This document shows, piece by piece, positions 1 through 64,000 of a stretch of 64,000 bases of DNA. Each line of letters opens with the position of its first letter. Within the stretch, counting starts at the first letter, position 1. Origin of the DNA: Lysobacteraceae bacterium. Its GTDB lineage: Bacteria; Pseudomonadota; Gammaproteobacteria; Xanthomonadales; Xanthomonadaceae. The position numbers and the translations under genes were made by a program. The stretch spans positions 102,210 to 166,209 of the forward strand of contig QBLY01000004.1 in the NCBI GenBank assembly GCA_003241895.1. The letters run 5' to 3'. A model generated the notes under the pieces. It made no database searches. It was given only the letters and a program-made list of their open reading frames with translations, and was not told the origin of the DNA.

Positions 1-1
1 C

Positions 2-322
2 GGTGACCTGTCGTTCGGCTGCACCGGTCTCGCAGGCCTGCGCAACGGGCTGCAGATCTTCCCCGGCGGCATGCCGGTGTATCGCGGCAGCGTGCTGGTG
101 GGCGCCATCGGCGTGTCGGGCGACGGCGTGGACCAGGACGACATGGTCGCGTTCCTGGGCGTGGCCAATGCCGGCACTGCGCTTGGCGGCAGCATCGGCC
201 ACGCCCCGTCGGCGCGGCGCGCCGACACCCTGGTGCCGCAGGGCGCGCGCCTGCGCTACGTGCAGTGTCCGCAGGCGCCGTTCATCGACTCCGCCGAACA
301 GAACGTGTGCGCGGGGCTCTGA
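2..322 (+). CDS. GlcG/HbpS-family heme-binding protein, C-terminal part (5'-partial, runs off the window)
   Basis: Frame open from base 2: ...NGLQIFPGGMPVYRGSVLVGAIGVSGDGVDQDD..., matching the GG.P...G.IGVSG signature of GlcG/HbpS; stop TGA at 320-322, 4 nt before the next ATG. Confidence 0.75.
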   Translation, partial: GDLSFGCTGLAGLRNGLQIFPGGMPVYRGSVLVGAIGVSGDGVDQDDMVAFLGVANAGTALGGSIGHAPSARRADTLVPQGARLRYVQCPQAPFIDSAEQNVCAGL

Positions 323-326
323 GGCC

Positions 327-2162
327 ATGACCCGCGCCCACCGCCACGCCCTGACGCCACGCCGCCGCGCAGGGGCCTGGCTGCTGCTCGCGGTGCTGCC
401 GCTGGCGACCATGGCGCAGGACCAGCCGGCGCAGGAGCCGGCGCAGGAGCCGGCGCAGGAGCCGGCGCAGGACCAGGACGCCGAGGGCGTGGTGCGGCAG
501 CGCCCGCAGGGCCGCCCGCTGGACTACCCGCTGCCGGACATCGACCCGGCGCGCGTGTCGCCGCCGCAAGCCGCCGTGCGCCGCGAGACCCTGCCGGTGC
601 CGGACCGCTGGCGCATCATGGAAAGCCTGGGCGCCGAACGCCGGTGGTGGGACCCGTACAACCCCAACGTGCTCAAGGGCGACCTGCCATTCGAGCCGTT
701 CAAGCGCTGGGGCAACGACTGGTTCCTGGTGCTCACGGGCGTGTCGGACACGCTGGTCGAAGCACGCCGGCTGCCGACGCCGGTCGGTGCACAGTCCAGC
801 GAACGTCCCGGTTCGCTCGACGTCTTCGGGCAGGGCCGGCAGTCCACTTTCAACCAGAACCTGATCGTCGCCGCGGCCGTGATCAAGGGCAACACCACCT
901 TCAAGCCACCCGACTACGAGTTCCGCGTGGCCCTGGCGATCAACTACAACCGAAGCCAAGCCCAGGAAGTGCGGGTGCTGCGGCTGGACCCCGGCGACGG
1001 GCGCGTTCGCATCGACCAGCACGTCGGGCTGCAGGAATTGTTCTACGACAAGCACCTGCGCAATGTCTCGGACCGCTACGATTTCGACAGCCTGCGCGTG
1101 GGCGTGCAGCCGTTCATATCGGATTTCCGCGGCTTCGTGCTGCAGGACAACGCCTTCGGGGTGCGGGTGTTCGGCACCCGCGACAACAATCGCTGGCAGT
1201 ACAACGTGGCGTGGCTGCGGCGCATGGAGAAGGACACCAACAGCGGGCTCAACGACGCCGGGGTGTCGCTGCGCCGCGACGACACGCTGGCCTTCAACCT
1301 CTACCGGCAGGACTTCCCGGTGCTGGGCCACACCACCCAGCTCACCGTGATGCACAACGACAACCGCGAGGGTGGCCGGGTGCTGCGCAACAGCAACGGC
1401 TTCCAGGAGCGCCCCGCCATCCTCGGCGACGCGCGCGGACACGATTACCGCGTCACCTACCTGGGGCTGAGCGGCGATGGCCACTTCGGGCGCTGGAACC
1501 TCAGCTCTTCGCTTTACGCCGCGCTGGGCCGCGACGAGCGCCACCCGCTGGCGCAGCGCGAGAACCGCATCGAGGCCTACTTCGGTGCCGCCGAACTGTC
1601 CCGCGACTTCGACTGGCTGCGCGTGCGCGCCACGGCCATCGCCGCCAGCGGCGATGAGAACCCGTTCGACGGCCGCGCCACCGGTTTCGACGCCATCATG
1701 GAGAATCCGCAGATCGCCGGCGCCGACACCAGCTTCTGGATCCGCCAGGCGGTGCCCCTGGTGGGCGGTGGCGGCGTGGCGCTGTCGGGCCGCAATGGCC
1801 TGCTGCCCAGCCTGCGCTCGTCCAAGGAGCTGGGCCAGTCGAACTTCGTCAATCCCGGGCTGACCCTGTTCGGAATGGGTGCGGACGTGGACGTGTCGCC
1901 ACAGGTGCGCGTGGTCGGCAACCTGGCCAAGCTTGATTTCGTCAACACGTCTTCCCTGTCGGTGCTGCGCGGCCAGGGCGCGATCAGCCGCGATATCGGC
2001 GTGGACCTGTCCGCCGGCGTGCAGTACCGGCCGCATATGAACCAGAACCTGGTGTTCAACGCCTCCGCCGCCGCGCTGTTCCCGGGCAAGGGCTTCCGCC
2101 AACTGTATGCCGAACGCGGCACCCAATACTCACTGCTGCTCAACCTGGTGCTGACCTACTGA
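327..2162 (+). CDS. Outer-membrane beta-barrel protein (alginate-export/porin-like), about 611 aa
   Basis: ATG at 327 inside ORF 3..2162; signal-peptide-like N-terminus (WLLLAVLPLATMA-QD); many alternating amphipathic strands; C-terminus YSLLLNLVLTY ends in an aromatic residue as in BAM substrates. Confidence 0.75.
   Translation: MTRAHRHALTPRRRAGAWLLLAVLPLATMAQDQPAQEPAQEPAQEPAQDQDAEGVVRQRPQGRPLDYPLPDIDPARVSPPQAAVRRETLPVPDRWRIMESLGAERRWWDPYNPNVLKGDLPFEPFKRWGNDWFLVLTGVSDTLVEARRLPTPVGAQSSERPGSLDVFGQGRQSTFNQNLIVAAAVIKGNTTFKPPDYEFRVALAINYNRSQAQEVRVLRLDPGDGRVRIDQHVGLQELFYDKHLRNVSDRYDFDSLRVGVQPFISDFRGFVLQDNAFGVRVFGTRDNNRWQYNVAWLRRMEKDTNSGLNDAGVSLRRDDTLAFNLYRQDFPVLGHTTQLTVMHNDNREGGRVLRNSNGFQERPAILGDARGHDYRVTYLGLSGDGHFGRWNLSSSLYAALGRDERHPLAQRENRIEAYFGAAELSRDFDWLRVRATAIAASGDENPFDGRATGFDAIMENPQIAGADTSFWIRQAVPLVGGGGVALSGRNGLLPSLRSSKELGQSNFVNPGLTLFGMGADVDVSPQVRVVGNLAKLDFVNTSSLSVLRGQGAISRDIGVDLSAGVQYRPHMNQNLVFNASAAALFPGKGFRQLYAERGTQYSLLLNLVLTY
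425..472 (+). repeat. In-frame 12-bp tandem repeat (GCCGGCGCAGGA)x4 encoding a PAQE linker
   Basis: Four exact copies read directly, just after the predicted signal peptide. Confidence 0.95.
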
Positions 2163-5100
2163 TGGCCATTCCAAGCCGACGCCTGCTGAGCCTGATCATG
2201 GTCGGGTGCCTGATGGCGGGCGGCCTGGCCGCGGTGATCGCCGCCGACAAATCGGTGCCGGTGGCCCGGCAGTACGTGATGCATGCGCCGGCGCCGGTGG
2301 CGCAGACGCGCATCGAGGCCAGCGCCAAGTCGGATGGCTGCCAAAGCTGCCACGCCACGCCCGACCACGCGACCATGCACCAGAACCCGGCCGTCATCCT
2401 GGGCTGCACCGACTGCCACGGCGGCAATCCGCAGGTGGCGCAGCCGGCCGGCAGCGTGTATCGGGGCGATGGCCACGCCGCTTACGTCGTGGCCATGGAG
2501 AAGGCGCACGTGCTGCCGCGCTACCCGGCGGACTGGCACGCACCGTCGTCGGCCAATCCCGCGCGCAGCTACACCCTGCTCAATCGCGAAGCGCCGGAGT
2601 TCGTGCGCTTCGTGAACCCCGGCGACCTGCGCGTAGCGCGCTTTTCCTGCGGCGCCTGCCACCTGCCGATCATCCAGGCCAGCGAACGCAGCCTGATGGC
2701 CACCAGCGCGATGTTCTGGGGCGGCGCCGCATACAACAACGGCATCCTTCCCTACAAACGCTACCTGCTGGGCGAGTCCTACACCGCCGACGGCCAGCCG
2801 GCCCTGCTCAAGGCGCCGGTGCCGGTGGACGAACACATGGTGGCCAAGGGCCTGCTGCCGCAGCTGCTGCCCCTGCCGGCCTGGGAAACGGTGCCGCCGG
2901 CGGATGTATTCCGGGTCTTCGAACGCGGCGGACGCGTGATACCGACGCAGTTCCCGGAAGTGGGTTTGCCCAACGTCACCGGGCAGATCCAGCGCCTGGA
3001 CGAACCCGGCCGCCCGGACATCCGCCAGTCCAACCGCGGCCCCGGCACCGGCAGCCGCATCGCGGTGCCGCTGATCAACATCACCAAGACGCGGCTCAAC
3101 GATCCGCACCTGTGGTTCCTGGGCACCAACGAGCAGCCCGGCGACTATCGCTCCTCGGGCTGCACCGCCTGCCATACGCCCTATGCCAACGACCGCGACC
3201 CGCGGCACTCCGGGCCGTACGCCTCGGCCGGGCACCAGGGCCAGAGCCAGAGCGCCGACCCGACCATCCCGCGCGGGGAATCCGGGCATCCGATCAAGCA
3301 TGCGTTCACCCGCGCGATTCCCTCGTCGCAGTGCATGACCTGCCACATGCACCAGCCCAACATCTTCGTCAACAGCTACTTCGGCTACACCATGTGGGAC
3401 TACGAGTCCGACGCCGAGGCGATGTGGCCCAAGCAGCAGCGCTACCCGACCGATTCGGAGATGCGCGAGATATTGGACCGCAACCCCGAGGGGGCCGCGG
3501 TGCGCGGCAACTGGAGCGACCCGGCATTCCTGCGCCAGGTGTCGGAGCTCAATCCCCAGCTCAAGGACACCCAGTTCGCCGACTACCACGGCCACGGCTG
3601 GAACTTCCGCGCGGTGTTCAAGCGCGCACGCGACGGCACCCTGCTCGACAAGGACGGCCTGGAAGTCGCCGACACCGACCCGGAGCGCTTCAAGAAAGCC
3701 GTGCACCTGAGCTCGTCGCACCTGGACGCGGGCATGCACTGCGTGGACTGCCACTTCGGCCAGGACACGCACGGCAACGGCCACATCTACGGCGAAGTGG
3801 CCGCCGCCATCGAGATCGGCTGCAAGGACTGCCACGGCACCACGCGCGAGTACCCCAGCCTGTTCACGTCCGGCCCCGCCGCCGGCCCCCAGGGCACCGA
3901 CCTGAAGCTGCTGCGCACGCCCGATGGCGGCCGCCGCTTCGAATGGCGCGAGGGCCAGCTGTTCCAGCGCTCGGCGGTAACGCCCGGGCTGGAGTGGGAG
4001 ATGAGCCTGGTCAAGGACGCGGTGACGCCAGGCAACGCCCACTACAACGCGAAGGCGGCGCGCGCCAAGACCATGAGCTCGGGCGCCGCCGGACGCATCG
4101 ACGGCGCCTGGGGTGCCGCGGTGGCCCCGTCCGACTACGCCCACGGCGACGACGAGATGACCTGCCACTCCTGCCACACCTCGTGGACCACCAGCTGCTC
4201 GGGCTGCCACCTGCCGATCGAGGCCAACTGGAAGACCGAGCGCCTGCACTACGAGGGCGGCGAGACGCGCAACTACGCCACCTACAACCCGCAGGTGGTG
4301 CGCGACGACGTGTTCTCCTTGGGCCGTACCGGCACCATCTCGGGCAGTAAGATCACACCGGTGCGCTCGAGTTCGGCCCTGGTGCTTTCGTCCACCAACG
4401 CCAACCGTGAACGCATCTACGTGCAGCAGGCGCCGGTCTCCGCCAGCGGATTCTCCAGCCAGGCCTTCGCGCCGCACTACCCGCACACCGAACGCAAGAC
4501 CGAAACCAAGACCTGCACTGACTGCCACGTCTCGGAAGCCAACGACAACAACGCCATCCTGGCGCAGCTGATGCTGCAGGGAACCAACTTCGTCAACTTC
4601 ATCGGCCTGCATGCCTGGGTGGGCGAAGAAGAAGGCATCAGCGCAGTGCAGGTAACCGAGTGGGATGAACCGCAGGCGGTGATCGGCAGCTACCTGCAGC
4701 GTTACGCCTACCCGGATTGGCATGCCGCGCACTTGGCGCGCGGCCGCGAGCTGGCGGTGGCCACCGGCCACGCCACGAACGGCCAGGCGCGCTGCGTCGC
4801 GGTGCGCGGCGAGTATCTGTTCGTGGCCGAGGGCAAGGGCGGCATGCGCGTCTACGACGTGGCCTCGGTGGCCAACAAGGGCGTGTCCCAGCGCATCGTC
4901 AGCGCGCCGTTCTCGCCGCTGGGCCAGGACACGCACGTGCCCAGCCGCGATGCCACCTGCGTGGCCCTGCCCACCAACCAGCCCATCGCCCCGCTGCGCA
5001 ACCAGGGCGAGCTGATGCGCGTGACAAACCAGGAACAGCCCTTCCACCCGATCTACCACTACGCCTTCGTGGTGGATGCGCGCGAGGGCCTGATCCTGGT

Positions 5101-5956
5101 GGACGTGGACACGCTGGCCGACGGCGAACCGCGCAACAATTTCCTGAAGCGCGCGCTCACCTGGGACGGCGACGGCGTGCTGGCCGGCGCGCGCCACGTC
5201 ACTGTCGGCGGCCACTTCCTCTACATCGCCGCCGATGCCGGCCTGGTGGTGGTGGACGTGGACACGCCGCTGTCGCCGCGGGTCGCCGCCGTGCTGCCGA
5301 TGCGCGACGTGCGCGCCACGGCGCTGCAGTTCCGCTACCTGTTCGTGACCAGTGGCGCAGGACTGCAGGTGGTGGACGTGACCCACCCGGCCACGCCCCG
5401 GCGGGTGCCGGGCGCGAACGTGGCGCTGGACGACGCGCACGGCATCTACGTGGCGCGTACCTACGCCTATGTCGCTGCGGGCCGGCAGGGCCTGGCCATC
5501 ATCAACGTCGAGCGGCCGGAGCAGCCGCGCCTGCTGACGCTGTTCACTGCAGGCGGCAAGCTCGATGACGCCCGCGACGTGGTGGTGGGCTCCACCAACG
5601 CCTCGCTGTTCGCCTACGTTGCCGATGGTCGCAACGGCCTGAAGGTGGTGCAGCTCACCGCGCCCGACACCCAGCCCAAGTTCTATGGCTTCTCGCCCGA
5701 GCCGCGGCCGCAGCTGGTGGCCTGGCGCGGCACCGACTCGCCGGCGCTTTCGCTGGCCAAGGGCCTGGACCGCGACCGCGCAGTGGACGAAACCGGCGGC
5801 CAGATCGCGGTGTTCGGCCGCATTGGTTCGCGGCCGCTCAATGCCGATGAAGTGAAGAAGTTCTTCCTCAATCCTGACGGCAGCCCGTGGACCGTCCTCG
5901 ATTGGGACCCGGGCACGCCACGCTCGCCCGCCAACGCCGCCGGGAGCCCGCCATGA
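2162..5956 (+). CDS. Decaheme c-type cytochrome fused to C-terminal LVIVD repeats, 1264 aa
   Basis: 10 CxxCH motifs counted (CQSCH, CTDCH, CGACH, CTACH, CMTCH, CVDCH, CKDCH, CHSCH, CSGCH, CTDCH); N-terminal signal peptide; repeats LILVDVDT, LVVVDVDT, LQVVDVTH, LAIINVER, LKVVQLT; TGATG overlap with the upstream gene. Confidence 0.9.
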   Translation: MAIPSRRLLSLIMVGCLMAGGLAAVIAADKSVPVARQYVMHAPAPVAQTRIEASAKSDGCQSCHATPDHATMHQNPAVILGCTDCHGGNPQVAQPAGSVYRGDGHAAYVVAMEKAHVLPRYPADWHAPSSANPARSYTLLNREAPEFVRFVNPGDLRVARFSCGACHLPIIQASERSLMATSAMFWGGAAYNNGILPYKRYLLGESYTADGQPALLKAPVPVDEHMVAKGLLPQLLPLPAWETVPPADVFRVFERGGRVIPTQFPEVGLPNVTGQIQRLDEPGRPDIRQSNRGPGTGSRIAVPLINITKTRLNDPHLWFLGTNEQPGDYRSSGCTACHTPYANDRDPRHSGPYASAGHQGQSQSADPTIPRGESGHPIKHAFTRAIPSSQCMTCHMHQPNIFVNSYFGYTMWDYESDAEAMWPKQQRYPTDSEMREILDRNPEGAAVRGNWSDPAFLRQVSELNPQLKDTQFADYHGHGWNFRAVFKRARDGTLLDKDGLEVADTDPERFKKAVHLSSSHLDAGMHCVDCHFGQDTHGNGHIYGEVAAAIEIGCKDCHGTTREYPSLFTSGPAAGPQGTDLKLLRTPDGGRRFEWREGQLFQRSAVTPGLEWEMSLVKDAVTPGNAHYNAKAARAKTMSSGAAGRIDGAWGAAVAPSDYAHGDDEMTCHSCHTSWTTSCSGCHLPIEANWKTERLHYEGGETRNYATYNPQVVRDDVFSLGRTGTISGSKITPVRSSSALVLSSTNANRERIYVQQAPVSASGFSSQAFAPHYPHTERKTETKTCTDCHVSEANDNNAILAQLMLQGTNFVNFIGLHAWVGEEEGISAVQVTEWDEPQAVIGSYLQRYAYPDWHAAHLARGRELAVATGHATNGQARCVAVRGEYLFVAEGKGGMRVYDVASVANKGVSQRIVSAPFSPLGQDTHVPSRDATCVALPTNQPIAPLRNQGELMRVTNQEQPFHPIYHYAFVVDAREGLILVDVDTLADGEPRNNFLKRALTWDGDGVLAGARHVTVGGHFLYIAADAGLVVVDVDTPLSPRVAAVLPMRDVRATALQFRYLFVTSGAGLQVVDVTHPATPRRVPGANVALDDAHGIYVARTYAYVAAGRQGLAIINVERPEQPRLLTLFTAGGKLDDARDVVVGSTNASLFAYVADGRNGLKVVQLTAPDTQPKFYGFSPEPRPQLVAWRGTDSPALSLAKGLDRDRAVDETGGQIAVFGRIGSRPLNADEVKKFFLNPDGSPWTVLDWDPGTPRSPANAAGSPP

Positions 5957-7284
5957 ACCGCCTCTTGCGCCGACTTTCCCCGGCCCTGCTGCTGTGCGCA
6001 AGCCAAGCCTGGGCGCAGGCGGCGGCGCCGCTGCCCTACCAGTCCACTGACCAGTCGCTGGGCACGGTGAACTGCGCCAACAGCCTGTGCCACGGCTCGA
6101 TCACGCCCTGGCATGAATCACCGGTGCTGCGCAACGAGTACGTCACCTGGTCGCGGCTGGACAAACATGCGCGGGCCTACCGCGTGCTGCACAACGAGCG
6201 CTCGCGCACCATCGTCCGCAATCTCGGGCTGCCCACGCCGGCGCACGAAACCAAGCTGTGCCTGGACTGCCACGCGCACAACGTCCCCGAGGCGCAGCGT
6301 GGCGAACGCTTCAACCTGTCCGACGGCGTCACCTGCGAGGCCTGCCACGGCCCGGCGGAGCGATGGATCCAGTCACATGTCGAACCCGGCGCCAGCCATG
6401 CCGGCAATCTCGACCGGGGCCTGTACCCGACCAGCGATGCCGACAGCCGCGCCAAGCTGTGCCTGTCGTGCCACTGGGGCAACCAGGACAAGTTGGTGAA
6501 CCACCGGCTGATGGGCGCAGGCCATCCGCGCATGAGCTTCGAGCTGGAAACCTTCACCGCCATCGCACCGGCCCACTTCCGCGTGGACGCCGACTACCTG
6601 GCCCGCAAGCCCGCCGTGGACGGGGTGAAGGTATGGGCCATCGGCCAGGCGCTGGCGGTGCAGGAAATGATGGACCTGCTGGTGGACCCCAAGCGTGGCC
6701 GCGACGGCCTGTTCCCCGAGCTGGTGCTGTTCGACTGCCACGCCTGCCACCACCCGATGTCGCAGGCGAAGTGGCAGCCGCGTGGGCAGTTCGGTGCACA
6801 TGCGGGGCCCGGCACGGTCCGGCTGAACGACTCGGGCATGCTGATGCTGCGGGCGGTGGCCCGCGAAGTGGATCCGGCGCTGGGCCTGCGCGTGGGCCGG
6901 CAGGTGTCGCGCCTGCACCTGGCCGTCGCCGGCCAGGGCGACGCCATCGCCGAAGCGCGGGCGCTCAAGCGCCTGGCGGCCGAAGTGGCGCTGCGCATCG
7001 ACACCCACGCGTTCTCCGCCGCATCGCCCGGCCACATCGCGCTGGCGCTGGTGGACGAAGGACTGGCGGGCGGCTACGCCGACTACGCCGGCGCCGAACA
7101 GGCGGCGATGGCGATCGGCAGCGTCGTGGACCACATGCACAAGCGCGGCCTGGCCGCCCCGGCCGGCGCGCTCAACGCCGCATTGGAACGCCTCAACGCC
7201 GCGCTGGCGGACGACGAGGCATACCGTCCGGCCCAATTCCAGCAGCGCCTGCGCGAGATGCGCGCGCTGCTGGTCGCGAAATGA
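5953..7284 (+). CDS. Multiheme c-type cytochrome (c554/c552-like N-domain plus helical C-domain), 443 aa
   Basis: ATGA overlap at 5953-5956; signal peptide (…ASQAWA-Q); CLDCH, CEACH, CLSCH, CHACH plus atypical CANSLCH. Confidence 0.85.
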   Translation: MNRLLRRLSPALLLCASQAWAQAAAPLPYQSTDQSLGTVNCANSLCHGSITPWHESPVLRNEYVTWSRLDKHARAYRVLHNERSRTIVRNLGLPTPAHETKLCLDCHAHNVPEAQRGERFNLSDGVTCEACHGPAERWIQSHVEPGASHAGNLDRGLYPTSDADSRAKLCLSCHWGNQDKLVNHRLMGAGHPRMSFELETFTAIAPAHFRVDADYLARKPAVDGVKVWAIGQALAVQEMMDLLVDPKRGRDGLFPELVLFDCHACHHPMSQAKWQPRGQFGAHAGPGTVRLNDSGMLMLRAVAREVDPALGLRVGRQVSRLHLAVAGQGDAIAEARALKRLAAEVALRIDTHAFSAASPGHIALALVDEGLAGGYADYAGAEQAAMAIGSVVDHMHKRGLAAPAGALNAALERLNAALADDEAYRPAQFQQRLREMRALLVAK

Positions 7285-7312
7285 CCCTGCAGATGCCCTG
7301 GAGAAAACCAGC

Positions 7313-9733
7313 ATGAGCGGCAAGTTCCGGATCGCCATCATCGGCTCGGGGCCCGCGGGCCTGTCGGCCGCTGCCCACGCGGCCGAGCTCGGGCTTTCGC
7401 ACGTGCTGCTCGAGGCCGAGAAGCACGCATCCAATACGCTTTTCAAGTACCAGAAAGGCAAGCACGTGATGGCCGAGCCGGGCGTTCTGCCGCTGCGAAG
7501 CCCGCTGGCGTTCGAGGCCGGCACGCGCGAGAGCATCCTCGAGGGCTGGAACCAGTCGCTGCACCAGCACCAGGTCAACGTGCGCTATGGCGCCAATGTC
7601 ACTGGCGTCTCGGGGCAGCGCGGCGATTTCCAGATCACGCTGGCCGACGGCGGCACCGTGCAGGCCGAGACCGTGGTCCTGGCGATCGGCCTGCAGGGCA
7701 ACATCCGCAAGTTCGGGGTGCCCGGCGAAGACCTGCCCAACGTGCAGTACCAGCTCGACGACCCAGATGAATACAGCGCAGAGACCATCGTGGTGGTCGG
7801 CGGCGGCGACGCCGGCATCGAGAACGCGCTGGCGCTGACCGCCGGAAACCGCGTCTTCTTGATCAACCGCGAGGAGGAGTTCAACCGCTGCAAGGAAGGC
7901 AACCTGGGCCTGCTGAAGGCGGCGATCGCTGACGGCCGGATCGAGCCGCGCTCGAGCACGGCGGCGCAACGCATCGAGACCCAGGCCGAGGGCGAGCTGC
8001 CGCTGTGCTTCGTGGCGCGCACGCCCAAGGGCGAGGAGCGCATACCCTGCCACCGGGTCATCGGGCGATTGGGCGCCAGCCCGCCGCGAGCTTTGGTGGA
8101 AAGCTTCGGCGTGGTGTTCCCCAACAAGGACCGGGACGCCGTGCCCGCGGTGTCCGACCACTACGAATCCAACGTGCCCGGGATCTACATCATCGGCGCA
8201 CTGGGCGGCTACCCGCTGATCAAGCAGGCGCTCAACCAGGGTTACGAGGTGGTCGAGTACATCCTGGGCAACCCGGTGGAACCGGCGGACGAGCCGCTGC
8301 TCAAGGCCAAGTTCGCCGCCTACCGGGGCGCAGCCACGGTCAGCGAGGCGATCGCCCGGATACAGGCCGCGGTGCCGCTGCTGTCGGGCCTGACCACGCT
8401 GCAGCTGCGGGAGTTCCTGCTCGACAGCGAGATCCACCTGCCCCGGGACGGCGAGACGGTGTTCCTGCGCAACGACTACACCAACTCGCTGTACTGCATC
8501 GTCGAAGGCGAAGTGTCGGTGCTGCCCGAGCTGGTGGACGACGACGAACGCCGCATCCGGCTCGGCACGGGCGCTTTCTTTGGCGAGATGGGGCTGATCT
8601 CGGGCCGCCGGCGCAATGCCTCGGTGGTGGCCGGGCCCGGCTGCATGCTGGTGGAGACGCCGCGCCGGTCGATGCTCAAGCTGCTGGGCTCGGTGGCGTC
8701 GGTCAAGCGCATCCTGGACCAGGAATCGGTTCAGCGCGCGGTGCAGGCGTTCCTGGGCGTGCAGGTGTCCGACACCGAGCTGCATTTCCTGGCCCAGGGC
8801 GCCGAGATCCGCAGTTACGCCGCCGGACAGGTGCTGTTCGAACAGGGCCAACAAGCCGACGGGCTGTACCTGATCCGACGCGGCTCGGTGACCATCTCGC
8901 GGCTTCTCGGTGGCCGGGAAATCGTGCTGTCGTACGTGGCGGCCGGTAACTACGTGGGCGAAATGGCGCTTATTTCCAGCGCGCCGCGTTCGGCCACGGT
9001 GCGCGCGGCGGTGGCTACCGAGGCCGTGGTGCTGACGTCGGCGCGGGTGAAGCGGGTGCTGGCGGGCAACGAAAGCCTGCGCGCCGAAGTGGACGCGATG
9101 GCGCTGGGCCGAATGCAGGACAACCTGGGCATGGAGCAGGACGCAGCGCCCGGCGACCTGATCAACTTCCTGATGAAGCAGGGCCTCGGTGAAGCCACCG
9201 ACGTGCTGCTGATAGACGCGTCGCTGTGCGTTCGCTGCGACAACTGCGAGAAGGCGTGCGCCGACACCCACGGCGGCACCTCGCGCCTGGACCGCGAGGC
9301 CGGCCCCACCTTCGCCCAGATCCACGTGCCCACCTCCTGCCGGCACTGCGAACATCCGCACTGCATGAAGGACTGCCCGCCCGACGCCATCCACCGCTCC
9401 CGCGACGGCGAGGTGTTCATCAGCGACAGCTGCATCGGCTGCGGCAACTGCGAGCGCAACTGCCCCTACGGCGTTATCCGGATGGCGCCCGTACAGGGCG
9501 AACGCCGCGGTGGCGGCCTGCTGTCTTGGCTGCTGCTGGGCCTGGGCGACGAACCGGGCACCGAACCCAAGGCCGTGCCTGACGCCAAGACCAAGAAGGT
9601 CGCGGTGAAGTGCGACATGTGCAAGGACCTGCCCGCCGGTCCCGCCTGCGTGCGCAGCTGCCCCACCGGCGCGGCCATCCGCACCACGCCCGAGCGCTTC
9701 CTGGACTTCGCCGCGCAGCGCGAGGCGCGCTAG
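7313..9733 (+). CDS. FAD-dependent pyridine nucleotide-disulfide oxidoreductase / 2x cyclic-nucleotide-binding / 4Fe-4S polyferredoxin fusion, 806 aa
   Basis: GSGPAG and GGGDAG Rossmann motifs; two cNMP cassettes (FFGEMGLISGRRRNASV, YVGEMALISSAPRSATV); four Cys groups CVRCDNCEKAC, CRHCEHPHCMKDCP, CIGCGNCERNCP, CDMC...CVRSCP as in DmsB/NrfC. Confidence 0.9.
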   Translation: MSGKFRIAIIGSGPAGLSAAAHAAELGLSHVLLEAEKHASNTLFKYQKGKHVMAEPGVLPLRSPLAFEAGTRESILEGWNQSLHQHQVNVRYGANVTGVSGQRGDFQITLADGGTVQAETVVLAIGLQGNIRKFGVPGEDLPNVQYQLDDPDEYSAETIVVVGGGDAGIENALALTAGNRVFLINREEEFNRCKEGNLGLLKAAIADGRIEPRSSTAAQRIETQAEGELPLCFVARTPKGEERIPCHRVIGRLGASPPRALVESFGVVFPNKDRDAVPAVSDHYESNVPGIYIIGALGGYPLIKQALNQGYEVVEYILGNPVEPADEPLLKAKFAAYRGAATVSEAIARIQAAVPLLSGLTTLQLREFLLDSEIHLPRDGETVFLRNDYTNSLYCIVEGEVSVLPELVDDDERRIRLGTGAFFGEMGLISGRRRNASVVAGPGCMLVETPRRSMLKLLGSVASVKRILDQESVQRAVQAFLGVQVSDTELHFLAQGAEIRSYAAGQVLFEQGQQADGLYLIRRGSVTISRLLGGREIVLSYVAAGNYVGEMALISSAPRSATVRAAVATEAVVLTSARVKRVLAGNESLRAEVDAMALGRMQDNLGMEQDAAPGDLINFLMKQGLGEATDVLLIDASLCVRCDNCEKACADTHGGTSRLDREAGPTFAQIHVPTSCRHCEHPHCMKDCPPDAIHRSRDGEVFISDSCIGCGNCERNCPYGVIRMAPVQGERRGGGLLSWLLLGLGDEPGTEPKAVPDAKTKKVAVKCDMCKDLPAGPACVRSCPTGAAIRTTPERFLDFAAQREAR

Positions 9734-12700
9734 ACCGGGTTGTCGCCCGCCTCACGGGCCGGCCGGCGGCGCGCGGCCTTGGGCTTGGGCTTGGGCTTGG
9801 GCTTGGGGGATTGGTCGCCAGGTGCGGGCGCGGGGAGCGCTGTCGCCAGGGGCTCGGGCACGTCGCGCACGTGGATGTCCAACTGCGGGTAAGCGAAGGC
9901 GATGCCGCTCTCATCGAAAAGCTCGATCAGGCGCGTGTTGATCTCGTCGCGCACCGCCAACCGGTCACCAAAGGTGCCCACGAAGATGCGCAGCTCGAAC
10001 TCGAGCGTACTGGCGCCGAAGTTCAGCAGCCAGCTGGTGGGCGGCCGATCAGACAGCACCCGCGGGTTTTCCGCGGCGGCCTGCTGCAGCAGGCGATGCA
10101 CCAGCTTGGGGTCGGTGCCGTAGTCCACGCCGACCGCGATGGTGATGCGGGTGGCTTCGTCGCTCAGCGTCCAGTTCACCAGCTGGCCGGTGATGAAGGT
10201 CTTGTTGGGTACCACGATTTCCTTGTTGTCGAAGTCCAGCAAAGTGGTCGCGCGCGTGCGGATGCGCGTCACGGTGCCGTCGAGATTGTTCACCGTGATC
10301 ACGTCGCCCACCCGGAACGGCCGCTCGAACAGCAGGATCAGGCCAGAGACGAAGTTGGCGAAGATCTCCTGCAGGCCGAAACCCAGGCCCACCGTCAGCG
10401 CCGCCGCCATCCACTGCAGCTGGCCCCAGCGCAGGCCCAACAGGCCCACGCCGACCACCACGCCCACCAGCACGATGACGTAACGCGACACGCTGGTGAT
10501 GGCATAGCGCGAGGCCGCGTCGATGTTCACTTTCGACAGCAGCCCGATCTCGATCAGGCCCGGCAGGTTGCGTGCAGCCACCACGGTGAACGCCAGAACC
10601 AGCATCCCCAACATCACCGCCATCAGCGTCACCGGTACCTGGACGTCAATGCCGTCCAATCCGGTCTCGGTGCTCGACCACAGCGCGAACTCGTCAAACC
10701 GCGCGAAGGCGGGCAGCACGCCGGACCAGACCCAAGCCAGCCCCACTACCAGCAGGGTCAAGGTGATGGCGCGAAGCAGGCTGCGGGTATGCGCATTGAC
10801 CTTTTCCAGCGTGAGCGCGTCTTCCGATTCCGCTGCGATCGCCTCGCCACCGTCGACGCTCTCGCCGCCGCCCTCGGCCAAGGCCTGGGCCTCGGCCTCG
10901 CGTCGCTGCTCGAGCCGACGCAGGGCCAGCCGCCGCTCGCCGAGCACGAACCAGCGCAACAGCATGCCGCGCACCACGGCTACCGCCGTCACCATGCCGA
11001 CGCTGGCGAACATCGCGTTGAACACCATGCCGGCCGAGTAGACATAGCCGTCCATCGCCAGCACCGCGCAGGCGATCAGTGCAAACGGCAGCAGTACGCG
11101 CAGCGTCCGGCGCCGCCGGGACGGCTCGACGCTGGCGCCGCGCCGGTGCGTGAGCTGGTCCGGAGCCAGCACGCGCCACAGCATCCACGCGCTGAGCAGC
11201 GAGGCCGCGACCATCGCCACACGGGCCTGCACTGCGATGGCAAGCTCCTGGTTGCGCAGGAAGGCCAGCGAGGCGATCAGGAACAGCGGCAGCAACCCCG
11301 CCATCAGGCGCGGCGTCCAACGGGCCAGCGCCTCGCGCCGCGGCCGGCTCCAGCGGAAGTGCGCGTGCGCCAAGCCGCGCTCGCGCACCAGCCAGCGCAG
11401 GAACGCCAGGGTGAATGCGGGCATCGCGACGCTGGCGAGGGCCCGGCCCAGCGAATCGCTGTACTTGCCGGGCGTGCCCAGGTCCTGCAGCAGCGTGCCC
11501 GCCACCAGCAGGGCCAAAGCCCATGGCAGCGCCGCCACGATGGTCCAGCCCAGGGCCAGCAGGGTCGGGCGCAGGCGTACTTCCCGCTTCGCCGGCGCCA
11601 GCGCATCCAGTCGGCTGCGCGCACGGTGCTGCAGCACCAGCAGCGCCAGCACCAGCACCACGCCGGCCACGGGACCCCACGGCGACTGCTGGAACGAGCG
11701 CTGCGCCAGCTCGAAGGTGGTCGCCAGGCGCGACGGCTTCACCAGGTCGTGCAGTCCCGCGGGAACCCTGGCCAACCACGCGCTGCCCACGGGGGGATGG
11801 CTGCGGATCCACAGCAGGTGTCGATCCAGCGTCTGGCGCAGCTGGAGGTTGGCTTGAATACGGGCCTTGAGGCTGCGCTCGCTCTGTTCGAGCGCGCTGA
11901 CGTGGCGCCACATCAGCGGTTCCAGCCGGTCAGTGAGGTCCAGGCGCTCGCGCAGAAGGTCTTCGAGCAGGTTGGGCTGCGCTTCTTCGCGGGCCTGCCC
12001 GTCCTCGTCCACACCCGGCGCACCGTCGTGCAGACGCTCGGCGGCGCGGGCGGGATCGCCCAGTTCGCGCTGGGTTTCGTTCAGGCCGATCATGCGCAGG
12101 CGCAGTTCGCCCAAGGTCTGTTCGACCTCGGCCAGCTCCTTGTCCAGCACGGCTTCGGGCTCAAGGCGCCGCAGTTCCGCCCACAGCCAGTTGCCGACCT
12201 CTTCGCTGCGGCCACCCAGCTCCACGCGCGCGAGGCTGTCGCGCAACCCGGCCAGGTCGCGTGCCAGGGCTTCGTCCTGCCGGCCCACGTAACGCCGGCG
12301 GTCGGCGAGACTTTCGTTGGTCTGGACCATTTCGTTGGCCAGCGCTACGTTCCCGACGGCTGCGCTGGCCACCAGCGGTGCCTGCGCGGCGTACGCCTTG
12401 GCGCGCTCGGTGACCGCTCCGGCGAGCTGTTCAAGCTCTTCGCGACCGAGGGCGGCGATGCGCTCCTGCAGCAGCGCCAGCCGGGGCGTGCGCAGGCCCA
12501 GGTCGTGCCGCAGGGTGCGCAGCTCCAGCTCCAACAGCCGCTGGCGGGTGCCGGCCAGGTCCTGTTGGTCCTGGCGCAGCGCCAGATCCGCCATGACCTG
12601 GCGACGCTCGGCGGCGTTGCGCTGGCGACGCGCCTGGGTGAGCTTCTCCGGCTCGCCGTCGGTGGCGGCCACGGTAGCGGCGAGTTCGTCCGCGCGACGC

Positions 12701-13185
12701 TGCAGGTCGGCGATCGCTCCTTCAGGCCCGATGGTCTGCCCCAGCGACCGCGACAGGTCGGACGTTACGGCTTCGATGCGCTCGCGCAGCTGGCCGATGG
12801 CGGTCCGCTCCTGCTCGAGCGAGGCCTCAAGCGTTTCGATATTGGTGGTGCGCGGCAGCTTCGCGCGCCAGTCGGCCAGGGACTTGCGCGGATCCGCAGC
12901 CAGCCGGGCTTCCAGCGCCGCGGTACGCGCCGGGGCGCTGGCGGCTTCGGTGCGCAGCGCTTCGCGCCGCTTTTCCAAGATGCGCGACTCCTCCTCGGCG
13001 GTGGCCGCGGCTTGGGTCAACTCCGCCAGCACTTTCTCCTGCGCATTCGCATCGCCGCTTCCGCTCGAGCCGCCCAGCCCCAACGGCAGCGAGGCCAGTG
13101 CGATGGACGGCGGCAGGCACGCGACCAGGGCGCAAAGCGCCGCGGTCCGGCAGAAGGTCACGAAGTAACGGGAGGGGATGCGCAT
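9730..13185 (-). CDS. MscK-like large mechanosensitive channel (MscS family), 1151 aa
   Basis: Signal peptide, long coiled-coil periplasmic region, many TM helices, MscS signature [29 protein letters not shown]. Confidence 0.9.
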
Positions 13186-13256
13186 GGCGCAAGGCTAGCC
13201 CTGACGGGCGCAGGCGGCAATTCGCCGCCTTCACGCCGCTCTGGGACAATGCCGGC

Positions 13257-14069
13257 ATGCCCGAACTGCCCGAAGTCGAAACCACCCGCCGCGGCTTGGC
13301 GCCCCACGTCGAAGGCCGCACGGTGACCGGGGTGGTGCTGCGGCGGCCCGACCTGCGCTGGCCGATTCCGCCCGAGGTGGGGGCGTTGCTGCCCGGCCAG
13401 CGCGTGCTGGGCGTGCGCCGGCGGGCGAAGTACCTGCTGCTGGACACCGCGCCGGGCAGCGCGCTGCTGCACCTGGGCATGTCCGGCATGCTGCGCGTAT
13501 TGCCGGCCGCCACCCCGGTGCAAACCCACGACCACGTGGACATCGCGCTCGATTCGGCCTGCGTGCTGCGCTTCACCGACCCGCGCCGCTTTGGCTGCCT
13601 GCTCTGGCAGCCCGCCGGGGAAACCCACGACCTGCTCCAGCACCTGGGCCCGGAGCCGCTGTCGGAGGACTTCGACGCGGAATATCTCTACCAGCGAAGC
13701 CGCGGCCGCAAGGCCCCCATCAAGGCCTTCCTGATGGACCAGGCCGTGGTGGTGGGCGTGGGCAACATCTACGCCGCCGAAAGCCTGTTCCGCGCCGGCA
13801 TCGCCCCGCGGCGCGCCGCCGGGTCGGTCAGCCGCGAGCGCTACGTCCGGCTGGTGGCGGCGGTGAAGACCATCCTGGCCCACGCCATCACCCGCGGCGG
13901 CACCACCCTGCGCGACTTCCTGAACCCCGACGGCGCGCCGGGCTATTTCGAACAGGAGCTGTTCGTCTACGGCCGCGAAGGCGAGCCCTGCAGGACCTGT
14001 GGCCGCACCCTCCGCGACGGCCGCATGGGCAACCGGGCCACCGCCTGGTGCGCCGGCTGCCAGCGGTGA
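13257..14069 (+). CDS. mutM: Formamidopyrimidine-DNA glycosylase
   Basis: [10 protein letters not shown]-terminus, HLGMSG, GVGNIYA, C-terminal Zn finger CRTC...CAGCQ. Confidence 0.97.
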
Positions 14070-14187
14070 CGTGATCCCGGCGCGTCCGGCGCCGGCCAAC
14101 GCCGCGGCGCCCAGGACCCCGATCACGCCTACTGGCCGCAATGCAGCTATATTGGTGCCATCCCGCGCAGACGGGACCCGGGGACCC

Positions 14188-14746
14188 ATGAACGAAACGG
14201 CGGACATCACCCAGTGGCTCAGTGCCGCGCGCGGGGGCGACAAATCGGCGCTGGACCGCGTGCTGGCGACCCTGTATCGCGAGCTGCATGGCGCGGCGCC
14301 AGCTGGGCGGCCAGCAGAACGGCCACACGCTCGACACCACCGCCCTGGTCCACGAGGCCTACCTCAAGCTGGCCGGCCGCGCCGAAGCCGAGTTCGAGGA
14401 CCGCGCGCACTTCTTCGCCTATGCCGCCAGCGCCATGCGCTCGGTGGTGGTGGACTACGCGCGCCAGCGCATGGCCGTGAAGCGCGGCGGCGACCTGCAC
14501 CGGGTCACCGACCTGCCCGAGGATGCCGGCGGCGGCATGCGCCTGGACGAGGACATGCTGGGCCTGGACGTGGCCCTGAACAAGCTGCACGACCTGGACC
14601 AGCGCCTGGCCCAGGTGGTGGAAATGCGCTATTTCGCCGGCCTGTCCGAGACCGAGATCGCCGGCCTGCTCAAGCGCTCCGAGCGCAGCGTCCGGCGCGA
14701 CTGGCAGAAGGCCCGCATGTTCCTGCTGGCCGCGCTGCAGGGCTGA
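14188..14746 (+). pseudogene. ECF RNA polymerase sigma factor (Ser/Thr-kinase-associated type), frameshifted near 14287/14288
   Basis: Frame 1 from ATG 14188 gives MNETADITQWLSAARGGDKSALDRVLATLYREL; frame 2 continues MARRQL...HTLDTTALVHEAYLKL...YFAGLSETEIA...RSVRRDWQKARMFL. The homology switches frame at GAGCTGC|ATGGCG. May be a real lesion or an assembly error. Confidence 0.85.
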
Positions 14747-14761
14747 CGCCGGGGCCTCCCC

Positions 14762-17575
14762 GTGGACCCTGAACGCTGGAACCGGCTGTCCACCCTGCTC
14801 GACGAGCTGCTTGAGCTTGATCCGCCGGTGCGCGCCCGTCGCCTGGCCGAGATAGTGGGCGTGGACGCCGGGCTGGGCGACGAGCTGCAGCGGATGATGT
14901 CGCTCGAGGACGAGCGGCCCGACTTCCTGTCCCAGTCGGTGGTGGACGCGGCGGTGTTCGCGCCGCAGCCGGGCCAGTCCATCGGGCCCTACAAGCTCGA
15001 GACCCCGATCGGTGAAGGCGGCATGGGCCAGGTCTGGCTCGCCATCCGTGACGACGGCCTGTACCACCGGCGCGTGGCCTTGAAGCTGCTGCGCCCGGGC
15101 CTGGGCGATGCCGGCCTGCGCACGCGCTTCACCCGCGAACGGCAGATCCTGGCCCGCCTGGGCCACGCCCATATCGCCCGCCTGCTCGATGCCGGCGTCA
15201 GCAGCGACGGCCAGCCCTACCTGGCGCTGGACTACGTGCAGGGCGAACCCATCACCGACTACGCGCGCAAGCTGTCGCTGCACCCGCACGATCGCCTGCG
15301 CCTGTTCCTGCAGGTGTGCGCGGCGGTAAGCCACGCACACGCCAACCTGGTGGTGCACCGCGACCTCAAGCCGTCCAACATCATGGTGACGCCGGCCGGC
15401 GAGGTCTGCCTGCTGGACTTCGGCATCGCCAAGCTGCTGGACGAATCCGCCGACGGCAACGACGTCATCACCGGTACCGGCACGCGCGCGTTCACCCTGC
15501 ACTACGCCGCGCCCGAGCAGCTGCGCAACGGCGTCATCACCACCATGACCGACGTCTATTCGCTGGGCGTGGTGCTCTATGAACTGCTGGTGGGACGCAA
15601 GCCCTACGACCCAGCCCGAGCCAGCGACGCGGCCTGGGAAGAGGCGATCCTCACGGGCGACGCGGTGCGTCCGTCGGTGGCGGCGCAGCGCCTGGCCCGC
15701 GAGAACGGCACGCCGCATCCGCGCCGGCTGGCGTCGGAGCTGGCCGGCGACCTCGACAACATCCTGCTCAAGGCCTTGGCCAAGGCGCCCGAAGACCGCT
15801 ACGTTTCGGTGGAGGCGATGGCGCAGGACCTGCGCCGGCACCTGGGCGGCAAGCCGGTACTGGCCCGGGCACAAAGCCTTGGCTACCGCACCCAGAAGTT
15901 CGTAAGCCGCAATTCGGTGGGCTTGATCGTGGCCATTTCCGTGGTGGGCCTGATGGTGACGGCGCTGGGCTTCATGTACTGGCAGGCCAGCAAGGCCATC
16001 GTCGAGGCGCAGCGCGCGCAGGCGATGCAGGACTTCGTGGTGGCGCTGTTCGAGAACACCGACCAGGCCGGCAGCGGCGAAGGCCTGGACGTGCGCCTGC
16101 TGCTGGACGCCGGCGTGCGACGCGCCGACACCGAGCTGATCAGCCAGCCGCAGGCGCGCGCCGAGCTGCTGGGCCTGGTGGTGCGGCTGCGCCAGGGCCT
16201 GGGCGACGACCGCCAGGCGCTGGACCTGCTGGACCGCCAGTCGCAGGTGCTGGCCGCGCTGGCGGGTGAAGCGCCGGCGCGCATCGGCATCGAGTCAGCC
16301 GCACTGCGCGGCCGCAGCCTGCGCGCGCTCGGCCAGCCCGAGGTTTGCGTGCGGGCGCTGGCGCCCTGGATGCCGGTCAGCGAACAGCAGGCGTCCGAAC
16401 AGCCGCGCACGGTGTCGGAATTCCTGTCGCAGTTGGGCCGCTGCCATCGCCAGCTGGGCGGCCTGGACGTGGCGCGCGACCTGTTCGGCAAGGCCCTCGC
16501 GATGCGCAGCGGCCTGGCCGACAGCAAGGCGCTGCAGGCCGAAAGCCAGACCGACCTGGCCGGCGTGCTGGCCGATGAAGGCCGCCACGCCCAGGCCATC
16601 ACCGCCATTCGCGACGCGCTGACGCTGCTGCGCGAAAGCGGCGGCGACCGCAATGCCCTGGGCGTGGAAATCTGGCGCGACCTGGGCAACCTGCACCGCA
16701 TGGTCGGCGACCCGCTGGAAAGCGAAGCCTCGTATCGCCAGGCGCTGGAAATCGCCCTCAACCGCTTTGGCCCCAGCCATCCCGCCAGCACCAGCGTGCA
16801 GCGGCCGCTGGGCGCGATCCTGATCGAAGCGGGCAAGCTGACCGAAGCCGAGCGGCTGCTGCGCCAGGCGCACGAGCGGTTGCTGGTGCGCTTTGGCCCC
16901 GAGCATGCCGAAGTCGCGGCGTCCTGGCAGACGCTCGGCCAGCTGGCTCTCGAACAGGGCCAGCTGGCCCAGGCTCAGGACGCACTGCAGCGCAGCCTGC
17001 AGCTGCGCCGGCGCAGCAACGACCTGGGCGCACGCGGCTCGGTGCTTTGCGACCTGGCGCGTACGCGCCTGGCCCTGGGCCAGGCCGAAAGCGCCGAGCT
17101 GCTGGGGCATGAATGCCTGCAGCAGGCGATGGCCTTCGACCCGGTGCTGGCGGCCCGATCCGAACGCCTGCTCGCCGAGGTCGCACGCGTCCAAGGCAAC
17201 CCGCAGGCCGCCGCGGCGCTGCTGGCATCGGCCAGACAGCGCCTGCTGGCCGCGGGCATCGATCCGGCGTCACGGGCGCTGGCCGTCATCCAGCTGGCGA
17301 ATGCGCGCCTGCTGATCGACGGCGGCGACCTTGGCCAGGCACGCGCCGCGCTGGACACCCTGCAGGCACAGCCGCAGCGGCGCGGCATCGAATGGGACGA
17401 CGTGGCCTGGCGCACCGATGCGCTGGGGGCTCGCCTGCTGTGCCGGCAGGGCAAGGCCGATGATGGCCGCGTCCTGGCCACCGCGGCGGTGGCCGCCGCC
17501 ACCGCACGCCAACCCGAGCGCCAACGCACGCTCGATGAAATCGCCGAGATCTCCAGCCCCTGCGGCCGCGGCTAG
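14762..17575 (+). CDS. Hanks-type Ser/Thr protein kinase with one TM helix and C-terminal TPR region, 937 aa
   Basis: [32 protein letters not shown] motifs; TM segment [22 protein letters not shown]; TPR-like repeats; GTG start 15 nt after the sigma stop. Confidence 0.93.
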
Positions 17576-18207
17576 TCGCCGCTCTTGCCCAGCGGCAGCT
17601 GCGGCTGCTGCAGGTCGATCACACCCTCGCCGGCCATGACCTTCTTGAACTCGCCGCGGCTCACCGACACGTAGCGCTCGTTGCCGCCGATCTCCACCTG
17701 CGGGCCATCGGACAGCGCGTGGCCGTGTTCGTCCACGCGCAGCACCATGGTGGCCTTGCGCCCGGTGTGGCAGATGGTCTTTATCTCCACCAGGTTGTCG
17801 GCCCAGGCCAGCAGGTACTGGCTGCCTTCGAACAGCTCGCCGCGGAAATCAGTGCGCAGGCCATAGGCCAGCACCGGCACGCCCAGGCGGTCGACGATCT
17901 CGCTGAGCTGCCAGACCTGCGCCTTGCCCAGGAACTGCGCCTCGTCCACCAGCACGCAGTGCAGCGGGCCTTTGACGGCGATGTCGGCGGCCGCCAGGGC
18001 CTGCAGGTCGTCGTCGCGGCCGAAGAGGGTGCCGCGGGCCTTGAGGCCGATGCGCGACGCCACCACGCCCTCGCCGAAGCGGTCGTCGAGCTGCGGGGTG
18101 AGTATGAGCGTGCGCATGCCGCGCTCGTGGTAGTTGTGCGCGCTCTGCAGCAGGGTGGTGGTCTTCCCGGCGTTCATCGCCGAGTAGTAGAAATAGAGCT
18201 TGGCCAA
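17572..18207 (-). CDS. tdk: Thymidine kinase
   Basis: (M)[39 protein letters not shown]; TTG start at 18207 chosen, alternative ATG at 18237. Confidence 0.95.
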
Positions 18208-18286
18208 GGCGGTTTCCGGCGAACGGGGTGCCGCCATTATCGCCGGGCCGGGGCCTCCGTGGGGGCCGCGACCCGGCGCGGGGCGG

Positions 18287-19045
18287 TCAGCGCGGGCTGT
18301 CGTCCTGGTCTTCGCTCTCGGGGCTGGCGTCCGCGGGCACGGTGAGCTCGCCCACCGACTGCAGCTCGCCGATGTCCACGCTGCCTTCGCCGAACTCCTT
18401 CCAGTCACCGTCCTGCATGCGCAGGTACAGGTTGGTGTTCCAGAACTTCTCGTCGTAGAAAGCCGAGCCGTCGATGTTGCGCGAGCCGTTGGGGCCCGGG
18501 ATGGAGATCTTGAGGTTGCCGACGAAGCCGGTGCGGCTGCCGGTGACCTTGCGCTTGCCTTGGCGCAGCTTCTGGTCCAGGCGGGGCCTGGCGGCGCTGT
18601 CGGAGTACTGGGCGTGGAGTTCGTCGCCGATCTCCAGCGCGCGCGTACGCTCGGCCTCGGTCATCTCGCCCCAGTACTTCTCGCGCTGCACCAACATCAT
18701 TTTGTAGGCACGCTCGGACGCCAGGTCCATCCAGACGTACGCGGCCGGGCGATCGACCGCCGCGCCCTGACCCTTCCACAGCATCTCGGCGATCATGCCC
18801 TGCGAGGGCTTGTCGGCGTAGCGGGCGGCGCGGCGGAAATAGACCATCGCGTCGACGTAGTTTTCCTTGCGGTACTCCGCCAGGCCCAGCAGGCGGAAGC
18901 GCAGGTCGGGGTGGTAGCTGAGGAATCCCGACGAGGTCATCACCAGTTCGTCGGTGCTGACGGGCGCTGCGCCCACGGCCGGTGCGGGCATCGGCAGCAC
19001 GAAGGCAAGGCCGAGGGTGAGCAACAGGGGGCGAACAAGCTTCAT
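18287..19045 (-). CDS. Exported Sel1-like repeat protein, about 252 aa
   Basis: Signal peptide [17 protein letters not shown]; Sel1-type segment [37 protein letters not shown]. Confidence 0.7.
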
Positions 19046-19115
19046 TGGTGGCTCCGGGCCAGTGGGGGCAGCGTGACTATAGTGGGGATGGCGCGTGACG
19101 GTAATCGGTCGCAAG

Positions 19116-19829
19116 TCACGGTGGTGCGACGGGCGTGGTCCATCCCAGCAGCGCCATCGCCAACTCCCACTCGCGGTCGCCCGGCGCGCAGACGCTGAGC
19201 AGGCGGCCATCGTCGGGGTGCGGGAACGACAGCTGCCAGGCGTGCAGCAGCATGCGGTGCACCCCGCGCATGCGGAACGCCTGGTTGTGGCGACCGTCGC
19301 CGTGGCTGGAGTCGCCGATCATGTGGTGGTGGATGTGCTTGAGGTGGCGACGGATCTGCCGGAAGCGCCCCGTCTGCGGCGTGCAGCGCAGCAGCGCGTA
19401 GCGCGACGTCGGGTGCTGCGCGCTGGGGATGTCTAGCTCGGCCGTGGCAAGCACGCGGTAAGCGGTGGTCGCGGGCTTCTTCTGCGGCTTGCCCGGGCCG
19501 CCGTCCAGCGGGTGGTCGATCAGGCCTTCGCCGGGCTCGGGCCAGCCGCGGCACACGGCCAGGTAATCCTTGCGGAAGGCCTGCGACATCAGGCTCTTGC
19601 CCAGCGCCGACGCCGTGTCGCGGTCGAAGGCCAGCAGCAGGCATCCGCTGGTGGCGCGGTCCAGCCGGTGCACCAGGAACACCGGTTTGCCGAACTGTTC
19701 GCGCAGGCGGTCGGCGGCGAAGTCGGTTTCACCGCGGGCCAGCGCGCTGTCGTGCACCATCAGGCCGGCGGGTTTGTTCACCACGGCCAGGCGCTGGTCG
19801 GCGAACAGGATGTCGAGGGCGAGGGTCAC
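19116..19829 (-). CDS. truC: RluA-family pseudouridine synthase, TruC-like
   Basis: VVNKPAGLMVH, HRLDRATSG catalytic motif, TGRFRQIRRHLKHIHH, GDSSHGD. Confidence 0.85.
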   Translation of the reverse strand: MTLALDILFADQRLAVVNKPAGLMVHDSALARGETDFAADRLREQFGKPVFLVHRLDRATSGCLLLAFDRDTASALGKSLMSQAFRKDYLAVCRGWPEPGEGLIDHPLDGGPGKPQKKPATTAYRVLATAELDIPSAQHPTSRYALLRCTPQTGRFRQIRRHLKHIHHHMIGDSSHGDGRHNQAFRMRGVHRMLLHAWQLSFPHPDDGRLLSVCAPGDREWELAMALLGWTTPVAPP

Positions 19830-20036
19830 GTGCGGCCAGGGCGGGGAGCGGGCGGCGATTCTCTCACGGCGCTGCGGTCGCGGGCCCCGCAGCGGAAGGA
19901 CGCGGCGCCTTCGGGCGAACGTCGAGCGGTTCTCTTACACGCCACCCTCACGCCGCGACGGCCGGAACGCTGGCGATGGCTGCGATGAATCGGCATCCTT
20001 GGGCTCGGTCCGGGGAATGGACCGCGTCCTGTCCTG

Positions 20037-22826
20037 ATGGAGCCCTTCATGTCGATCCGTTCGCTTGCCCCGCTGCTGGGCACCCTGCTGCTGACCTTTT
20101 CGCTGGCCGCGCCGGTGCGCGCGCAGCCTGCCGCGCCACCCAAGGGCGCGGTCGAAGTCGCGTCCGTCGAAGGCATCACCGAATACCGGCTTGAAAACGG
20201 CCTGCGCGTGCTGCTGTTCCCCGACGCCACCAAGCCCACGGTCACGGTGAACCTCACCTACCTGGTGGGTTCGCGCCACGAGAACTACGGCGAAACGGGC
20301 ATGGCCCACCTGCTTGAGCACCTGCTGTTCAAAGGCACGCCCGACAACGACGACATCCCCGGTGAAATGCGCCGTCGCGGCATCCGCTACAACGCCAGCA
20401 CCTGGGTGGACCGCACCAACTACTTCGGCAGCTTCGCCGCCGGCGAAGACAACCTCGACTGGCTGCTGTCGCTGGAAGCCGACCGCATGGTGAACTCGCA
20501 CGTGCGCCGCGCCGACCTCGACAGCGAGATGACGGTGGTCCGCAACGAGATGGAATCGGGCGAAACCAACCCGGTGCGCGTGCTGCTGCAGCGCATGTCG
20601 GCCACGGCCTACCTGTGGCACAACTACGGCAAGTCCACCATCGGCGCCCGCTCGGACGTGGAAAACATGCCGATCGAGCGGCTGCAGGCCTTCTACCGCA
20701 CGCACTACCGCCCCGACAACGCCACCCTGCTGGTGGCCGGCCGCATCGACCCGGCGCAGACGCTGGCCAAGGTGGTGGCCGCCTTCGGTCCGCTCAAGCG
20801 CCCGGCCGAGCCGGTGCAGGCCACCTACACGCAGGAACCCGTGCAGGACGGCGAACGCGAAGTGGTGGTGCGCCGCGTCGGCGACACGCGCCTGATCGGC
20901 CTGAACTACCACCTGCCGGCCGCAGCCCATCCCGACAGCGCGCCGCTGGAAGTGCTGGGCCAGGTGCTGGGCGACACGCCCGGCGGCCGCCTGCACAAGG
21001 CGCTGGTCGAACCCGGCCTGGTGACGTCGGTGAGCGCCAGCGCCTGGCAGCTGGCCGAACCCGGCACCATGCTGATGCTGGCCCAGCTGCCGCGCGACGG
21101 GGACGACGAAGCCGTCGCCGCCGAACTGATCAAGCAGGTGGAAACCGCCACCGCCACGCCCTTCACCGCCGATGAAGTGGCCAAGGCCAAGACCCAGCTG
21201 CTCAAGGACGCCGAGCTGCTGTTCAACGACGCCAACGCCACCGCCACGGCGCTGTCCGAGGCCATCGCCTCGGGCGACTGGCGCCTGTTCTTCCTGCACC
21301 GCGACCGCATCGAGGCGGTGACCGCCGACGACGTCATGCGCGTCGCCAAGGCCTACCTCAAGCCCAGCAACCGCACGCTGGCGCGCTTCATTCCCACCGA
21401 CGCGCCCGATCGCGCCGAAATCCCGGCCACGCCGGACGTGGCCGCGCTGGTGGCCAATTACAAGGGACGCGCGGCCGTGGCCGCGGGCGAGGCTTTCGAT
21501 CCCACGCCCGCGAACATCGACAGCCGCACCGTCGTGTCCAAGCTGGCCAACGGCACCGAACTGGCGCTGCTGGCCAAGCAAACGCGCGGCGACACGGTGT
21601 CGATCAGCATGGCGCTGCGCTTCGGCGGCCTGGACGACGTGATGGACCGCGAGGGGGCGGCCAGCCTTGCCGCGGCCATGCTTTCACGCGGAACGAAGTC
21701 GATGAGCCGCGAACAGATCAGCCGCCGCCTGGACGACCTGAAGGCCCGGTTGAACATCAACGGCTCCGCCCAGTCCGTGGCCGTGGGCGCCAGCACCACG
21801 CGCGAACACCTGCCCGAAGTGGTGGCCCTGATCGCGGAAATGCTCAAGACCCCGTCTTTCCCCGAGACCGAGTTCGAGCAGCTGCGCGGGCAGTTCATCA
21901 CCGGCATCGAATCACAGCGCAGCGAGCCGCAGTCGGTGGTGGGGCTCGCCAGCAGGCGTCACTTCGGCAAGCAGTGGCCCAAGGGCCACCCCTACTACGC
22001 CGCCACCGTCGAAGAGGCCTTGGGTGATCTCAGGCGCGTGACGCTTTCCGAACTGCGCACCTACCACGCGGCGTTCTATGGCGCGGGCAATGGCGACATC
22101 GCGGTGGTCGGTGATTTCGACCCGGCGCAGGTCGCGGCGCTGATGCAGCAGCACTTCGGCGACTGGACGTCGGCCAAGGCCTTCGAGCGCATCCCGATGC
22201 CGGTCGCCAACGCGCCGGTGGTGGTGCAGATGGACGAAACGCCGGACAAGGCCAATGCCGTCATCCTGCAGTTCGCCCAGTTCCCGGTGTCCGATTCGCA
22301 CCCCGACTACGCGGCGCTGGTGGTGGCCAACAACATCTTCGGCGGCGGCGGCATGAAGTCGCGCCTGGGCGATCGCGTACGCCAGACGGATGGCCTGAGC
22401 TACTCGGTCGGCTCGGGCTTCAACGCCGGCATCCAGGACGAAGCCGCCAGCCAGCAGCTGTTCGCCATCGCCGCGCCGGAGAACATCGCCAAGGTGAAGC
22501 AGGCCTTCGCCGAGGAAATGGCGCGCCTGGTGAAGGACGGCGTCACCGGGGCCGAACTCAAGGACGCGGTGGACGGCATCCTCAAGGGCCGGGTGCTGGG
22601 CCGCGCCGAGGACGGCGCCCTGGCCGGCCAGCTGCGCAGCAACCTCTACTACGACCGCACGCTGGCCTGGAGCGCCGAGCTCGAGGCGAAGATGGCGGCG
22701 CTGACCAAGGCCGACGTGGACGCGGCCATCCGCAGGCACTTCGGCACCGCCGGCTACTCGGTGTTCGCCGCCGGCGATTTCGCCAAGGTCGCCGCCGCAC
22801 AGCCCGAGGCCGCCACCACGCCCTGA
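20037..22826 (+). CDS. Exported M16 family zinc protease (pitrilysin/PqqL-like), about 925 aa
   Basis: HxxEH motif GMAHLLEHLLFKG, NASTWVDRTNY, four-domain length, signal peptide; start may be 20049. Confidence 0.92.
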   Translation: MEPFMSIRSLAPLLGTLLLTFSLAAPVRAQPAAPPKGAVEVASVEGITEYRLENGLRVLLFPDATKPTVTVNLTYLVGSRHENYGETGMAHLLEHLLFKGTPDNDDIPGEMRRRGIRYNASTWVDRTNYFGSFAAGEDNLDWLLSLEADRMVNSHVRRADLDSEMTVVRNEMESGETNPVRVLLQRMSATAYLWHNYGKSTIGARSDVENMPIERLQAFYRTHYRPDNATLLVAGRIDPAQTLAKVVAAFGPLKRPAEPVQATYTQEPVQDGEREVVVRRVGDTRLIGLNYHLPAAAHPDSAPLEVLGQVLGDTPGGRLHKALVEPGLVTSVSASAWQLAEPGTMLMLAQLPRDGDDEAVAAELIKQVETATATPFTADEVAKAKTQLLKDAELLFNDANATATALSEAIASGDWRLFFLHRDRIEAVTADDVMRVAKAYLKPSNRTLARFIPTDAPDRAEIPATPDVAALVANYKGRAAVAAGEAFDPTPANIDSRTVVSKLANGTELALLAKQTRGDTVSISMALRFGGLDDVMDREGAASLAAAMLSRGTKSMSREQISRRLDDLKARLNINGSAQSVAVGASTTREHLPEVVALIAEMLKTPSFPETEFEQLRGQFITGIESQRSEPQSVVGLASRRHFGKQWPKGHPYYAATVEEALGDLRRVTLSELRTYHAAFYGAGNGDIAVVGDFDPAQVAALMQQHFGDWTSAKAFERIPMPVANAPVVVQMDETPDKANAVILQFAQFPVSDSHPDYAALVVANNIFGGGGMKSRLGDRVRQTDGLSYSVGSGFNAGIQDEAASQQLFAIAAPENIAKVKQAFAEEMARLVKDGVTGAELKDAVDGILKGRVLGRAEDGALAGQLRSNLYYDRTLAWSAELEAKMAALTKADVDAAIRRHFGTAGYSVFAAGDFAKVAAAQPEAATTP

Positions 22827-22851
22827 GCCCGCGCAGCTTCCAGCGCAACGA

Positions 22852-22882
22852 AAAGGCCCCGCTCAGGCGGGGCCTTTGTTTT
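22852..22882. terminator. Bidirectional intrinsic terminator
   Basis: AAAGGCCCCGC-TCAG-GCGGGGCCTTT hairpin with an A-run before and a T-rich run after, between convergent genes. Confidence 0.85.
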
Positions 22883-22920
22883 CAACGCGTCTGGACGAGG
22901 GACTTCAGGCAAGCCGGCCC

Positions 22921-24543
22921 TCAGCTGAAGACGCCGTCGTACTGCTTGCGCAGCTCGGCCTTCTGGACCTTGCCCGTGCCGCCCACGGGCAGGGACTCTA
23001 CGAACACCACGTCGTCGGGCACCCACCACTTGGCCACGCGCTCGGACAGGAAGGCCAGGATCTCGTCCTTCCCCAGCGACTGCCCCGGGCGGCGCACGAT
23101 GAACAGCAGCGGGCGCTCTTCCCACTTGGGATGCTTCACGCCGATCACCGCGGCCATGGCCACGTCGGGGTGGCCCATGGCGGCGTTTTCCAGGTCGATG
23201 GAGCTGATCCATTCGCCGCCGGTCTTGATGACGTCCTTGGTACGGTCGCGGATCTGCATGATGCCGCCGGGCTCGATGGTGGCGATGTCGCCGGTGGGGA
23301 ACCAGCCGTCCACCAGCGGCGACGCTTCGCCCTTGTAGTAGCCGCTGGCGATCCACTGCCCGCGCACCAGCAGCTCGCCCTGCGAGGTGCCGTCGCGCGG
23401 CAGGGTGGCGCCGTTCTCGTCCACCACCTTGATCTCGACCCCGAACAGCGACTTGCCCTGGCGCGCGACGATGGCGTGCTGCTCGGCCGGCGGCAGCAGC
23501 TCGTTCTCCGGCGTCAGGCAGCCGATGGTGGCCACCGCCGTGGTTTCGGTCATGCCCCAGCCGTGGCGGACTTCCACGCCGTATTTTTCGGCGAACTTGG
23601 CGATCAACGCGGCCGGCATGGCCGAACCGCCCACGGTGGTGCGGCGCATGGTGCTGAAGCGCAGCCCGTGCTGTTCGACGTGCTGCAGCAGGCCCAGCCA
23701 GATGATCGGCACGCCCGCCGTTACCGTGACGCGTTCAGCCTCCATCAGTTCATGCAGGCTGGCGCCGTCCAGGCGCGGGCCCGGCAGCACCAGGCGCGCG
23801 CCGGCGATCGGCGCGCCGTAGGGAATGCACCAGGCGTTGATATGGAACATGGGCACCACCGGCAGCACGGTGTCCTTGGGCGACAGCGACATCACGCCGG
23901 GCAGGCAGCCCGACAGCGCGTTTAGCACGATCGCGCGGTGCGAATACAGCACGCCCTTGGGATGGCCGGTGGTGCCCGACGTGTAGCACAGCGCCGCGCC
24001 GGTGCGTTCGTCGAAATCGGGCCAGTCGAAGCGGTCGTCGTGGGCCGCGATCAGGTCCTCGTAGCACAGCACGTTGGCCACGCCGTCCACGGCAACGGTG
24101 TTGTCGCCGTCGCTCAGGCACACCCAGGCCTTCACCTTCGGGCAGTGCGCGGCGATGCCCTTCACCAGCGGCGCGAAGGTGGTGTCGAACAGCACCACCT
24201 CGTCGTCGGCGTGGTTGATGATGTAGACCAGCTGCTGTGCCTGCAGGCGCGGGTTGCAGGTGTGCATCACCATGCCGCTGCCCGAGACGGCGAAGTAGGC
24301 CTCGAGGTGGCGGTGGTTGTTCCAGGCGATCGAGCCGACGGCGCTGCCCGGCCCCAGCCCCAGCGCCTTGAGCGCGTTGGCCAGCTGGCGCGAGCGCACG
24401 GCGCAGTCGGCATAGGTGTAGCGGAACAGCGGACCGTGGGTTTCGCGCGACACCACGTCCACGCTGCCGAACTGCGCCGCGGCGTGTTCGATGATCCCCG
24501 AGATCAGCAGGGGGCGGTCCATCATCTGGCCGGGCTGGAACAT
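22921..24543 (-). CDS. Acyl-CoA synthetase (long-chain fatty acid / 3-methylmercaptopropionate-CoA ligase DmdB-like)
   Basis: GQMMDRPLLISGIIEHAA N-terminus, YTSGTTGHPKG AMP-binding motif, GWGMTE, TGD, DRTKDVIKTGGEWISS, GKVQK. Confidence 0.88.
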   Translation of the reverse strand: MFQPGQMMDRPLLISGIIEHAAAQFGSVDVVSRETHGPLFRYTYADCAVRSRQLANALKALGLGPGSAVGSIAWNNHRHLEAYFAVSGSGMVMHTCNPRLQAQQLVYIINHADDEVVLFDTTFAPLVKGIAAHCPKVKAWVCLSDGDNTVAVDGVANVLCYEDLIAAHDDRFDWPDFDERTGAALCYTSGTTGHPKGVLYSHRAIVLNALSGCLPGVMSLSPKDTVLPVVPMFHINAWCIPYGAPIAGARLVLPGPRLDGASLHELMEAERVTVTAGVPIIWLGLLQHVEQHGLRFSTMRRTTVGGSAMPAALIAKFAEKYGVEVRHGWGMTETTAVATIGCLTPENELLPPAEQHAIVARQGKSLFGVEIKVVDENGATLPRDGTSQGELLVRGQWIASGYYKGEASPLVDGWFPTGDIATIEPGGIMQIRDRTKDVIKTGGEWISSIDLENAAMGHPDVAMAAVIGVKHPKWEERPLLFIVRRPGQSLGKDEILAFLSERVAKWWVPDDVVFVESLPVGGTGKVQKAELRKQYDGVFS

Positions 24544-24664
24544 TCGGGCAACTCCTGGGGCGTCATGGCGTCGCCGGACAACGTGCGCTGGCGCGCCTGG
24601 CGGTGTCAAGGCGCGCGGCGTAGGCGTTGCCTGAAGAAGGCCTCGGGGCGCGAGCCCCGCTTCG

Positions 24665-26356
24665 TCAGCGGCGCGGCCAGGCCGCCAGGAAGGCGCCGAA
24701 GGCGCCGAGGCTGGCGATACCGGCCGCCGCAGGGATGCCGAACATGCGCGGCCCGCCCGCATCCAGCCCCACCAGCACCGCCGCCACCACCATCAGCCCG
24801 GTGCCCAGGATGGCGTACACGGTCTGGCGCTGGCCGGCCTTGGAAATGCGCGCCAGCTCGGCCAGGTCTTCGCTGCGCATGTGGATGCTGTGCTGGCCGC
24901 GCACCTGCTGGGCCAGGAAATCGTGCAGCAGGCGCGGCATGTCGGGGGCGTGCGTGATCAGCTCGGGCAGGCGCTTGCGGAATTCCTCGCCCAGGCGCGC
25001 GGGGCTGTAGCGATCGCGCAGGATGCGTTCGAGCACCGGGCGCGCTTCGGCCCAGATGTCGAGCTTGGGGTCGAGCTGGCGGCCCACGCCTTCGATGTTG
25101 AGCAGGGTTTTTTGCAGCAGGATCAGCTGGGGCTGCAGGGTGAGCTCGTAGCGCTGGGCGGTCTTGAACAGCTTCACCAGCACCTCGCCCAGCGATATCT
25201 CGCTCAGCGGACGGGTGAAGTAGGGCTCGCAGACCGAGCGCGTTGCGGCCTCGAGTTCATCGATGCGGATGTGCGAAGGCATCCAGCCCGCCTCGATGTG
25301 CAGTTCGGCGATGCGGCGGTAGTCGCGCTGGAAGATCGCCATGAAGTTCTCGGCCAGGTAGTACTGGTCGCGGCGGTCGAGCTGGCCGACGATGCCGAAA
25401 TCGATGGCGATGAAGCGCGGGTTTTCCTTGCGGTCGGCGTCCACCCAGATGTTGCCGGCGTGGGCGTCGGCGTGGAAGAAGTTGTCGCGGAACACCTGGG
25501 TGTAGAACACGCGCACGCCCTTGGCCGCCAGCGCCTTGCGGTTGATGCCGGCGGCGTCCAGCGCGGCCACGTCGTCGGACGGGATGCCGCGCACCCGCTC
25601 CATGGTCAGCACGGTTTCGGTGCTGTAGTCCCAGAACACCTCGGGCACGTACAGGTCGTCGCTGCCCAGCCAGGTGCGGCGCATCTGGCTGGCGTTGGCG
25701 CCTTCGCGCTGCAGGTCGAGTTCGGCGAACAGCGTGGCCTCGATCTGCGACACCACGTCCTGGGCGCGCAGCTTCTCGGCGTTGGGATGGTGGCGGTCGG
25801 CCAGCGAGGCCAGCGTGCGCAGCAGGGCGATGTCGGCATTGATGCGCTTGCGGATGTCCGGGCGCAGCACCTTGACCACCACTTCGCGGCCGTCGTGCAG
25901 GCGCGCCGCGTGCACCTGGGCGATGGACGCCGAGGCCAGCGGGATGAGTTCGAACTCCGAATAAACCGCCGACACCGGCTGGCCGAGCGCCGCCTCGATG
26001 GCGGCCTGCGCCTGTTCGCCGGGGAACGGCGCCACGCGGTCCTGCAGCAGGGTGAGTTCCTGTGCGATGTCATTGGGCAACAGGTCGCGGCGCGTGGACA
26101 GCACCTGGCCGAACTTCACGAAGATCGGGCCCAGCTCCTGCAGCGCCAGGCGCAGGCGCTGGCCGCGCGGAAGCTCGCCGGCGCCGCTGCGGCGCGGGGT
26201 GATGGGCTTGAGCAGCCACAGCCAGCGGCCAAGGACCGTGGGCTTGAGGAAATCGTCCAGCCGGTGCCGCAGCAGCACGCGGGCAATGCCGACCGCGCGC
26301 AGCGTGGACGTGACGCCGCGCGAACCGCCGCGCACCAGGTCCACGGTGGTGCTCAT
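24665..26356 (-). CDS. ubiB: Ubiquinone biosynthesis kinase-like protein UbiB
   Basis: [49 protein letters not shown]; ATGA-coupled to ubiJ. Confidence 0.95.
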
Positions 26357-26991
26357 GCGGCGGGCCCCGGATCGAGCCGGCCAAAGCGGGCGGCCAGGCG
26401 TTCGGCGCGGTCGCGCAGGTCGTCCACGTCGTCATGGAAGGCGGCCAGCTCGGCCTTGCCGACGATGTCGCGGGACTCTTCGGTGAGGTAGTCGGCGGCG
26501 TCGCGGCTGAAACCCTTGGCGAAGCCGGCGCCCGCCTGGAAGGCTTCGCGCAGCACGCGCGACACCTGCGGGCCGATGATCGGACCCAGCAAGTCGGCGA
26601 AAGGTTTGTCCCAGTCGGGGTCGAACGATTGCGCCAGGTGCTGCACGGTGCGGGCCAGTTCGGCGTCGCCGTTGATGCGCACCTTGCCCACCGGCGGCGC
26701 GCCGGGCGTGCGCAGGAAGGGCAACTGCGACAGCACGCCGGAGATCGTGGCGCGGATGCCCAGGTCGGGTTCATCGGTGGACGGACCCACCTTCAGGCGG
26801 CCATCGGCCACGGTGATGTCCAGGGCAACCGGCGGGGCCTCCAGGGCCAGGCCGATACGACGACCGCCCAGGCGCGCGAGCGCCTGGGCGGTGTCGGGAT
26901 CCAACGCCACGAGCCGGTTCAAGGCCTGTTCCAGCGCACGGCCAGCCAGGGGCTTGAGGGCATCGAAGGGAGAAGCGGCACGGTCCGTCAT
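26353..26991 (-). CDS. ubiJ: Ubiquinone biosynthesis accessory factor UbiJ (SCP2 domain)
   Basis: [22 protein letters not shown] motif, coiled-coil tail; directly upstream of ubiB. Confidence 0.88.
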
Positions 26992-27053
26992 GCCGCCATT
27001 CTAACGGGGTGGCGTGAAGGATCGGCTAGTTGGGAGCCGGCGCGAACGCCGAC

Positions 27054-27206
27054 CTATCCCTTCTTGAGGAAGGAAACGACCGCAAGGATCAGGAAGACCA
27101 CGAACAGGACCTTGGCAATGGTGGCTGCCATGCCCGCAAGTGAGCCGAAGCCGAGGACCGCCGCGATGATGGCGACGACGAGGAATACCAGCGCGTAATG
27201 GAGCAT
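27054..27206 (-). CDS. DUF1328/UPF0391 small membrane protein, 50 aa (not in the supplied ORF track)
   Basis: Hand translation [50 protein letters not shown]; strong RBS AAGGAG upstream. Confidence 0.92.
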
Positions 27207-27345
27207 GGATGCTCTCCTTTTTTGGGGCGCCTGCGGCGCCGGATGGCGGCAGGCAAGATGAAACTAACCCCGGCAACCTGACTCGCCCCTGACACCCGGC
27301 CGCGGGTTTAGCGATCCGTTCAGAAAAGTGAGCGTGGGGACCGGT

Positions 27346-28341
27346 TCACCGCGCCGACCACCATTGGGCCAGCCGCCGCAGGCCTTCGGCCGTGGACACC
27401 GCGGGCACGTAGCCGAAGTCGCGCCGGGCGGCCGAGATGTCGTACCAGTGCGGGGTGGACAGCTGCTCGGCCAGGAAGCGGGTCATGGGCGGCTCGCCGC
27501 CCAAGCGCAGGATGCGCCAGACCACTTCCAGCACCGCACCGGCCGCATACGCCACCGGGTACGGGACGCTCGCCTGCACGGGCGGAACGCCGGCGGCGGC
27601 CAGCATGTCGTTGACGATCTGTCGCACCGGCCGGGGTTCACCGTTGGAAATGAAGTACGCCTTGCCGGCGCAGGCGGCGCCGGGCCGCAGCGCGGCGAAG
27701 GCATCCAGGTGCGCCTGGGCGGCGTTGTCGATGTAGGTCGTGTCCATGCGGTTGTGGCCGCCGGCGATGAAGCGCAGTCGCCCCGCGTTCGCGCGCTCCA
27801 CCAGACGCGGCAGCAGCTGGGTGTCGCCCGGCCCCCAGATCAGGCGCGGGCGCAGGGCCACGGTGGCCAGCGCGGCGTCGTTGGCGGCGAGCACTTCCTG
27901 CTCGGCGATCAGTTTGGTGGCCGGGTAAGGCGCCTTGAAATGCTCGCCGTAGGGCGTGTTGGCCTCGTTGCCGCCTTGCACCGGCGTGCGGCCGCTGTGG
28001 GTGACGCTGGGCGTGGACGTGTAGACCAGCCGGCCGATACCGTGCGCACGCATCGCCGCCAGCACGCTGCGGGTGCCGACCACGTTGGCGTTGAAATAGC
28101 TGGCGTGGCTGCCCCAGGCGCCGGCTTTGGCGGCATTGTGGAAGATGGCCTCCTGGCCGGCGAACGCGGCGTGCACGGCGGCGGCATCGGCCAGGTCGCC
28201 GCGCACCTGGCGCACGCCCATCGCCTCGAGCGCCGGCGAGAAGCTGCGCTGGAAGCTGCTCACCTCATGCCCCTGCGCCACCAGCGCCCGGCACAGCGCC
28301 TGCCCCAGGAACCCCGCCCCGCCGGTTACCAGCACCTTCAT
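27346..28341 (-). CDS. oleD: 2-alkyl-3-oxoalkanoate reductase OleD
   Basis: [43 protein letters not shown]; ATGA-coupled to oleC. Confidence 0.9.
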
Positions 28342-29993
28342 GCCGGGCTCCGGGACTGGGCCCAGACGGCGAGCTGTTCGCGGCCGATCTTGGCGTTGTG
28401 GCGGATGTCCACCGGGAAGCCCGGGTGCACCAGGAAGGTTTCGATGCGGGCGGTATGCACGAAGCCCAGGCCCTGGCGCCGCAGCTGTTCGATCACGCGC
28501 GGATGTTCGGAGCGCGGCAGGCCGGCGCGCATTTCCACGCACAGCACCGGCCGCTGGCGCCCGGGCTCACCCACGCCCACCAGCGCCGTGCGCGCCACGT
28601 CGGGGTGGGTGTTGAACACCGGCTCCACCTGTTCGGTGTACAGGCCACCCAGTCCGGTGCGCACCCGGTGCGACTTGCGGCCGCAGAACCACAGCCGGCC
28701 CTGCGCATCCAGCCGACCCAGGTCGCCCATGCGGTGCACGATGCGCACGCTGCCGTCGGCCAGCGTTTCGCGGATCTTCGCCAGCACGGTGGCCTGGGGA
28801 CGGTTGAAGTATTCGTCGGTGACGGTGGGCCCGGCGACGGTGATTTCGCCGATGGCCTCGGCGCCCAACTCCACTACGTCCTTCCAGTCGGCGATGGCGT
28901 CGTCGCTGATGGCGATCAGGCGTACGTCGTTCGGCGGCACCGGGCGGCCGACGCAAGTGCCGGCGCCCTGTTCGGTGGCTTCGCGGGTGGCCTGCAGTTC
29001 GCGGCCTTCGATCACCGCCACGGGCAGGCATTCGGTGGCGCCGTAGGGCGTCCAGAACTGCGCCGATTCGGGCAGCAGCTGGCGCATCTTCGCCACCACG
29101 TCGGCCGGCACCGGCGCACCGGCCGACGTGACGCGGCGCAGGCCCGGCAGCGGCGCGCCGTGGTCGGCCAGCACGCGCATCAGGGCCGGCGAGCCGAACA
29201 GCTGGTCCACGCCGAAGGCCTCGATGGCGTGCAGCAGCTTGCGCGGATCGGCCTTCGCGGGCTGCGTGGGGTCCATGTCGGGGATGATCGAGCTCACGCC
29301 CAGCGCCGGATCGAACAGCGCGAACGGCGGGAAGGTCGGCAGGTCCACGCCGCCGGGCGCGATGCCGAAGGCGTCGCGCAGCATGTCCACCTGCGCCACG
29401 AAATGGCGATGGCGATACACCACGCCCTTGGGCACGCCGGTGGATCCGGAGGTGAACAGGATGGCGGCCACGTCGTCGGGCCGGGTATCGGCCAGCTGCG
29501 GGCCAGCGCCCTGGCCCGCGGCCTCGACCTGCGCCAGGCCCACGCCGCCCCAGAACCAGCGGCGCCCCGCCGTGACAACGGTGGTTGCGCTGCGCGCCCA
29601 GCCCAGCACCAGGCGCGCAACCTGCGCCAGCGGGATGCCGATGAAGGCCTGCGGCGCGGCTTCGTCCAGGCATTGTTTCAGCGCGCGCTTGTCGATGCCC
29701 GGGTCCACCAGCACCGGCACGGCGCCGGCCTTGAACAGCGCGAACATCAGCAGGAAAAACTCGGGCGACGGCCGCACCATCACCACGGCGCGGGTGCCGC
29801 GCACGATGCCGTGGCGGGCAAAGCCGGCCGCCAGCGCGTCCGATCGCTGGTCGAGTTCGCGGTAGGTCAGCGTGACGTCATAGCGCGCCAGGCCACCGGC
29901 GCCGCGCGAGCCGGGGCAGCGCATCGCGATGCGGTCGGGCGACTGCGCGGCCAGGCGCGGCAGCGCGGCGGCGATATTGCAGGTGTCGGTCAT
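28338..29993 (-). CDS. oleC: Olefin beta-lactone synthetase OleC
   Basis: [16 protein letters not shown]-terminus, [34 protein letters not shown]. Confidence 0.92.
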
Positions 29994-30017
29994 ACGCCAG
30001 CCGCGGCCGCAGGCCGG

Positions 30018-30950
30018 TCAGTCGAGCAGGTTGCGGTCGAGGAAATCGCGAATGCGCGGCACCAGCACGGCGTGCTTGTCTTCCAGAACGTAGTGGCCGG
30101 CATCTTCGTAGATCTGCTTCTCGGCCTTGGGCAGCGCGGTTTCGAAACCCTTGAGGAAATGCTGGTCGAACACGAAGTCCTTCAGGCCCCAGCCGATGAA
30201 GGCCGGGCGGTTGCCGAACTCGGGCAGCCGGCGGCCGGCGTCCTCCACCAGGTCCCAGGCGCGGTCACCTTGCTTGAGCGGGATGTCCTGCACGAAGCGC
30301 ACGGTGGAAATGCGGTTGGCCCAGCTGTCGTAGGGCGCCAGCAGCGCACTTTTCACGGCCGGGTCGAGCTTGGTGACCACGCCGTCGGTGGCCGCGCCGG
30401 ACGCGAACGCATTGGCGCCGCGGATCAGCCACTCGCCCAGCGCCCAGTTGCGGCCCAGCTTGAGCTGCCAGGGCAGCGGCTTGTCGGGCGGCAGCGGGAA
30501 GGCGCTGGTATTGAGGACGACCAGGCGTTTCACGCGCGCGGCGTGCTTGAGCGCCCAGCCGAAGCCGATCATGCCGCCCCAGTCGTGCACGGCCAGGGTG
30601 ATGTTGTCGCCCAGGCCCAGATGGTCGAGCAGCCGGTCCAGGTCCTGCACGCGGTTGCGCAGCGTATAGCCGTAGTCGGCGTCGGCGGGCTTGTCCGACA
30701 GGCCCATGCCGATGTGGTCGGGCACGATGCAGCGGTAGTCGTCGCGCAGGCCCAGCACCAGGTGGCGCCAGTAGTACGACCACGACGGGTTGCCGTGCAG
30801 CATCACCACCGGGTCGCCCTCGCCCTCGTCCAAGTAGGACTGCGTGAGCCCGTTGGGGTGCATGAAGGACTTCGGGGTGAAGGGATAGTCCGGGAACGGA
30901 CCCTTGGCGAGGACGCGGGCCTGTTCGGCGCTGAGGGTGGTCGGGTTCAT
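30018..30950 (-). CDS. oleB: Beta-lactone decarboxylase OleB (haloalkane dehalogenase-like alpha/beta hydrolase)
   Basis: MLHGNPSWSYYW, PDHIGMGLSDKP, HDWGG nucleophile, AGHYVLEDK; directly upstream of oleC. Confidence 0.9.
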   Translation of the reverse strand: MNPTTLSAEQARVLAKGPFPDYPFTPKSFMHPNGLTQSYLDEGEGDPVVMLHGNPSWSYYWRHLVLGLRDDYRCIVPDHIGMGLSDKPADADYGYTLRNRVQDLDRLLDHLGLGDNITLAVHDWGGMIGFGWALKHAARVKRLVVLNTSAFPLPPDKPLPWQLKLGRNWALGEWLIRGANAFASGAATDGVVTKLDPAVKSALLAPYDSWANRISTVRFVQDIPLKQGDRAWDLVEDAGRRLPEFGNRPAFIGWGLKDFVFDQHFLKGFETALPKAEKQIYEDAGHYVLEDKHAVLVPRIRDFLDRNLLD

Positions 30951-31070
30951 GGGGCGGGATTCTACGCGAGCACGCCGGGCCACCACCAAACCCCGGGGCC
31001 CAGCCCACAGACGCGCCCCCTGCCCAATGGGTATGGTGGTGGGCACCCCGAGCCGCCCGGAGCCCCCCGA

Positions 31071-32300
31071 ATGAAACGCCGCTTTGTCTTGGTCGCCGCG
31101 CTGGTGATTGCCCTGGGCGCCGTGGGGTGGGTGGTGGTGCAGAAGCTGCGGGGCCCGGCGATGGACGGTTACCAGGTGGTCTCGCGCCCGCTGGTGCAGA
31201 CGGTGGTGGCCACGGGTCGGGTGGTGGCCGTGTCGCGCGCGCAGGTGGGCAGCCCCATCACCGGCGTGCTGCTGGAGCGGCGGGTGCAGGAAGGCGACGC
31301 CGTGAAGCCCGGAGACGTACTGGCCGTGCTGCGCGCGGACGACCTGGAGGCCGCCGCGCGCGAAGCCGAAGCCGCCCTGGCCCAGCTGCAGCAATCCACC
31401 CGGCCGCAGGCACAGGCTGCGCTGCGCGAGGCAGAGGCCCGGCTGGCGCAGGCCAACCGAGAAGCCACCCGCCGCCGCGACCTGTTCCAGCGCCAGCTGA
31501 TCGCCCGCGAAGCGATGGAACAGGCGGTGCAAGCCGAAACCATCGCCCGCTCGGCCGCCGAGCAGGCGCGCCTGGCCGCCAGTTCGCTGGCCGCGGGCAA
31601 CCCGAACGAAGCCGCGGCGCGCGCCCGCGTGGCGACCGCCCAGGCGCAGCTGGCCAAGACCATCATCCGCGCCGAAGTGGCCGGCACCGTGCTTACCCGA
31701 AACGCCGAGCCCGGCGACCTGGTGCAGCCGGGCCGCATCCTGTTCGAGATCGCCCGCGCCGGCGCCACCGAAGTGCTGGTGCCGCTGGACGAGAAAAACC
31801 TGCAGGTGCTGGCGCTCGGCCAGCCGGCGATGTGCATCGCCGACGCCTACCCGTCGCGGCCGTTCCCGGCGCAGGTGAGCTTCATCGCGCCCAGCGTGGA
31901 CCCGCAGCGCGGCTCGGTGGACATCCGCCTGACCGTGATGCCGGTGCCCGATTTCCTGCGCCAGGACATGACCGTGTCGGTGAACGTGGAAACCGGGCGC
32001 CGCGACAGCGCCGTGGTGGTGCCCAATGACGCGCTGGGCCAGGTCCAGGGCGACCGCGCCGAGCTGTGGCTGGTGGCCGAGGGCCGCGCCACGCGCCGCC
32101 AGGTGACGCTGGGCCTGCGCGGCCTGGCCCTGACCGAGATCACCCAGGGCCTGAAGCCCGGCGATTGGATACTGGCCGACGCCAAGGCACCGGTCGAAGA
32201 GGGCAGCCGCGCCCGCGTCAAGACCGGCACTGTCCCCGCCGATGCCACCGACACCTCCGATCCGGCCACGCGCAAAGAAACGCCGGCCAAGTTCGACTGA
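31071..32300 (+). CDS. Efflux membrane-fusion (HlyD/MacA-like) periplasmic adaptor
   Basis: N-terminal TM, lipoyl halves VGSPITG...VQEGDAVKPGDVL and IRAEVAGTVL...GDLV, helical hairpin. Confidence 0.9.
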   Translation: MKRRFVLVAALVIALGAVGWVVVQKLRGPAMDGYQVVSRPLVQTVVATGRVVAVSRAQVGSPITGVLLERRVQEGDAVKPGDVLAVLRADDLEAAAREAEAALAQLQQSTRPQAQAALREAEARLAQANREATRRRDLFQRQLIAREAMEQAVQAETIARSAAEQARLAASSLAAGNPNEAAARARVATAQAQLAKTIIRAEVAGTVLTRNAEPGDLVQPGRILFEIARAGATEVLVPLDEKNLQVLALGQPAMCIADAYPSRPFPAQVSFIAPSVDPQRGSVDIRLTVMPVPDFLRQDMTVSVNVETGRRDSAVVVPNDALGQVQGDRAELWLVAEGRATRRQVTLGLRGLALTEITQGLKPGDWILADAKAPVEEGSRARVKTGTVPADATDTSDPATRKETPAKFD

Positions 32301-32305
32301 CGCCG

Positions 32306-33500
32306 ATGTGGATCGAGTGGACCATCGCCACCAAGTTCCTGCGCGAGGGCAAGGCGCAGAGCACCCTCATCCTGGTAGGCATCGGGGTGGGCGTGGCGGT
32401 GATCGTGTTCCTGACCGCGCTGATCACCGGCCTGCAGGACAACATCATCCAGCGCACGCTGGGCACCCAGGCGCACATCAAGGTGCAGCCTACCGACGAG
32501 GCCAACCGCATCCTGCCGCCTGCGGACGGCAGCGTGCAGCTGGTGCTGGAGAACAAGCGCGCCCAGCGCCTGCGTTCGATCAACAACTGGCAGCAGGTGC
32601 GCGACGTGCTGGACACGCTGCCGCAGGTGACGGCCGTTTCGCCGGTGATCTCGGGCCCGGCGTTCGCGCGCCGCGGCGAGGCGCTGGAATCGGTGGCGCT
32701 GGTGGGCATCGACGCCGAGCGCTACCAGCGCATCATCCCGATCCAGGACGACGTGATCGCCGGCGTGTTCCGCATCGGCGCCGGCGACACGGTGATCGGC
32801 AAGCAGCTGGCGGCCGACCTGGGCCTGCGGGTGGGCGACAAGCTGCGGCTCGACGGCGGCCAGGGCCGCGAAAGCGTGGTGCACGTCGCCGGCATCTTCG
32901 AGCTGGGCGTGCGCGAACTGGACGCACGCTACGTGTACCTGGACATGAAACAAGCGCAGTCGCTGCTCAACCTGCCGGGCGCGGCCACGATCATCGACGT
33001 GACGGTGGACGACATTTTCCAGGCCCAGCCGGTTGCTGCGCGCATCGCCCGGCTCACCGGGCTGAAGGCCGAAAGCTGGATGGAAACCAACGGCCAGCTG
33101 ATGAACGCGCTGCGCTCACAAAGCCTGTCCACCCAGATGATCAGCGTGTTTGTGGCGCTGAGCGTGGCCCTGGGCATCGCCAGCGTGCTGTCGGTGAGCG
33201 TGGTGCAGCGCACGCGTGAGATCGGCATCCTGCGCGCCATGGGCACCACGCGCCAGCAGATGCTGCGGGTGTTCCTGGTGCAGGGCGCGCTGTTCGGGCT
33301 GGCCGGTTCGCTGGTGGGCGGGGTGGCGGGGTATGCCCTGGTGGGCGCATTCAACAACTTCGGGCCGAAACTGTTTTTCATACCGGTGAACCCGTGGCTG
33401 CTGGTGGGAGCAGCGGTACTGGCCACGGTGACCGGCATCGTGTCTGCGGCGATCCCGGCGCGGCGCGCCGCCGGCCTGGACCCGGTGGAGGCCATCCGCC

Positions 33501-33508
<8 letters not shown>
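32306..33508 (+). CDS. ABC transporter permease (MacB/LolE/FtsX family)
   Basis: QSTLILVGIGVGVAVI, QRTREIGILRAMG, ARRAAGLDPVEAIR. Confidence 0.92.
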
Positions 33509-34217
<709 letters not shown>

Positions 34218-34255
34218 TGCCCCCAGCAGCGCGAAGAACGGCATAAAGAACCGCA

Positions 34256-34345
34256 TAAAGAACGGGGTCAGGTTCACTTATCGGGGAAGCGCTCCGGCGG
34301 TTTGCCGTGACCGGTCCCGATAAGTGAACCTGACCCCGTTCTTTA
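34256..34345. repeat. Perfect 30-bp inverted repeat (REP/MITE-like), preceded by degenerate 12-bp tandem units at 34233-34268
   Basis: TAAAGAACGGGGTCAGGTTCACTTATCGGG (34256-34285) and its exact reverse complement (34316-34345), 30-nt spacer; the right arm contains the TAA stop of the convergent OYE gene. Confidence 0.92.
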
Positions 34346-35461
34346 CGCGGTGCCGCCGCTCTTCACCAGCAGCTTGGCGAACTGCCGCGGCTGCGAGCGC
34401 AGGTACTGCGGCGGCGCGCTGACCGACGCGCCCAGGTGCGCGGCCGCGTGCCAGGGCCAGCGCGGGTTGTAGAGCATGCCGCGCGCCAGCGCGACCATAT
34501 CCGCGTCGCCGGTGGCGACGATGGCCTCGGCGTGGTCGAAGTCGGTGATCATGCCCACTGCCACCACGGGGATGCCGACCGCCTGCTTCACCGCGCGCGC
34601 CAGCGGCACCTGGTAGCCCGGACCGACCGGGATGGCCTGCGCGGGATGCAGGCCGCCGCTGGAGACGTTGATGGCCGCGCAGCCGCGCGCCTCGAGCGCG
34701 TTCGAGAACGCCACCGTCTGTTCGATGTCCCAGCCGCCCGGCACCCAGTCGGTGCCCGACAGGCGCACGCTGACCGGGCGCTCGGCCGGGAAGGCGGCGC
34801 GCACGGCGTCGAACACTTCCAGCGGGAAGCGCATGCGGTTCTCGAGCGAGCCGCCGTACTCATCGTCGCGGTGGTTGGACAGCGGCGACAGGAATTCGTG
34901 CAGCAGGTAGCCGTGCGCGGCGTGGACCTGGATGGCGTCGATGCCCAGCCTCGCCGAGCGCTGCGCGGCGTTCGCGAAGGCGTCGCGCACCGCGTCCATG
35001 CCTTCGCGCGTCAGTGCGGTGGGCGCGTGGTCGGCATCGTTGAACGGCAGCGCCGAGGGCGCGACGGTTTGCCAGCCGTGGGCATGGTCCGGCGCAAATT
35101 GCTTGCCGCCCTGCCACGGCAGGTCGGTGGAGGCCTTGCGGCCGGCGTGCGCCAGCTGGATGGCGATGGGCATGGCCGACCAGCGACGGATGCCGTTGAG
35201 CACCGTAGCCATCGCCGCTTCCGTGGCGTCATCCCACAGGCCGACGTCGCCGTAGGAAATGCGGCCCTCGGGCAGCACGGCCGTGGCCTCGATGGTGAGC
35301 AGCGCCGCGCCCGACTGCGACAGCTGCCCCAGGTGGATCAGGTGCCAGTCGGTCATGCCTCCGTCCACGGCCGAGTACTGGCACATGGGCGCGATGACGA
35401 TGCGGTTGGCGAGCAGCAGGGAGCCGACGCTGATCGGCTCGAAAAGTTGGGGCGTGCTCAT
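34343..35461 (-). CDS. NADH:flavin oxidoreductase / old yellow enzyme (YqjM/NamA-like)
   Basis: [48 protein letters not shown]; ATGA-coupled to the LLM gene. Confidence 0.93.
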
Positions 35462-36450
35462 GAGGTCCAGGCTTCCATGGTCAGTTCGAACGAGCGCACG
35501 CGCTGGGCGTGGTCGAAGATGTTGGCGGTCAGCAGGAGTTCGTCGGGGCGATGCCGTTCGACGAAGGCCTGCATCGCCGCGCGCACCGTGGCCGGCGAGC
35601 CCACGGCGCGGCAGGCCAGCGCGCTGTCGATCATGTGCTTCTCGGCGGGCATGCAGTAGTCGTTGATGGCGGCGGCGCTTTCCAGCGGGGGCGGCACCAG
35701 GCCGGGCCGGCCGCGGCGCAGGTTCACGAAGGCCTGCTGCTGGGTGGTGAACAGGCGCGCGGCTTCGTCGTCGGTGTCGGCCGTGACCACGTTCAGCGCC
35801 AGCATCACGTGCGGCTGCGCCAGCCTTGCGGACGGTTTGAACTCGCGGTGGTAAACCGCCAGCGCCTGGTCCAGCGCATCGGGCGCGAAGTGCGAGGCGA
35901 ACGCATAGGGCAGGCCCAGCGCCGCGGCCAGCCGCGCGCCGAACAGGCTCGAACCCAGGATCCAGGCTTCGATGTCCACGCCCGCGCCAGGCACCGCCTG
36001 CACGGCCTGGCCCGGCTGCGCGGGTTCGAAGTAGCGCAGCAGCTCGACCACGTCGGACGGGAATTCCTCGGCGTTGGCGTAGTAGCGCCGCAGCGCCTGC
36101 GCCGCGGCCTGGTCGGTGCCGGGCGCGCGGCCCAGGCCCAGGTCGATGCGGCCCGGGTACAGGCAGCCCAGCGTGCCGAACGCCTCGGCCGCCTGCAGCG
36201 GCGAATGGTTGGGCAGCATGATGCCGCCGGCGCCGACGCGGATGGTCTGGGTGCCGCCCGCGACATGCCCGACCAGAACCGCGGTGGCCGCACTGGCGAT
36301 GCCGGGCATGTTGTGGTGTTCGGCCAACCAGTAGCGCCGATAGCCCGCTCGTTCGCCGGCGCGCGCAAGGTCGAGCGCATTGGCGAAGGTCTGCGCCGGC
36401 GTGCTGCCCACGGTGACGGGGGCGAGGTCGAGGATGGAGAGCGGAGTCAT
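35458..36450 (-). CDS. LLM-class (luciferase-like) flavin-dependent monooxygenase, YhbW-like
   Basis: [49 protein letters not shown]. Confidence 0.92.
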
Positions 36451-36741
36451 GGGCGCGCCACGGAGAGGTTCCCCTTGAGATGGGGTTCAGGACGGGCCTG
36501 TACAAGACGCCCGGAGCGCATGGATAGCCACAGTCCTTGCCAACCGATGCTTCTGACGCGACGCGCGTTTCGATCGTGCTTGATGAAACACAAGGCGCGA
36601 GGTCCATCCAAGGTCAGGCGGGTGAAAATCGTTGGTGCGGACGCGCGAATCCGCAGCTTCGCACAGCCGCGAAACGCGCCCTTGATTTCCATAATCGGCG
36701 CGTGCGATTGTCGGCCAGGAACGGACTGGAGAGACGTCATA

Positions 36742-38490
36742 ATGAAGACGGCGGGTTGGCGCAGGTATGCGCCGCACGCGGCGGGCTCGATCGTGCTGGC
36801 GTTCCTTGTCGCATGCACCGGAGCGCCCCGGCATTCTGATGCACCCAGCCACGTCGGCGCCGCGAAGGGCGAGGCCATGGTGGCAGCGGCCGATCCGCTG
36901 GCCGTGGACGCCGGACTGGAAATGCTGCGCGCGGGCGGCAGCGCCATTGATGCGGCGATCGCGGTCGAGCTGACGCTGGGATTGGTGGAGCCGGAATCGT
37001 CGGGGCTGGGGGGCGGCGGTTTCCTGATCCACTTCACTGCGAACACCGAGGCGATGGACGCCTACGATGGCCGCGAGTGGGCGCCTGCGGGCGCTGGCGC
37101 GGACCTGTTCATGCAGGATGGAACGGCGCTGCCGTTTGAGCTGGCGCAGGCCAGCGGCAAATCCATCGGCACGCCTGCGCTGATTCCGATGTTGAAGCTG
37201 GCGCACCAGCAGCACGGAAAGCTGCCGTGGGCCAGGCTGTTCGAGCCGGCGATCAGGCTGGCGGAAAATGGCTTCGTGGTCGGGCCGCGCCTGAGCCGAA
37301 GCCTTGCCGGCAACAAGGCCATCTTCGAGGCCGACCAACAGGCGCGGGCGATCTATCTCGACGCTTCGGGCACGCCTTGGCCGCAGGGGCACCTGCTGAA
37401 GAACCCCGAATACGCCCGCACGCTGCGCGCCATTGCATCCGACGGGCCGCGCGCGCTCACACAAGGCGCCATTGCGGACAGCATCGTGGCTGCAGCCCAG
37501 CGCCAGCCGCGCGCGGGAACACTGACGTTGGCGGACCTGCAGGCCTATCAGCCGCGGCGGCTTGATCCGCTCTGCGCGCCGTACCGGGTCTATCGCGTCT
37601 GCACGATGCCTTCGCCCAGTTCGGCCAACGCGATGCTGTCGATCCTGGGTCTTTACGAACGTGCGCGACCCCAACCGGAGGGTCCGCGCAATGTGCAGGA
37701 CTGGGCGGCGTATGTTTGGGCGAGCCGTCTTTCCTATGTCGACCGCGATCACTACATGGCGGATGACCGCTTCGTGCCGGCGCCGACCCGAGAGCTGATC
37801 GCCCCGGCCTATCTCGACAGCCGCGCGAAGCTGATCGACCTGGCACAGGGCTCCGCCACCGTGCCCGTTGGCGCGCCTGCGGGAGAGGCCTTGCGCAATC
37901 GCTGGGGCAGCGAGGCGATGCAGGAACATGGCACCACGCATCTTTCCGTCGTGGACCACGCCGGCAATGCCGTGTCGCTGACGGCGACCATTGAATCCGA
38001 GTATGGCTCGCATCGCATGGCGGGCGGCTTCTGGCTCAACAACCAGTTGACGGATTTCTCGCTTGAGCCGGTGATCGATGGAAAGCCGGTGGCCAATGCG
38101 GTCGCGCCGCGCAAGGCACCGCGTTCGTCCATGTCGCCAGCGATCATCACCGACAGGGACGGCAGGCTGGTGATGGTGGTCGGCTCGATGGGCGGCAGCA
38201 CGATCATCGCTTCGGTCTCGCGCACGATCATCGGAGTGCTGGACTGGAAGCAGACGCCGCAGGAAGCGGTCGGCACGGCGGCTGTCTTCGCGCGCACGCC
38301 CGACATTTCGTTCGAAACGTCACGCCTGCCGGAGGCAACGGCCGATGCGCTGCGCGCACTGGGCTGGCGCATGGTGCCCGAGGACCTTCACAGCGGCACG
38401 CATGTGATCCAGGTGACGCCGCAAGGGCTGGTCGGCGGCGCCGATCCGCGCGAAGAGGGCAAGGCCGTGGCGCTGCCGGCGGCACGTTAG
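36742..38490 (+). CDS. Gamma-glutamyltransferase family protein, probable lipoprotein
   Basis: Lipobox-like LVAC, EPESSGLGGG, DGRE, autocleavage Thr in GTTHLSVVD, LNNQLTDFS, PRSSMSP. Confidence 0.92.
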   Translation: MKTAGWRRYAPHAAGSIVLAFLVACTGAPRHSDAPSHVGAAKGEAMVAAADPLAVDAGLEMLRAGGSAIDAAIAVELTLGLVEPESSGLGGGGFLIHFTANTEAMDAYDGREWAPAGAGADLFMQDGTALPFELAQASGKSIGTPALIPMLKLAHQQHGKLPWARLFEPAIRLAENGFVVGPRLSRSLAGNKAIFEADQQARAIYLDASGTPWPQGHLLKNPEYARTLRAIASDGPRALTQGAIADSIVAAAQRQPRAGTLTLADLQAYQPRRLDPLCAPYRVYRVCTMPSPSSANAMLSILGLYERARPQPEGPRNVQDWAAYVWASRLSYVDRDHYMADDRFVPAPTRELIAPAYLDSRAKLIDLAQGSATVPVGAPAGEALRNRWGSEAMQEHGTTHLSVVDHAGNAVSLTATIESEYGSHRMAGGFWLNNQLTDFSLEPVIDGKPVANAVAPRKAPRSSMSPAIITDRDGRLVMVVGSMGGSTIIASVSRTIIGVLDWKQTPQEAVGTAAVFARTPDISFETSRLPEATADALRALGWRMVPEDLHSGTHVIQVTPQGLVGGADPREEGKAVALPAAR

Positions 38491-38527
38491 GGTTCGGAGC
38501 CAGCAGTCGGACAACGCCCGCACGCGC

Positions 38528-38947
38528 CTACCCCCGAAACGTCTGCAGGTGCACGCTGGTTTCGCTGGCGCTGACGCCTTCGATGCCGCGGATGCGCTCA
38601 AGCGTGGCCGACAGCTCGGCCAGGCTGGCCACCCGAAGTTCCGCCAGCAGGTCCCAGCGGCCATTGGTGTCGTACAGCGCGGCGATGCCGGGCTCGCCCA
38701 GCAGCGCACGGATGACATGGTGCTGGTTGCCCTCCACCGCGATGGCGGTCCAGGCGCGGATTTCATCGGGCGTGGCGTCGGGGCGCAGGCGCAGGGTGTA
38801 GCCGGCGATCACGCCGTCGCGCTGCAGCCGGGCCATGCGGTTGGTGACGGTGCCGCGCGACACCCCCAAGGCCTTGGCCAGGTCGGCCACGGCGGCGCGG
38901 GCGTCGTGGCGGAGTTTGGCGATCAGGCGGTGGTCCAGGTCGTCCAT
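38528..38947 (-). CDS. Lrp/AsnC family transcriptional regulator
   Basis: MDDLDHRLIAKLRHDAR, HTH region, GRWDLLAEL; divergent from the ornithine cyclodeaminase gene. Confidence 0.93.
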   Translation of the reverse strand: MDDLDHRLIAKLRHDARAAVADLAKALGVSRGTVTNRMARLQRDGVIAGYTLRLRPDATPDEIRAWTAIAVEGNQHHVIRALLGEPGIAALYDTNGRWDLLAELRVASLAELSATLERIRGIEGVSASETSVHLQTFRG

Positions 38948-39079
38948 TTGATCATTCCGGCAGCCGAGTCTGACTATTTAGCAGCTATTTGCTTATTAAG
39001 TGACATCTTTGCCGTTTCGCACTGCCGCCTGTCCCGGGAAAATAGGGTTTACCGAAACCCCATCTTCCGGAGACCCACC

Positions 39080-40126
39080 ATGGCCATGACCCAGCTGACC
39101 ACTCAAGACCTGACCCGCATCGTCGCCGCCCACGGCCTGCCGACCCTGCTTGGCCGCCTGGTGGACTACCTGGAGGCCGACTTCCGCCGCTGGCCGGACT
39201 TCGACAAGAGCGCGCGCACCGCCGCCCATTCCGACGTGGGCGTGATCGAGCTGATGCCGATCTCCGACGCCAGGGACTTCAGCTTCAAGTACGTCAACGG
39301 CCACCCGGGCAATACCCGCCTGGGCCTGAGCACGGTGGTTGCCTTCGGCGTGCTGGCCGACATGGAAACCGGCATGCCCAGCCTGATCAGCGAACTCACC
39401 CTGACCACCGCCCTGCGCACCGCCGCCACCTCGGTGATGGCGGCCAAGCTGCTGGCGCGCAAGGACGCCAAGACCATGGCCCTGATCGGCAACGGCGCCC
39501 AGAGCGAATTCCAGGCGCTGGCCTTCCACCACCTGCTGGGCATCACCGAGGTGCGCGTGTACGACGTCGACCCGGCCGCCACCGACAAGCTGGTGCGCAA
39601 CCTGGCCGCGGCCGCGCCCGCCCTGCGCGTGGTGCGCAGCGCCGGCGTCGCCCAGGCCGTGCGCGGCGCCGACATCGTCACCACCGTCACCGCCGACAAG
39701 GCCAACGCCGACATCCTCACGCCCGAGATGATCGAGCCGGGCATGCACATCAACGGCGTCGGCGGCGACTGCCCCGGCAAGACCGAACTGGCCACCGGCG
39801 TGGTGGACATGGCGTCGGTGTTCGTGGAGTTCGAGCCGCAGTCGCGCATCGAGGGCGAGCTGCAGCAGATGCCCGCCGGTTTCCCGGTGACCGAACTGTG
39901 GCGCGTGCTGACCGTGCAGGCCGCCGGCCGCCGCAACGCGGCCGAAGTCACGCTGTTCGATTCGGTGGGCTTCGCGTTGGAGGACTATTCGGCGCTGCGC
40001 CTGGTGCGCGACTGCGCCAAGGAGCTGGGCCTGGGCCATGAGTCGGGGCTGGTCCCCAACCTGCGTGATCCGAAGGATTTGTTTGGTGAGTTGGCGGCGG
40101 GGCGCGGGATCCAGAAAGCCGCCTGA
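39080..40126 (+). CDS. ocd: Ornithine cyclodeaminase
   Basis: GVIELMP, FKYVNGHPGN, LTTALRTAATS, IGNGAQSEFQ, GGDCPGKTEL, FDSVGFALED. Confidence 0.92.
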   Translation: MAMTQLTTQDLTRIVAAHGLPTLLGRLVDYLEADFRRWPDFDKSARTAAHSDVGVIELMPISDARDFSFKYVNGHPGNTRLGLSTVVAFGVLADMETGMPSLISELTLTTALRTAATSVMAAKLLARKDAKTMALIGNGAQSEFQALAFHHLLGITEVRVYDVDPAATDKLVRNLAAAAPALRVVRSAGVAQAVRGADIVTTVTADKANADILTPEMIEPGMHINGVGGDCPGKTELATGVVDMASVFVEFEPQSRIEGELQQMPAGFPVTELWRVLTVQAAGRRNAAEVTLFDSVGFALEDYSALRLVRDCAKELGLGHESGLVPNLRDPKDLFGELAAGRGIQKAA

Positions 40127-40227
40127 AGAGGCTGCCCCAAGGGGCGGGTCGAATGGCCCGCCTGGCTGTGTGCGAGTTCCGAGGATATTGCCCTACCGTG
40201 CCCGTTTAGGTTGCTCAGCCCGCTGGT

Positions 40228-40265
40228 GTTGACCGGCTCGAATCGGCCAGGAGCGGCCGTTCAAC
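40228..40265 (-). repeat. Bulged hairpin repeat, copy overlapping attC R'
   Basis: Minus strand GTTGAACGGCCGCTCCTGGCCGATTCGAGCCGGTCAAC; 9/10 terminal stem; core GCCGCTCCTGGCCG shared with 43523-43538 and 36712-36726. Confidence 0.65.
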
Positions 40266-40315
40266 GCCTTGGGCTAAGCCCCGCCGTAGGCGTCACCTTG
40301 AATCAGTTGTTAGGC
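40259..40315 (-). mobile_element. Integron attC site (57 bp)
   Basis: Minus strand GCCTAAC-AACTG-ATTCAAGG-TGACGCCTACGGCGGG-GCTTAGC-CCAAGGC-GTTGAAC; R'' fits RYYYAAC, R' fits GTTRRRY, L boxes and central hairpin present; the TAA stop of the upstream gene lies inside R''. Confidence 0.8.
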
Positions 40316-40900
40316 ACGAGCGGGTTCGGCAACACGCCTGAACTCCCGCATTGCCATAACCACGAGCGCGATGCCTGACACCCCAGTTCCAACCAGCGCC
40401 CAGCTCGGCGATTCGCCTCGCACCAGGGCGAGAACTGCCCCGCCGCCAAGAAGCGTAGCCCACGGCATGCCGACAACGGCCAGACCGGCGCCAATGTACT
40501 GTCGCTGACGGAAGAGGTGAACCAGCGCTTGGGCTATCAGAACCACAGCGAGGCTAGCCACCGAGATGTTTATTACGGCCAAGCCCTGCGAAGCGGGGAG
40601 GCCAGCCGGGCGCCCGGATTCACCAGTAACTGCCAACGTGATGATGGCGATGCCAAGAAGCAGCATGCCGGGCCATGTCCAGACGGGGTGGGCGGTGCTG
40701 CAAGGCTGCTCCTCCTGAAGGTCGATTAGCTTGGCCCCGTAGGTGGCCGCGAGGCATACGGCTGTGCCCAGAGATGCAACTCCTTCTGCCTCAACACGCT
40801 GAACAGTGCGGAGGCTCAAGCCGGATGCGACGGCGAGTTGATCTTGAGACCACCCTCGCTCGGTGCGCAGGCGACGTACGGTAGAGGACGAGATCTTCAT
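40310..40900 (-). CDS. XRE-family HTH regulator with C-terminal multi-TM domain (cassette-borne)
   Basis: VRRLRTERGWSQDQLAVASGLSLRTVQRVE HTH, followed by about four hydrophobic helices; GGAG precedes ATG 40900 (alternative ATG 40912). Confidence 0.85.
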   Translation of the reverse strand: MKISSSTVRRLRTERGWSQDQLAVASGLSLRTVQRVEAEGVASLGTAVCLAATYGAKLIDLQEEQPCSTAHPVWTWPGMLLLGIAIITLAVTGESGRPAGLPASQGLAVINISVASLAVVLIAQALVHLFRQRQYIGAGLAVVGMPWATLLGGGAVLALVRGESPSWALVGTGVSGIALVVMAMREFRRVAEPARA

Positions 40901-41233
40901 TTCATGCTCCATGGCAATGCTCCCGAGGCTGTTGGACCCTTTGGAGCGTGCGACCTAGGCCAATCTATCGTTACGACAAACTCCTGCCATCACCCGCCAA
41001 TTGGCCGCCAATCAGTTCTACCGGAACCAGACTAACGAACATACGGGCATCAACGTCCGGCTTTACATCTGAACAGTGCGACGCCTTTTTCCCCGCAACG
41101 CGTTGATTTTTAGCGAGCTTAGGCCGGCCTTGTCCGGCAATCAATCCCATAGAACCCCAGACGGCCTCAGCCTGTCGAGATCAGCCGTCTTACGGCCAAT
41201 TCCAATGGGAAACCATGGCGATCAACTGGATCG

Positions 41234-41267
41234 CGACCGGCTGCTTTGGGTCGAAAGGGCCTGGTCG
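41234..41267 (+). repeat. Bulged hairpin repeat, copy downstream of the PAP2 gene
   Basis: CGACCGGCTGCTTTGGGTCGAAAGGGCCTGGTCG; first 20 nt match 43441-43460 at 19/20. Confidence 0.75.
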
Positions 41268-41360
41268 GCTGTCAGCCCATGGCGATGGTTCAACGTCGAG
41301 ATGAGGGGGCTCCGAAATTGTTCGGAGGGTGCCACAAGCGTAGTTCTTGGGACCGCTGAT

Positions 41361-42356
41361 TTACCGGCGCGCGGGGTCGAGCGCAGACGCCGGAGGATAC
41401 AGTCCCAGAGCCTGCGCAAGCCACACCGCGCCCAGGATGGATGCCGGGAAGCCCAAAGCTGCAAACAAGTAGCTGACGCCATGGCCGTCAGGCCAGCCTC
41501 CGAGCTCGTGCAGCTGCCCAAGCAGCCACCCCGTGCCCGTGACGAACGCCACCGCGGCCACGACGCGCAGTGCGCGCCGGGCAGGCGGGGCGGCATCCAG
41601 CGGCCATCCACGCCATTCGAACCAGCCGATACAGGCCAACGCGCCTGCGACGCTCCCGGCCTGATAAGGGTCAAGGGGAGCCACCATCAAGGACAGCCCG
41701 CAGAGCGCCATCGCCACCATGGCGGCGAAGAACCAAGCCCGACCTGCGCGGACCCCTCCGGCCTGGGTCATGCGCATCAGCAAGACTGCCGCGCCGGCCG
41801 CGGCGGCGCCTGCAGCCAGTCCTCCCAGCACATCGGCAAGGAAATGCCGCCCCAGGTACAGGCGCGACAGGGCGATCAACAGCGGCCAGGCCAACAGGAG
41901 CCAAGCCCAGCGCCGTCGCTGCAGCGCGAACAGGCCTATCAGTGCGAAGGCCCAGACACTCGCACCCGCCACATGACCGCTGAGGAAACCGTAATCGTGA
42001 TCACCGGTGCCGCGTGCGGCGGCAATGCCGGCCTCCGACGGCAGTCCCCAGAACGTCTTCGCGGCGCCGTCGGCGACCAGATAATTACCTTCACGACCCT
42101 TGTCCAGAACCCTGGCGTCCACCTCGCTGGGACGCGGCAGCGCGAAGCCCTGCTTGACCGTGTCTGTGACCATGCCCGCCAGCACCAGCGCCAGCATGAC
42201 GCCCAGCATGGGCCGCAACCGGAACCCGAAGGCCAGAACCAGCAGCACCATGGAATAGACCCACGAGCGGCCGGCTTCCGACACCACCTGCATCCAAGCC
42301 AAGACCCACGGCGAATCGAACTGCTGCAGCCAAAGGTTGGTGTCCACTTCAAACAT
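41361..42356 (-). CDS. PAP2-family membrane phosphatase
   Basis: K...RP (KQGFALPRP), GFLSGH, SRLYLGRHFLADVLGG motifs; multiple TM helices; GGAG RBS. Confidence 0.85.
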   Translation of the reverse strand: MFEVDTNLWLQQFDSPWVLAWMQVVSEAGRSWVYSMVLLVLAFGFRLRPMLGVMLALVLAGMVTDTVKQGFALPRPSEVDARVLDKGREGNYLVADGAAKTFWGLPSEAGIAAARGTGDHDYGFLSGHVAGASVWAFALIGLFALQRRRWAWLLLAWPLLIALSRLYLGRHFLADVLGGLAAGAAAAGAAVLLMRMTQAGGVRAGRAWFFAAMVAMALCGLSLMVAPLDPYQAGSVAGALACIGWFEWRGWPLDAAPPARRALRVVAAVAFVTGTGWLLGQLHELGGWPDGHGVSYLFAALGFPASILGAVWLAQALGLYPPASALDPARR

Positions 42357-42419
42357 GGGGCACTCCGCGACGTTCAAGGGCGCACAGTGTCCCCGTCGGG
42401 TGCCACTTTGCCACGCGCA

Positions 42420-42448
42420 CAGTGACAGGGCGATGGCCCGCAGTGACA
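42420..42448 (+). promoter_or_regulatory. Putative LytTR operator: CAGTGACA direct repeat with 21-bp period
   Basis: CAGTGACA at 42420-42427 and 42441-42448 in the PAP2/LytTR divergent intergenic region. Confidence 0.55.
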
Positions 42449-42492
42449 AGCGGCGACCTCGGCGGGACGAGAGGCCGGGCTAGAATCCCGCG

Positions 42493-43374
42493 ATGGGATT
42501 GAGCGACGCAACGACACCGCCCGCGCAAGCGGATTTCTGGAGCCGCCACCTGCCATGGCGTCGCCCCATTGAACTTGCGGGCTGGCTGTTGGCCTTCGGT
42601 GGAGGCGCACTGGCCAACGTCATGCTTCGCATGATCGATGCCCGGCGTGACGGTGGCCAAGCCGAAACCTGGAAGTACGTGACTTGGGAGGGCAGTTCCG
42701 CCTTGGCCTCGCTGGCACTACTTCCGCTGTTGTTGTGGCTGTGCAACCGATGGCCGCTGCACCTGGAAAACTGGCTCCGGAGATTGCCGCTCTACGTGGC
42801 CGCAAGCCTGGCTTGGTCTGTGCTGCATGTGGTCGCCATGGTAGGAGTCCGCATGCTGGTGTACCCCACCCAGGGCGACACCTACGAATTCGACTGGATC
42901 ACGGGACTTCCGTACGAGTACCTCAAGGATGCCAGGACCTTCGGACTGGTCGTGATGTTGACCCACGGCTATCACTGGCTCTGGCGGCGTTTGCAGGGAG
43001 AGATCCATCTGCTGGATGCGCCGGACCACGGCATCCCGCCGCAGGCGCGCGGCGAGCCGGAACGCTTCCTGGTGCGCAAACTGGGCCGCGAGTTCCTGGT
43101 CAGCACCCACGATATCGAGTGGCTGCAGGCTTCCGGCAACTACGTCAACCTCCGCGTCGCCGGACGCGACTACCCGCTCCGTATCACGATGGCGGCGATC
43201 GAAGCTCGGCTGCAGGTCGCTGGTTTCGTCCGTGTCCACCGCAGCTACATCGTGAACCTGGACTGCCTGGCATCCATCGAACCGACCGACAGCGGCGATG
43301 CCTTGTTGCGTATGAAATCCGGCGACTTCATACCATGCAGCCGTCGCTACCGAGACCGGCTTCGCGGCAGTTAG
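42493..43374 (+). CDS. Membrane-anchored LytTR-family DNA-binding regulator
   Basis: About four N-terminal TM helices; C-terminal IEWLQASGNYVNL...FVRVHRSYIVN...IPCSRRY LytTR domain; no receiver domain. Confidence 0.9.
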   Translation: MGLSDATTPPAQADFWSRHLPWRRPIELAGWLLAFGGGALANVMLRMIDARRDGGQAETWKYVTWEGSSALASLALLPLLLWLCNRWPLHLENWLRRLPLYVAASLAWSVLHVVAMVGVRMLVYPTQGDTYEFDWITGLPYEYLKDARTFGLVVMLTHGYHWLWRRLQGEIHLLDAPDHGIPPQARGEPERFLVRKLGREFLVSTHDIEWLQASGNYVNLRVAGRDYPLRITMAAIEARLQVAGFVRVHRSYIVNLDCLASIEPTDSGDALLRMKSGDFIPCSRRYRDRLRGS

Positions 43375-43440
43375 AGAATGAAATCCGTTCGAAAGTGCCT
43401 GCCACGAACCGTTCCGAGTCCGAGCTGGGGTGACCGCCAT

Positions 43441-43540
43441 CGACCGGCCGCTTTGGGTCGGCAAGCGCCTGTCGCATCTATTTCCTCGGGGTCGAGAAGC
43501 GCCTGTCGCAATTGGCTCCTCGCGGCCAGGAGCGGACGGA
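43441..43540. repeat. Cluster of three hairpin-repeat units (two direct with 34-bp period, third inverted)
   Basis: AAGCGCCTGTCGCA at 43463-43476 and 43497-43510, each preceded by GGGTCG; inverted unit core CGGCCAGGAGCGGAC at 43523-43537. Confidence 0.75.
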
Positions 43541-43610
43541 CACCGGATTGGAAGCCTGACTGCGATTCTTCTCCAGCACGGAAACCCTGCATGTGTGATC
43601 CAGCGGCCCC

Positions 43611-43643
43611 GGCGGGTCGGTTTCGAAAGAAAACCGACCCGCC
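43611..43643. repeat. 13-bp perfect stem hairpin (terminator-like or REP-like)
   Basis: GGCGGGTCGGTTT-CGAAAGA-AAACCGACCCGCC; no clear U-tract; a related GGCGGGTC hairpin lies at 40143-40162. Confidence 0.7.
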
Positions 43644-43682
43644 GCCCCCCGGACTTGAGGAGATGGCTTGGGCGCGGTGGGG

Positions 43683-44141
43683 CTACTCCTTCCCCGTCAT
43701 CGGCACGGGGTCATAATCCGGGGTGTCGAGCGCATTCAGCGGTGCCGTCACCTTGTAAGGCACGCCGATCTGGCGGTTAACGGCAAAGAAAGTCAGCGTT
43801 TGATCCAGGATCGACGGGACGGTGATCAGGTCAAGTTCCGGAAGGCCGAAACCGCGCAGCCCATATGCGGCGTCGGGTGAAACGATCCCCGGTGCCTCGG
43901 CCGCGTGCCGCGCGCGATACCATTCGGAAAATCGGGCGGGATCCTCAATCACGGTATAGGTTTGCTGCTGCGCAAGGTGATTGACGGCCTGGGCACACAG
44001 CAACGCCTGGTCGGGCGCGCAAATCCAAGAGGCAAGCCCCATCAATTCGGGTGCTGATTGCACTGGCGTCCCGTCCACATAGATCGCGGGGGCCCCATCA
44101 TCGGCGTAGCCCAACGAGATTTCAGGAAGATCGATTGTCAT
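43683..44141 (-). CDS. Hypothetical protein, 152 aa
   Basis: RBS AAGGAG, protein-like composition (MTIDLPEISLGYADDGAPAIYVDG...), atypical codon usage; no family recognised. Confidence 0.7.
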   Translation of the reverse strand: MTIDLPEISLGYADDGAPAIYVDGTPVQSAPELMGLASWICAPDQALLCAQAVNHLAQQQTYTVIEDPARFSEWYRARHAAEAPGIVSPDAAYGLRGFGLPELDLITVPSILDQTLTFFAVNRQIGVPYKVTAPLNALDTPDYDPVPMTGKE

Positions 44142-44362
44142 CGTTCGCAACTCCTTGTCGTGTTCTGGAAGGCGGCTTTCGTTGGGTGATATCCATGCCC
44201 TTGTCGACCCAAGTCTTGCGCGCCATTGGGGATAAATAACCCGGTGGATCCGTCCGCCACCACATGACGGCTGCACAGTGTTCCGCCCGGCCTCATCGCC
44301 GCCTGTCGGCGTTTGTCAGCGCCAGCAGCTGAGTCGTTTCAAGTTTGCGATGTCCGCGGTCT

Positions 44363-45287
44363 TCAAAGCGGCTGCGTGCCCTCGCCCAGGATTTCGAGAT
44401 ACGCCTGGTAGACGTAAACGCGATGGCGCCGCTGGCCGGTCAGCTCGTTCACGATCCCCATTTCCGCCAGGGTGGATATCGCAGAACGAATGGTGGGAGC
44501 GCTCATCGCCACATGCGGACGAACCTGGGCCACGCCCGACACGACCCGTCGCGCCAACTGGTCGAAGACCAGACCGACGCTGCCGGCGCGCGCGCCCAGT
44601 CCGCCGATGCGGGCACGGTCGGCGGCCAACAGCGCGAGGAGGCGCTGGGCAGTGTCCACCGCTTGCGTGGCCGTTTCGGCCACACCGTCCAGGAAAAAGC
44701 CCAGCCAGCCCTCCCAGTCGCCTTGGGTGCGCACGGCGTTGAGGCGCTCGTAGTACTCCGCGCGGTGTTGCTTGAAGTGCAGGCTCAGGTAAAGGCCGGG
44801 TTCGCGCAGCACGCCCTCCACGCAAAGGATCAGCGCGATCAGCAGGCGGCCCAGGCGACCATTGCCGTCCTTGAAGGGATGGATGGTTTCGAACTGCACG
44901 TGGGCCAATGCCGCCTTGATCAAGGGGGGCGCTTGATCGGATGGCAGGTGCAGATAGTTTTCCAAAGCCCCCAGCAGCGCCGCCAGCGCATCCGGCGGCG
45001 GCGGCACGAAGTGCGCGGTCGCTGGAGTCCTGCCGCCCACCCACACTTGTCCAGAACGGACTTCACCCGGCTGGCTGGAAGCGCCGCGGCCGCCCTGCAG
45101 CAGCAGGGCGTGCATCTCGCGAATCAGGCGCAGGGACAGCGGGAAATCGTCTTGGCGCAGCCGCCTGAAGCCATGGTTGAGTGCCGCAAGGTAGTTCGAG
45201 ACTTCCTCCACGTCGTCCACGGGCACGCCGGGCGCCTCGTTCAGTTCGTACAGCAGCAGATCGGCCAGGGACGACTGCGTTCCTTCA
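44363..45287 (-). pseudogene. Fic-family protein, 5'-truncated
   Basis: Intact Fic motif HPFKDGNGRLGR and C-terminal HTH-like tail, but homology starts abruptly at EGTQSSLADLL. The usual preceding ...EA..SS.IEG segment and N-domain are absent, and the called GTG start lies inside a repeat. Confidence 0.75.
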
Positions 45288-45306
45288 AAAGGATTGACTG
45301 GGCGGG

Positions 45307-45345
45307 CCCTCACCCCGGCCCTCTCCCGCTTTGCGGGAGAGGGAG
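45307..45345. repeat. CCCTCACCCC..CCCTCTCCC-type REP-like palindrome
   Basis: CCCTCACCCCGGCCCTCTCCCGC-TTT-GCGGGAGAGGG with an 11-bp perfect stem, immediately downstream of the oleA stop. Confidence 0.8.
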
Positions 45346-45353
45346 CAAAGCAG

Positions 45354-46370
45354 CTACCAGACGACTTCGGCCATCGAGCAGTTCAGCCCCGAGCCGATGC
45401 CCAGCAGGGCCACGCGGTCGCCCTTCTTGAGGCGGCCCATTTCCCGCAGCTTGCTCAGCACGATCGGCACCGAGGCCGGGCCGATGTTGCCGTGCTCGGC
45501 GAAGATGGTGAGCACTTTCTTGGGGTCGATGCCGAAGGCCTTGATCATGGCCTGGGTATGGACCTGGCTGACCTGGTGCACCACGAACTCATCGAGCTCG
45601 TCCACCACCCAGCCCAGCGCCTGGCGGGCCGAGGCGAAGGTGAGCGTGGCCAGCTTCAGGCCTTCGATCAGCAGCATGCGGGTGTCGGTGACCATGCGAT
45701 CGAGGTTGCCGCGGCACAGCGTGTTCCACTGCGTGGCGGCCTTGGTGACGCCGCCGCGGTAGCGCGGGGCGTCGGGCGTGAGCTCGCTGCGGCTGAGCAC
45801 CATCGCGGCCGCGCCGCAGCCCAGGGTAAGGGTGGCGAGCTCGTTGCGGAACTGTTCCTCGGTGACGTTCGGGCCAAGCATGCGCTCAAGGGTTTTCTTG
45901 TACGCGAGGTTGGCGGTTTCGCCGTCGACGATCAGCGCGTAGTCGATTTCGCCGCGCTCGATCATGCGGCTGGCGATGTCCATGCCGTTGAGGAAGGCCA
46001 GGCAGGCATTGGCCACGTCGAAGTTCTGGCAGTTCTCGCCCATGCCCAGGTTGCCGGCGACGATGGACGCCGTGGACGGCTCCAGGTAGTCGCGGCTCAC
46101 CGAGGTGTTCACCAGCAGGCCGATCTTGCTGCGGTCAACGCCGGCGTCGGCCAGCGCCTTCTCGGCGGCCAGGGTGGCGGCGTCGCTGGCCTGGGTCTCG
46201 TCGTCCCAGAGGCGGCGGGCCATGATGCCGGCGATGTCCTGCAGCACATCGGTCTTGATGCCCAGCCGATCCATGGTGGGCTTGAGCTGGGCGTTGATGT
46301 CCGCCGAGCTCAGGCGGTGCGGCGCATCGATATGCGCAAGGCCGGCGATGGAAACGTGCTGGAACAACAT
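45354..46370 (-). CDS. oleA: Acyl-CoA:acyl-CoA alkyltransferase OleA
   Basis: MLFQHVSIAGLAHIDAP N-terminus, YLEPSTAS (Glu), NACLAF (Cys), ATLTLGCGA, HQVS (His), GNIGPASVP, GIGSGLNC; 338 aa. Confidence 0.93.
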   Translation of the reverse strand: MLFQHVSIAGLAHIDAPHRLSSADINAQLKPTMDRLGIKTDVLQDIAGIMARRLWDDETQASDAATLAAEKALADAGVDRSKIGLLVNTSVSRDYLEPSTASIVAGNLGMGENCQNFDVANACLAFLNGMDIASRMIERGEIDYALIVDGETANLAYKKTLERMLGPNVTEEQFRNELATLTLGCGAAAMVLSRSELTPDAPRYRGGVTKAATQWNTLCRGNLDRMVTDTRMLLIEGLKLATLTFASARQALGWVVDELDEFVVHQVSQVHTQAMIKAFGIDPKKVLTIFAEHGNIGPASVPIVLSKLREMGRLKKGDRVALLGIGSGLNCSMAEVVW

Positions 46371-46470
46371 GGACGGGTTCGCCTGAGGGGAAACCCGTCA
46401 AAGTTACTCGTTTCGGGCCCCCGCCTCAACATGTGGCGGCGCCCGGATGTGAAGAAACGGGGTCTGGGCC

Positions 46471-46863
46471 TCAGTCCTGGATGGGGTAGGTCTCGGCCGC
46501 ACCGTCGCTGGCGGGCTTGGCGGCCGGGGCGCGGCCCACGGTGGCGCCGGCGCCGCAGCGGTAGGCCAAGAAGCGCTGTTCGCCGTCTGTGGGCTCGCCC
46601 TTGGGCTGCACGGTGTCGGCCTGCAGGCCCGGGGCTTCGTTGCGGGCCAGGGTCTCGAGCTCGTCGCGCACCCGCAGCTCGTTGCGCTCGTAGGGGCCCA
46701 GGCTGTCCTTGACGGACACGGAGATTTCGCCGCGCTTTTCGCAGGCGCCCAGGGTCTCGGTGGCACCGGCCACGCGCACCTGCTTGCCGCCCTCGGCCAT
46801 CTTCACGAAGGTGCAGCCGCCCAGCGAGGCGGCGATGACGGCACAAAACAACAGCTGGCGCAT
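46471..46863 (-). CDS. DUF4156-like lipoprotein
   Basis: Lipobox LGGC; C...GEISVSVKD...ELETLARNEA...ADTVQP...AYRC pattern. Confidence 0.7.
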   Translation of the reverse strand: MRQLLFCAVIAASLGGCTFVKMAEGGKQVRVAGATETLGACEKRGEISVSVKDSLGPYERNELRVRDELETLARNEAPGLQADTVQPKGEPTDGEQRFLAYRCGAGATVGRAPAAKPASDGAAETYPIQD

Positions 46864-46937
46864 GGCGCTTCCTTGAAAAAAGAACACGGGCGGGATTGTC
46901 GCCCCGCCCGTGCTGAACCGGCAATGAGTACGAGCGC

Positions 46938-49823
46938 TTACTGCGCGCTCGCCGCCGGCTTGGCCGCGACGGGTTTGCCGTCGGCGTCCACCACGCTGAC
47001 CTCGCCGATGTCCAGGGCGCGGATGCCGGCCTCGATCTTCGACAGGTCGCCCACGATGACCCAGGTCAACGCATCGGGCTTGATGGTGCGCGCCTGGGCC
47101 TGGACGAGGGCCGGGGTGAGCGCTTCGATCCTGGCGCGGCGCTGCTCGACGTAGTCGTCCGGGCGGCTGAAGCGGACGATGCCGCCGATGGCCGCCATCA
47201 CCGAACCCGCTGTCTCGTAGGAGCCCGGCAGGCTGCGGATCTCGTTGGCCTGGATCTTGGCCACTTCCACGGCGGTCGCCGGCTCGGTGCCATTGGCATA
47301 CGCGGTGATCTCGCGCTGCAGTTCGGCGATGGACTCGCTGGTCTTGTCGATCTGCACGTTGGCGTAAGCGCCCCACGGACGCTGGCCCTTGGCACTTTGC
47401 AGGAAACTGTAGCTGCCGTACGCCCAGCCCTTGTCCTCGCGCAGGTTCATGTTCAGGCGCGAAGTGAACTCGCCACCCAGCACCGAATTGGCGATCTCAA
47501 GCTCGGTGGCGTTCGCATCCATCGTGGATGGCGCCAGCTGCCCGACGAAAACGGTGGCCTGGATGGCGCCGGGCTGGTCAACCAGATAGACGCTGGGCTT
47601 CGACGGCAGCGAGACCGTCGGGATGACGATCGGCGCCGGCGCAGCGCCCTTGCCCTCCCAGGTGCCCAGGTGCCTTTCAAGCACGGGCAGGATATCGGCC
47701 AGCGTCGTGTCCCCGGTGACGATCAGCGTGGCGCCCTCCGGACGGATCCAGGCGTCATGGAACGCGACCAGGTCGGCGCGCGTCAGCGACGCGATGGATT
47801 CCTCGCTGCCCGTGCCGGTGAACGGGATGGCATACGGGTGGCCCGCCCCGTACAGCAGCGGCGGCAGCAGGCGCTGCGACGCCGCGTTCGGACGCGCCTT
47901 CTCCTGCCTGATTGCGGCGATCCAGGCCTGGCGGACCCGCTCGATTTCCTTTTCGTCGAAACGCGGCTGGCGCAGCATCTGCGCGTACAGCGCAACCGAA
48001 GCGTCGAGGTTTTCCTTCAGCGCCGACAGGAAGGCGCTGCCGCCGTCGAGCGAGGCGCCGGCGCCGATATTGGCGCCGAGGCTTTCGGCGCGGTCGCCGA
48101 ACGACAGCGCGTCGAGATCGCCCGCGCCTTCATCGAGCATGCCGAAGGTGAAGCTGGACGTGCCCAGCTTGCGGCCGACGTCGGCGGAATAGCCGCCCGG
48201 CAGCTCCAGGCTCATCGCCACCACCGGCACGTCGTGGCGCTCGGCCAGGATGACGTTGATGCCGTTGCTGAGCTTGCCGCGGTGCAGGACGGGGAAGGAC
48301 AGGCCCGGGAACTCGGTGGTCTGCGGCACGCCCTTGCTGCGGTCCACGTCGGTGGCGACGGTGGTGTACTTGGGGTTGGCCGCCGGCACGGGAGCCATGT
48401 CCGGGTGCGACTTGGATTCTTCTTCCACCGTGGCCACGCGCTCGCCCGGGACGTACACGATGGTGTGATCGCCGCGCGCGAGCCACTTCCTGCCGGCCGC
48501 GGTGATGTCGGCGGCGGTGGCGTTTTCGATCACGTCCAGGCTCCCGCGGAAGCAGCCCGGATCGCCGCTGAACACGGCGCATTCGGCCAAGGCATCGGCC
48601 TTGCCGCCGAAGCCGCCGATACGCTCGATGCCGCGGATGAAGCCGGCCTTGAACACGGTGCGGGCCTGCTCGAGCTCCGAAGCCGTCGGGCCGTCCGCGA
48701 GCAGCTTGGCCATTTCCTCATCCAGCGCCTTCTCGACGGTGGCCACGTCCACGCCCTGCTTCACGTCCACCTGGATGAAGAACAGGCCACCCAGCAGGTT
48801 CGGCCAGGCCGCCGTGGAAACGTTGTCAGCCAGCTTGTCCTGGAAGACCAGGCGCTTGTCCAGGCGCGAGCTGCGCGAGCCGCCCAGCACCTGCGACAGC
48901 AGCTGCAGGCGCTCGACGTCGGCCTGGCCGTACTCGGCGGTGTTCCACGCGCGGTAGATGCGGGCCTGCGGCACCTTGTCGGTCATGGTTTCGCGGGTGG
49001 ACGCGGTGCGCGGCGCCGGGTCGACCCCGGGCTGGGTCATGGTCGGGCCGGCGGGGATGTCGCCGAAGAAACGGGTGGCTTTTTCCCTTGCGGTGGCGAC
49101 GTCGATGTCGCCGGCCAGCACCAGCACCGCGTTGTTGGGGCCGTACCAGGTCTTGAAGAAACGCTTCACGTCGTCGAGCGAAGCGGCGTCGAGATCGCTC
49201 ATGGAACCGATGACCGACCAGCTGTAGGGATGGCCCGCGGGATAGCTGGCCTTGAGCAGGCGATCGTAGAACTGGCCGTAGGGCTGGTTTTCACCCTGGC
49301 GCTTTTCGTTCTTCACTACGCCTCGCTGCTCGTCCAGCAGCTCCTGCGTAACGGCACCGACGAAGTGGCCCATGCGGTCCGACTCCATCCACAGCGCCAT
49401 GTCCAGCGCGGTGGTGGGCACGTTCTGGAAGTAGTTGGTGCGGTCGGAGCTGGTGGTGCCGTTCTGGCTGGTGGCACCGGCCAGTTCGAACGGACCGAAG
49501 TATTCGTCCGGGTAGTTCTCGCTGCCCTGGAACATCAGGTGCTCGAACAGGTGCGCGAAGCCCGTGCGGCCGGGCAGTTCGTTCTTCGAGCCCACGTGGT
49601 ACCAGACGTTCACCGCGACGATGGGCGCCTTGCGGTCCGTGTGCACGATCACGCGCAGGCCGTTGGGCAGGGTGAACTGTTCGAAGGCGATGTCGGCGCG
49701 CGCGGCGGCGGGGGCCGCCGTCTGGGCCTGGGCAGGCGGGGCATGCAGCGGCGAGAAGCCAGCGAGGGCCAAGCCAAGGGCCAAGGCGATGGCGCTGGCG
49801 CGCGGGCGACGGATCGAGGTCAT
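46938..49823 (-). CDS. Second exported M16 family zinc protease, about 961 aa
   Basis: GFAHLFEHLMFQGS, NGTTSSDRTNY, SRLNMNLREDKGWAYG; signal peptide. Confidence 0.92.
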   Translation of the reverse strand: MTSIRRPRASAIALALGLALAGFSPLHAPPAQAQTAAPAAARADIAFEQFTLPNGLRVIVHTDRKAPIVAVNVWYHVGSKNELPGRTGFAHLFEHLMFQGSENYPDEYFGPFELAGATSQNGTTSSDRTNYFQNVPTTALDMALWMESDRMGHFVGAVTQELLDEQRGVVKNEKRQGENQPYGQFYDRLLKASYPAGHPYSWSVIGSMSDLDAASLDDVKRFFKTWYGPNNAVLVLAGDIDVATAREKATRFFGDIPAGPTMTQPGVDPAPRTASTRETMTDKVPQARIYRAWNTAEYGQADVERLQLLSQVLGGSRSSRLDKRLVFQDKLADNVSTAAWPNLLGGLFFIQVDVKQGVDVATVEKALDEEMAKLLADGPTASELEQARTVFKAGFIRGIERIGGFGGKADALAECAVFSGDPGCFRGSLDVIENATAADITAAGRKWLARGDHTIVYVPGERVATVEEESKSHPDMAPVPAANPKYTTVATDVDRSKGVPQTTEFPGLSFPVLHRGKLSNGINVILAERHDVPVVAMSLELPGGYSADVGRKLGTSSFTFGMLDEGAGDLDALSFGDRAESLGANIGAGASLDGGSAFLSALKENLDASVALYAQMLRQPRFDEKEIERVRQAWIAAIRQEKARPNAASQRLLPPLLYGAGHPYAIPFTGTGSEESIASLTRADLVAFHDAWIRPEGATLIVTGDTTLADILPVLERHLGTWEGKGAAPAPIVIPTVSLPSKPSVYLVDQPGAIQATVFVGQLAPSTMDANATELEIANSVLGGEFTSRLNMNLREDKGWAYGSYSFLQSAKGQRPWGAYANVQIDKTSESIAELQREITAYANGTEPATAVEVAKIQANEIRSLPGSYETAGSVMAAIGGIVRFSRPDDYVEQRRARIEALTPALVQAQARTIKPDALTWVIVGDLSKIEAGIRALDIGEVSVVDADGKPVAAKPAASAQ

Positions 49824-49919
49824 TCGGGGTACCTTGCAGGGACTTCCGGACATGCCGGGGGACCCGAATCCTAGCCTGCATTGACGGCCCATACACTAGG
49901 CCAAAGGCCATAGTCGACC

Positions 49920-50633
49920 ATGCACAAAACCTCATCTCATCGCGCGCTCGTCACGGGCGCAAACCGCGGGCTCGGACTGGAATTCGTCCGGCAACTGTTG
50001 GCCCGCGGTGGTCGGGTGGTGGCAGGTTGCCGCAGCCCGGCCGGTGCGGATGCGCTGCAATCGCTGGCGGCCGCGCATCCGGGCAGGCTGCACGTACTGA
50101 CGCTTTCGGTGGACTCGGACGCCAGCCGCCTGGCGTTCGCACGCGAAGTCGCGGATCTGTTCGAGGGCCTGGACCTTCTGGTGAACAACGCCGGCATGCT
50201 GGCCTCGCGCGAGCAGTTCGGTGAGCTCGACGGCCAGGTGCTCGAGAAGACGCTGGCTACCAACACGGTCGCGCCCCTGATGCTGGTGCAGGCCCTGGCG
50301 CCGCTGCTGCAGCGCGGTGCGCGCCCTCGCGTGCTCAACATCAGCTCGGCGCTGGGCTCCATCGCGCGCGCCGATGGGTTCTACACACCCACCTACCGCA
50401 TCAGCAAGGCCGGCCTGAACATGGCGGGCGTGATGATGGCCCACGCACTCAACCCGTCGGGCATCGGCGTCATCACCGCCAGCCCGGGCTGGGTGAAAAC
50501 CGACATGGGCGGTGGCGACGCGCCGCTCAGCCCCGACGAGTCCGTCGCCAGCCTGCTGCGCCTGGTGGACGAACTGCCCGGCGTTCCCGCCGGCGAGTTC
50601 CTCGACCGCACCGGGGAGCCGCTGCCATGGTGA
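49920..50633 (+). CDS. Short-chain dehydrogenase, CsgA/C-factor-like
   Basis: TGANRGLG, NNAG, NISS, YRISK, PGWVKTDMGG. Confidence 0.92.
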   Translation: MHKTSSHRALVTGANRGLGLEFVRQLLARGGRVVAGCRSPAGADALQSLAAAHPGRLHVLTLSVDSDASRLAFAREVADLFEGLDLLVNNAGMLASREQFGELDGQVLEKTLATNTVAPLMLVQALAPLLQRGARPRVLNISSALGSIARADGFYTPTYRISKAGLNMAGVMMAHALNPSGIGVITASPGWVKTDMGGGDAPLSPDESVASLLRLVDELPGVPAGEFLDRTGEPLPW

Positions 50634-51406
50634 TCCGACTTGTTGCCGCAGTGCTGGTCCTGGCGGCGCTGCCGGCGCAGGCGGCGCTGACGTTCGAAGA
50701 GGGCGTGGCGCGCGACCCGGACAGCAGCAGCCTGCTTTACCGCGAACAGCACCTGGTGCGTCGCATGGATGGCAAGCCGACCGAGCGCCTGGTGATCTAT
50801 CGCTGCGCCGACGGCACGCCGTTTGCGCGCAAGCGCGTCGACTACCGGCGGTCGGTGCAGGCGCCCGAGTTCAGCTTCGAGGACGTGCGCCTGGGCTATG
50901 GCGAAGGCCTGCGCCGCGCGCAGGGCATCGACACGGTCTGGGTGCGCGACAGCCGCAGCGCCAGTGAGCGCAGCGCGGCGCTGGATGATCCGGCGGCGCG
51001 GCTGGTGGCCGATGCGGGCTTCGACGAATTCATCCGCCGGCAGTGGACGCCGCTGGTGGCGGGCAGCTCGGTGCCGCTTCGGTTCGCGGTGCCGTCGCGG
51101 CTGCAGACGCTGGGGTTCAAGGTGAACCGGCAGGCTTCGCTGCAGGTGGGCGGGGAGCCGGCGGAATTGTTCCGGCTCAAGCTGGGCGGGATCCTGGGCT
51201 GGATCGCACCGTCCATCGACGTCGCTTACGGCCGCGACAGCCGCCGGCTGCTGCGCTTCGAGGGCTTGAGCAACCTGCGCACGGACGACGGCCGCTCCCA
51301 GCTGGTGGCCCGCATCGAGTTCCCGACCCCCGCCGTGGCGGCCGCCGAAAGCCAGTGGCGCACGGCCGAGCGCCAGCCGCTGTCGGGCTGCCGCGTCCGC
51401 GCCTGA
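50627..51406 (+). CDS. Exported hypothetical protein, 259 aa
   Basis: Signal peptide (…LPAQA-A), overlap with the SDR stop, beta-rich composition; no family recognised with confidence. Confidence 0.7.
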   Translation: MVIRLVAAVLVLAALPAQAALTFEEGVARDPDSSSLLYREQHLVRRMDGKPTERLVIYRCADGTPFARKRVDYRRSVQAPEFSFEDVRLGYGEGLRRAQGIDTVWVRDSRSASERSAALDDPAARLVADAGFDEFIRRQWTPLVAGSSVPLRFAVPSRLQTLGFKVNRQASLQVGGEPAELFRLKLGGILGWIAPSIDVAYGRDSRRLLRFEGLSNLRTDDGRSQLVARIEFPTPAVAAAESQWRTAERQPLSGCRVRA

Positions 51407-51463
51407 GGGCGGACACCAGCGGATTCGCTGCGCGATCCCAATCGCCGCGGCGATAATGGCGGG

Positions 51464-51937
51464 ATGATCAACGTCATCCTGTTCGAGCCCGAGATCCCGC
51501 CCAATACCGGGAACATCATCCGCCTGTGCGCCAACACCGGTGCGGGGCTGCACCTGGTTGAGCCGCTGGGCTTCGACCTGGACGACGCGAAACTGCGCCG
51601 CGCCGGACTCGACTACCACGAGGCCGCGCGCGTGCACCGGCACGCATCGCTGGACGACTGCATGGCTTTCCTCGGCCAGCCCCGGCTGTTTGCATTCAGC
51701 GCGCGTTCGGAAAAAAGATTCGACCTCGTGGCCTATGCGCGCAATGACGCGCTGCTGTTCGGACCCGAGACGCGCGGGCTTCCCGACGCCGTGCTTTCCC
51801 GCGTGCCCGGGCCGCAGCAGCTGCAGCTGCCGATGCGCGCGGGGCAGCGCAGCCTGAATCTTTCCAATGCCGTGGCGGTTGCCGTGTTCGAGGCATGGCG
51901 ACAGTTCGATTACGACGGCGCCAGGCTCCATGACTGA
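51464..51937 (+). CDS. trmL: tRNA (cytidine/uridine-34 2'-O)-methyltransferase TrmL
   Basis: LFEPEIPPNTGNIIRLCAN, LRRAGLDYHE, FGPETRGL, RSLNLSNAVAV. Confidence 0.96.
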   Translation: MINVILFEPEIPPNTGNIIRLCANTGAGLHLVEPLGFDLDDAKLRRAGLDYHEAARVHRHASLDDCMAFLGQPRLFAFSARSEKRFDLVAYARNDALLFGPETRGLPDAVLSRVPGPQQLQLPMRAGQRSLNLSNAVAVAVFEAWRQFDYDGARLHD

Positions 51938-52047
51938 TGACACGGTGCGGCAGAAAAAGGCGTTTCGTTAATCGTGCGTTAGGTTGCGATCCCCATACTG
52001 CCGCCTGCCCAGACCCTTGGGCGACCCCACAAAAAAGGATCCACACC

Positions 52048-52605
52048 ATGAAACGCTCCCTTATTGCCCTGGCCCTCGTTGCCCTGCTGCCCCTGTCCGC
52101 CCACGCTGACGACAAGCTCAGCTACACCTTCGTCGAAGGCGACTACCTCTCGACCAACTCCGACGGCGGCCTCGACGGCAACGGCTTCGGCCTGCGCGGT
52201 TCCTACGAGTTCGGTGATTCCGGCTTCTACGGCTTCGGCGGCTATTCGAAGGTCGACCTCGACGGCACCAGCATCAACGCCGACACCACGGACCTCGGCC
52301 TGGGCTATGCCCACTCGATCTCCGACAACGCCGACCTGATCGCCGAGATCGCGCACACGCGTTCGGACCTCGATATCGTCAAGCTCGACGGCTTCCGCAC
52401 CTCGGTTGGCGTGCGCGGTTCGTTCAGCGACAAGCTGGAAGGCTCGCTGAAGGCCAACTACTACGACGGCAATGACTTCAACGGCGACTTCAGCGGCACC
52501 GTCGGCATGCAGTACAAGTTCACCCCGACCTGGGGCGTTACCGGTGACGCCGAGTTCGGCGACAACGGCGAGGTCTACACGATCGGCCTGCGCGCCAGCT
52601 ACTGA
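52048..52605 (+). CDS. Ax21/Omp1X-family small outer-membrane beta-barrel
   Basis: MKRSLIALAL signal peptide, LSYTFVEGDY, C-terminal YTIGLRASY; RBS AAGGA. Confidence 0.8.
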   Translation: MKRSLIALALVALLPLSAHADDKLSYTFVEGDYLSTNSDGGLDGNGFGLRGSYEFGDSGFYGFGGYSKVDLDGTSINADTTDLGLGYAHSISDNADLIAEIAHTRSDLDIVKLDGFRTSVGVRGSFSDKLEGSLKANYYDGNDFNGDFSGTVGMQYKFTPTWGVTGDAEFGDNGEVYTIGLRASY

Positions 52606-52627
52606 TCCATCGCGCCACGCAAAAAGG

Positions 52628-52660
52628 AAGCCCGGCTCCGGCCGGGCTTTTCTTTGGTTT
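52628..52660 (+). terminator. Intrinsic terminator (likely bidirectional)
   Basis: AAGCCCGGC-TCCG-GCCGGGCTT followed by TTCTTTGGTTT; A-run upstream. Confidence 0.85.
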
Positions 52661-52681
52661 CGCTTTGCCGGCTGCCACGCT

Positions 52682-53710
52682 TCAGGGTTCGAAGAGGCCT
52701 TGCGGATATTCAGGTTTCTGCTCGCGCGAAAGCAGCATCTTCAGCCCTTCGGCCGGCGTGATTTCCTCGTGCAGCACGCGGTGCACCAGGTGGGAGATGG
52801 GCAGCTCGATGCCGTGGCGGTCGGCCAGGCGCATCACTTCGTCGGCCGTCTGCACCGACTCCACCACCTGGCCGATGGCGGCCACCGCTTCCTTGATGGA
52901 CTGGCCGCGGCCCAGGGCCAGGCCCAGCCGGCGGTTGCGCGACAGATCGCCGGTGCAGGTCAGCACCAGGTCTCCCAGCCCCGCCAGGCCCATCAGGGTT
53001 TCCGCGCGGCCGCCCAGCGCCACGTTCAGGCGCAGCATTTCGTTCAGGCCGCGGGTGATCAGGCCGGCGCGGGCGTTGAGCCCCAGCTGCATGCCGTCGG
53101 CCACGCCGGTGGCCACCGCCAGGACGTTCTTCATGGCGCCGCCCAGCTCGGCGCCCAGCATGTCGTTACCGGTGTAAGCGCGGAAGGTCGGCCCGTGCAG
53201 CGCGTCGGCAACCAGGCCGTTGAAGGCCTCGTCGTCCGAATGCACCGTGACGGCCGTGGGCAGCCCCTGCGCCACTTCCTTGGCAAACGAAGGGCCGGTG
53301 ACCACGGCCAGCGGCACCGCTTCGCCCAGCATCTGCGCCGCCACTTCATGCAGGAAACGGCCCGAACCGGGCTCGAAACCCTTCGTGGCCCACGCCACGC
53401 CGGCATGGGCGCGGCGCAACGGCGCCAGCGCATGCAGGGTTTGTGCAAAGGCGTGGCTGGGCGTCACCACCAGCACCAGGTCGGCGCCTGACACCGCCCG
53501 GGCCAGGTCGCCGGTGGCGACCAGCGACTCGGGCAGCGGGATGCCCGGCAGGTAGCGGGTGTTCTCGTGGACGCTGTTGATGGACCCGACCTGGTCCGCG
53601 TCGCGGCCCCAGATCGTGGTCCGGTAGCCGTTGCGCGCGATCAGCGACGCCAAAGCCGTGCCCCAGGACCCGGTCCCGAGGACGGCGATGGACGGCTTGT
53701 CGGTGCTCAC
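52682..53710 (-). CDS. gpsA: NAD(P)H-dependent glycerol-3-phosphate dehydrogenase
   Basis: [47 protein letters not shown]; GTG start. Confidence 0.96.
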
Positions 53711-53726
53711 CCGCGCTTGGCCAGGA

Positions 53727-54215
53727 TCAGGCGTTGCCGATCTCGGCGGGCGCAGCGCCCTGCTCGGCGCGACGACGCAGGCCTTCGGCGTAAAGCGCTT
53801 CGAAATTGATCGGCTGCAGGTAGAACGGCGGGAAACCGCCCTGCGCAACCAGGTCGCCCAGGAACTGGCGGGCATACGGGAACAGCACGTTCGGGCAGTA
53901 CGTGCCCAGCATCATGTCCAGCGTGCGGTCGTCGAAGCCGGCGAGGGCGAACAGGCCCGCCTGCTGGATCTCGGCCAGGTAGACGGTCTTGTCGGCCAGC
54001 TTGCAGGTCAGCGTGATGCCCAGGACCACTTCGAACAGGCCCTCGCCAACGCGGCCGACCTTCTGGTTGAGGTTGAGTTCAAGCTGCGGCTGACCCGGCT
54101 CGCTGAAGACCTGGGGCGCGCCCGGCACTTCGAAGGACACGTCCTTGACGTAGATCTTCTGGATCGAGAACTGCGCCTGGTCGGCGCCTTCGGCGCCATT
54201 GTTCTGCTCGGCCAT
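53727..54215 (-). CDS. secB: Protein-export chaperone SecB
   Basis: [46 protein letters not shown]. Confidence 0.97.
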
Positions 54216-54277
54216 TACGGCAACTCCATTGTTGGATCGTGGGGATGAGCCGGCGATTATCGCACGCCGGCGTGAAC

Positions 54278-54709
54278 TCAGGCCTTGCCCTTGGCCAGCG
54301 GCAGGCTGGCGCCGGTCCAGGCGCCGATGCCGCCGTCGAGCACGCTGACCTTCTTGAAGCCGGCCTTCACCAGCTTCTGGGCCGTGCCCGAGGCGGTGGC
54401 GCCAACGGCGCACACCAGCACCACTGGCGACTCCTTGGATTTGGCCAGCAGCTTGCCCTCGGGATCGACCTGGCTGGGCAGCAGGTGCCTGGAGCCGATG
54501 ATGTGGCCCTTCTCGAAGTCACCCAGGCCGCGCAGGTCCACCACCAGGGCGTTCTCGCGGTTGATCAGTTCGGTGAGCTGGGCCGGGCTGACGCCCTTGA
54601 AGCCGCGGAACAGCCGCATGACCTCGGTAACCACCAGCGCCAGCGTCAGGCCGGCGAGCACGAGGGACAGCATCAGGTTCTGTTGGGCGAATTCGAGCAG
54701 GCGATCCAT
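54278..54709 (-). CDS. Rhodanese-like membrane-anchored protein (YibN-like)
   Basis: N-terminal [25 protein letters not shown]; upstream of secB. Confidence 0.88.
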
Positions 54710-54777
54710 GGCGGGCGGGTGGTTCCTACGGCGGGGCCGGCATTATGGGCGCCGCCGGGGCCGCGGGCCAAGCATGA

Positions 54778-55197
54778 TCAGCGGGCGTCGAGGTCCGGCA
54801 GGCCGCTCACCAGCCACCAGCGCTTGGCCTGGGCGTCCCAGCGCCACTGCTGGCGGTCGGTGATGATGCGCTCGACCTGGGTGTTCTTGTTGACCAGGCG
54901 CAGCTCGACCACCTGTTCATACCGGCCTTCGCCCGGCTCGGAGGCGGACTTCACTTCGTAGCCGGCCACCTGGAACTGCTTGTACCGTTCGGACTCCAGG
55001 TCGGTCATCGGCCTGGTGCGGAGGGTTTCCGGGTCCACGAAGGCCAGGGCGGCGTTGAAGTCGCTCCAGCGCACGGCACTGACGTAGCTGTACAGGGCCT
55101 GGTCGCGCGGATTGCGCTGGGCCCCCATCGAACCGCAGGCCGTCAGCAGCAGCAGGGCCAGGACCGGGGCGAACACGCGCAGGGGTTTGCTGTTCAT
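54778..55197 (-). CDS. Hypothetical lipoprotein (NTF2/SnoaL-like fold possible)
   Basis: Lipobox LTAC; YVSAVRWSDF...WRWD...WWL pattern; fold assignment is an impression only. Confidence 0.7.
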   Translation of the reverse strand: MNSKPLRVFAPVLALLLLTACGSMGAQRNPRDQALYSYVSAVRWSDFNAALAFVDPETLRTRPMTDLESERYKQFQVAGYEVKSASEPGEGRYEQVVELRLVNKNTQVERIITDRQQWRWDAQAKRWWLVSGLPDLDAR

Positions 55198-55229
55198 GGC
55201 CGCATTATGCACAAAGGCGGCAGCGTGTC

Positions 55230-55679
55230 TCAGGCTGGGCGCAGCGCGGCGAAACGGCCGCTGAGCTCGGCCACCACGTTGCCTTCGGGGTCGTGCAGGG
55301 TGGCCAGCATGGCGGCGCGGGCGCGGCCGCGGGCGCGCAGGCTGCGCAGGAAGGCGGTCCAGTCCACGTCGGGCTCGAACCGCGCCTGGGCCTCGAGGTC
55401 GGCGTAAAGCGGCTTGAGGTAGCGCACGTGGCTGTCGGCCACGTAGACCTCGCAGGGCAGGCCTTCGGCTTCCAGCTTCAGGGTCAGCAGGCCCCAGGCG
55501 GCCAGGGTCATGACGCCGGCCATGCTGCCGCCGAACGCGCAGCCCTTGTCGTTGACGTTGGCCGCCAGCGGCGCGCTGAGCGCAAGCACGTCGTCGCCAT
55601 GGAACACGGCCTTGACCTGCATGGCCGCCACGGGCGGCATGGCCAGGTAGTGGGCGTTGAGTGCGTCGAGTCCTTTCAT
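55230..55679 (-). CDS. YiiD C-terminal-like hotdog-fold thioesterase
   Basis: APLAANVNDKGCAFGGS, VYVADSHVRYLKP. Confidence 0.85.
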   Translation of the reverse strand: MKGLDALNAHYLAMPPVAAMQVKAVFHGDDVLALSAPLAANVNDKGCAFGGSMAGVMTLAAWGLLTLKLEAEGLPCEVYVADSHVRYLKPLYADLEAQARFEPDVDWTAFLRSLRARGRARAAMLATLHDPEGNVVAELSGRFAALRPA

Positions 55680-55718
55680 GCGGTGCTGTCTTCCCGGGGG
55701 TGTGCCAAGCTGCGCGCC

Positions 55719-56507
55719 ATGGACAAGGCAGGGTCGGCGCCAACATTGGCGGGATGGTACGTCATCTCGCTGCGCCCTTCGGGCGGCCACGCGCCGGTGC
55801 GCCGTGCGGCCGCGGCGCTGGGTGCGCGCCTGCTGCCTGTCTCTACGCTCAAGCTGGTGCCGGTGGATGCAGGCCCGGCGCTGGCGGCGGCGCTGGCGAG
55901 CCCATGGGTGGTTTTCACCAGTCCGGCCGCCGTCGCTTTCGCCCAGGAAGCGCAGGGCGTGCAGACGCTGCGCGCGCGTGCCGGCCAGCGTTGGCTGGCG
56001 GTGGGCAGCGGCACCGCCATGGCGCTGCGCAGCGCCGGCATCGCCGAAGTCGCCATTCCCGAACGCCGTGCCGACTCCGAGGGCCTGCTGGCACGGCCCG
56101 AACTGCAGTCGCTGCCGGGCATCGACGTCGGCCTGGTCACGGCGCCGGGCGGTCGCGGCCTGATCGGCGAGACGCTGGCGCAGCGTGGCGCCCGGGTGCA
56201 CCTGGCGGCGGTTTATCGGCGCACGGCGATCACGCCGTCGCCGGCCCGCCTCCGGCGGCTGGACGATTTGCCCGGCATGAGCGCGCTGCTGGTCAGCAGC
56301 GCCGAGGCCTTTGATGGCCTATGGTCGCGACTGCCGCCGCCCGCGCGTGCGCGGCTGGCGGCAAGGCCGGTCGTGGCCAGCAGCCCCAGGCTTGCGGCGA
56401 TGCTGGCGGCGCTGGGCTTTGCGGCGATCGTGCTGGCGCAGGGCGCGAGCCCTTCGCGCCTGCTGGCGGCGCTGGCCGCAGATGTCGGCTCGGGGCGCTT
56501 CCGGTAG
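55719..56507 (+). CDS. hemD: Uroporphyrinogen-III synthase
   Basis: VISLRP, VVFTSPAAV, AVGSGTA, SEGLL, AVYRR, SSAE. Confidence 0.9.
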   Translation: MDKAGSAPTLAGWYVISLRPSGGHAPVRRAAAALGARLLPVSTLKLVPVDAGPALAAALASPWVVFTSPAAVAFAQEAQGVQTLRARAGQRWLAVGSGTAMALRSAGIAEVAIPERRADSEGLLARPELQSLPGIDVGLVTAPGGRGLIGETLAQRGARVHLAAVYRRTAITPSPARLRRLDDLPGMSALLVSSAEAFDGLWSRLPPPARARLAARPVVASSPRLAAMLAALGFAAIVLAQGASPSRLLAALAADVGSGRFR

Positions 56508-56539
56508 AATTGACGCCTGTTTCGCGTTCTCTTCGGGTA

Positions 56540-57556
56540 ATGGACACCGTGCTCGAGCAATCACCCGATTCCCCCCCGCCGCGCCGCGCCTTTGGCGCCC
56601 TCGGATGGCTGCTGGCGCTCGCCGTGCTGGCGGCCGGCGGCTATGGCGCCTGGCGCGGCTGGCAGCTGCTGACGCCGGTGGCCCAGGACGGTCCCGACCT
56701 CAGTCCCGAAGCGCTTGATACGCGCTTGCTGGACGCCGAGCAGACCGTCATCACCCTGCGCCGCACGCAGCAAACCCTCGACCAGCGCCTCACCGACACC
56801 ACGGCGCGCACCGGCCTGCTGCGTGACGAAGTGCTGGGCGTGGGCCAGCGTGCCGCCATCCTCGAAGACAGCCTGCGCGAACTTTCGGCCCAGGCCGGCG
56901 AAGGCCGCGAAGCGCTGCGGCTGGACGAAGCCGAACTGCTGTTGAGCCTGGCGCAGGCGCGGCTGGGCATCGCCGGCGACCTGGAAGGCGCCATCCGCGC
57001 CACCGCGCTGGCGCGTGAAGTGCTCGAGCCGATGACCGACCCGCAGTTCATCAACCTGCGCCAGACCCTGGGCCAGGAACTGGCGACCCTGCGCGCACTG
57101 CCGGCCGACCCGCGAACCCTGGCCGCCGGCGAGCTCGACGCCCTGGAGTCCGTCCTGCCCCGCCTGGCCAGCCGGGCGCCGGGCGCCCCCAGCGCCGCCG
57201 GCGGGCAACGCCCAGGCTGGCAGCGCGTGATGGATGCCGTGGTGCAGGTGCGGCCCAGCAGCAGCCAGGACCTGATTTCACCGTCCGACCGAGCCACCGG
57301 CGAAGCCGCCCTGGGCCTGGACCTGGCGCTGGCGCGCACCGCGCTGGACCGCCGCGATGAAGCCACCTTCCGCGCCAGCCTGCAGCGCGTGGACGGGTGG
57401 CTGCAGCGGCTGTATGCCGACGACGCCACGCTGCGCGAGCGGCGCGAACGGCTGGCCACGCTCGGAGTGCTGGCCCTGGCGCCCGACCTGCCGATGCAGG
57501 GCGCCAGCCTGCAGCAGCTGCGCGACCTGCGCCGCAGCCGGAACGCCAGGCCGTGA
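56540..57556 (+). CDS. hemX: HemX-like membrane-anchored protein
   Basis: Single TM, coiled coil, EAELLL.LA..RL...GD..GA; lies between hemD and hemY. Confidence 0.75.
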   Translation: MDTVLEQSPDSPPPRRAFGALGWLLALAVLAAGGYGAWRGWQLLTPVAQDGPDLSPEALDTRLLDAEQTVITLRRTQQTLDQRLTDTTARTGLLRDEVLGVGQRAAILEDSLRELSAQAGEGREALRLDEAELLLSLAQARLGIAGDLEGAIRATALAREVLEPMTDPQFINLRQTLGQELATLRALPADPRTLAAGELDALESVLPRLASRAPGAPSAAGGQRPGWQRVMDAVVQVRPSSSQDLISPSDRATGEAALGLDLALARTALDRRDEATFRASLQRVDGWLQRLYADDATLRERRERLATLGVLALAPDLPMQGASLQQLRDLRRSRNARP

Positions 57557-58797
57557 ACCTCTACCGCAACCTGCTCTGGTGGCTGGCGCTGGCCGCACTG
57601 GGTGCGCTGGGGTGGAGCTGGTTCGCGCAGGACATGGGCGACGTGGTGGTGCGCTTCCGCGGCCTGACCTACACCACCACGCTGGCCTACCTGGTCCTTG
57701 CCTGGGGCCTGCTTTGGTTCTCACTGTGGGGGCTGTGGTGGCTGCTGCAGCTGCCGATCCAGGCGTGGCGCCGGCACGCGCGCCAGCAGGCCCGCAACCG
57801 CCTGGTCAGCGGCCTGGAGGCCTTGCACCAGGGCCGCTGGCAGCGCGCCGAATCCCTGCTGGCCAAGGCGGCGCAGGATGGAGTAGTGCGCACGCCGGCG
57901 CTGTTGGCGGCGCGCCGTGCGGCCCTGGCCGCGGGCAATGTCGAAGGCGCCGCCCTGCACCAGGCCGCCCTGCTGGCACACGATGCGTCCAGCGCCGCGC
58001 TTGAACAGGCCGTGACGCTGTCCGGGCTGGGCCGGCACGACGACGCCCTGGCCGCACTCGCCACCCTCGCCAACCCGCTGCCACCGCGGGCCCTGCTGAT
58101 GCAGGCGCGCGCGCTGGCGGCCACGGACCGGGCGCAGGACGCCTTTGCCCAGCTCAATACGCTGCGACGGGAACAGGCACTGCCGCCTGAGCAGCTCGCG
58201 GCACTGGAGCTGGACCTGGCCGCGGCCGCGCTGGACCAAGCCCAGGCCGACACCCTGCTCCAGCGCTGGAACGCGCATCCGCTGCGGCTGCAGCAGGCGC
58301 CTGCCGTGGCCGCCGCCTTCGCGCTGCGGGCCACCGCGGTGGGCTTCGAGAAACAGGGTGCGCAGGCGCTGGCCGACGCCATCGACGCGCACTGGGACGA
58401 AGCCCTGGTGGCGCTGTACGGCCGCCTGCCCGCCAGGCCGGATACGCCCCGCCTGGACCACGCGCAAACCTGGCTGCCGGCACACGGCAACAGCCCGGCG
58501 CTGCTGGCCACGCTGGGCCGGCTGTATTTCCAGCACCAGCAGTGGGCCAAGGCCGAAAGCTACCTGCATCGCGCCTTGGCGCAGGGCGCGGGGGCCGAAG
58601 CTTGGGAGGCGCTGGGCGACACGCTGGCCGCGCAAAACGACAGCGCGCGGGCCTCGCTGGCCTACGCCAACGCCCTTCGCATTGGCCGCAGCGAAACCAT
58701 CCTGGTGCTCGACGGCCGCAGCCTGCGCGAACAGATCGCCGACCAGGCCGTCCCCGAACTACGCAACGAACACGGCATCCCCCTGCTGCCCCGCTGA
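57553..58797 (+). CDS. hemY: HemY-like TPR membrane protein
   Basis: GTGA overlap, two N-terminal TMs, GL.AL..GRW.RAE, LGRL...QQWAKA..YL..AL. Confidence 0.8.
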   Translation: MNLYRNLLWWLALAALGALGWSWFAQDMGDVVVRFRGLTYTTTLAYLVLAWGLLWFSLWGLWWLLQLPIQAWRRHARQQARNRLVSGLEALHQGRWQRAESLLAKAAQDGVVRTPALLAARRAALAAGNVEGAALHQAALLAHDASSAALEQAVTLSGLGRHDDALAALATLANPLPPRALLMQARALAATDRAQDAFAQLNTLRREQALPPEQLAALELDLAAAALDQAQADTLLQRWNAHPLRLQQAPAVAAAFALRATAVGFEKQGAQALADAIDAHWDEALVALYGRLPARPDTPRLDHAQTWLPAHGNSPALLATLGRLYFQHQQWAKAESYLHRALAQGAGAEAWEALGDTLAAQNDSARASLAYANALRIGRSETILVLDGRSLREQIADQAVPELRNEHGIPLLPR

Positions 58798-58823
58798 AAG
58801 AACGGGGCGAGGTTCTTTCAGCG
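58792..58823. repeat. 12-bp perfect hairpin spanning both stop codons of convergent genes
   Basis: CGCTGAAAGAAC-GGGGCGAG-GTTCTTTCAGCG; shares AAAGAACGGGGnnAGGTTC with the 34256 element. Confidence 0.85.
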
Positions 58824-60095
58824 TTCGACGATGGCGGCGACGCCCATGCCGCCGGCGGTGCAGATCGAGATCAGGACGCGGCCGGAGCCTTTTTCCTTGA
58901 GCAGCTTGGCGGCGGTGGCGACGATGCGCGCGCCGGTGGCGGCGAACGGATGGCCCAGCGCCAGCGAACTGCCGACCACGTTGAGCTTGCTGCGGTCGAT
59001 GCTGCCCAGGGCGCCGTCGGCGCCGAGTTTGGCCTTGCAGAACGCTTCGTCTTCCCAGGCCTTCAGGGTGCACAGCACCTGGGCCGCGAAGGCTTCGTGG
59101 ATCTCGTAGAAATCGAAGTCCTGCAGCGTGAGATTGTTGCGCTTGAGCAGCTGCGCCACGGCCCAGGCCGGCGCCATCAGCAGGCCTTCGCCGTGCACGA
59201 AGTCCACCGCGGCCACTTGGGCATCCACCAGCCAGGCCTGGACCTCGAGGTCGTGGGCTTTGGCCCAGTCTTCCGACGCCAGCAGGGCGGCCGAAGCGCC
59301 GTCGGTAAGCGGGGTGGAGTTGCCCGCGGTCAACGTGCCCTGGCCCGAGGTCTTGTCGAAGGCGGGCTTGAGCGTGGCGAGCTTTTCCACCGAGGTGTCG
59401 GGGCGCAGGATGTTGTCGCGCTCCAGGCCCCGGAACGGCACCACCAGGTCGTCATAGAAACCGCGCTCGTAGGCGGCGGCGGCGTTCTTGTGCGACGCGG
59501 CGGCCAGCGCATCCTGCGCCTCGCGCGGGATCTGCCACTCCTTGGCCATCAGTTCGCAGTGTTCGCCCATGGACTTGCCGGTGCGCGGCTCGCCCACGCC
59601 CGGGAACTCGGGCTTGAATTCCTTGAACGAGAAACCCTTGAACGCCTTGAGGCGGGCGCCGAAGCTGCGCGCCATGTTCGCGTCCAGCAGGCGCCGGCGC
59701 AGGCGCTTGTTCACCACGATCGGCACGTCGGACGTGGTGTCCGAACCGCCGCCGATGCCGGCCTCGATCTGGCCCAGGGCGATCTTGTTGGCCACCAGCA
59801 CCACCGTGTCCAGGCCGGTGCCGCAGGCGCGCTGGACCGTGATGCCCGGGGTGGCGGGCGACAGGCCGGACGACAGGGCGGCTTCGCGGCCCAGGTTCCA
59901 GTCGCTGCTGTGCTTGAGCACCGCGCCCATGGCCACTTCGCCCAGCACCTCGCCATGCAGCTTGAACTTTTCCACCAGTGCGCCCAGCGTCTTGATCGAC
60001 ATGCCCAGGTTGCCCACGTCGTGGTACGCCGTGTTGTTGCGGCAGAAGGGGATGCGGACGCCGCCAATGATGGCGACTCGACGGGTGGGCAACAT
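58818..60095 (-). CDS. Acetyl-CoA C-acyltransferase (thiolase, FadI-like)
   Basis: GGVRIPF, RACGTGL, NSTPLTDGAS, HEAFAAQ, GHPFAATG, ICTAGG; RBS AGGAG before ATG 60095. Confidence 0.93.
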   Translation of the reverse strand: MLPTRRVAIIGGVRIPFCRNNTAYHDVGNLGMSIKTLGALVEKFKLHGEVLGEVAMGAVLKHSSDWNLGREAALSSGLSPATPGITVQRACGTGLDTVVLVANKIALGQIEAGIGGGSDTTSDVPIVVNKRLRRRLLDANMARSFGARLKAFKGFSFKEFKPEFPGVGEPRTGKSMGEHCELMAKEWQIPREAQDALAAASHKNAAAAYERGFYDDLVVPFRGLERDNILRPDTSVEKLATLKPAFDKTSGQGTLTAGNSTPLTDGASAALLASEDWAKAHDLEVQAWLVDAQVAAVDFVHGEGLLMAPAWAVAQLLKRNNLTLQDFDFYEIHEAFAAQVLCTLKAWEDEAFCKAKLGADGALGSIDRSKLNVVGSSLALGHPFAATGARIVATAAKLLKEKGSGRVLISICTAGGMGVAAIVER

Positions 60096-60163
60096 CGGCT
60101 TCACTCCTGACGGTAACGGTACGCGGGTATGATGGGATGATAACCCGACGCCACCGTATGCTC

Positions 60164-61039
60164 ATGCAAAAACCCTCCCTCAGCTGCCTGGGCGCCTTCG
60201 CCATTGAACTCTCGCCCGGCGCCGACGTGGGCCAGGCCGTGCTGTCTCCAGAGGCGGCCGGGGCGCTGGCGGTGCTGGTGGCGCGCGATTTGGGCAAGCT
60301 CGTGCCCGAAGCGGCGGCGCTGGACCTGGGGCTGGTGGCGGCGCTTTTCGACCCGGTGGAGCTGCTGCGCCCGGGCTATCCGCTGCATGCCGAACTTGAA
60401 CGCCTGGTGGCGCGCGTTCCGGGCGCCGCCGGTGGCCGCGTGGTCGGCTTCGGCGCCGGGCCCGAAGGCCTGCCCGGCGCGCTCAAGCCGGCGCCGGCGC
60501 ACGCCCAGGGCCCGCTGCGCCTGCTGCCGCTGCTGGTGCGCGGCGACGCCGCCGCCATCGCGAAGGTCGGTGACCGCATGGAAGAGGTGCTGCTGGACAC
60601 CGGCATGGCCGGCGCCGATACGGCGCTGCTGGCGCAGGAAGGCTTCGCCACCCGGGTCGAGCACGCGCGCCTGCTCACCCTCAACGACCTTGCCGCGATG
60701 ATGGCCCTGCAGTACGAACACGCCGGGCTGGCACCGCTGTGGCCGCTGGTGGAGGCGGCGCTGCTGTCGCCCGGCCAGGAACAATGGCTCGATGCGCCGC
60801 CCGAGCCCCTGGCGCGCTACGCCACCGGCGAAGTGCGCCTGGCCATGCTCGACATCGACGCCTGGGCCGAAGGTGGCTTCGCCCCGGCCGGCCTGGATGC
60901 CGACCGCCTGCCGCGCGCGTTCGAGCATTTCCAGATCCGCCAGCGCCAGCTGGCCGCGGTGCTGGAAGCCCACGGCATCCCGGTGACGTTCGACCATTGC
61001 CCGGCGGGCGTCGATCCACGCAGCGTGCTGCGGGCCTGA
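60164..61039 (+). CDS. Hypothetical protein, about 291 aa
   Basis: Strong GC3-biased ORF filling the gap between the thiolase and patatin genes; start uncertain (60137/60158/60164). Confidence 0.7.
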   Translation: MQKPSLSCLGAFAIELSPGADVGQAVLSPEAAGALAVLVARDLGKLVPEAAALDLGLVAALFDPVELLRPGYPLHAELERLVARVPGAAGGRVVGFGAGPEGLPGALKPAPAHAQGPLRLLPLLVRGDAAAIAKVGDRMEEVLLDTGMAGADTALLAQEGFATRVEHARLLTLNDLAAMMALQYEHAGLAPLWPLVEAALLSPGQEQWLDAPPEPLARYATGEVRLAMLDIDAWAEGGFAPAGLDADRLPRAFEHFQIRQRQLAAVLEAHGIPVTFDHCPAGVDPRSVLRA

Positions 61040-61118
61040 ACCCCGTCCCGCGCGAGGCATCGCGCAGGTAGTGGCGGCGCCGCACATGGTCGACAATGCG
61101 GCATCCCTGGAGTCCGCC

Positions 61119-63356
61119 ATGCATCCCGCCGTTCGCCCGTTCGCCCCCTTGATCGCGGTGGCCCTGTCTTTGGTCCTGCCCATGCAGGCCGCGGCGCAAA
61201 CCGGCAACGAGTGCGGCGTGCGTGCCGCCGGCGACACCCGGCCGCGCATCGGCCTGGTGCTGGGCGGCGGCGGCGCCCGCGGCTTCGCCCACGTGAGCGT
61301 GCTCAAGGAGCTCGAACGCAAGCGCATCCCGGTGGACTGTATCGCCGGCACCAGCATGGGCGCCCTGGTCGGCGGCCTCTACGCCTCGGGCCTTTCGGCC
61401 ACTGACGTCGAACGTGAGATGCGCGCGCTGGACTGGCCGCGCTTGTTCAACGACCGCCTGGATCGCCCGCAGCGCACCTTCCGCCGCAAGCGCGACGACG
61501 ACCTGGCGCTGATCCCGGCCAAGCCCGGCATCGGCAGCGAAGGCCTGAAGATCGCACCCGGCGTGCTGTCGGGCGAACGCGCGCTGCTGCTGCTTGAACG
61601 GCTGACCCAACCGGTGGCGGTGCGCAGCAATTTCAACGACCTGCCAATCCCGTTCCGGGCCGTCGCCACCGACCTCAACACCGGGCAGGCCGTGGTGCTG
61701 GGCAGCGGCAACCTGGCGCTGGCGATGCGAGCCAGCCTGTCCATCCCCGGCATCCTGAAACCGGTGATCCTGGACGATCGCGTGCTGGTGGACGGCGGCC
61801 TGGCCAACCAGGTGCCGGTGGACGTGGTGCGGGCGATGGGCGCCGACGTCGTGATAGCGGTGGACGTGGGCACGCCGCTGGCGACGCTGGACGAAAGCGC
61901 CGGGCTGTTCGACATCATCGACCAGATCAGCAGCTTCATGACCGTGGGCAGCGCCCGCAGCCAGGTGGAGACGCTGGGACCGGACGATTTCCTGATCCTG
62001 CCGCCCTTGGGCAACCAGGTGTCCACCTCGGACTTCGACAAGCTCGACCTGGCGATGAAGATCGGCGAGCAGGGCATGGAAGCCATGGGACCGCGGCTGG
62101 CGGCGCTGGCGATCGCGCGCGGCGACTTCAAAGAGGTCGTTGCCGCGCGTCCCAAGCCGTCGGACACGGTCCCGGTGATTGATTTCGTGCGCCTGGACAA
62201 CCGCAGCCGCTACTCCGACGAGTACCTGCTTTCGCGCATCGACATCGCCCCGGGCCAGCCGCTGGACACCGAGGGGCTGCAGGAAAACCTGCAGCGTATC
62301 TATGGCTTCGACACGCTCGACCTGGTGACCTATCGGCTGGTGGAGGAAGACGGCAGCACCGGCGTGGTGGTGAGCGTGGTGCCCCACAGCTACGGTCCGA
62401 ACTATCTTGAAACCGGGCTGAGCCTGTATTCGGACTTCAACGGCGATTTCTTCGTGAACCTGCGCCTGGGCGTGCTGCGCGCACCGGTGAACCCGATCGG
62501 CGGCGAGCTGCGCGGCCTGCTGCAGATCGGCGACGAGCCGGGCCTGCTGCTGGACTACTACCAGCCGCTGGGCACCGACAGCGACTACTTCACCAACGCC
62601 TCGCTGAGCTACGAAAGCCCGAAGTTCCGCCTGTTCGACGACAACGGCCAGCGGCTGGCCAACTACCGCGCCCCCAGCTGGGGCGGCGAGCTGGTGCTGG
62701 GCCGTGAGTTCGGCAATTACGGCGCGGCCACGCTGGGCCTGCGCCGCCGCGCCGGCAGGGCGGCACTGGACGTTGGCGACCCGATCCTCGACGGCCTGAA
62801 GTACGACATCGGCGAGGCCGAGTTCGCACTCACCTTCGACCGCATCGACAACAGCTACATCCCGCGCGCCGGCACGCTGGCCACGCTGAGCCACGTGGTG
62901 TCGCGTCCGTCATTGGGCGCCGACGTCGGCTTCCAGCAGACCAACCTGGACGTGCTTCACGCGCAAGCCATCGGCAAGCACTCGGGATTCGCCGGCCTGC
63001 GCTACCACGCCTCCAGCGACGACCCGGTGCCGATCCAGAGCCTGTTCCTGATCGGCGGCCTGACCCGCTTCGCCGGCTACCGGCCCACCGAGCGCGCCGT
63101 GCCCAACTACGCCCTGGCCTACGGCGGCTACACCTACGAACTGGGCCGGGTGCTCAGCCGTTCGGCCGTGCTGGGCGGCACGCTGGAGTACGGGCGCATC
63201 TGGAACACTGGCCAGAACTTCGACGACGGCGAAGACGAACTGCACGCCAGCGTGTACTTCGGCTTCGACTCGTGGCTGGGCCCGCTGCAGTTGGGCTACG
63301 GACTGCGCGAGGGCGGCGAAGGTATCTTCCTGCTCGAGCTGGGCCGCAAGCGCTGA
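61119..63356 (+). CDS. Patatin-like phospholipase with POTRA and beta-barrel (PlpD / type Vd-like)
   Basis: GGGGARG, GTSMG, DGG motifs; signal peptide; C-terminal beta-strands (…GPLQLGYG…FLLELGRKR). Confidence 0.9.
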   Translation: MHPAVRPFAPLIAVALSLVLPMQAAAQTGNECGVRAAGDTRPRIGLVLGGGGARGFAHVSVLKELERKRIPVDCIAGTSMGALVGGLYASGLSATDVEREMRALDWPRLFNDRLDRPQRTFRRKRDDDLALIPAKPGIGSEGLKIAPGVLSGERALLLLERLTQPVAVRSNFNDLPIPFRAVATDLNTGQAVVLGSGNLALAMRASLSIPGILKPVILDDRVLVDGGLANQVPVDVVRAMGADVVIAVDVGTPLATLDESAGLFDIIDQISSFMTVGSARSQVETLGPDDFLILPPLGNQVSTSDFDKLDLAMKIGEQGMEAMGPRLAALAIARGDFKEVVAARPKPSDTVPVIDFVRLDNRSRYSDEYLLSRIDIAPGQPLDTEGLQENLQRIYGFDTLDLVTYRLVEEDGSTGVVVSVVPHSYGPNYLETGLSLYSDFNGDFFVNLRLGVLRAPVNPIGGELRGLLQIGDEPGLLLDYYQPLGTDSDYFTNASLSYESPKFRLFDDNGQRLANYRAPSWGGELVLGREFGNYGAATLGLRRRAGRAALDVGDPILDGLKYDIGEAEFALTFDRIDNSYIPRAGTLATLSHVVSRPSLGADVGFQQTNLDVLHAQAIGKHSGFAGLRYHASSDDPVPIQSLFLIGGLTRFAGYRPTERAVPNYALAYGGYTYELGRVLSRSAVLGGTLEYGRIWNTGQNFDDGEDELHASVYFGFDSWLGPLQLGYGLREGGEGIFLLELGRKR

Positions 63357-63363
63357 GCCTGCC

Positions 63364-64000
63364 TCAGGCGCCCGGGCCCCAGTAACCCAGCGCGCGCCGT
63401 ATCTGCAGGCCGCGCAGGAAGGCGCCGAACGGCCGTCGCCGCAGCGGCCCCAGCGCGCCGGCCAGCAGCGCGCCGGTCGCCGCCAGCACGCGCACGGACG
63501 ACTGCCCGTCGCGGTACGGATGGATCTGGTCGGCATACGCGGCGATGGCCGCCTGCAGCGCGGCATTGGGCGCGAAGGCGCGCGCCAGCATCGCAGGCAA
63601 CTTGGCCGGGTCGTCGAAATCGATCATGTGCGGCTTGGGCGCGCGGTTTCGGAAGGTCACCACCGGCTTTCGCTGCACCACGAACTCCGACACCACCGAC
63701 GTGGTGTCGGCCAGCAGCACGTCGGCGGCGCGCTGGGCGCTTACCAACTGCTCGGTCTCGAAGAACGCCGCGTTCGGGCCGGCCAGCGCGCGGTAGCGTT
63801 CGAACAGGGCCGGCGCGCACTTGGGATGCAGGGTGAGCAGCCAGTAGCGGTCGCCACGCGCCACTTCAGCGGCAATCACGTCAAACAGATGTGGCGCCGC
63901 GCTGAGCCGCTCGGTGAACGTGGACGCAAACATCACGATCGGCCGGCCCCGGGCCGGCGCGCGCAGCGACTGCGTGGCTGCGTCCTCATCGCCAAACAGC
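63364..64000 (-). CDS. CDP-glycerol glycerophosphotransferase (TagB/TagF-like GT-B) family protein, 5'-partial
   Basis: Frame open to the window edge; FASTF, LHPK, ADVLLADTTSVVSEF...KPVV, HPYRDGQSS.RVL. Confidence 0.7.
   Translation of the reverse strand, partial: LFGDEDAATQSLRAPARGRPIVMFASTFTERLSAAPHLFDVIAAEVARGDRYWLLTLHPKCAPALFERYRALAGPNAAFFETEQLVSAQRAADVLLADTTSVVSEFVVQRKPVVTFRNRAPKPHMIDFDDPAKLPAMLARAFAPNAALQAAIAAYADQIHPYRDGQSSVRVLAATGALLAGALGPLRRRPFGAFLRGLQIRRALGYWGPGA

What the first reader, a model, noticed from the sequence alone, without database searches (positions are those of the whole stretch)
40259..41036. Solitary integron gene cassette (XRE-membrane regulator plus 57-bp attC) with no integrase
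Seen: the gene's TAA lies inside GCCTAAC (R''), followed by L boxes, a central hairpin and GTTGAAC (R'), 57 bp in total. Upstream of the gene there is G/TTAGTC (41036-41030), which matches the complement of R'' at 6/7, as expected for the left end of an integrated cassette; this gives a 771-bp cassette (41035 to 40265). There is no intI, attI or second attC in the window. Known: stop-in-R'' is a cassette hallmark, and IntI can insert cassettes at secondary sites. Inference: a cassette stranded at a secondary chromosomal site, or the last relic of an array. The R-L spacer on the R' side looks 1 nt longer than typical, so the site may be decaying.
Basis: partly seen in the sequence, partly recalled or inferred. 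Interest (0 to 1): 0.7.

Follow-up and report, generated by a model that had tools for sequence, protein, structure and literature searches.

The report
Stranded integron cassette with decayed attC
A single gene for a membrane-anchored XRE-type regulator is a former integron gene cassette, now alone in the chromosome of an Arenimonas-like bacterium with a worn-down attC recombination site and no integrase nearby; this kind of element (a "SALIN") is already known, so it is a clear example, not a new one.

Summary
On the minus strand the 200-aa XRE/HTH membrane protein gene (40912-40310) ends with TAA inside GCCTAAC. A 57-bp attC-like site (40315-40259) follows, ending in GTTGAAC. G/TTAGTC lies at 41036-41030.

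Homologs of the gene are cassette-borne. One sits in a complete chromosomal integron of Lysobacter sp. HDW10, and two sit in metagenomic attC arrays. Covariance models built from 10 or 19 attCs of those arrays rank the 57-mer as the best hit in the 64-kb window. The scores are modest (16.1 and 13.4 bits, E about 0.06 and 0.5). A sequence-only model shows that most of the signal comes from the R''-L'' half.

The canonical hairpin is degraded: 14 of 21 model pairs remain and the fold z-score is -1.6, against -4.4 to -7.4 for most intact sites.

Collinearity with the closest relative genome ends exactly at the outer base of R'. No IntI-like integrase or second attC is in the window. The left end is fixed only to 41036-41053, and no empty site was found, so the route of arrival stays open (secondary-site insertion or array relic).

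Verdict: a cassette-derived single attC without integrase (SALIN) that has been domesticated. It is a new member of a known kind and of modest interest.

The parts
40310..40912 (-). Cassette ORF. It encodes a 200-aa protein with an N-terminal XRE-type HTH (residues ~11-61) and 3-4 hydrophobic helices (residues ~77-189). The stop TAA is at 40312-40310. The database gene call starts at the second ATG (196 aa).
   Evidence: ORF list. Pfam HTH_3 6.8e-07 and HTH_31. Hydropathy. 104 homologs, the named ones from Xanthomonadales genera. Family alignment with 32 invariant residues.
40259..40315 (-). Relic attC, 57 bp. R'' GCCTAAC 40315-40309; spacer 40308-40304; L'' ATTCAAG 40303-40297; shortened centre 40296-40279; L' CTTAGC 40278-40273; spacer (1 nt longer than the consensus) 40272-40266; R' GTTGAAC 40265-40259.
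   Evidence: Top covariance-model hit in the window. The sequence-only model matches 40315-40287. Homology with the attC of the L085 cassette runs to 40289. The fold is not canonical, z -1.6.
40913..41035 (-). Cassette 5' leader, conserved across the family. It holds three direct repeats (TGGCGG 41010-41005, TGGCGG 40999-40994, TGGCAG 40989-40984; 11- and 10-nt spacing), then TGTCGTAACGATAG, GGTCGCACGCT, and GGAGC 7 nt before the ATG. It is probably the cassette's own promoter/operator (inferred).
   Evidence: Alignment of 8 homolog loci; the repeats and boxes are invariant in arrays and in solitary copies. The consensus sigma-70 scan found no promoter, so promoter function is inferred only.
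41030..41036 (-). Proposed left junction G/TTAGTC. TTAGTC matches TTAGGC, the complement of the first six bases (GCCTAA) of R'' GCCTAAC, at 5 of 6 positions. This is what is expected at the start of an integrated cassette.
   Evidence: It lies at the position, within 5 nt, of the R' core GTTAGGC of the upstream attC in L085 and L001. Caveat: homology with L094 reaches 41050 and an assembly-graph branch lies at 41052/41053.
40178..40267 (.). Flanking short repeat ('Repeat A') that abuts or overlaps R'. It is shared with the closest relative L089/L090, and diverged extra copies occur in the source metagenome. It supplies the TTGAAC half of R'.
   Evidence: BLAST and alignment with L089. Depth is 4x and other contigs end at 40259 and 40267. 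A 74% copy lies at 43514-43551.

Best explanation
This is one integron gene cassette of about 771-790 bp from the cassette pool of Xanthomonadales/Lysobacterales chromosomal integrons. It now sits alone, outside any integron, at the edge of a 5.2-kb hypervariable stretch (40131-45354) between the ornithine cyclodeaminase gene and a FabH-like gene of an Arenimonas-like genome.

The cassette carries three things:
- its own conserved leader, with three TGGCGG repeats that are probably an autoregulatory operator/promoter;
- an intact gene for a membrane-anchored XRE-family regulator;
- a relic attC.

Shown here: homologs of the gene sit in cassette arrays; the 57-mer has attC-like sequence, mostly in its R''-L'' half; the hairpin is degraded; the right junction coincides with the G|TT crossover point; no IntI-like gene is in the window.

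Inferred: the right junction was made by an integron integrase recombining the attC with a genomic GTT site (attC x attG). That left the cassette's own TTAGGC-like half-site at the left end and a foreign TTGAAC at the right. With no integrase nearby, the attC then drifted while the gene was kept, which amounts to domestication. In its present state the site is probably a poor substrate for recombination, or no substrate at all.
For: (1) Homologs are cassette-borne.
- P0037 is roughly the 13th ORF after a 347-aa IntI-like tyrosine recombinase in Lysobacter sp. HDW10. More than 25 same-strand small ORFs and attCs follow that integrase.
- L001 has five 68-bp attCs, and the homolog lies between two of them.
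- L085 has five attCs, with one on each side of the homolog.
- P0005 and P0022 have C-terminal tails (GPNNS...), and P0075 a similar C-terminal tail, that look like read-through of an attC.

(2) The site itself.
- It is the best hit in the window for models R1, R3 and R2.
- Intact attCs score 37-87 bits. The equally decayed attC behind the Lysobacter homolog scores 24.6 bits, and its stop TAG also lies in R''.

(3) The right junction.
- The closest relative (OCD 97% aa, about 92% nt) is collinear up to window 40259 and unrelated beyond.
- The more distant relatives L091/L092 go straight from OCD to the FabH-like gene.

(4) The half-site swap expected of IntI recombination.
- The left end TTAGTC is close to the complement of R''.
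- The outer bases of R' (TTGAAC) do not pair with R'' and belong to a flanking repeat that other contigs also carry.

(5) The cassette leader is conserved from just after GTTAGG in the array copies through to the ATG in all loci.

(6) Array-borne and attC-less copies interleave in the family tree. L084 keeps GGTGCAGGGGCCCCGGAC where L085 has GGTGTTAGGCCCCGGAC. This points to repeated attC loss and not to repeated gain.

(7) The literature describes exactly this class: single attC sites lacking an integrase (SALINs), insertion by attC x attG at 5'-GWT-3', and loss of attC on domestication (bioRxiv 10.1101/2022.09.11.507474).
Against: - Model scores are modest and, taken alone, not significant over 128 kb (E 0.06 and 0.5). 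About 14 of the 16 bits come from sequence in the 5' half.
- The models were trained on only three or four arrays of one attC type. IntegronFinder's own model was not available.
- The site does not fold into the canonical shape.
- The seven closest or other solitary homolog contexts have no detectable attC.
- No empty site was found. The DNA beyond the junction in L089 matches nothing to the left of the cassette.
- The left end is ambiguous: 14-26 nt upstream of G/TTAGTC look homologous to L094, and the unitig graph branches at 41052/41053.
- The region to the left (41053-41206) is a multi-context node with unequal depths, so physical linkage to PAP2 is not certain.
- Only 64 kb of the genome was visible, so an integron elsewhere in it cannot be excluded.
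Confidence: 0.8

Rival explanations
1. Last relic of a cassette array. An ancestral chromosomal integron or CALIN lay at this variable locus, and deletions removed the integrase and the other cassettes, leaving one cassette.
For: The window and L094 share 14-26 nt upstream of the cassette start. That could be the tail of a preceding, very diverged attC. The locus is a flux region whose gene content differs between every relative examined. Most genes in the variable stretch are on the same strand as the cassette.
Against: There is no second attC or attC remnant anywhere in 40100-45500, and no IntI remnant in 64 kb. The 61-mer upstream (41108-41048) fails as an attC. A deletion end point would have to fall exactly on the G|TT of R'. 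R' GTTGAAC differs from the R' sequences read directly in the L081, L085 and L001 arrays (GTTAGGC, GTTAGAC, GTTAGGT, GTTAGAT, GTAAGGT). The DNA after R' is chromosomal and is shared with L089.
Confidence: 0.2
2. The cassette-derived gene arrived as part of a larger fragment by homologous or illegitimate recombination at the flanking short repeats (Repeat A and the 41053-41206 node). The integrase did not act at this locus.
For: Both flanks are multi-context repeats in the source metagenome, with graph branch points at 40259/40267 and 41052/41053. A 74% copy of Repeat A lies at 43514-43551. Homology with L094 extends past the nominal cassette start.
Against: The right break coincides with the outer end of R', within a few bases of the G|TT crossover point. 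TTAGTC sits where the cassette start is in the arrays. No donor context with the same flanks was found.
Confidence: 0.15
3. An ordinary chromosomal XRE-family gene whose 3' flank resembles an attC by chance. The 57-mer would be just intergenic sequence or a weak terminator.
For: The fold is no better than shuffled sequence (z +0.45 and +1.0 with flanks, -1.6 alone). Model E-values are borderline. Many homologs have no attC.
Against: Three independent homolog loci are in attC arrays. 17 of the first 19 nt match the attC of the L085 cassette, by my comparison of the sequences. The stop lies in R'' as in L081. The site is the top hit for three models. No terminator-like site was found.
Confidence: 0.04

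Closest known systems
[quoted passage not shown]
   Same: One CDS with one attC-like site. No other attC was found in the 64-kb window and no IntI-like gene. The junction lies at a GTT, which fits the 5'-GWT-3' attG consensus.
   Different: The attC here is degraded and may fall below IntegronFinder's thresholds (not tested). The cassette carries a long conserved leader of its own. The left junction is not clean.
Cassettes of sedentary chromosomal integrons of Xanthomonadales/Lysobacterales, for example the Lysobacter sp. HDW10 array CP049864 (locus L081)
   Same: The same gene family (55-56% aa) with the same leader. The attC is of the same 60-bp type (GCCTAACAATTC-GTTCAAG-...-CTTAAC-TCAGGC-GTTAGGC). 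The stop codon lies inside R''.
   Different: In the window there is no integrase, no attI and no neighbouring cassettes. The central stem is shortened by 4 nt and the outer half of R' is foreign.
attC of aadA-type resistance cassettes in class 1 integrons (compared from memory only)
   Same: The same module order, and near-identical R''-spacer-L'' and L'-spacer sequence as I recall it.
   Different: The cargo here is a regulator, not a resistance gene.
RodZ-like and other membrane-anchored XRE-family HTH proteins
   Same: An N-terminal XRE HTH followed by membrane helices. There is a weak hit to the HTH_25 Pfam family (E 0.00095, below its cut-off), which I recall (from memory, not checked here) as the RodZ-type HTH.
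   Different: There are 3-4 helices, no periplasmic domain, and no family-level match. The function has not been tested.

Membership tests
Integron gene cassette | An attC at the 3' end of the ORF with R''(RYYYAAC)-L''...L'-R'(GTTRRRY) in the right order and spacing. | tested here: met
   GCCTAAC / ATTCAAG / CTTAGC / GTTGAAC, 57 bp. It aligns end to end with models R1 and R3 (model positions 1-60).
Integron gene cassette | The attC scores significantly with an attC covariance model. | tested here: inconclusive
   It is the best hit in the window, but with 16.1 bits (E~0.06) for R1 and 13.4 bits (E~0.5) for R3. E is 0.005 within the 5.4-kb region. The models were home-made from 10 or 19 sites. 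IntegronFinder's own model was not available.
Integron gene cassette | The bottom strand folds into the imperfect hairpin with paired R and L boxes, extrahelical bases and a variable terminal stem. | tested here: not met
   In the canonical register 14 of 21 pairs are standard (11 Watson-Crick plus 3 G.T) and 2 pairs are deleted, against 85% in 19 intact sites. The minimum-energy fold is non-canonical, z -1.6, against -4.4 to -7.4 for three of four intact comparators (the fourth gave -2.5). The extrahelical C in L'' and the bulged position are still present. This speaks against a working site, not against cassette origin.
Integron gene cassette | The same gene occurs as a cassette in integron arrays elsewhere. 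| tested here: met
   L081 (with IntI), L001 and L085.
Integron gene cassette | Cassette boundaries lie at G|TT on both sides, and the first 6 nt are complementary to R''. | tested here: inconclusive
   Right: the synteny break with L089 is at 40259/40260, within 6 nt of G|TT. Left: TTAGTC matches TTAGGC at 5 of 6 positions and lies at the homologous position, but homology with L094 and a graph branch reach 41050-41053.
Integron gene cassette | IntI can excise or recombine it. | not testable with these tools
   This needs a recombination assay. No skipping joints were seen in the contigs of public runs, but contigs cannot show rare events.
SALIN / CALIN | No integron integrase and no attI nearby; a single attC. 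| tested here: met
   tblastn with the L081 IntI against the window gave best E 1.0. No further model hits were found. Only 64 kb was visible. attI sites have no general model and were not searched for directly.
Complete integron | intI plus attI plus Pc plus at least one cassette. | tested here: not met
   No intI in the window.

The most novel reading that the evidence does not exclude
The family may be a natural series of one regulatory cassette caught at every stage. Some copies are in working arrays, some are stranded with a half-decayed attC (this window, and the Lysobacter copy inside its array), and some are fully domesticated with no attC. The window's junction, with a GTTGAAC at the tip of a short multi-copy repeat, might mark such repeats as preferred genomic (attG) landing sites. 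The cassette would then be a self-regulated, membrane-signal-sensing transcription factor that integrons distribute and that hosts repeatedly adopt.
Probability: 0.15. Interest if true: 0.5.

Novelty: new member of a known kind. Interest (0 to 1): 0.3.

Why it matters
Single stranded cassettes are how integron cargo can become ordinary chromosomal genes. Default IntegronFinder settings hide them, so well-documented examples with comparative support are useful.

This one offers three things:
- a dated-looking intermediate: the gene is intact, the 5' half of the attC is preserved and the stem has eroded;
- a gene family with array-borne, stranded and attC-less members for studying attC decay and domestication;
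- a cassette with its own conserved regulatory leader.

It does not change what is known about integrons.

Tried and rejected
- **Second attC upstream.** The 61-mer 41108-41048 has a 7-bp inverted repeat (ATCAACG/CGTTGAT), attC-like length, and G|TT at the graph branch point. I rejected it: no model hit, fold z about 0 and no L box.
- **Other cassettes in the variable region.** PAP2, LytTR, the hypothetical gene and Fic have no attC near them.
- **Empty site.** L089/L090 break at the same point but carry unrelated DNA. L091/L092 lack the whole 5.2 kb. The loose ends of metagenome contigs match neither flank.
- **Excision joints.** None were seen in public runs.
- **Genome-contig scan with the full-length alignment.** It picked generic HTH patterns and returned mostly unrelated XRE genes; only L001 was useful.
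- **Metagenome-contig scan with the membrane domain.** It gave 4 loci.
- **Plasmid search with the protein.** Only HTH-domain hits below 60% identity, so there is no plasmid-borne copy.
- **Other searches.** Rfam and tRNA scans of the window found nothing. The promoter and terminator consensus scan found nothing. PADLOC had no hit for the XRE protein. The P0075 context was not on record.

Full report
**What is in the sequence.** On the minus strand an ORF runs from 40912 to 40310 (200 aa).
- Its last codons read GCC TAA, and the next base is C, so the stop lies inside GCCTAAC (40315-40309).
- The following bases, GCCTAAC-AACTG-ATTCAAG-GTGACGCCTACGGCGGGG-CTTAGC-CCAAGGC-GTTGAAC, make up 57 bp and end at 40259.
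- G/TTAGTC is at 41036/41035-41030.

**The protein.** It has an XRE-type HTH at residues ~11-61 (Pfam HTH_3 6.8e-07, HTH_31 3.4e-06). Three clear hydrophobic stretches and one glycine-rich one follow. NCBIfam gives only sub-threshold HTH matches and PADLOC gives none.

**Organism and neighbourhood.**
- The adjacent ornithine cyclodeaminase is 88% identical to those of named Arenimonas species. The closest metagenomic relative is 97% identical.
- Public runs that hold the stretch are microbial-mat metagenomes.
- Relatives at 91% OCD identity (L091, L092) go directly from OCD to a FabH-like gene. Window 40131-45354 is therefore a 5.2-kb variable stretch.
- That stretch holds the XRE gene, a PAP2 phosphatase (41361-42449, -), a LytTR protein (42493-43374, +), a hypothetical gene (43683-44276, -) and a Fic protein (44363-45313, -).
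- Arenimonas metalli has four other genes there, including a Fic gene.
- GC content falls to 0.57-0.61 around the XRE gene, against 0.65-0.73 in the flanks.

**Are homologs cassette-borne? Yes.** The family has 104 members, and the named ones are from Xanthomonadales genera: Rhodanobacter, Lysobacter, Oleiagrimonas and Pseudoxanthomonas.
- In Lysobacter sp. HDW10 (L081) the homolog is roughly the 13th ORF after a 347-aa tyrosine recombinase with the Phage_int_SAM_4 and Phage_integrase domains. More than 25 small same-strand ORFs follow that recombinase, separated by attCs such as GCCTAACAATTCGTCCAAGCCGACGCCGCTTCGCGGCCCGGCTTAACTCAGGTGTAAGGT.
- L001 (a Methylococcaceae MAG) has five 68-bp attCs, with the homolog between two of them. 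L085 has five attCs, one directly upstream of the homolog and one at its 3' end.
- Three homologs have C-terminal tails (GPNNSFKP..KPLRGSA and similar) that look like read-through of an attC in another frame.
- Seven other contexts are solitary with no detectable attC: Oleiagrimonas soli, L084, L086, L087/88, L094/95, L096 and L097/98.
- In a neighbour-joining tree the array-borne and attC-less copies are interleaved.
- L084 keeps GGTGCAGGGGCCCCGGAC where L085 has the upstream R' GGTGTTAGGCCCCGGAC. Repeated loss of attC from a cassette ancestor is therefore the simpler reading.

**Is the 57-mer an attC?** I built covariance model R1 from 10 attCs of L081, L085 and L001, none of them the attC belonging to a homolog, with the canonical R/L/centre pairing.
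- Intact attCs in the arrays score 37-87 bits. The decayed attC behind the Lysobacter homolog scores 24.6 bits.
- In the window the best hit on either strand is 40315..40259 at 16.1 bits, E~0.06. The next best hit scores 12.4 bits. Within the 5.4-kb variable stretch it is the only hit above 5.3 bits, E 0.005.
- In 1.13 Mb of unrelated loci only four hits reached 15 bits or more. The three that reached 18 bits or more lie in or beside apparent arrays (L042, L011, L079).
- A broader model, R3, built from 19 sites including long ones, still ranks the site first, but at 13.4 bits and E~0.5.
- A sequence-only model gives 14.3 bits (E 0.0023) for positions 1-29 alone. Nearly all the signal is therefore conserved sequence in R''-spacer-L''. 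The 3' half and the pairing add about 2 bits.
- The local alignment with L085 runs through the stop codon to 40289, inside the attC. By my comparison, 17 of the first 19 nt match the attC of the L085 cassette.

**State of the hairpin.** I counted pairs in the canonical register from the alignment.

| Element | Standard pairs |
|---|---|
| R box | 5 of 7 (one is a G.T) |
| L box | 5 of 6 (one is a G.T) |
| Centre | 4 of 8 (two pairs deleted) |
| Total | 14 of 21 (11 are Watson-Crick) |

- In 19 intact sites 85% of cells pair.
- Bottom strands of three of the four intact attCs I folded take the canonical shape at -14.5 to -19.6 kcal/mol, z -4.4 to -7.4. The fourth, an intact 79-bit site (L081 3632-3691), reached only -13.0 kcal/mol and z -2.5, which narrows the gap.
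- The window site gives -9.0 kcal/mol, z -1.6, and a different shape. The Lysobacter homolog's own attC is similar, z -1.1. With flanks included the z-scores are positive.
- The site is best described as a relic. Whether it can still recombine cannot be decided here.

**Boundaries, right end.**
- The closest relative (L089/L090, about 92% nt identity) is collinear with the window from 38541 to 40259. It is unrelated beyond that point.
- In the alignment, homology starts at GGCCGCTCC immediately after GTTGAAC. TTGAAC may be weakly matched by CTCAAC.
- Contigs of the source run also carry diverged copies of 40218-40259 or 40218-40267 in other contexts. The TTGAAC half of R' therefore belongs to a flanking short repeat and not to the cassette.
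- That is what an integrase crossover at G|TT would leave behind.

**Boundaries, left end.**
- The leader is conserved in all eight loci, from the position just after GTTAGG in L085 and L001 down to the ATG.
- The window's GTTAGTC lies within 5 nt of that position. TTAGTC matches the complement of R'' at 5 of 6 bases.
- However, homology with L094, the locus of the closest homolog, runs to 41050, with 10 of the 14 extra bases matching. The unitig carrying OCD and the cassette ends in a 30-nt overlap at 41053-41082, with a branch at 41052/41053.
- The left end is therefore fixed only to 41036-41053.

**Integrase and other sites.** tblastn with the Lysobacter IntI finds nothing in the window (best E 1.0). 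No other attC is detected. A 61-mer upstream with a 7-bp inverted repeat (41108-41048) was examined and rejected.

**Assembly caveat.**
- In the source run the depth is 38 for 34023-41082 and 99 for 41053-41206.
- It is 57 for 41177-43518, 100 for 43489-43537 and 33.5 beyond.
- The PAP2-LytTR segment and the two short nodes therefore also occur in other contexts. The join to the left of the cassette is plausible but not proven.
- A second metagenome (X5) carries the same attC/flank junction (40244-40304). A third (X6) carries the 5' half of the gene at about 99% identity.

**Mechanism.**
- Shown: cassette ancestry, a relic attC, a junction at the outer end of R' (within a few bases of G|TT), and no integrase or array in 64 kb.
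- Inferred, about 0.5 given cassette origin: IntI joined the attC to a genomic GTT, the attC x attG route with its 5'-GWT-3' consensus described by Loot et al.. With no integrase acting on it, the hairpin then eroded while the gene and its leader were kept.
- The rivals are an array relic and import on a larger fragment by recombination at the flanking repeats. Neither is excluded.
- The leader's three TGGCGG repeats, at 11- and 10-nt spacing and invariant across the family, are the obvious candidate operator for the HTH domain. This is inference only, and no consensus sigma-70 promoter was found.

**Comparison with known elements and novelty.** Single attC sites lacking an integrase (SALINs) are an established class, with 3400 in 2469 RefSeq genomes. 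IntegronFinder 2 does not report single sites by default, in order to limit false positives. This locus is a new member of that kind. It has good comparative support, and its gene family spans array-borne, stranded and attC-less states. Interest is modest.

Noticed in passing
window 40984-41010 (and the same position in L001, L081, L082, L084-L087): Three direct TGGCGG repeats at 11- and 10-nt spacing, followed by conserved boxes (TGTCGTA.CGATA, GGTCGCACGCT). They are invariant in the leader of every family member, whether in arrays or solitary. They may be an operator for the cassette's own HTH protein.
   Followed up: partly
window 40178-40267 and 43489-43551: A short repeat ('Repeat A', core CCGCTCCTGGCCG) abuts the attC. 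It has a 74% copy at 43514-43551 and about 4x depth in the source metagenome, where other contigs end at 40259 and 40267. It may be a REP-like element that marks recombination-prone spots.
   Followed up: partly
window 41053-41257, 41234-41253 and 43441-43522: A 154-bp assembly node (41053-41206) has about 2.6x depth and branches on both sides. A palindromic 20-mer, CGACCGGCYGCTTTGGGTCG, occurs at 41234-41253 and 43441-43460. A 34-nt tandem pair lies at 43455-43522. The PAP2-LytTR unitig (41177-43518) has 1.5x the depth of its flanks, so it also exists in another context.
   Followed up: partly
window 44363-45313 (-): The Fic-domain protein matches the PADLOC SoFic defence model strongly (322.6 bits, 9.1e-97). 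Arenimonas metalli has a Fic gene at the same relative position, next to the FabH-like gene.
   Followed up: partly
window 34256-34354: An element of about 100 bp that matches itself in both orientations. Copies occur at a different position in L089, L090 and L093 (77-79% identity), and there are 39-nt length variants in the runs. It looks like a MITE or REP-like element.
   Followed up: no
window 36454-38541: About 2.1 kb that encodes the C-terminal region of a long ORF with gamma-glutamyltranspeptidase-like sequence. It is absent between the luciferase-like monooxygenase and AsnC-type regulator genes of all relatives examined (L089-L093). This is a second strain-specific insertion.
   Followed up: no
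L081 1517-20600 (Lysobacter sp. HDW10, CP049864): A complete sedentary chromosomal integron: IntI next to putA, then more than 25 cassettes. Several of its attCs are decayed or truncated, including the one belonging to the XRE-TM homolog.
   Followed up: partly
L042 14935-19749 (-) and L011 62-4558 (+): Series of attC-model hits at regular spacing indicate cassette arrays in a Candidatus Azotimanducaceae MAG and in Neptunicella marina. These loci were fetched only because they contain an XRE HTH gene.
   Followed up: no
L097/L098 1340-2973: In these contigs the XRE-TM homolog is followed by a HipB-like HTH gene and a HipA toxin kinase gene on the same strand.
   Followed up: no
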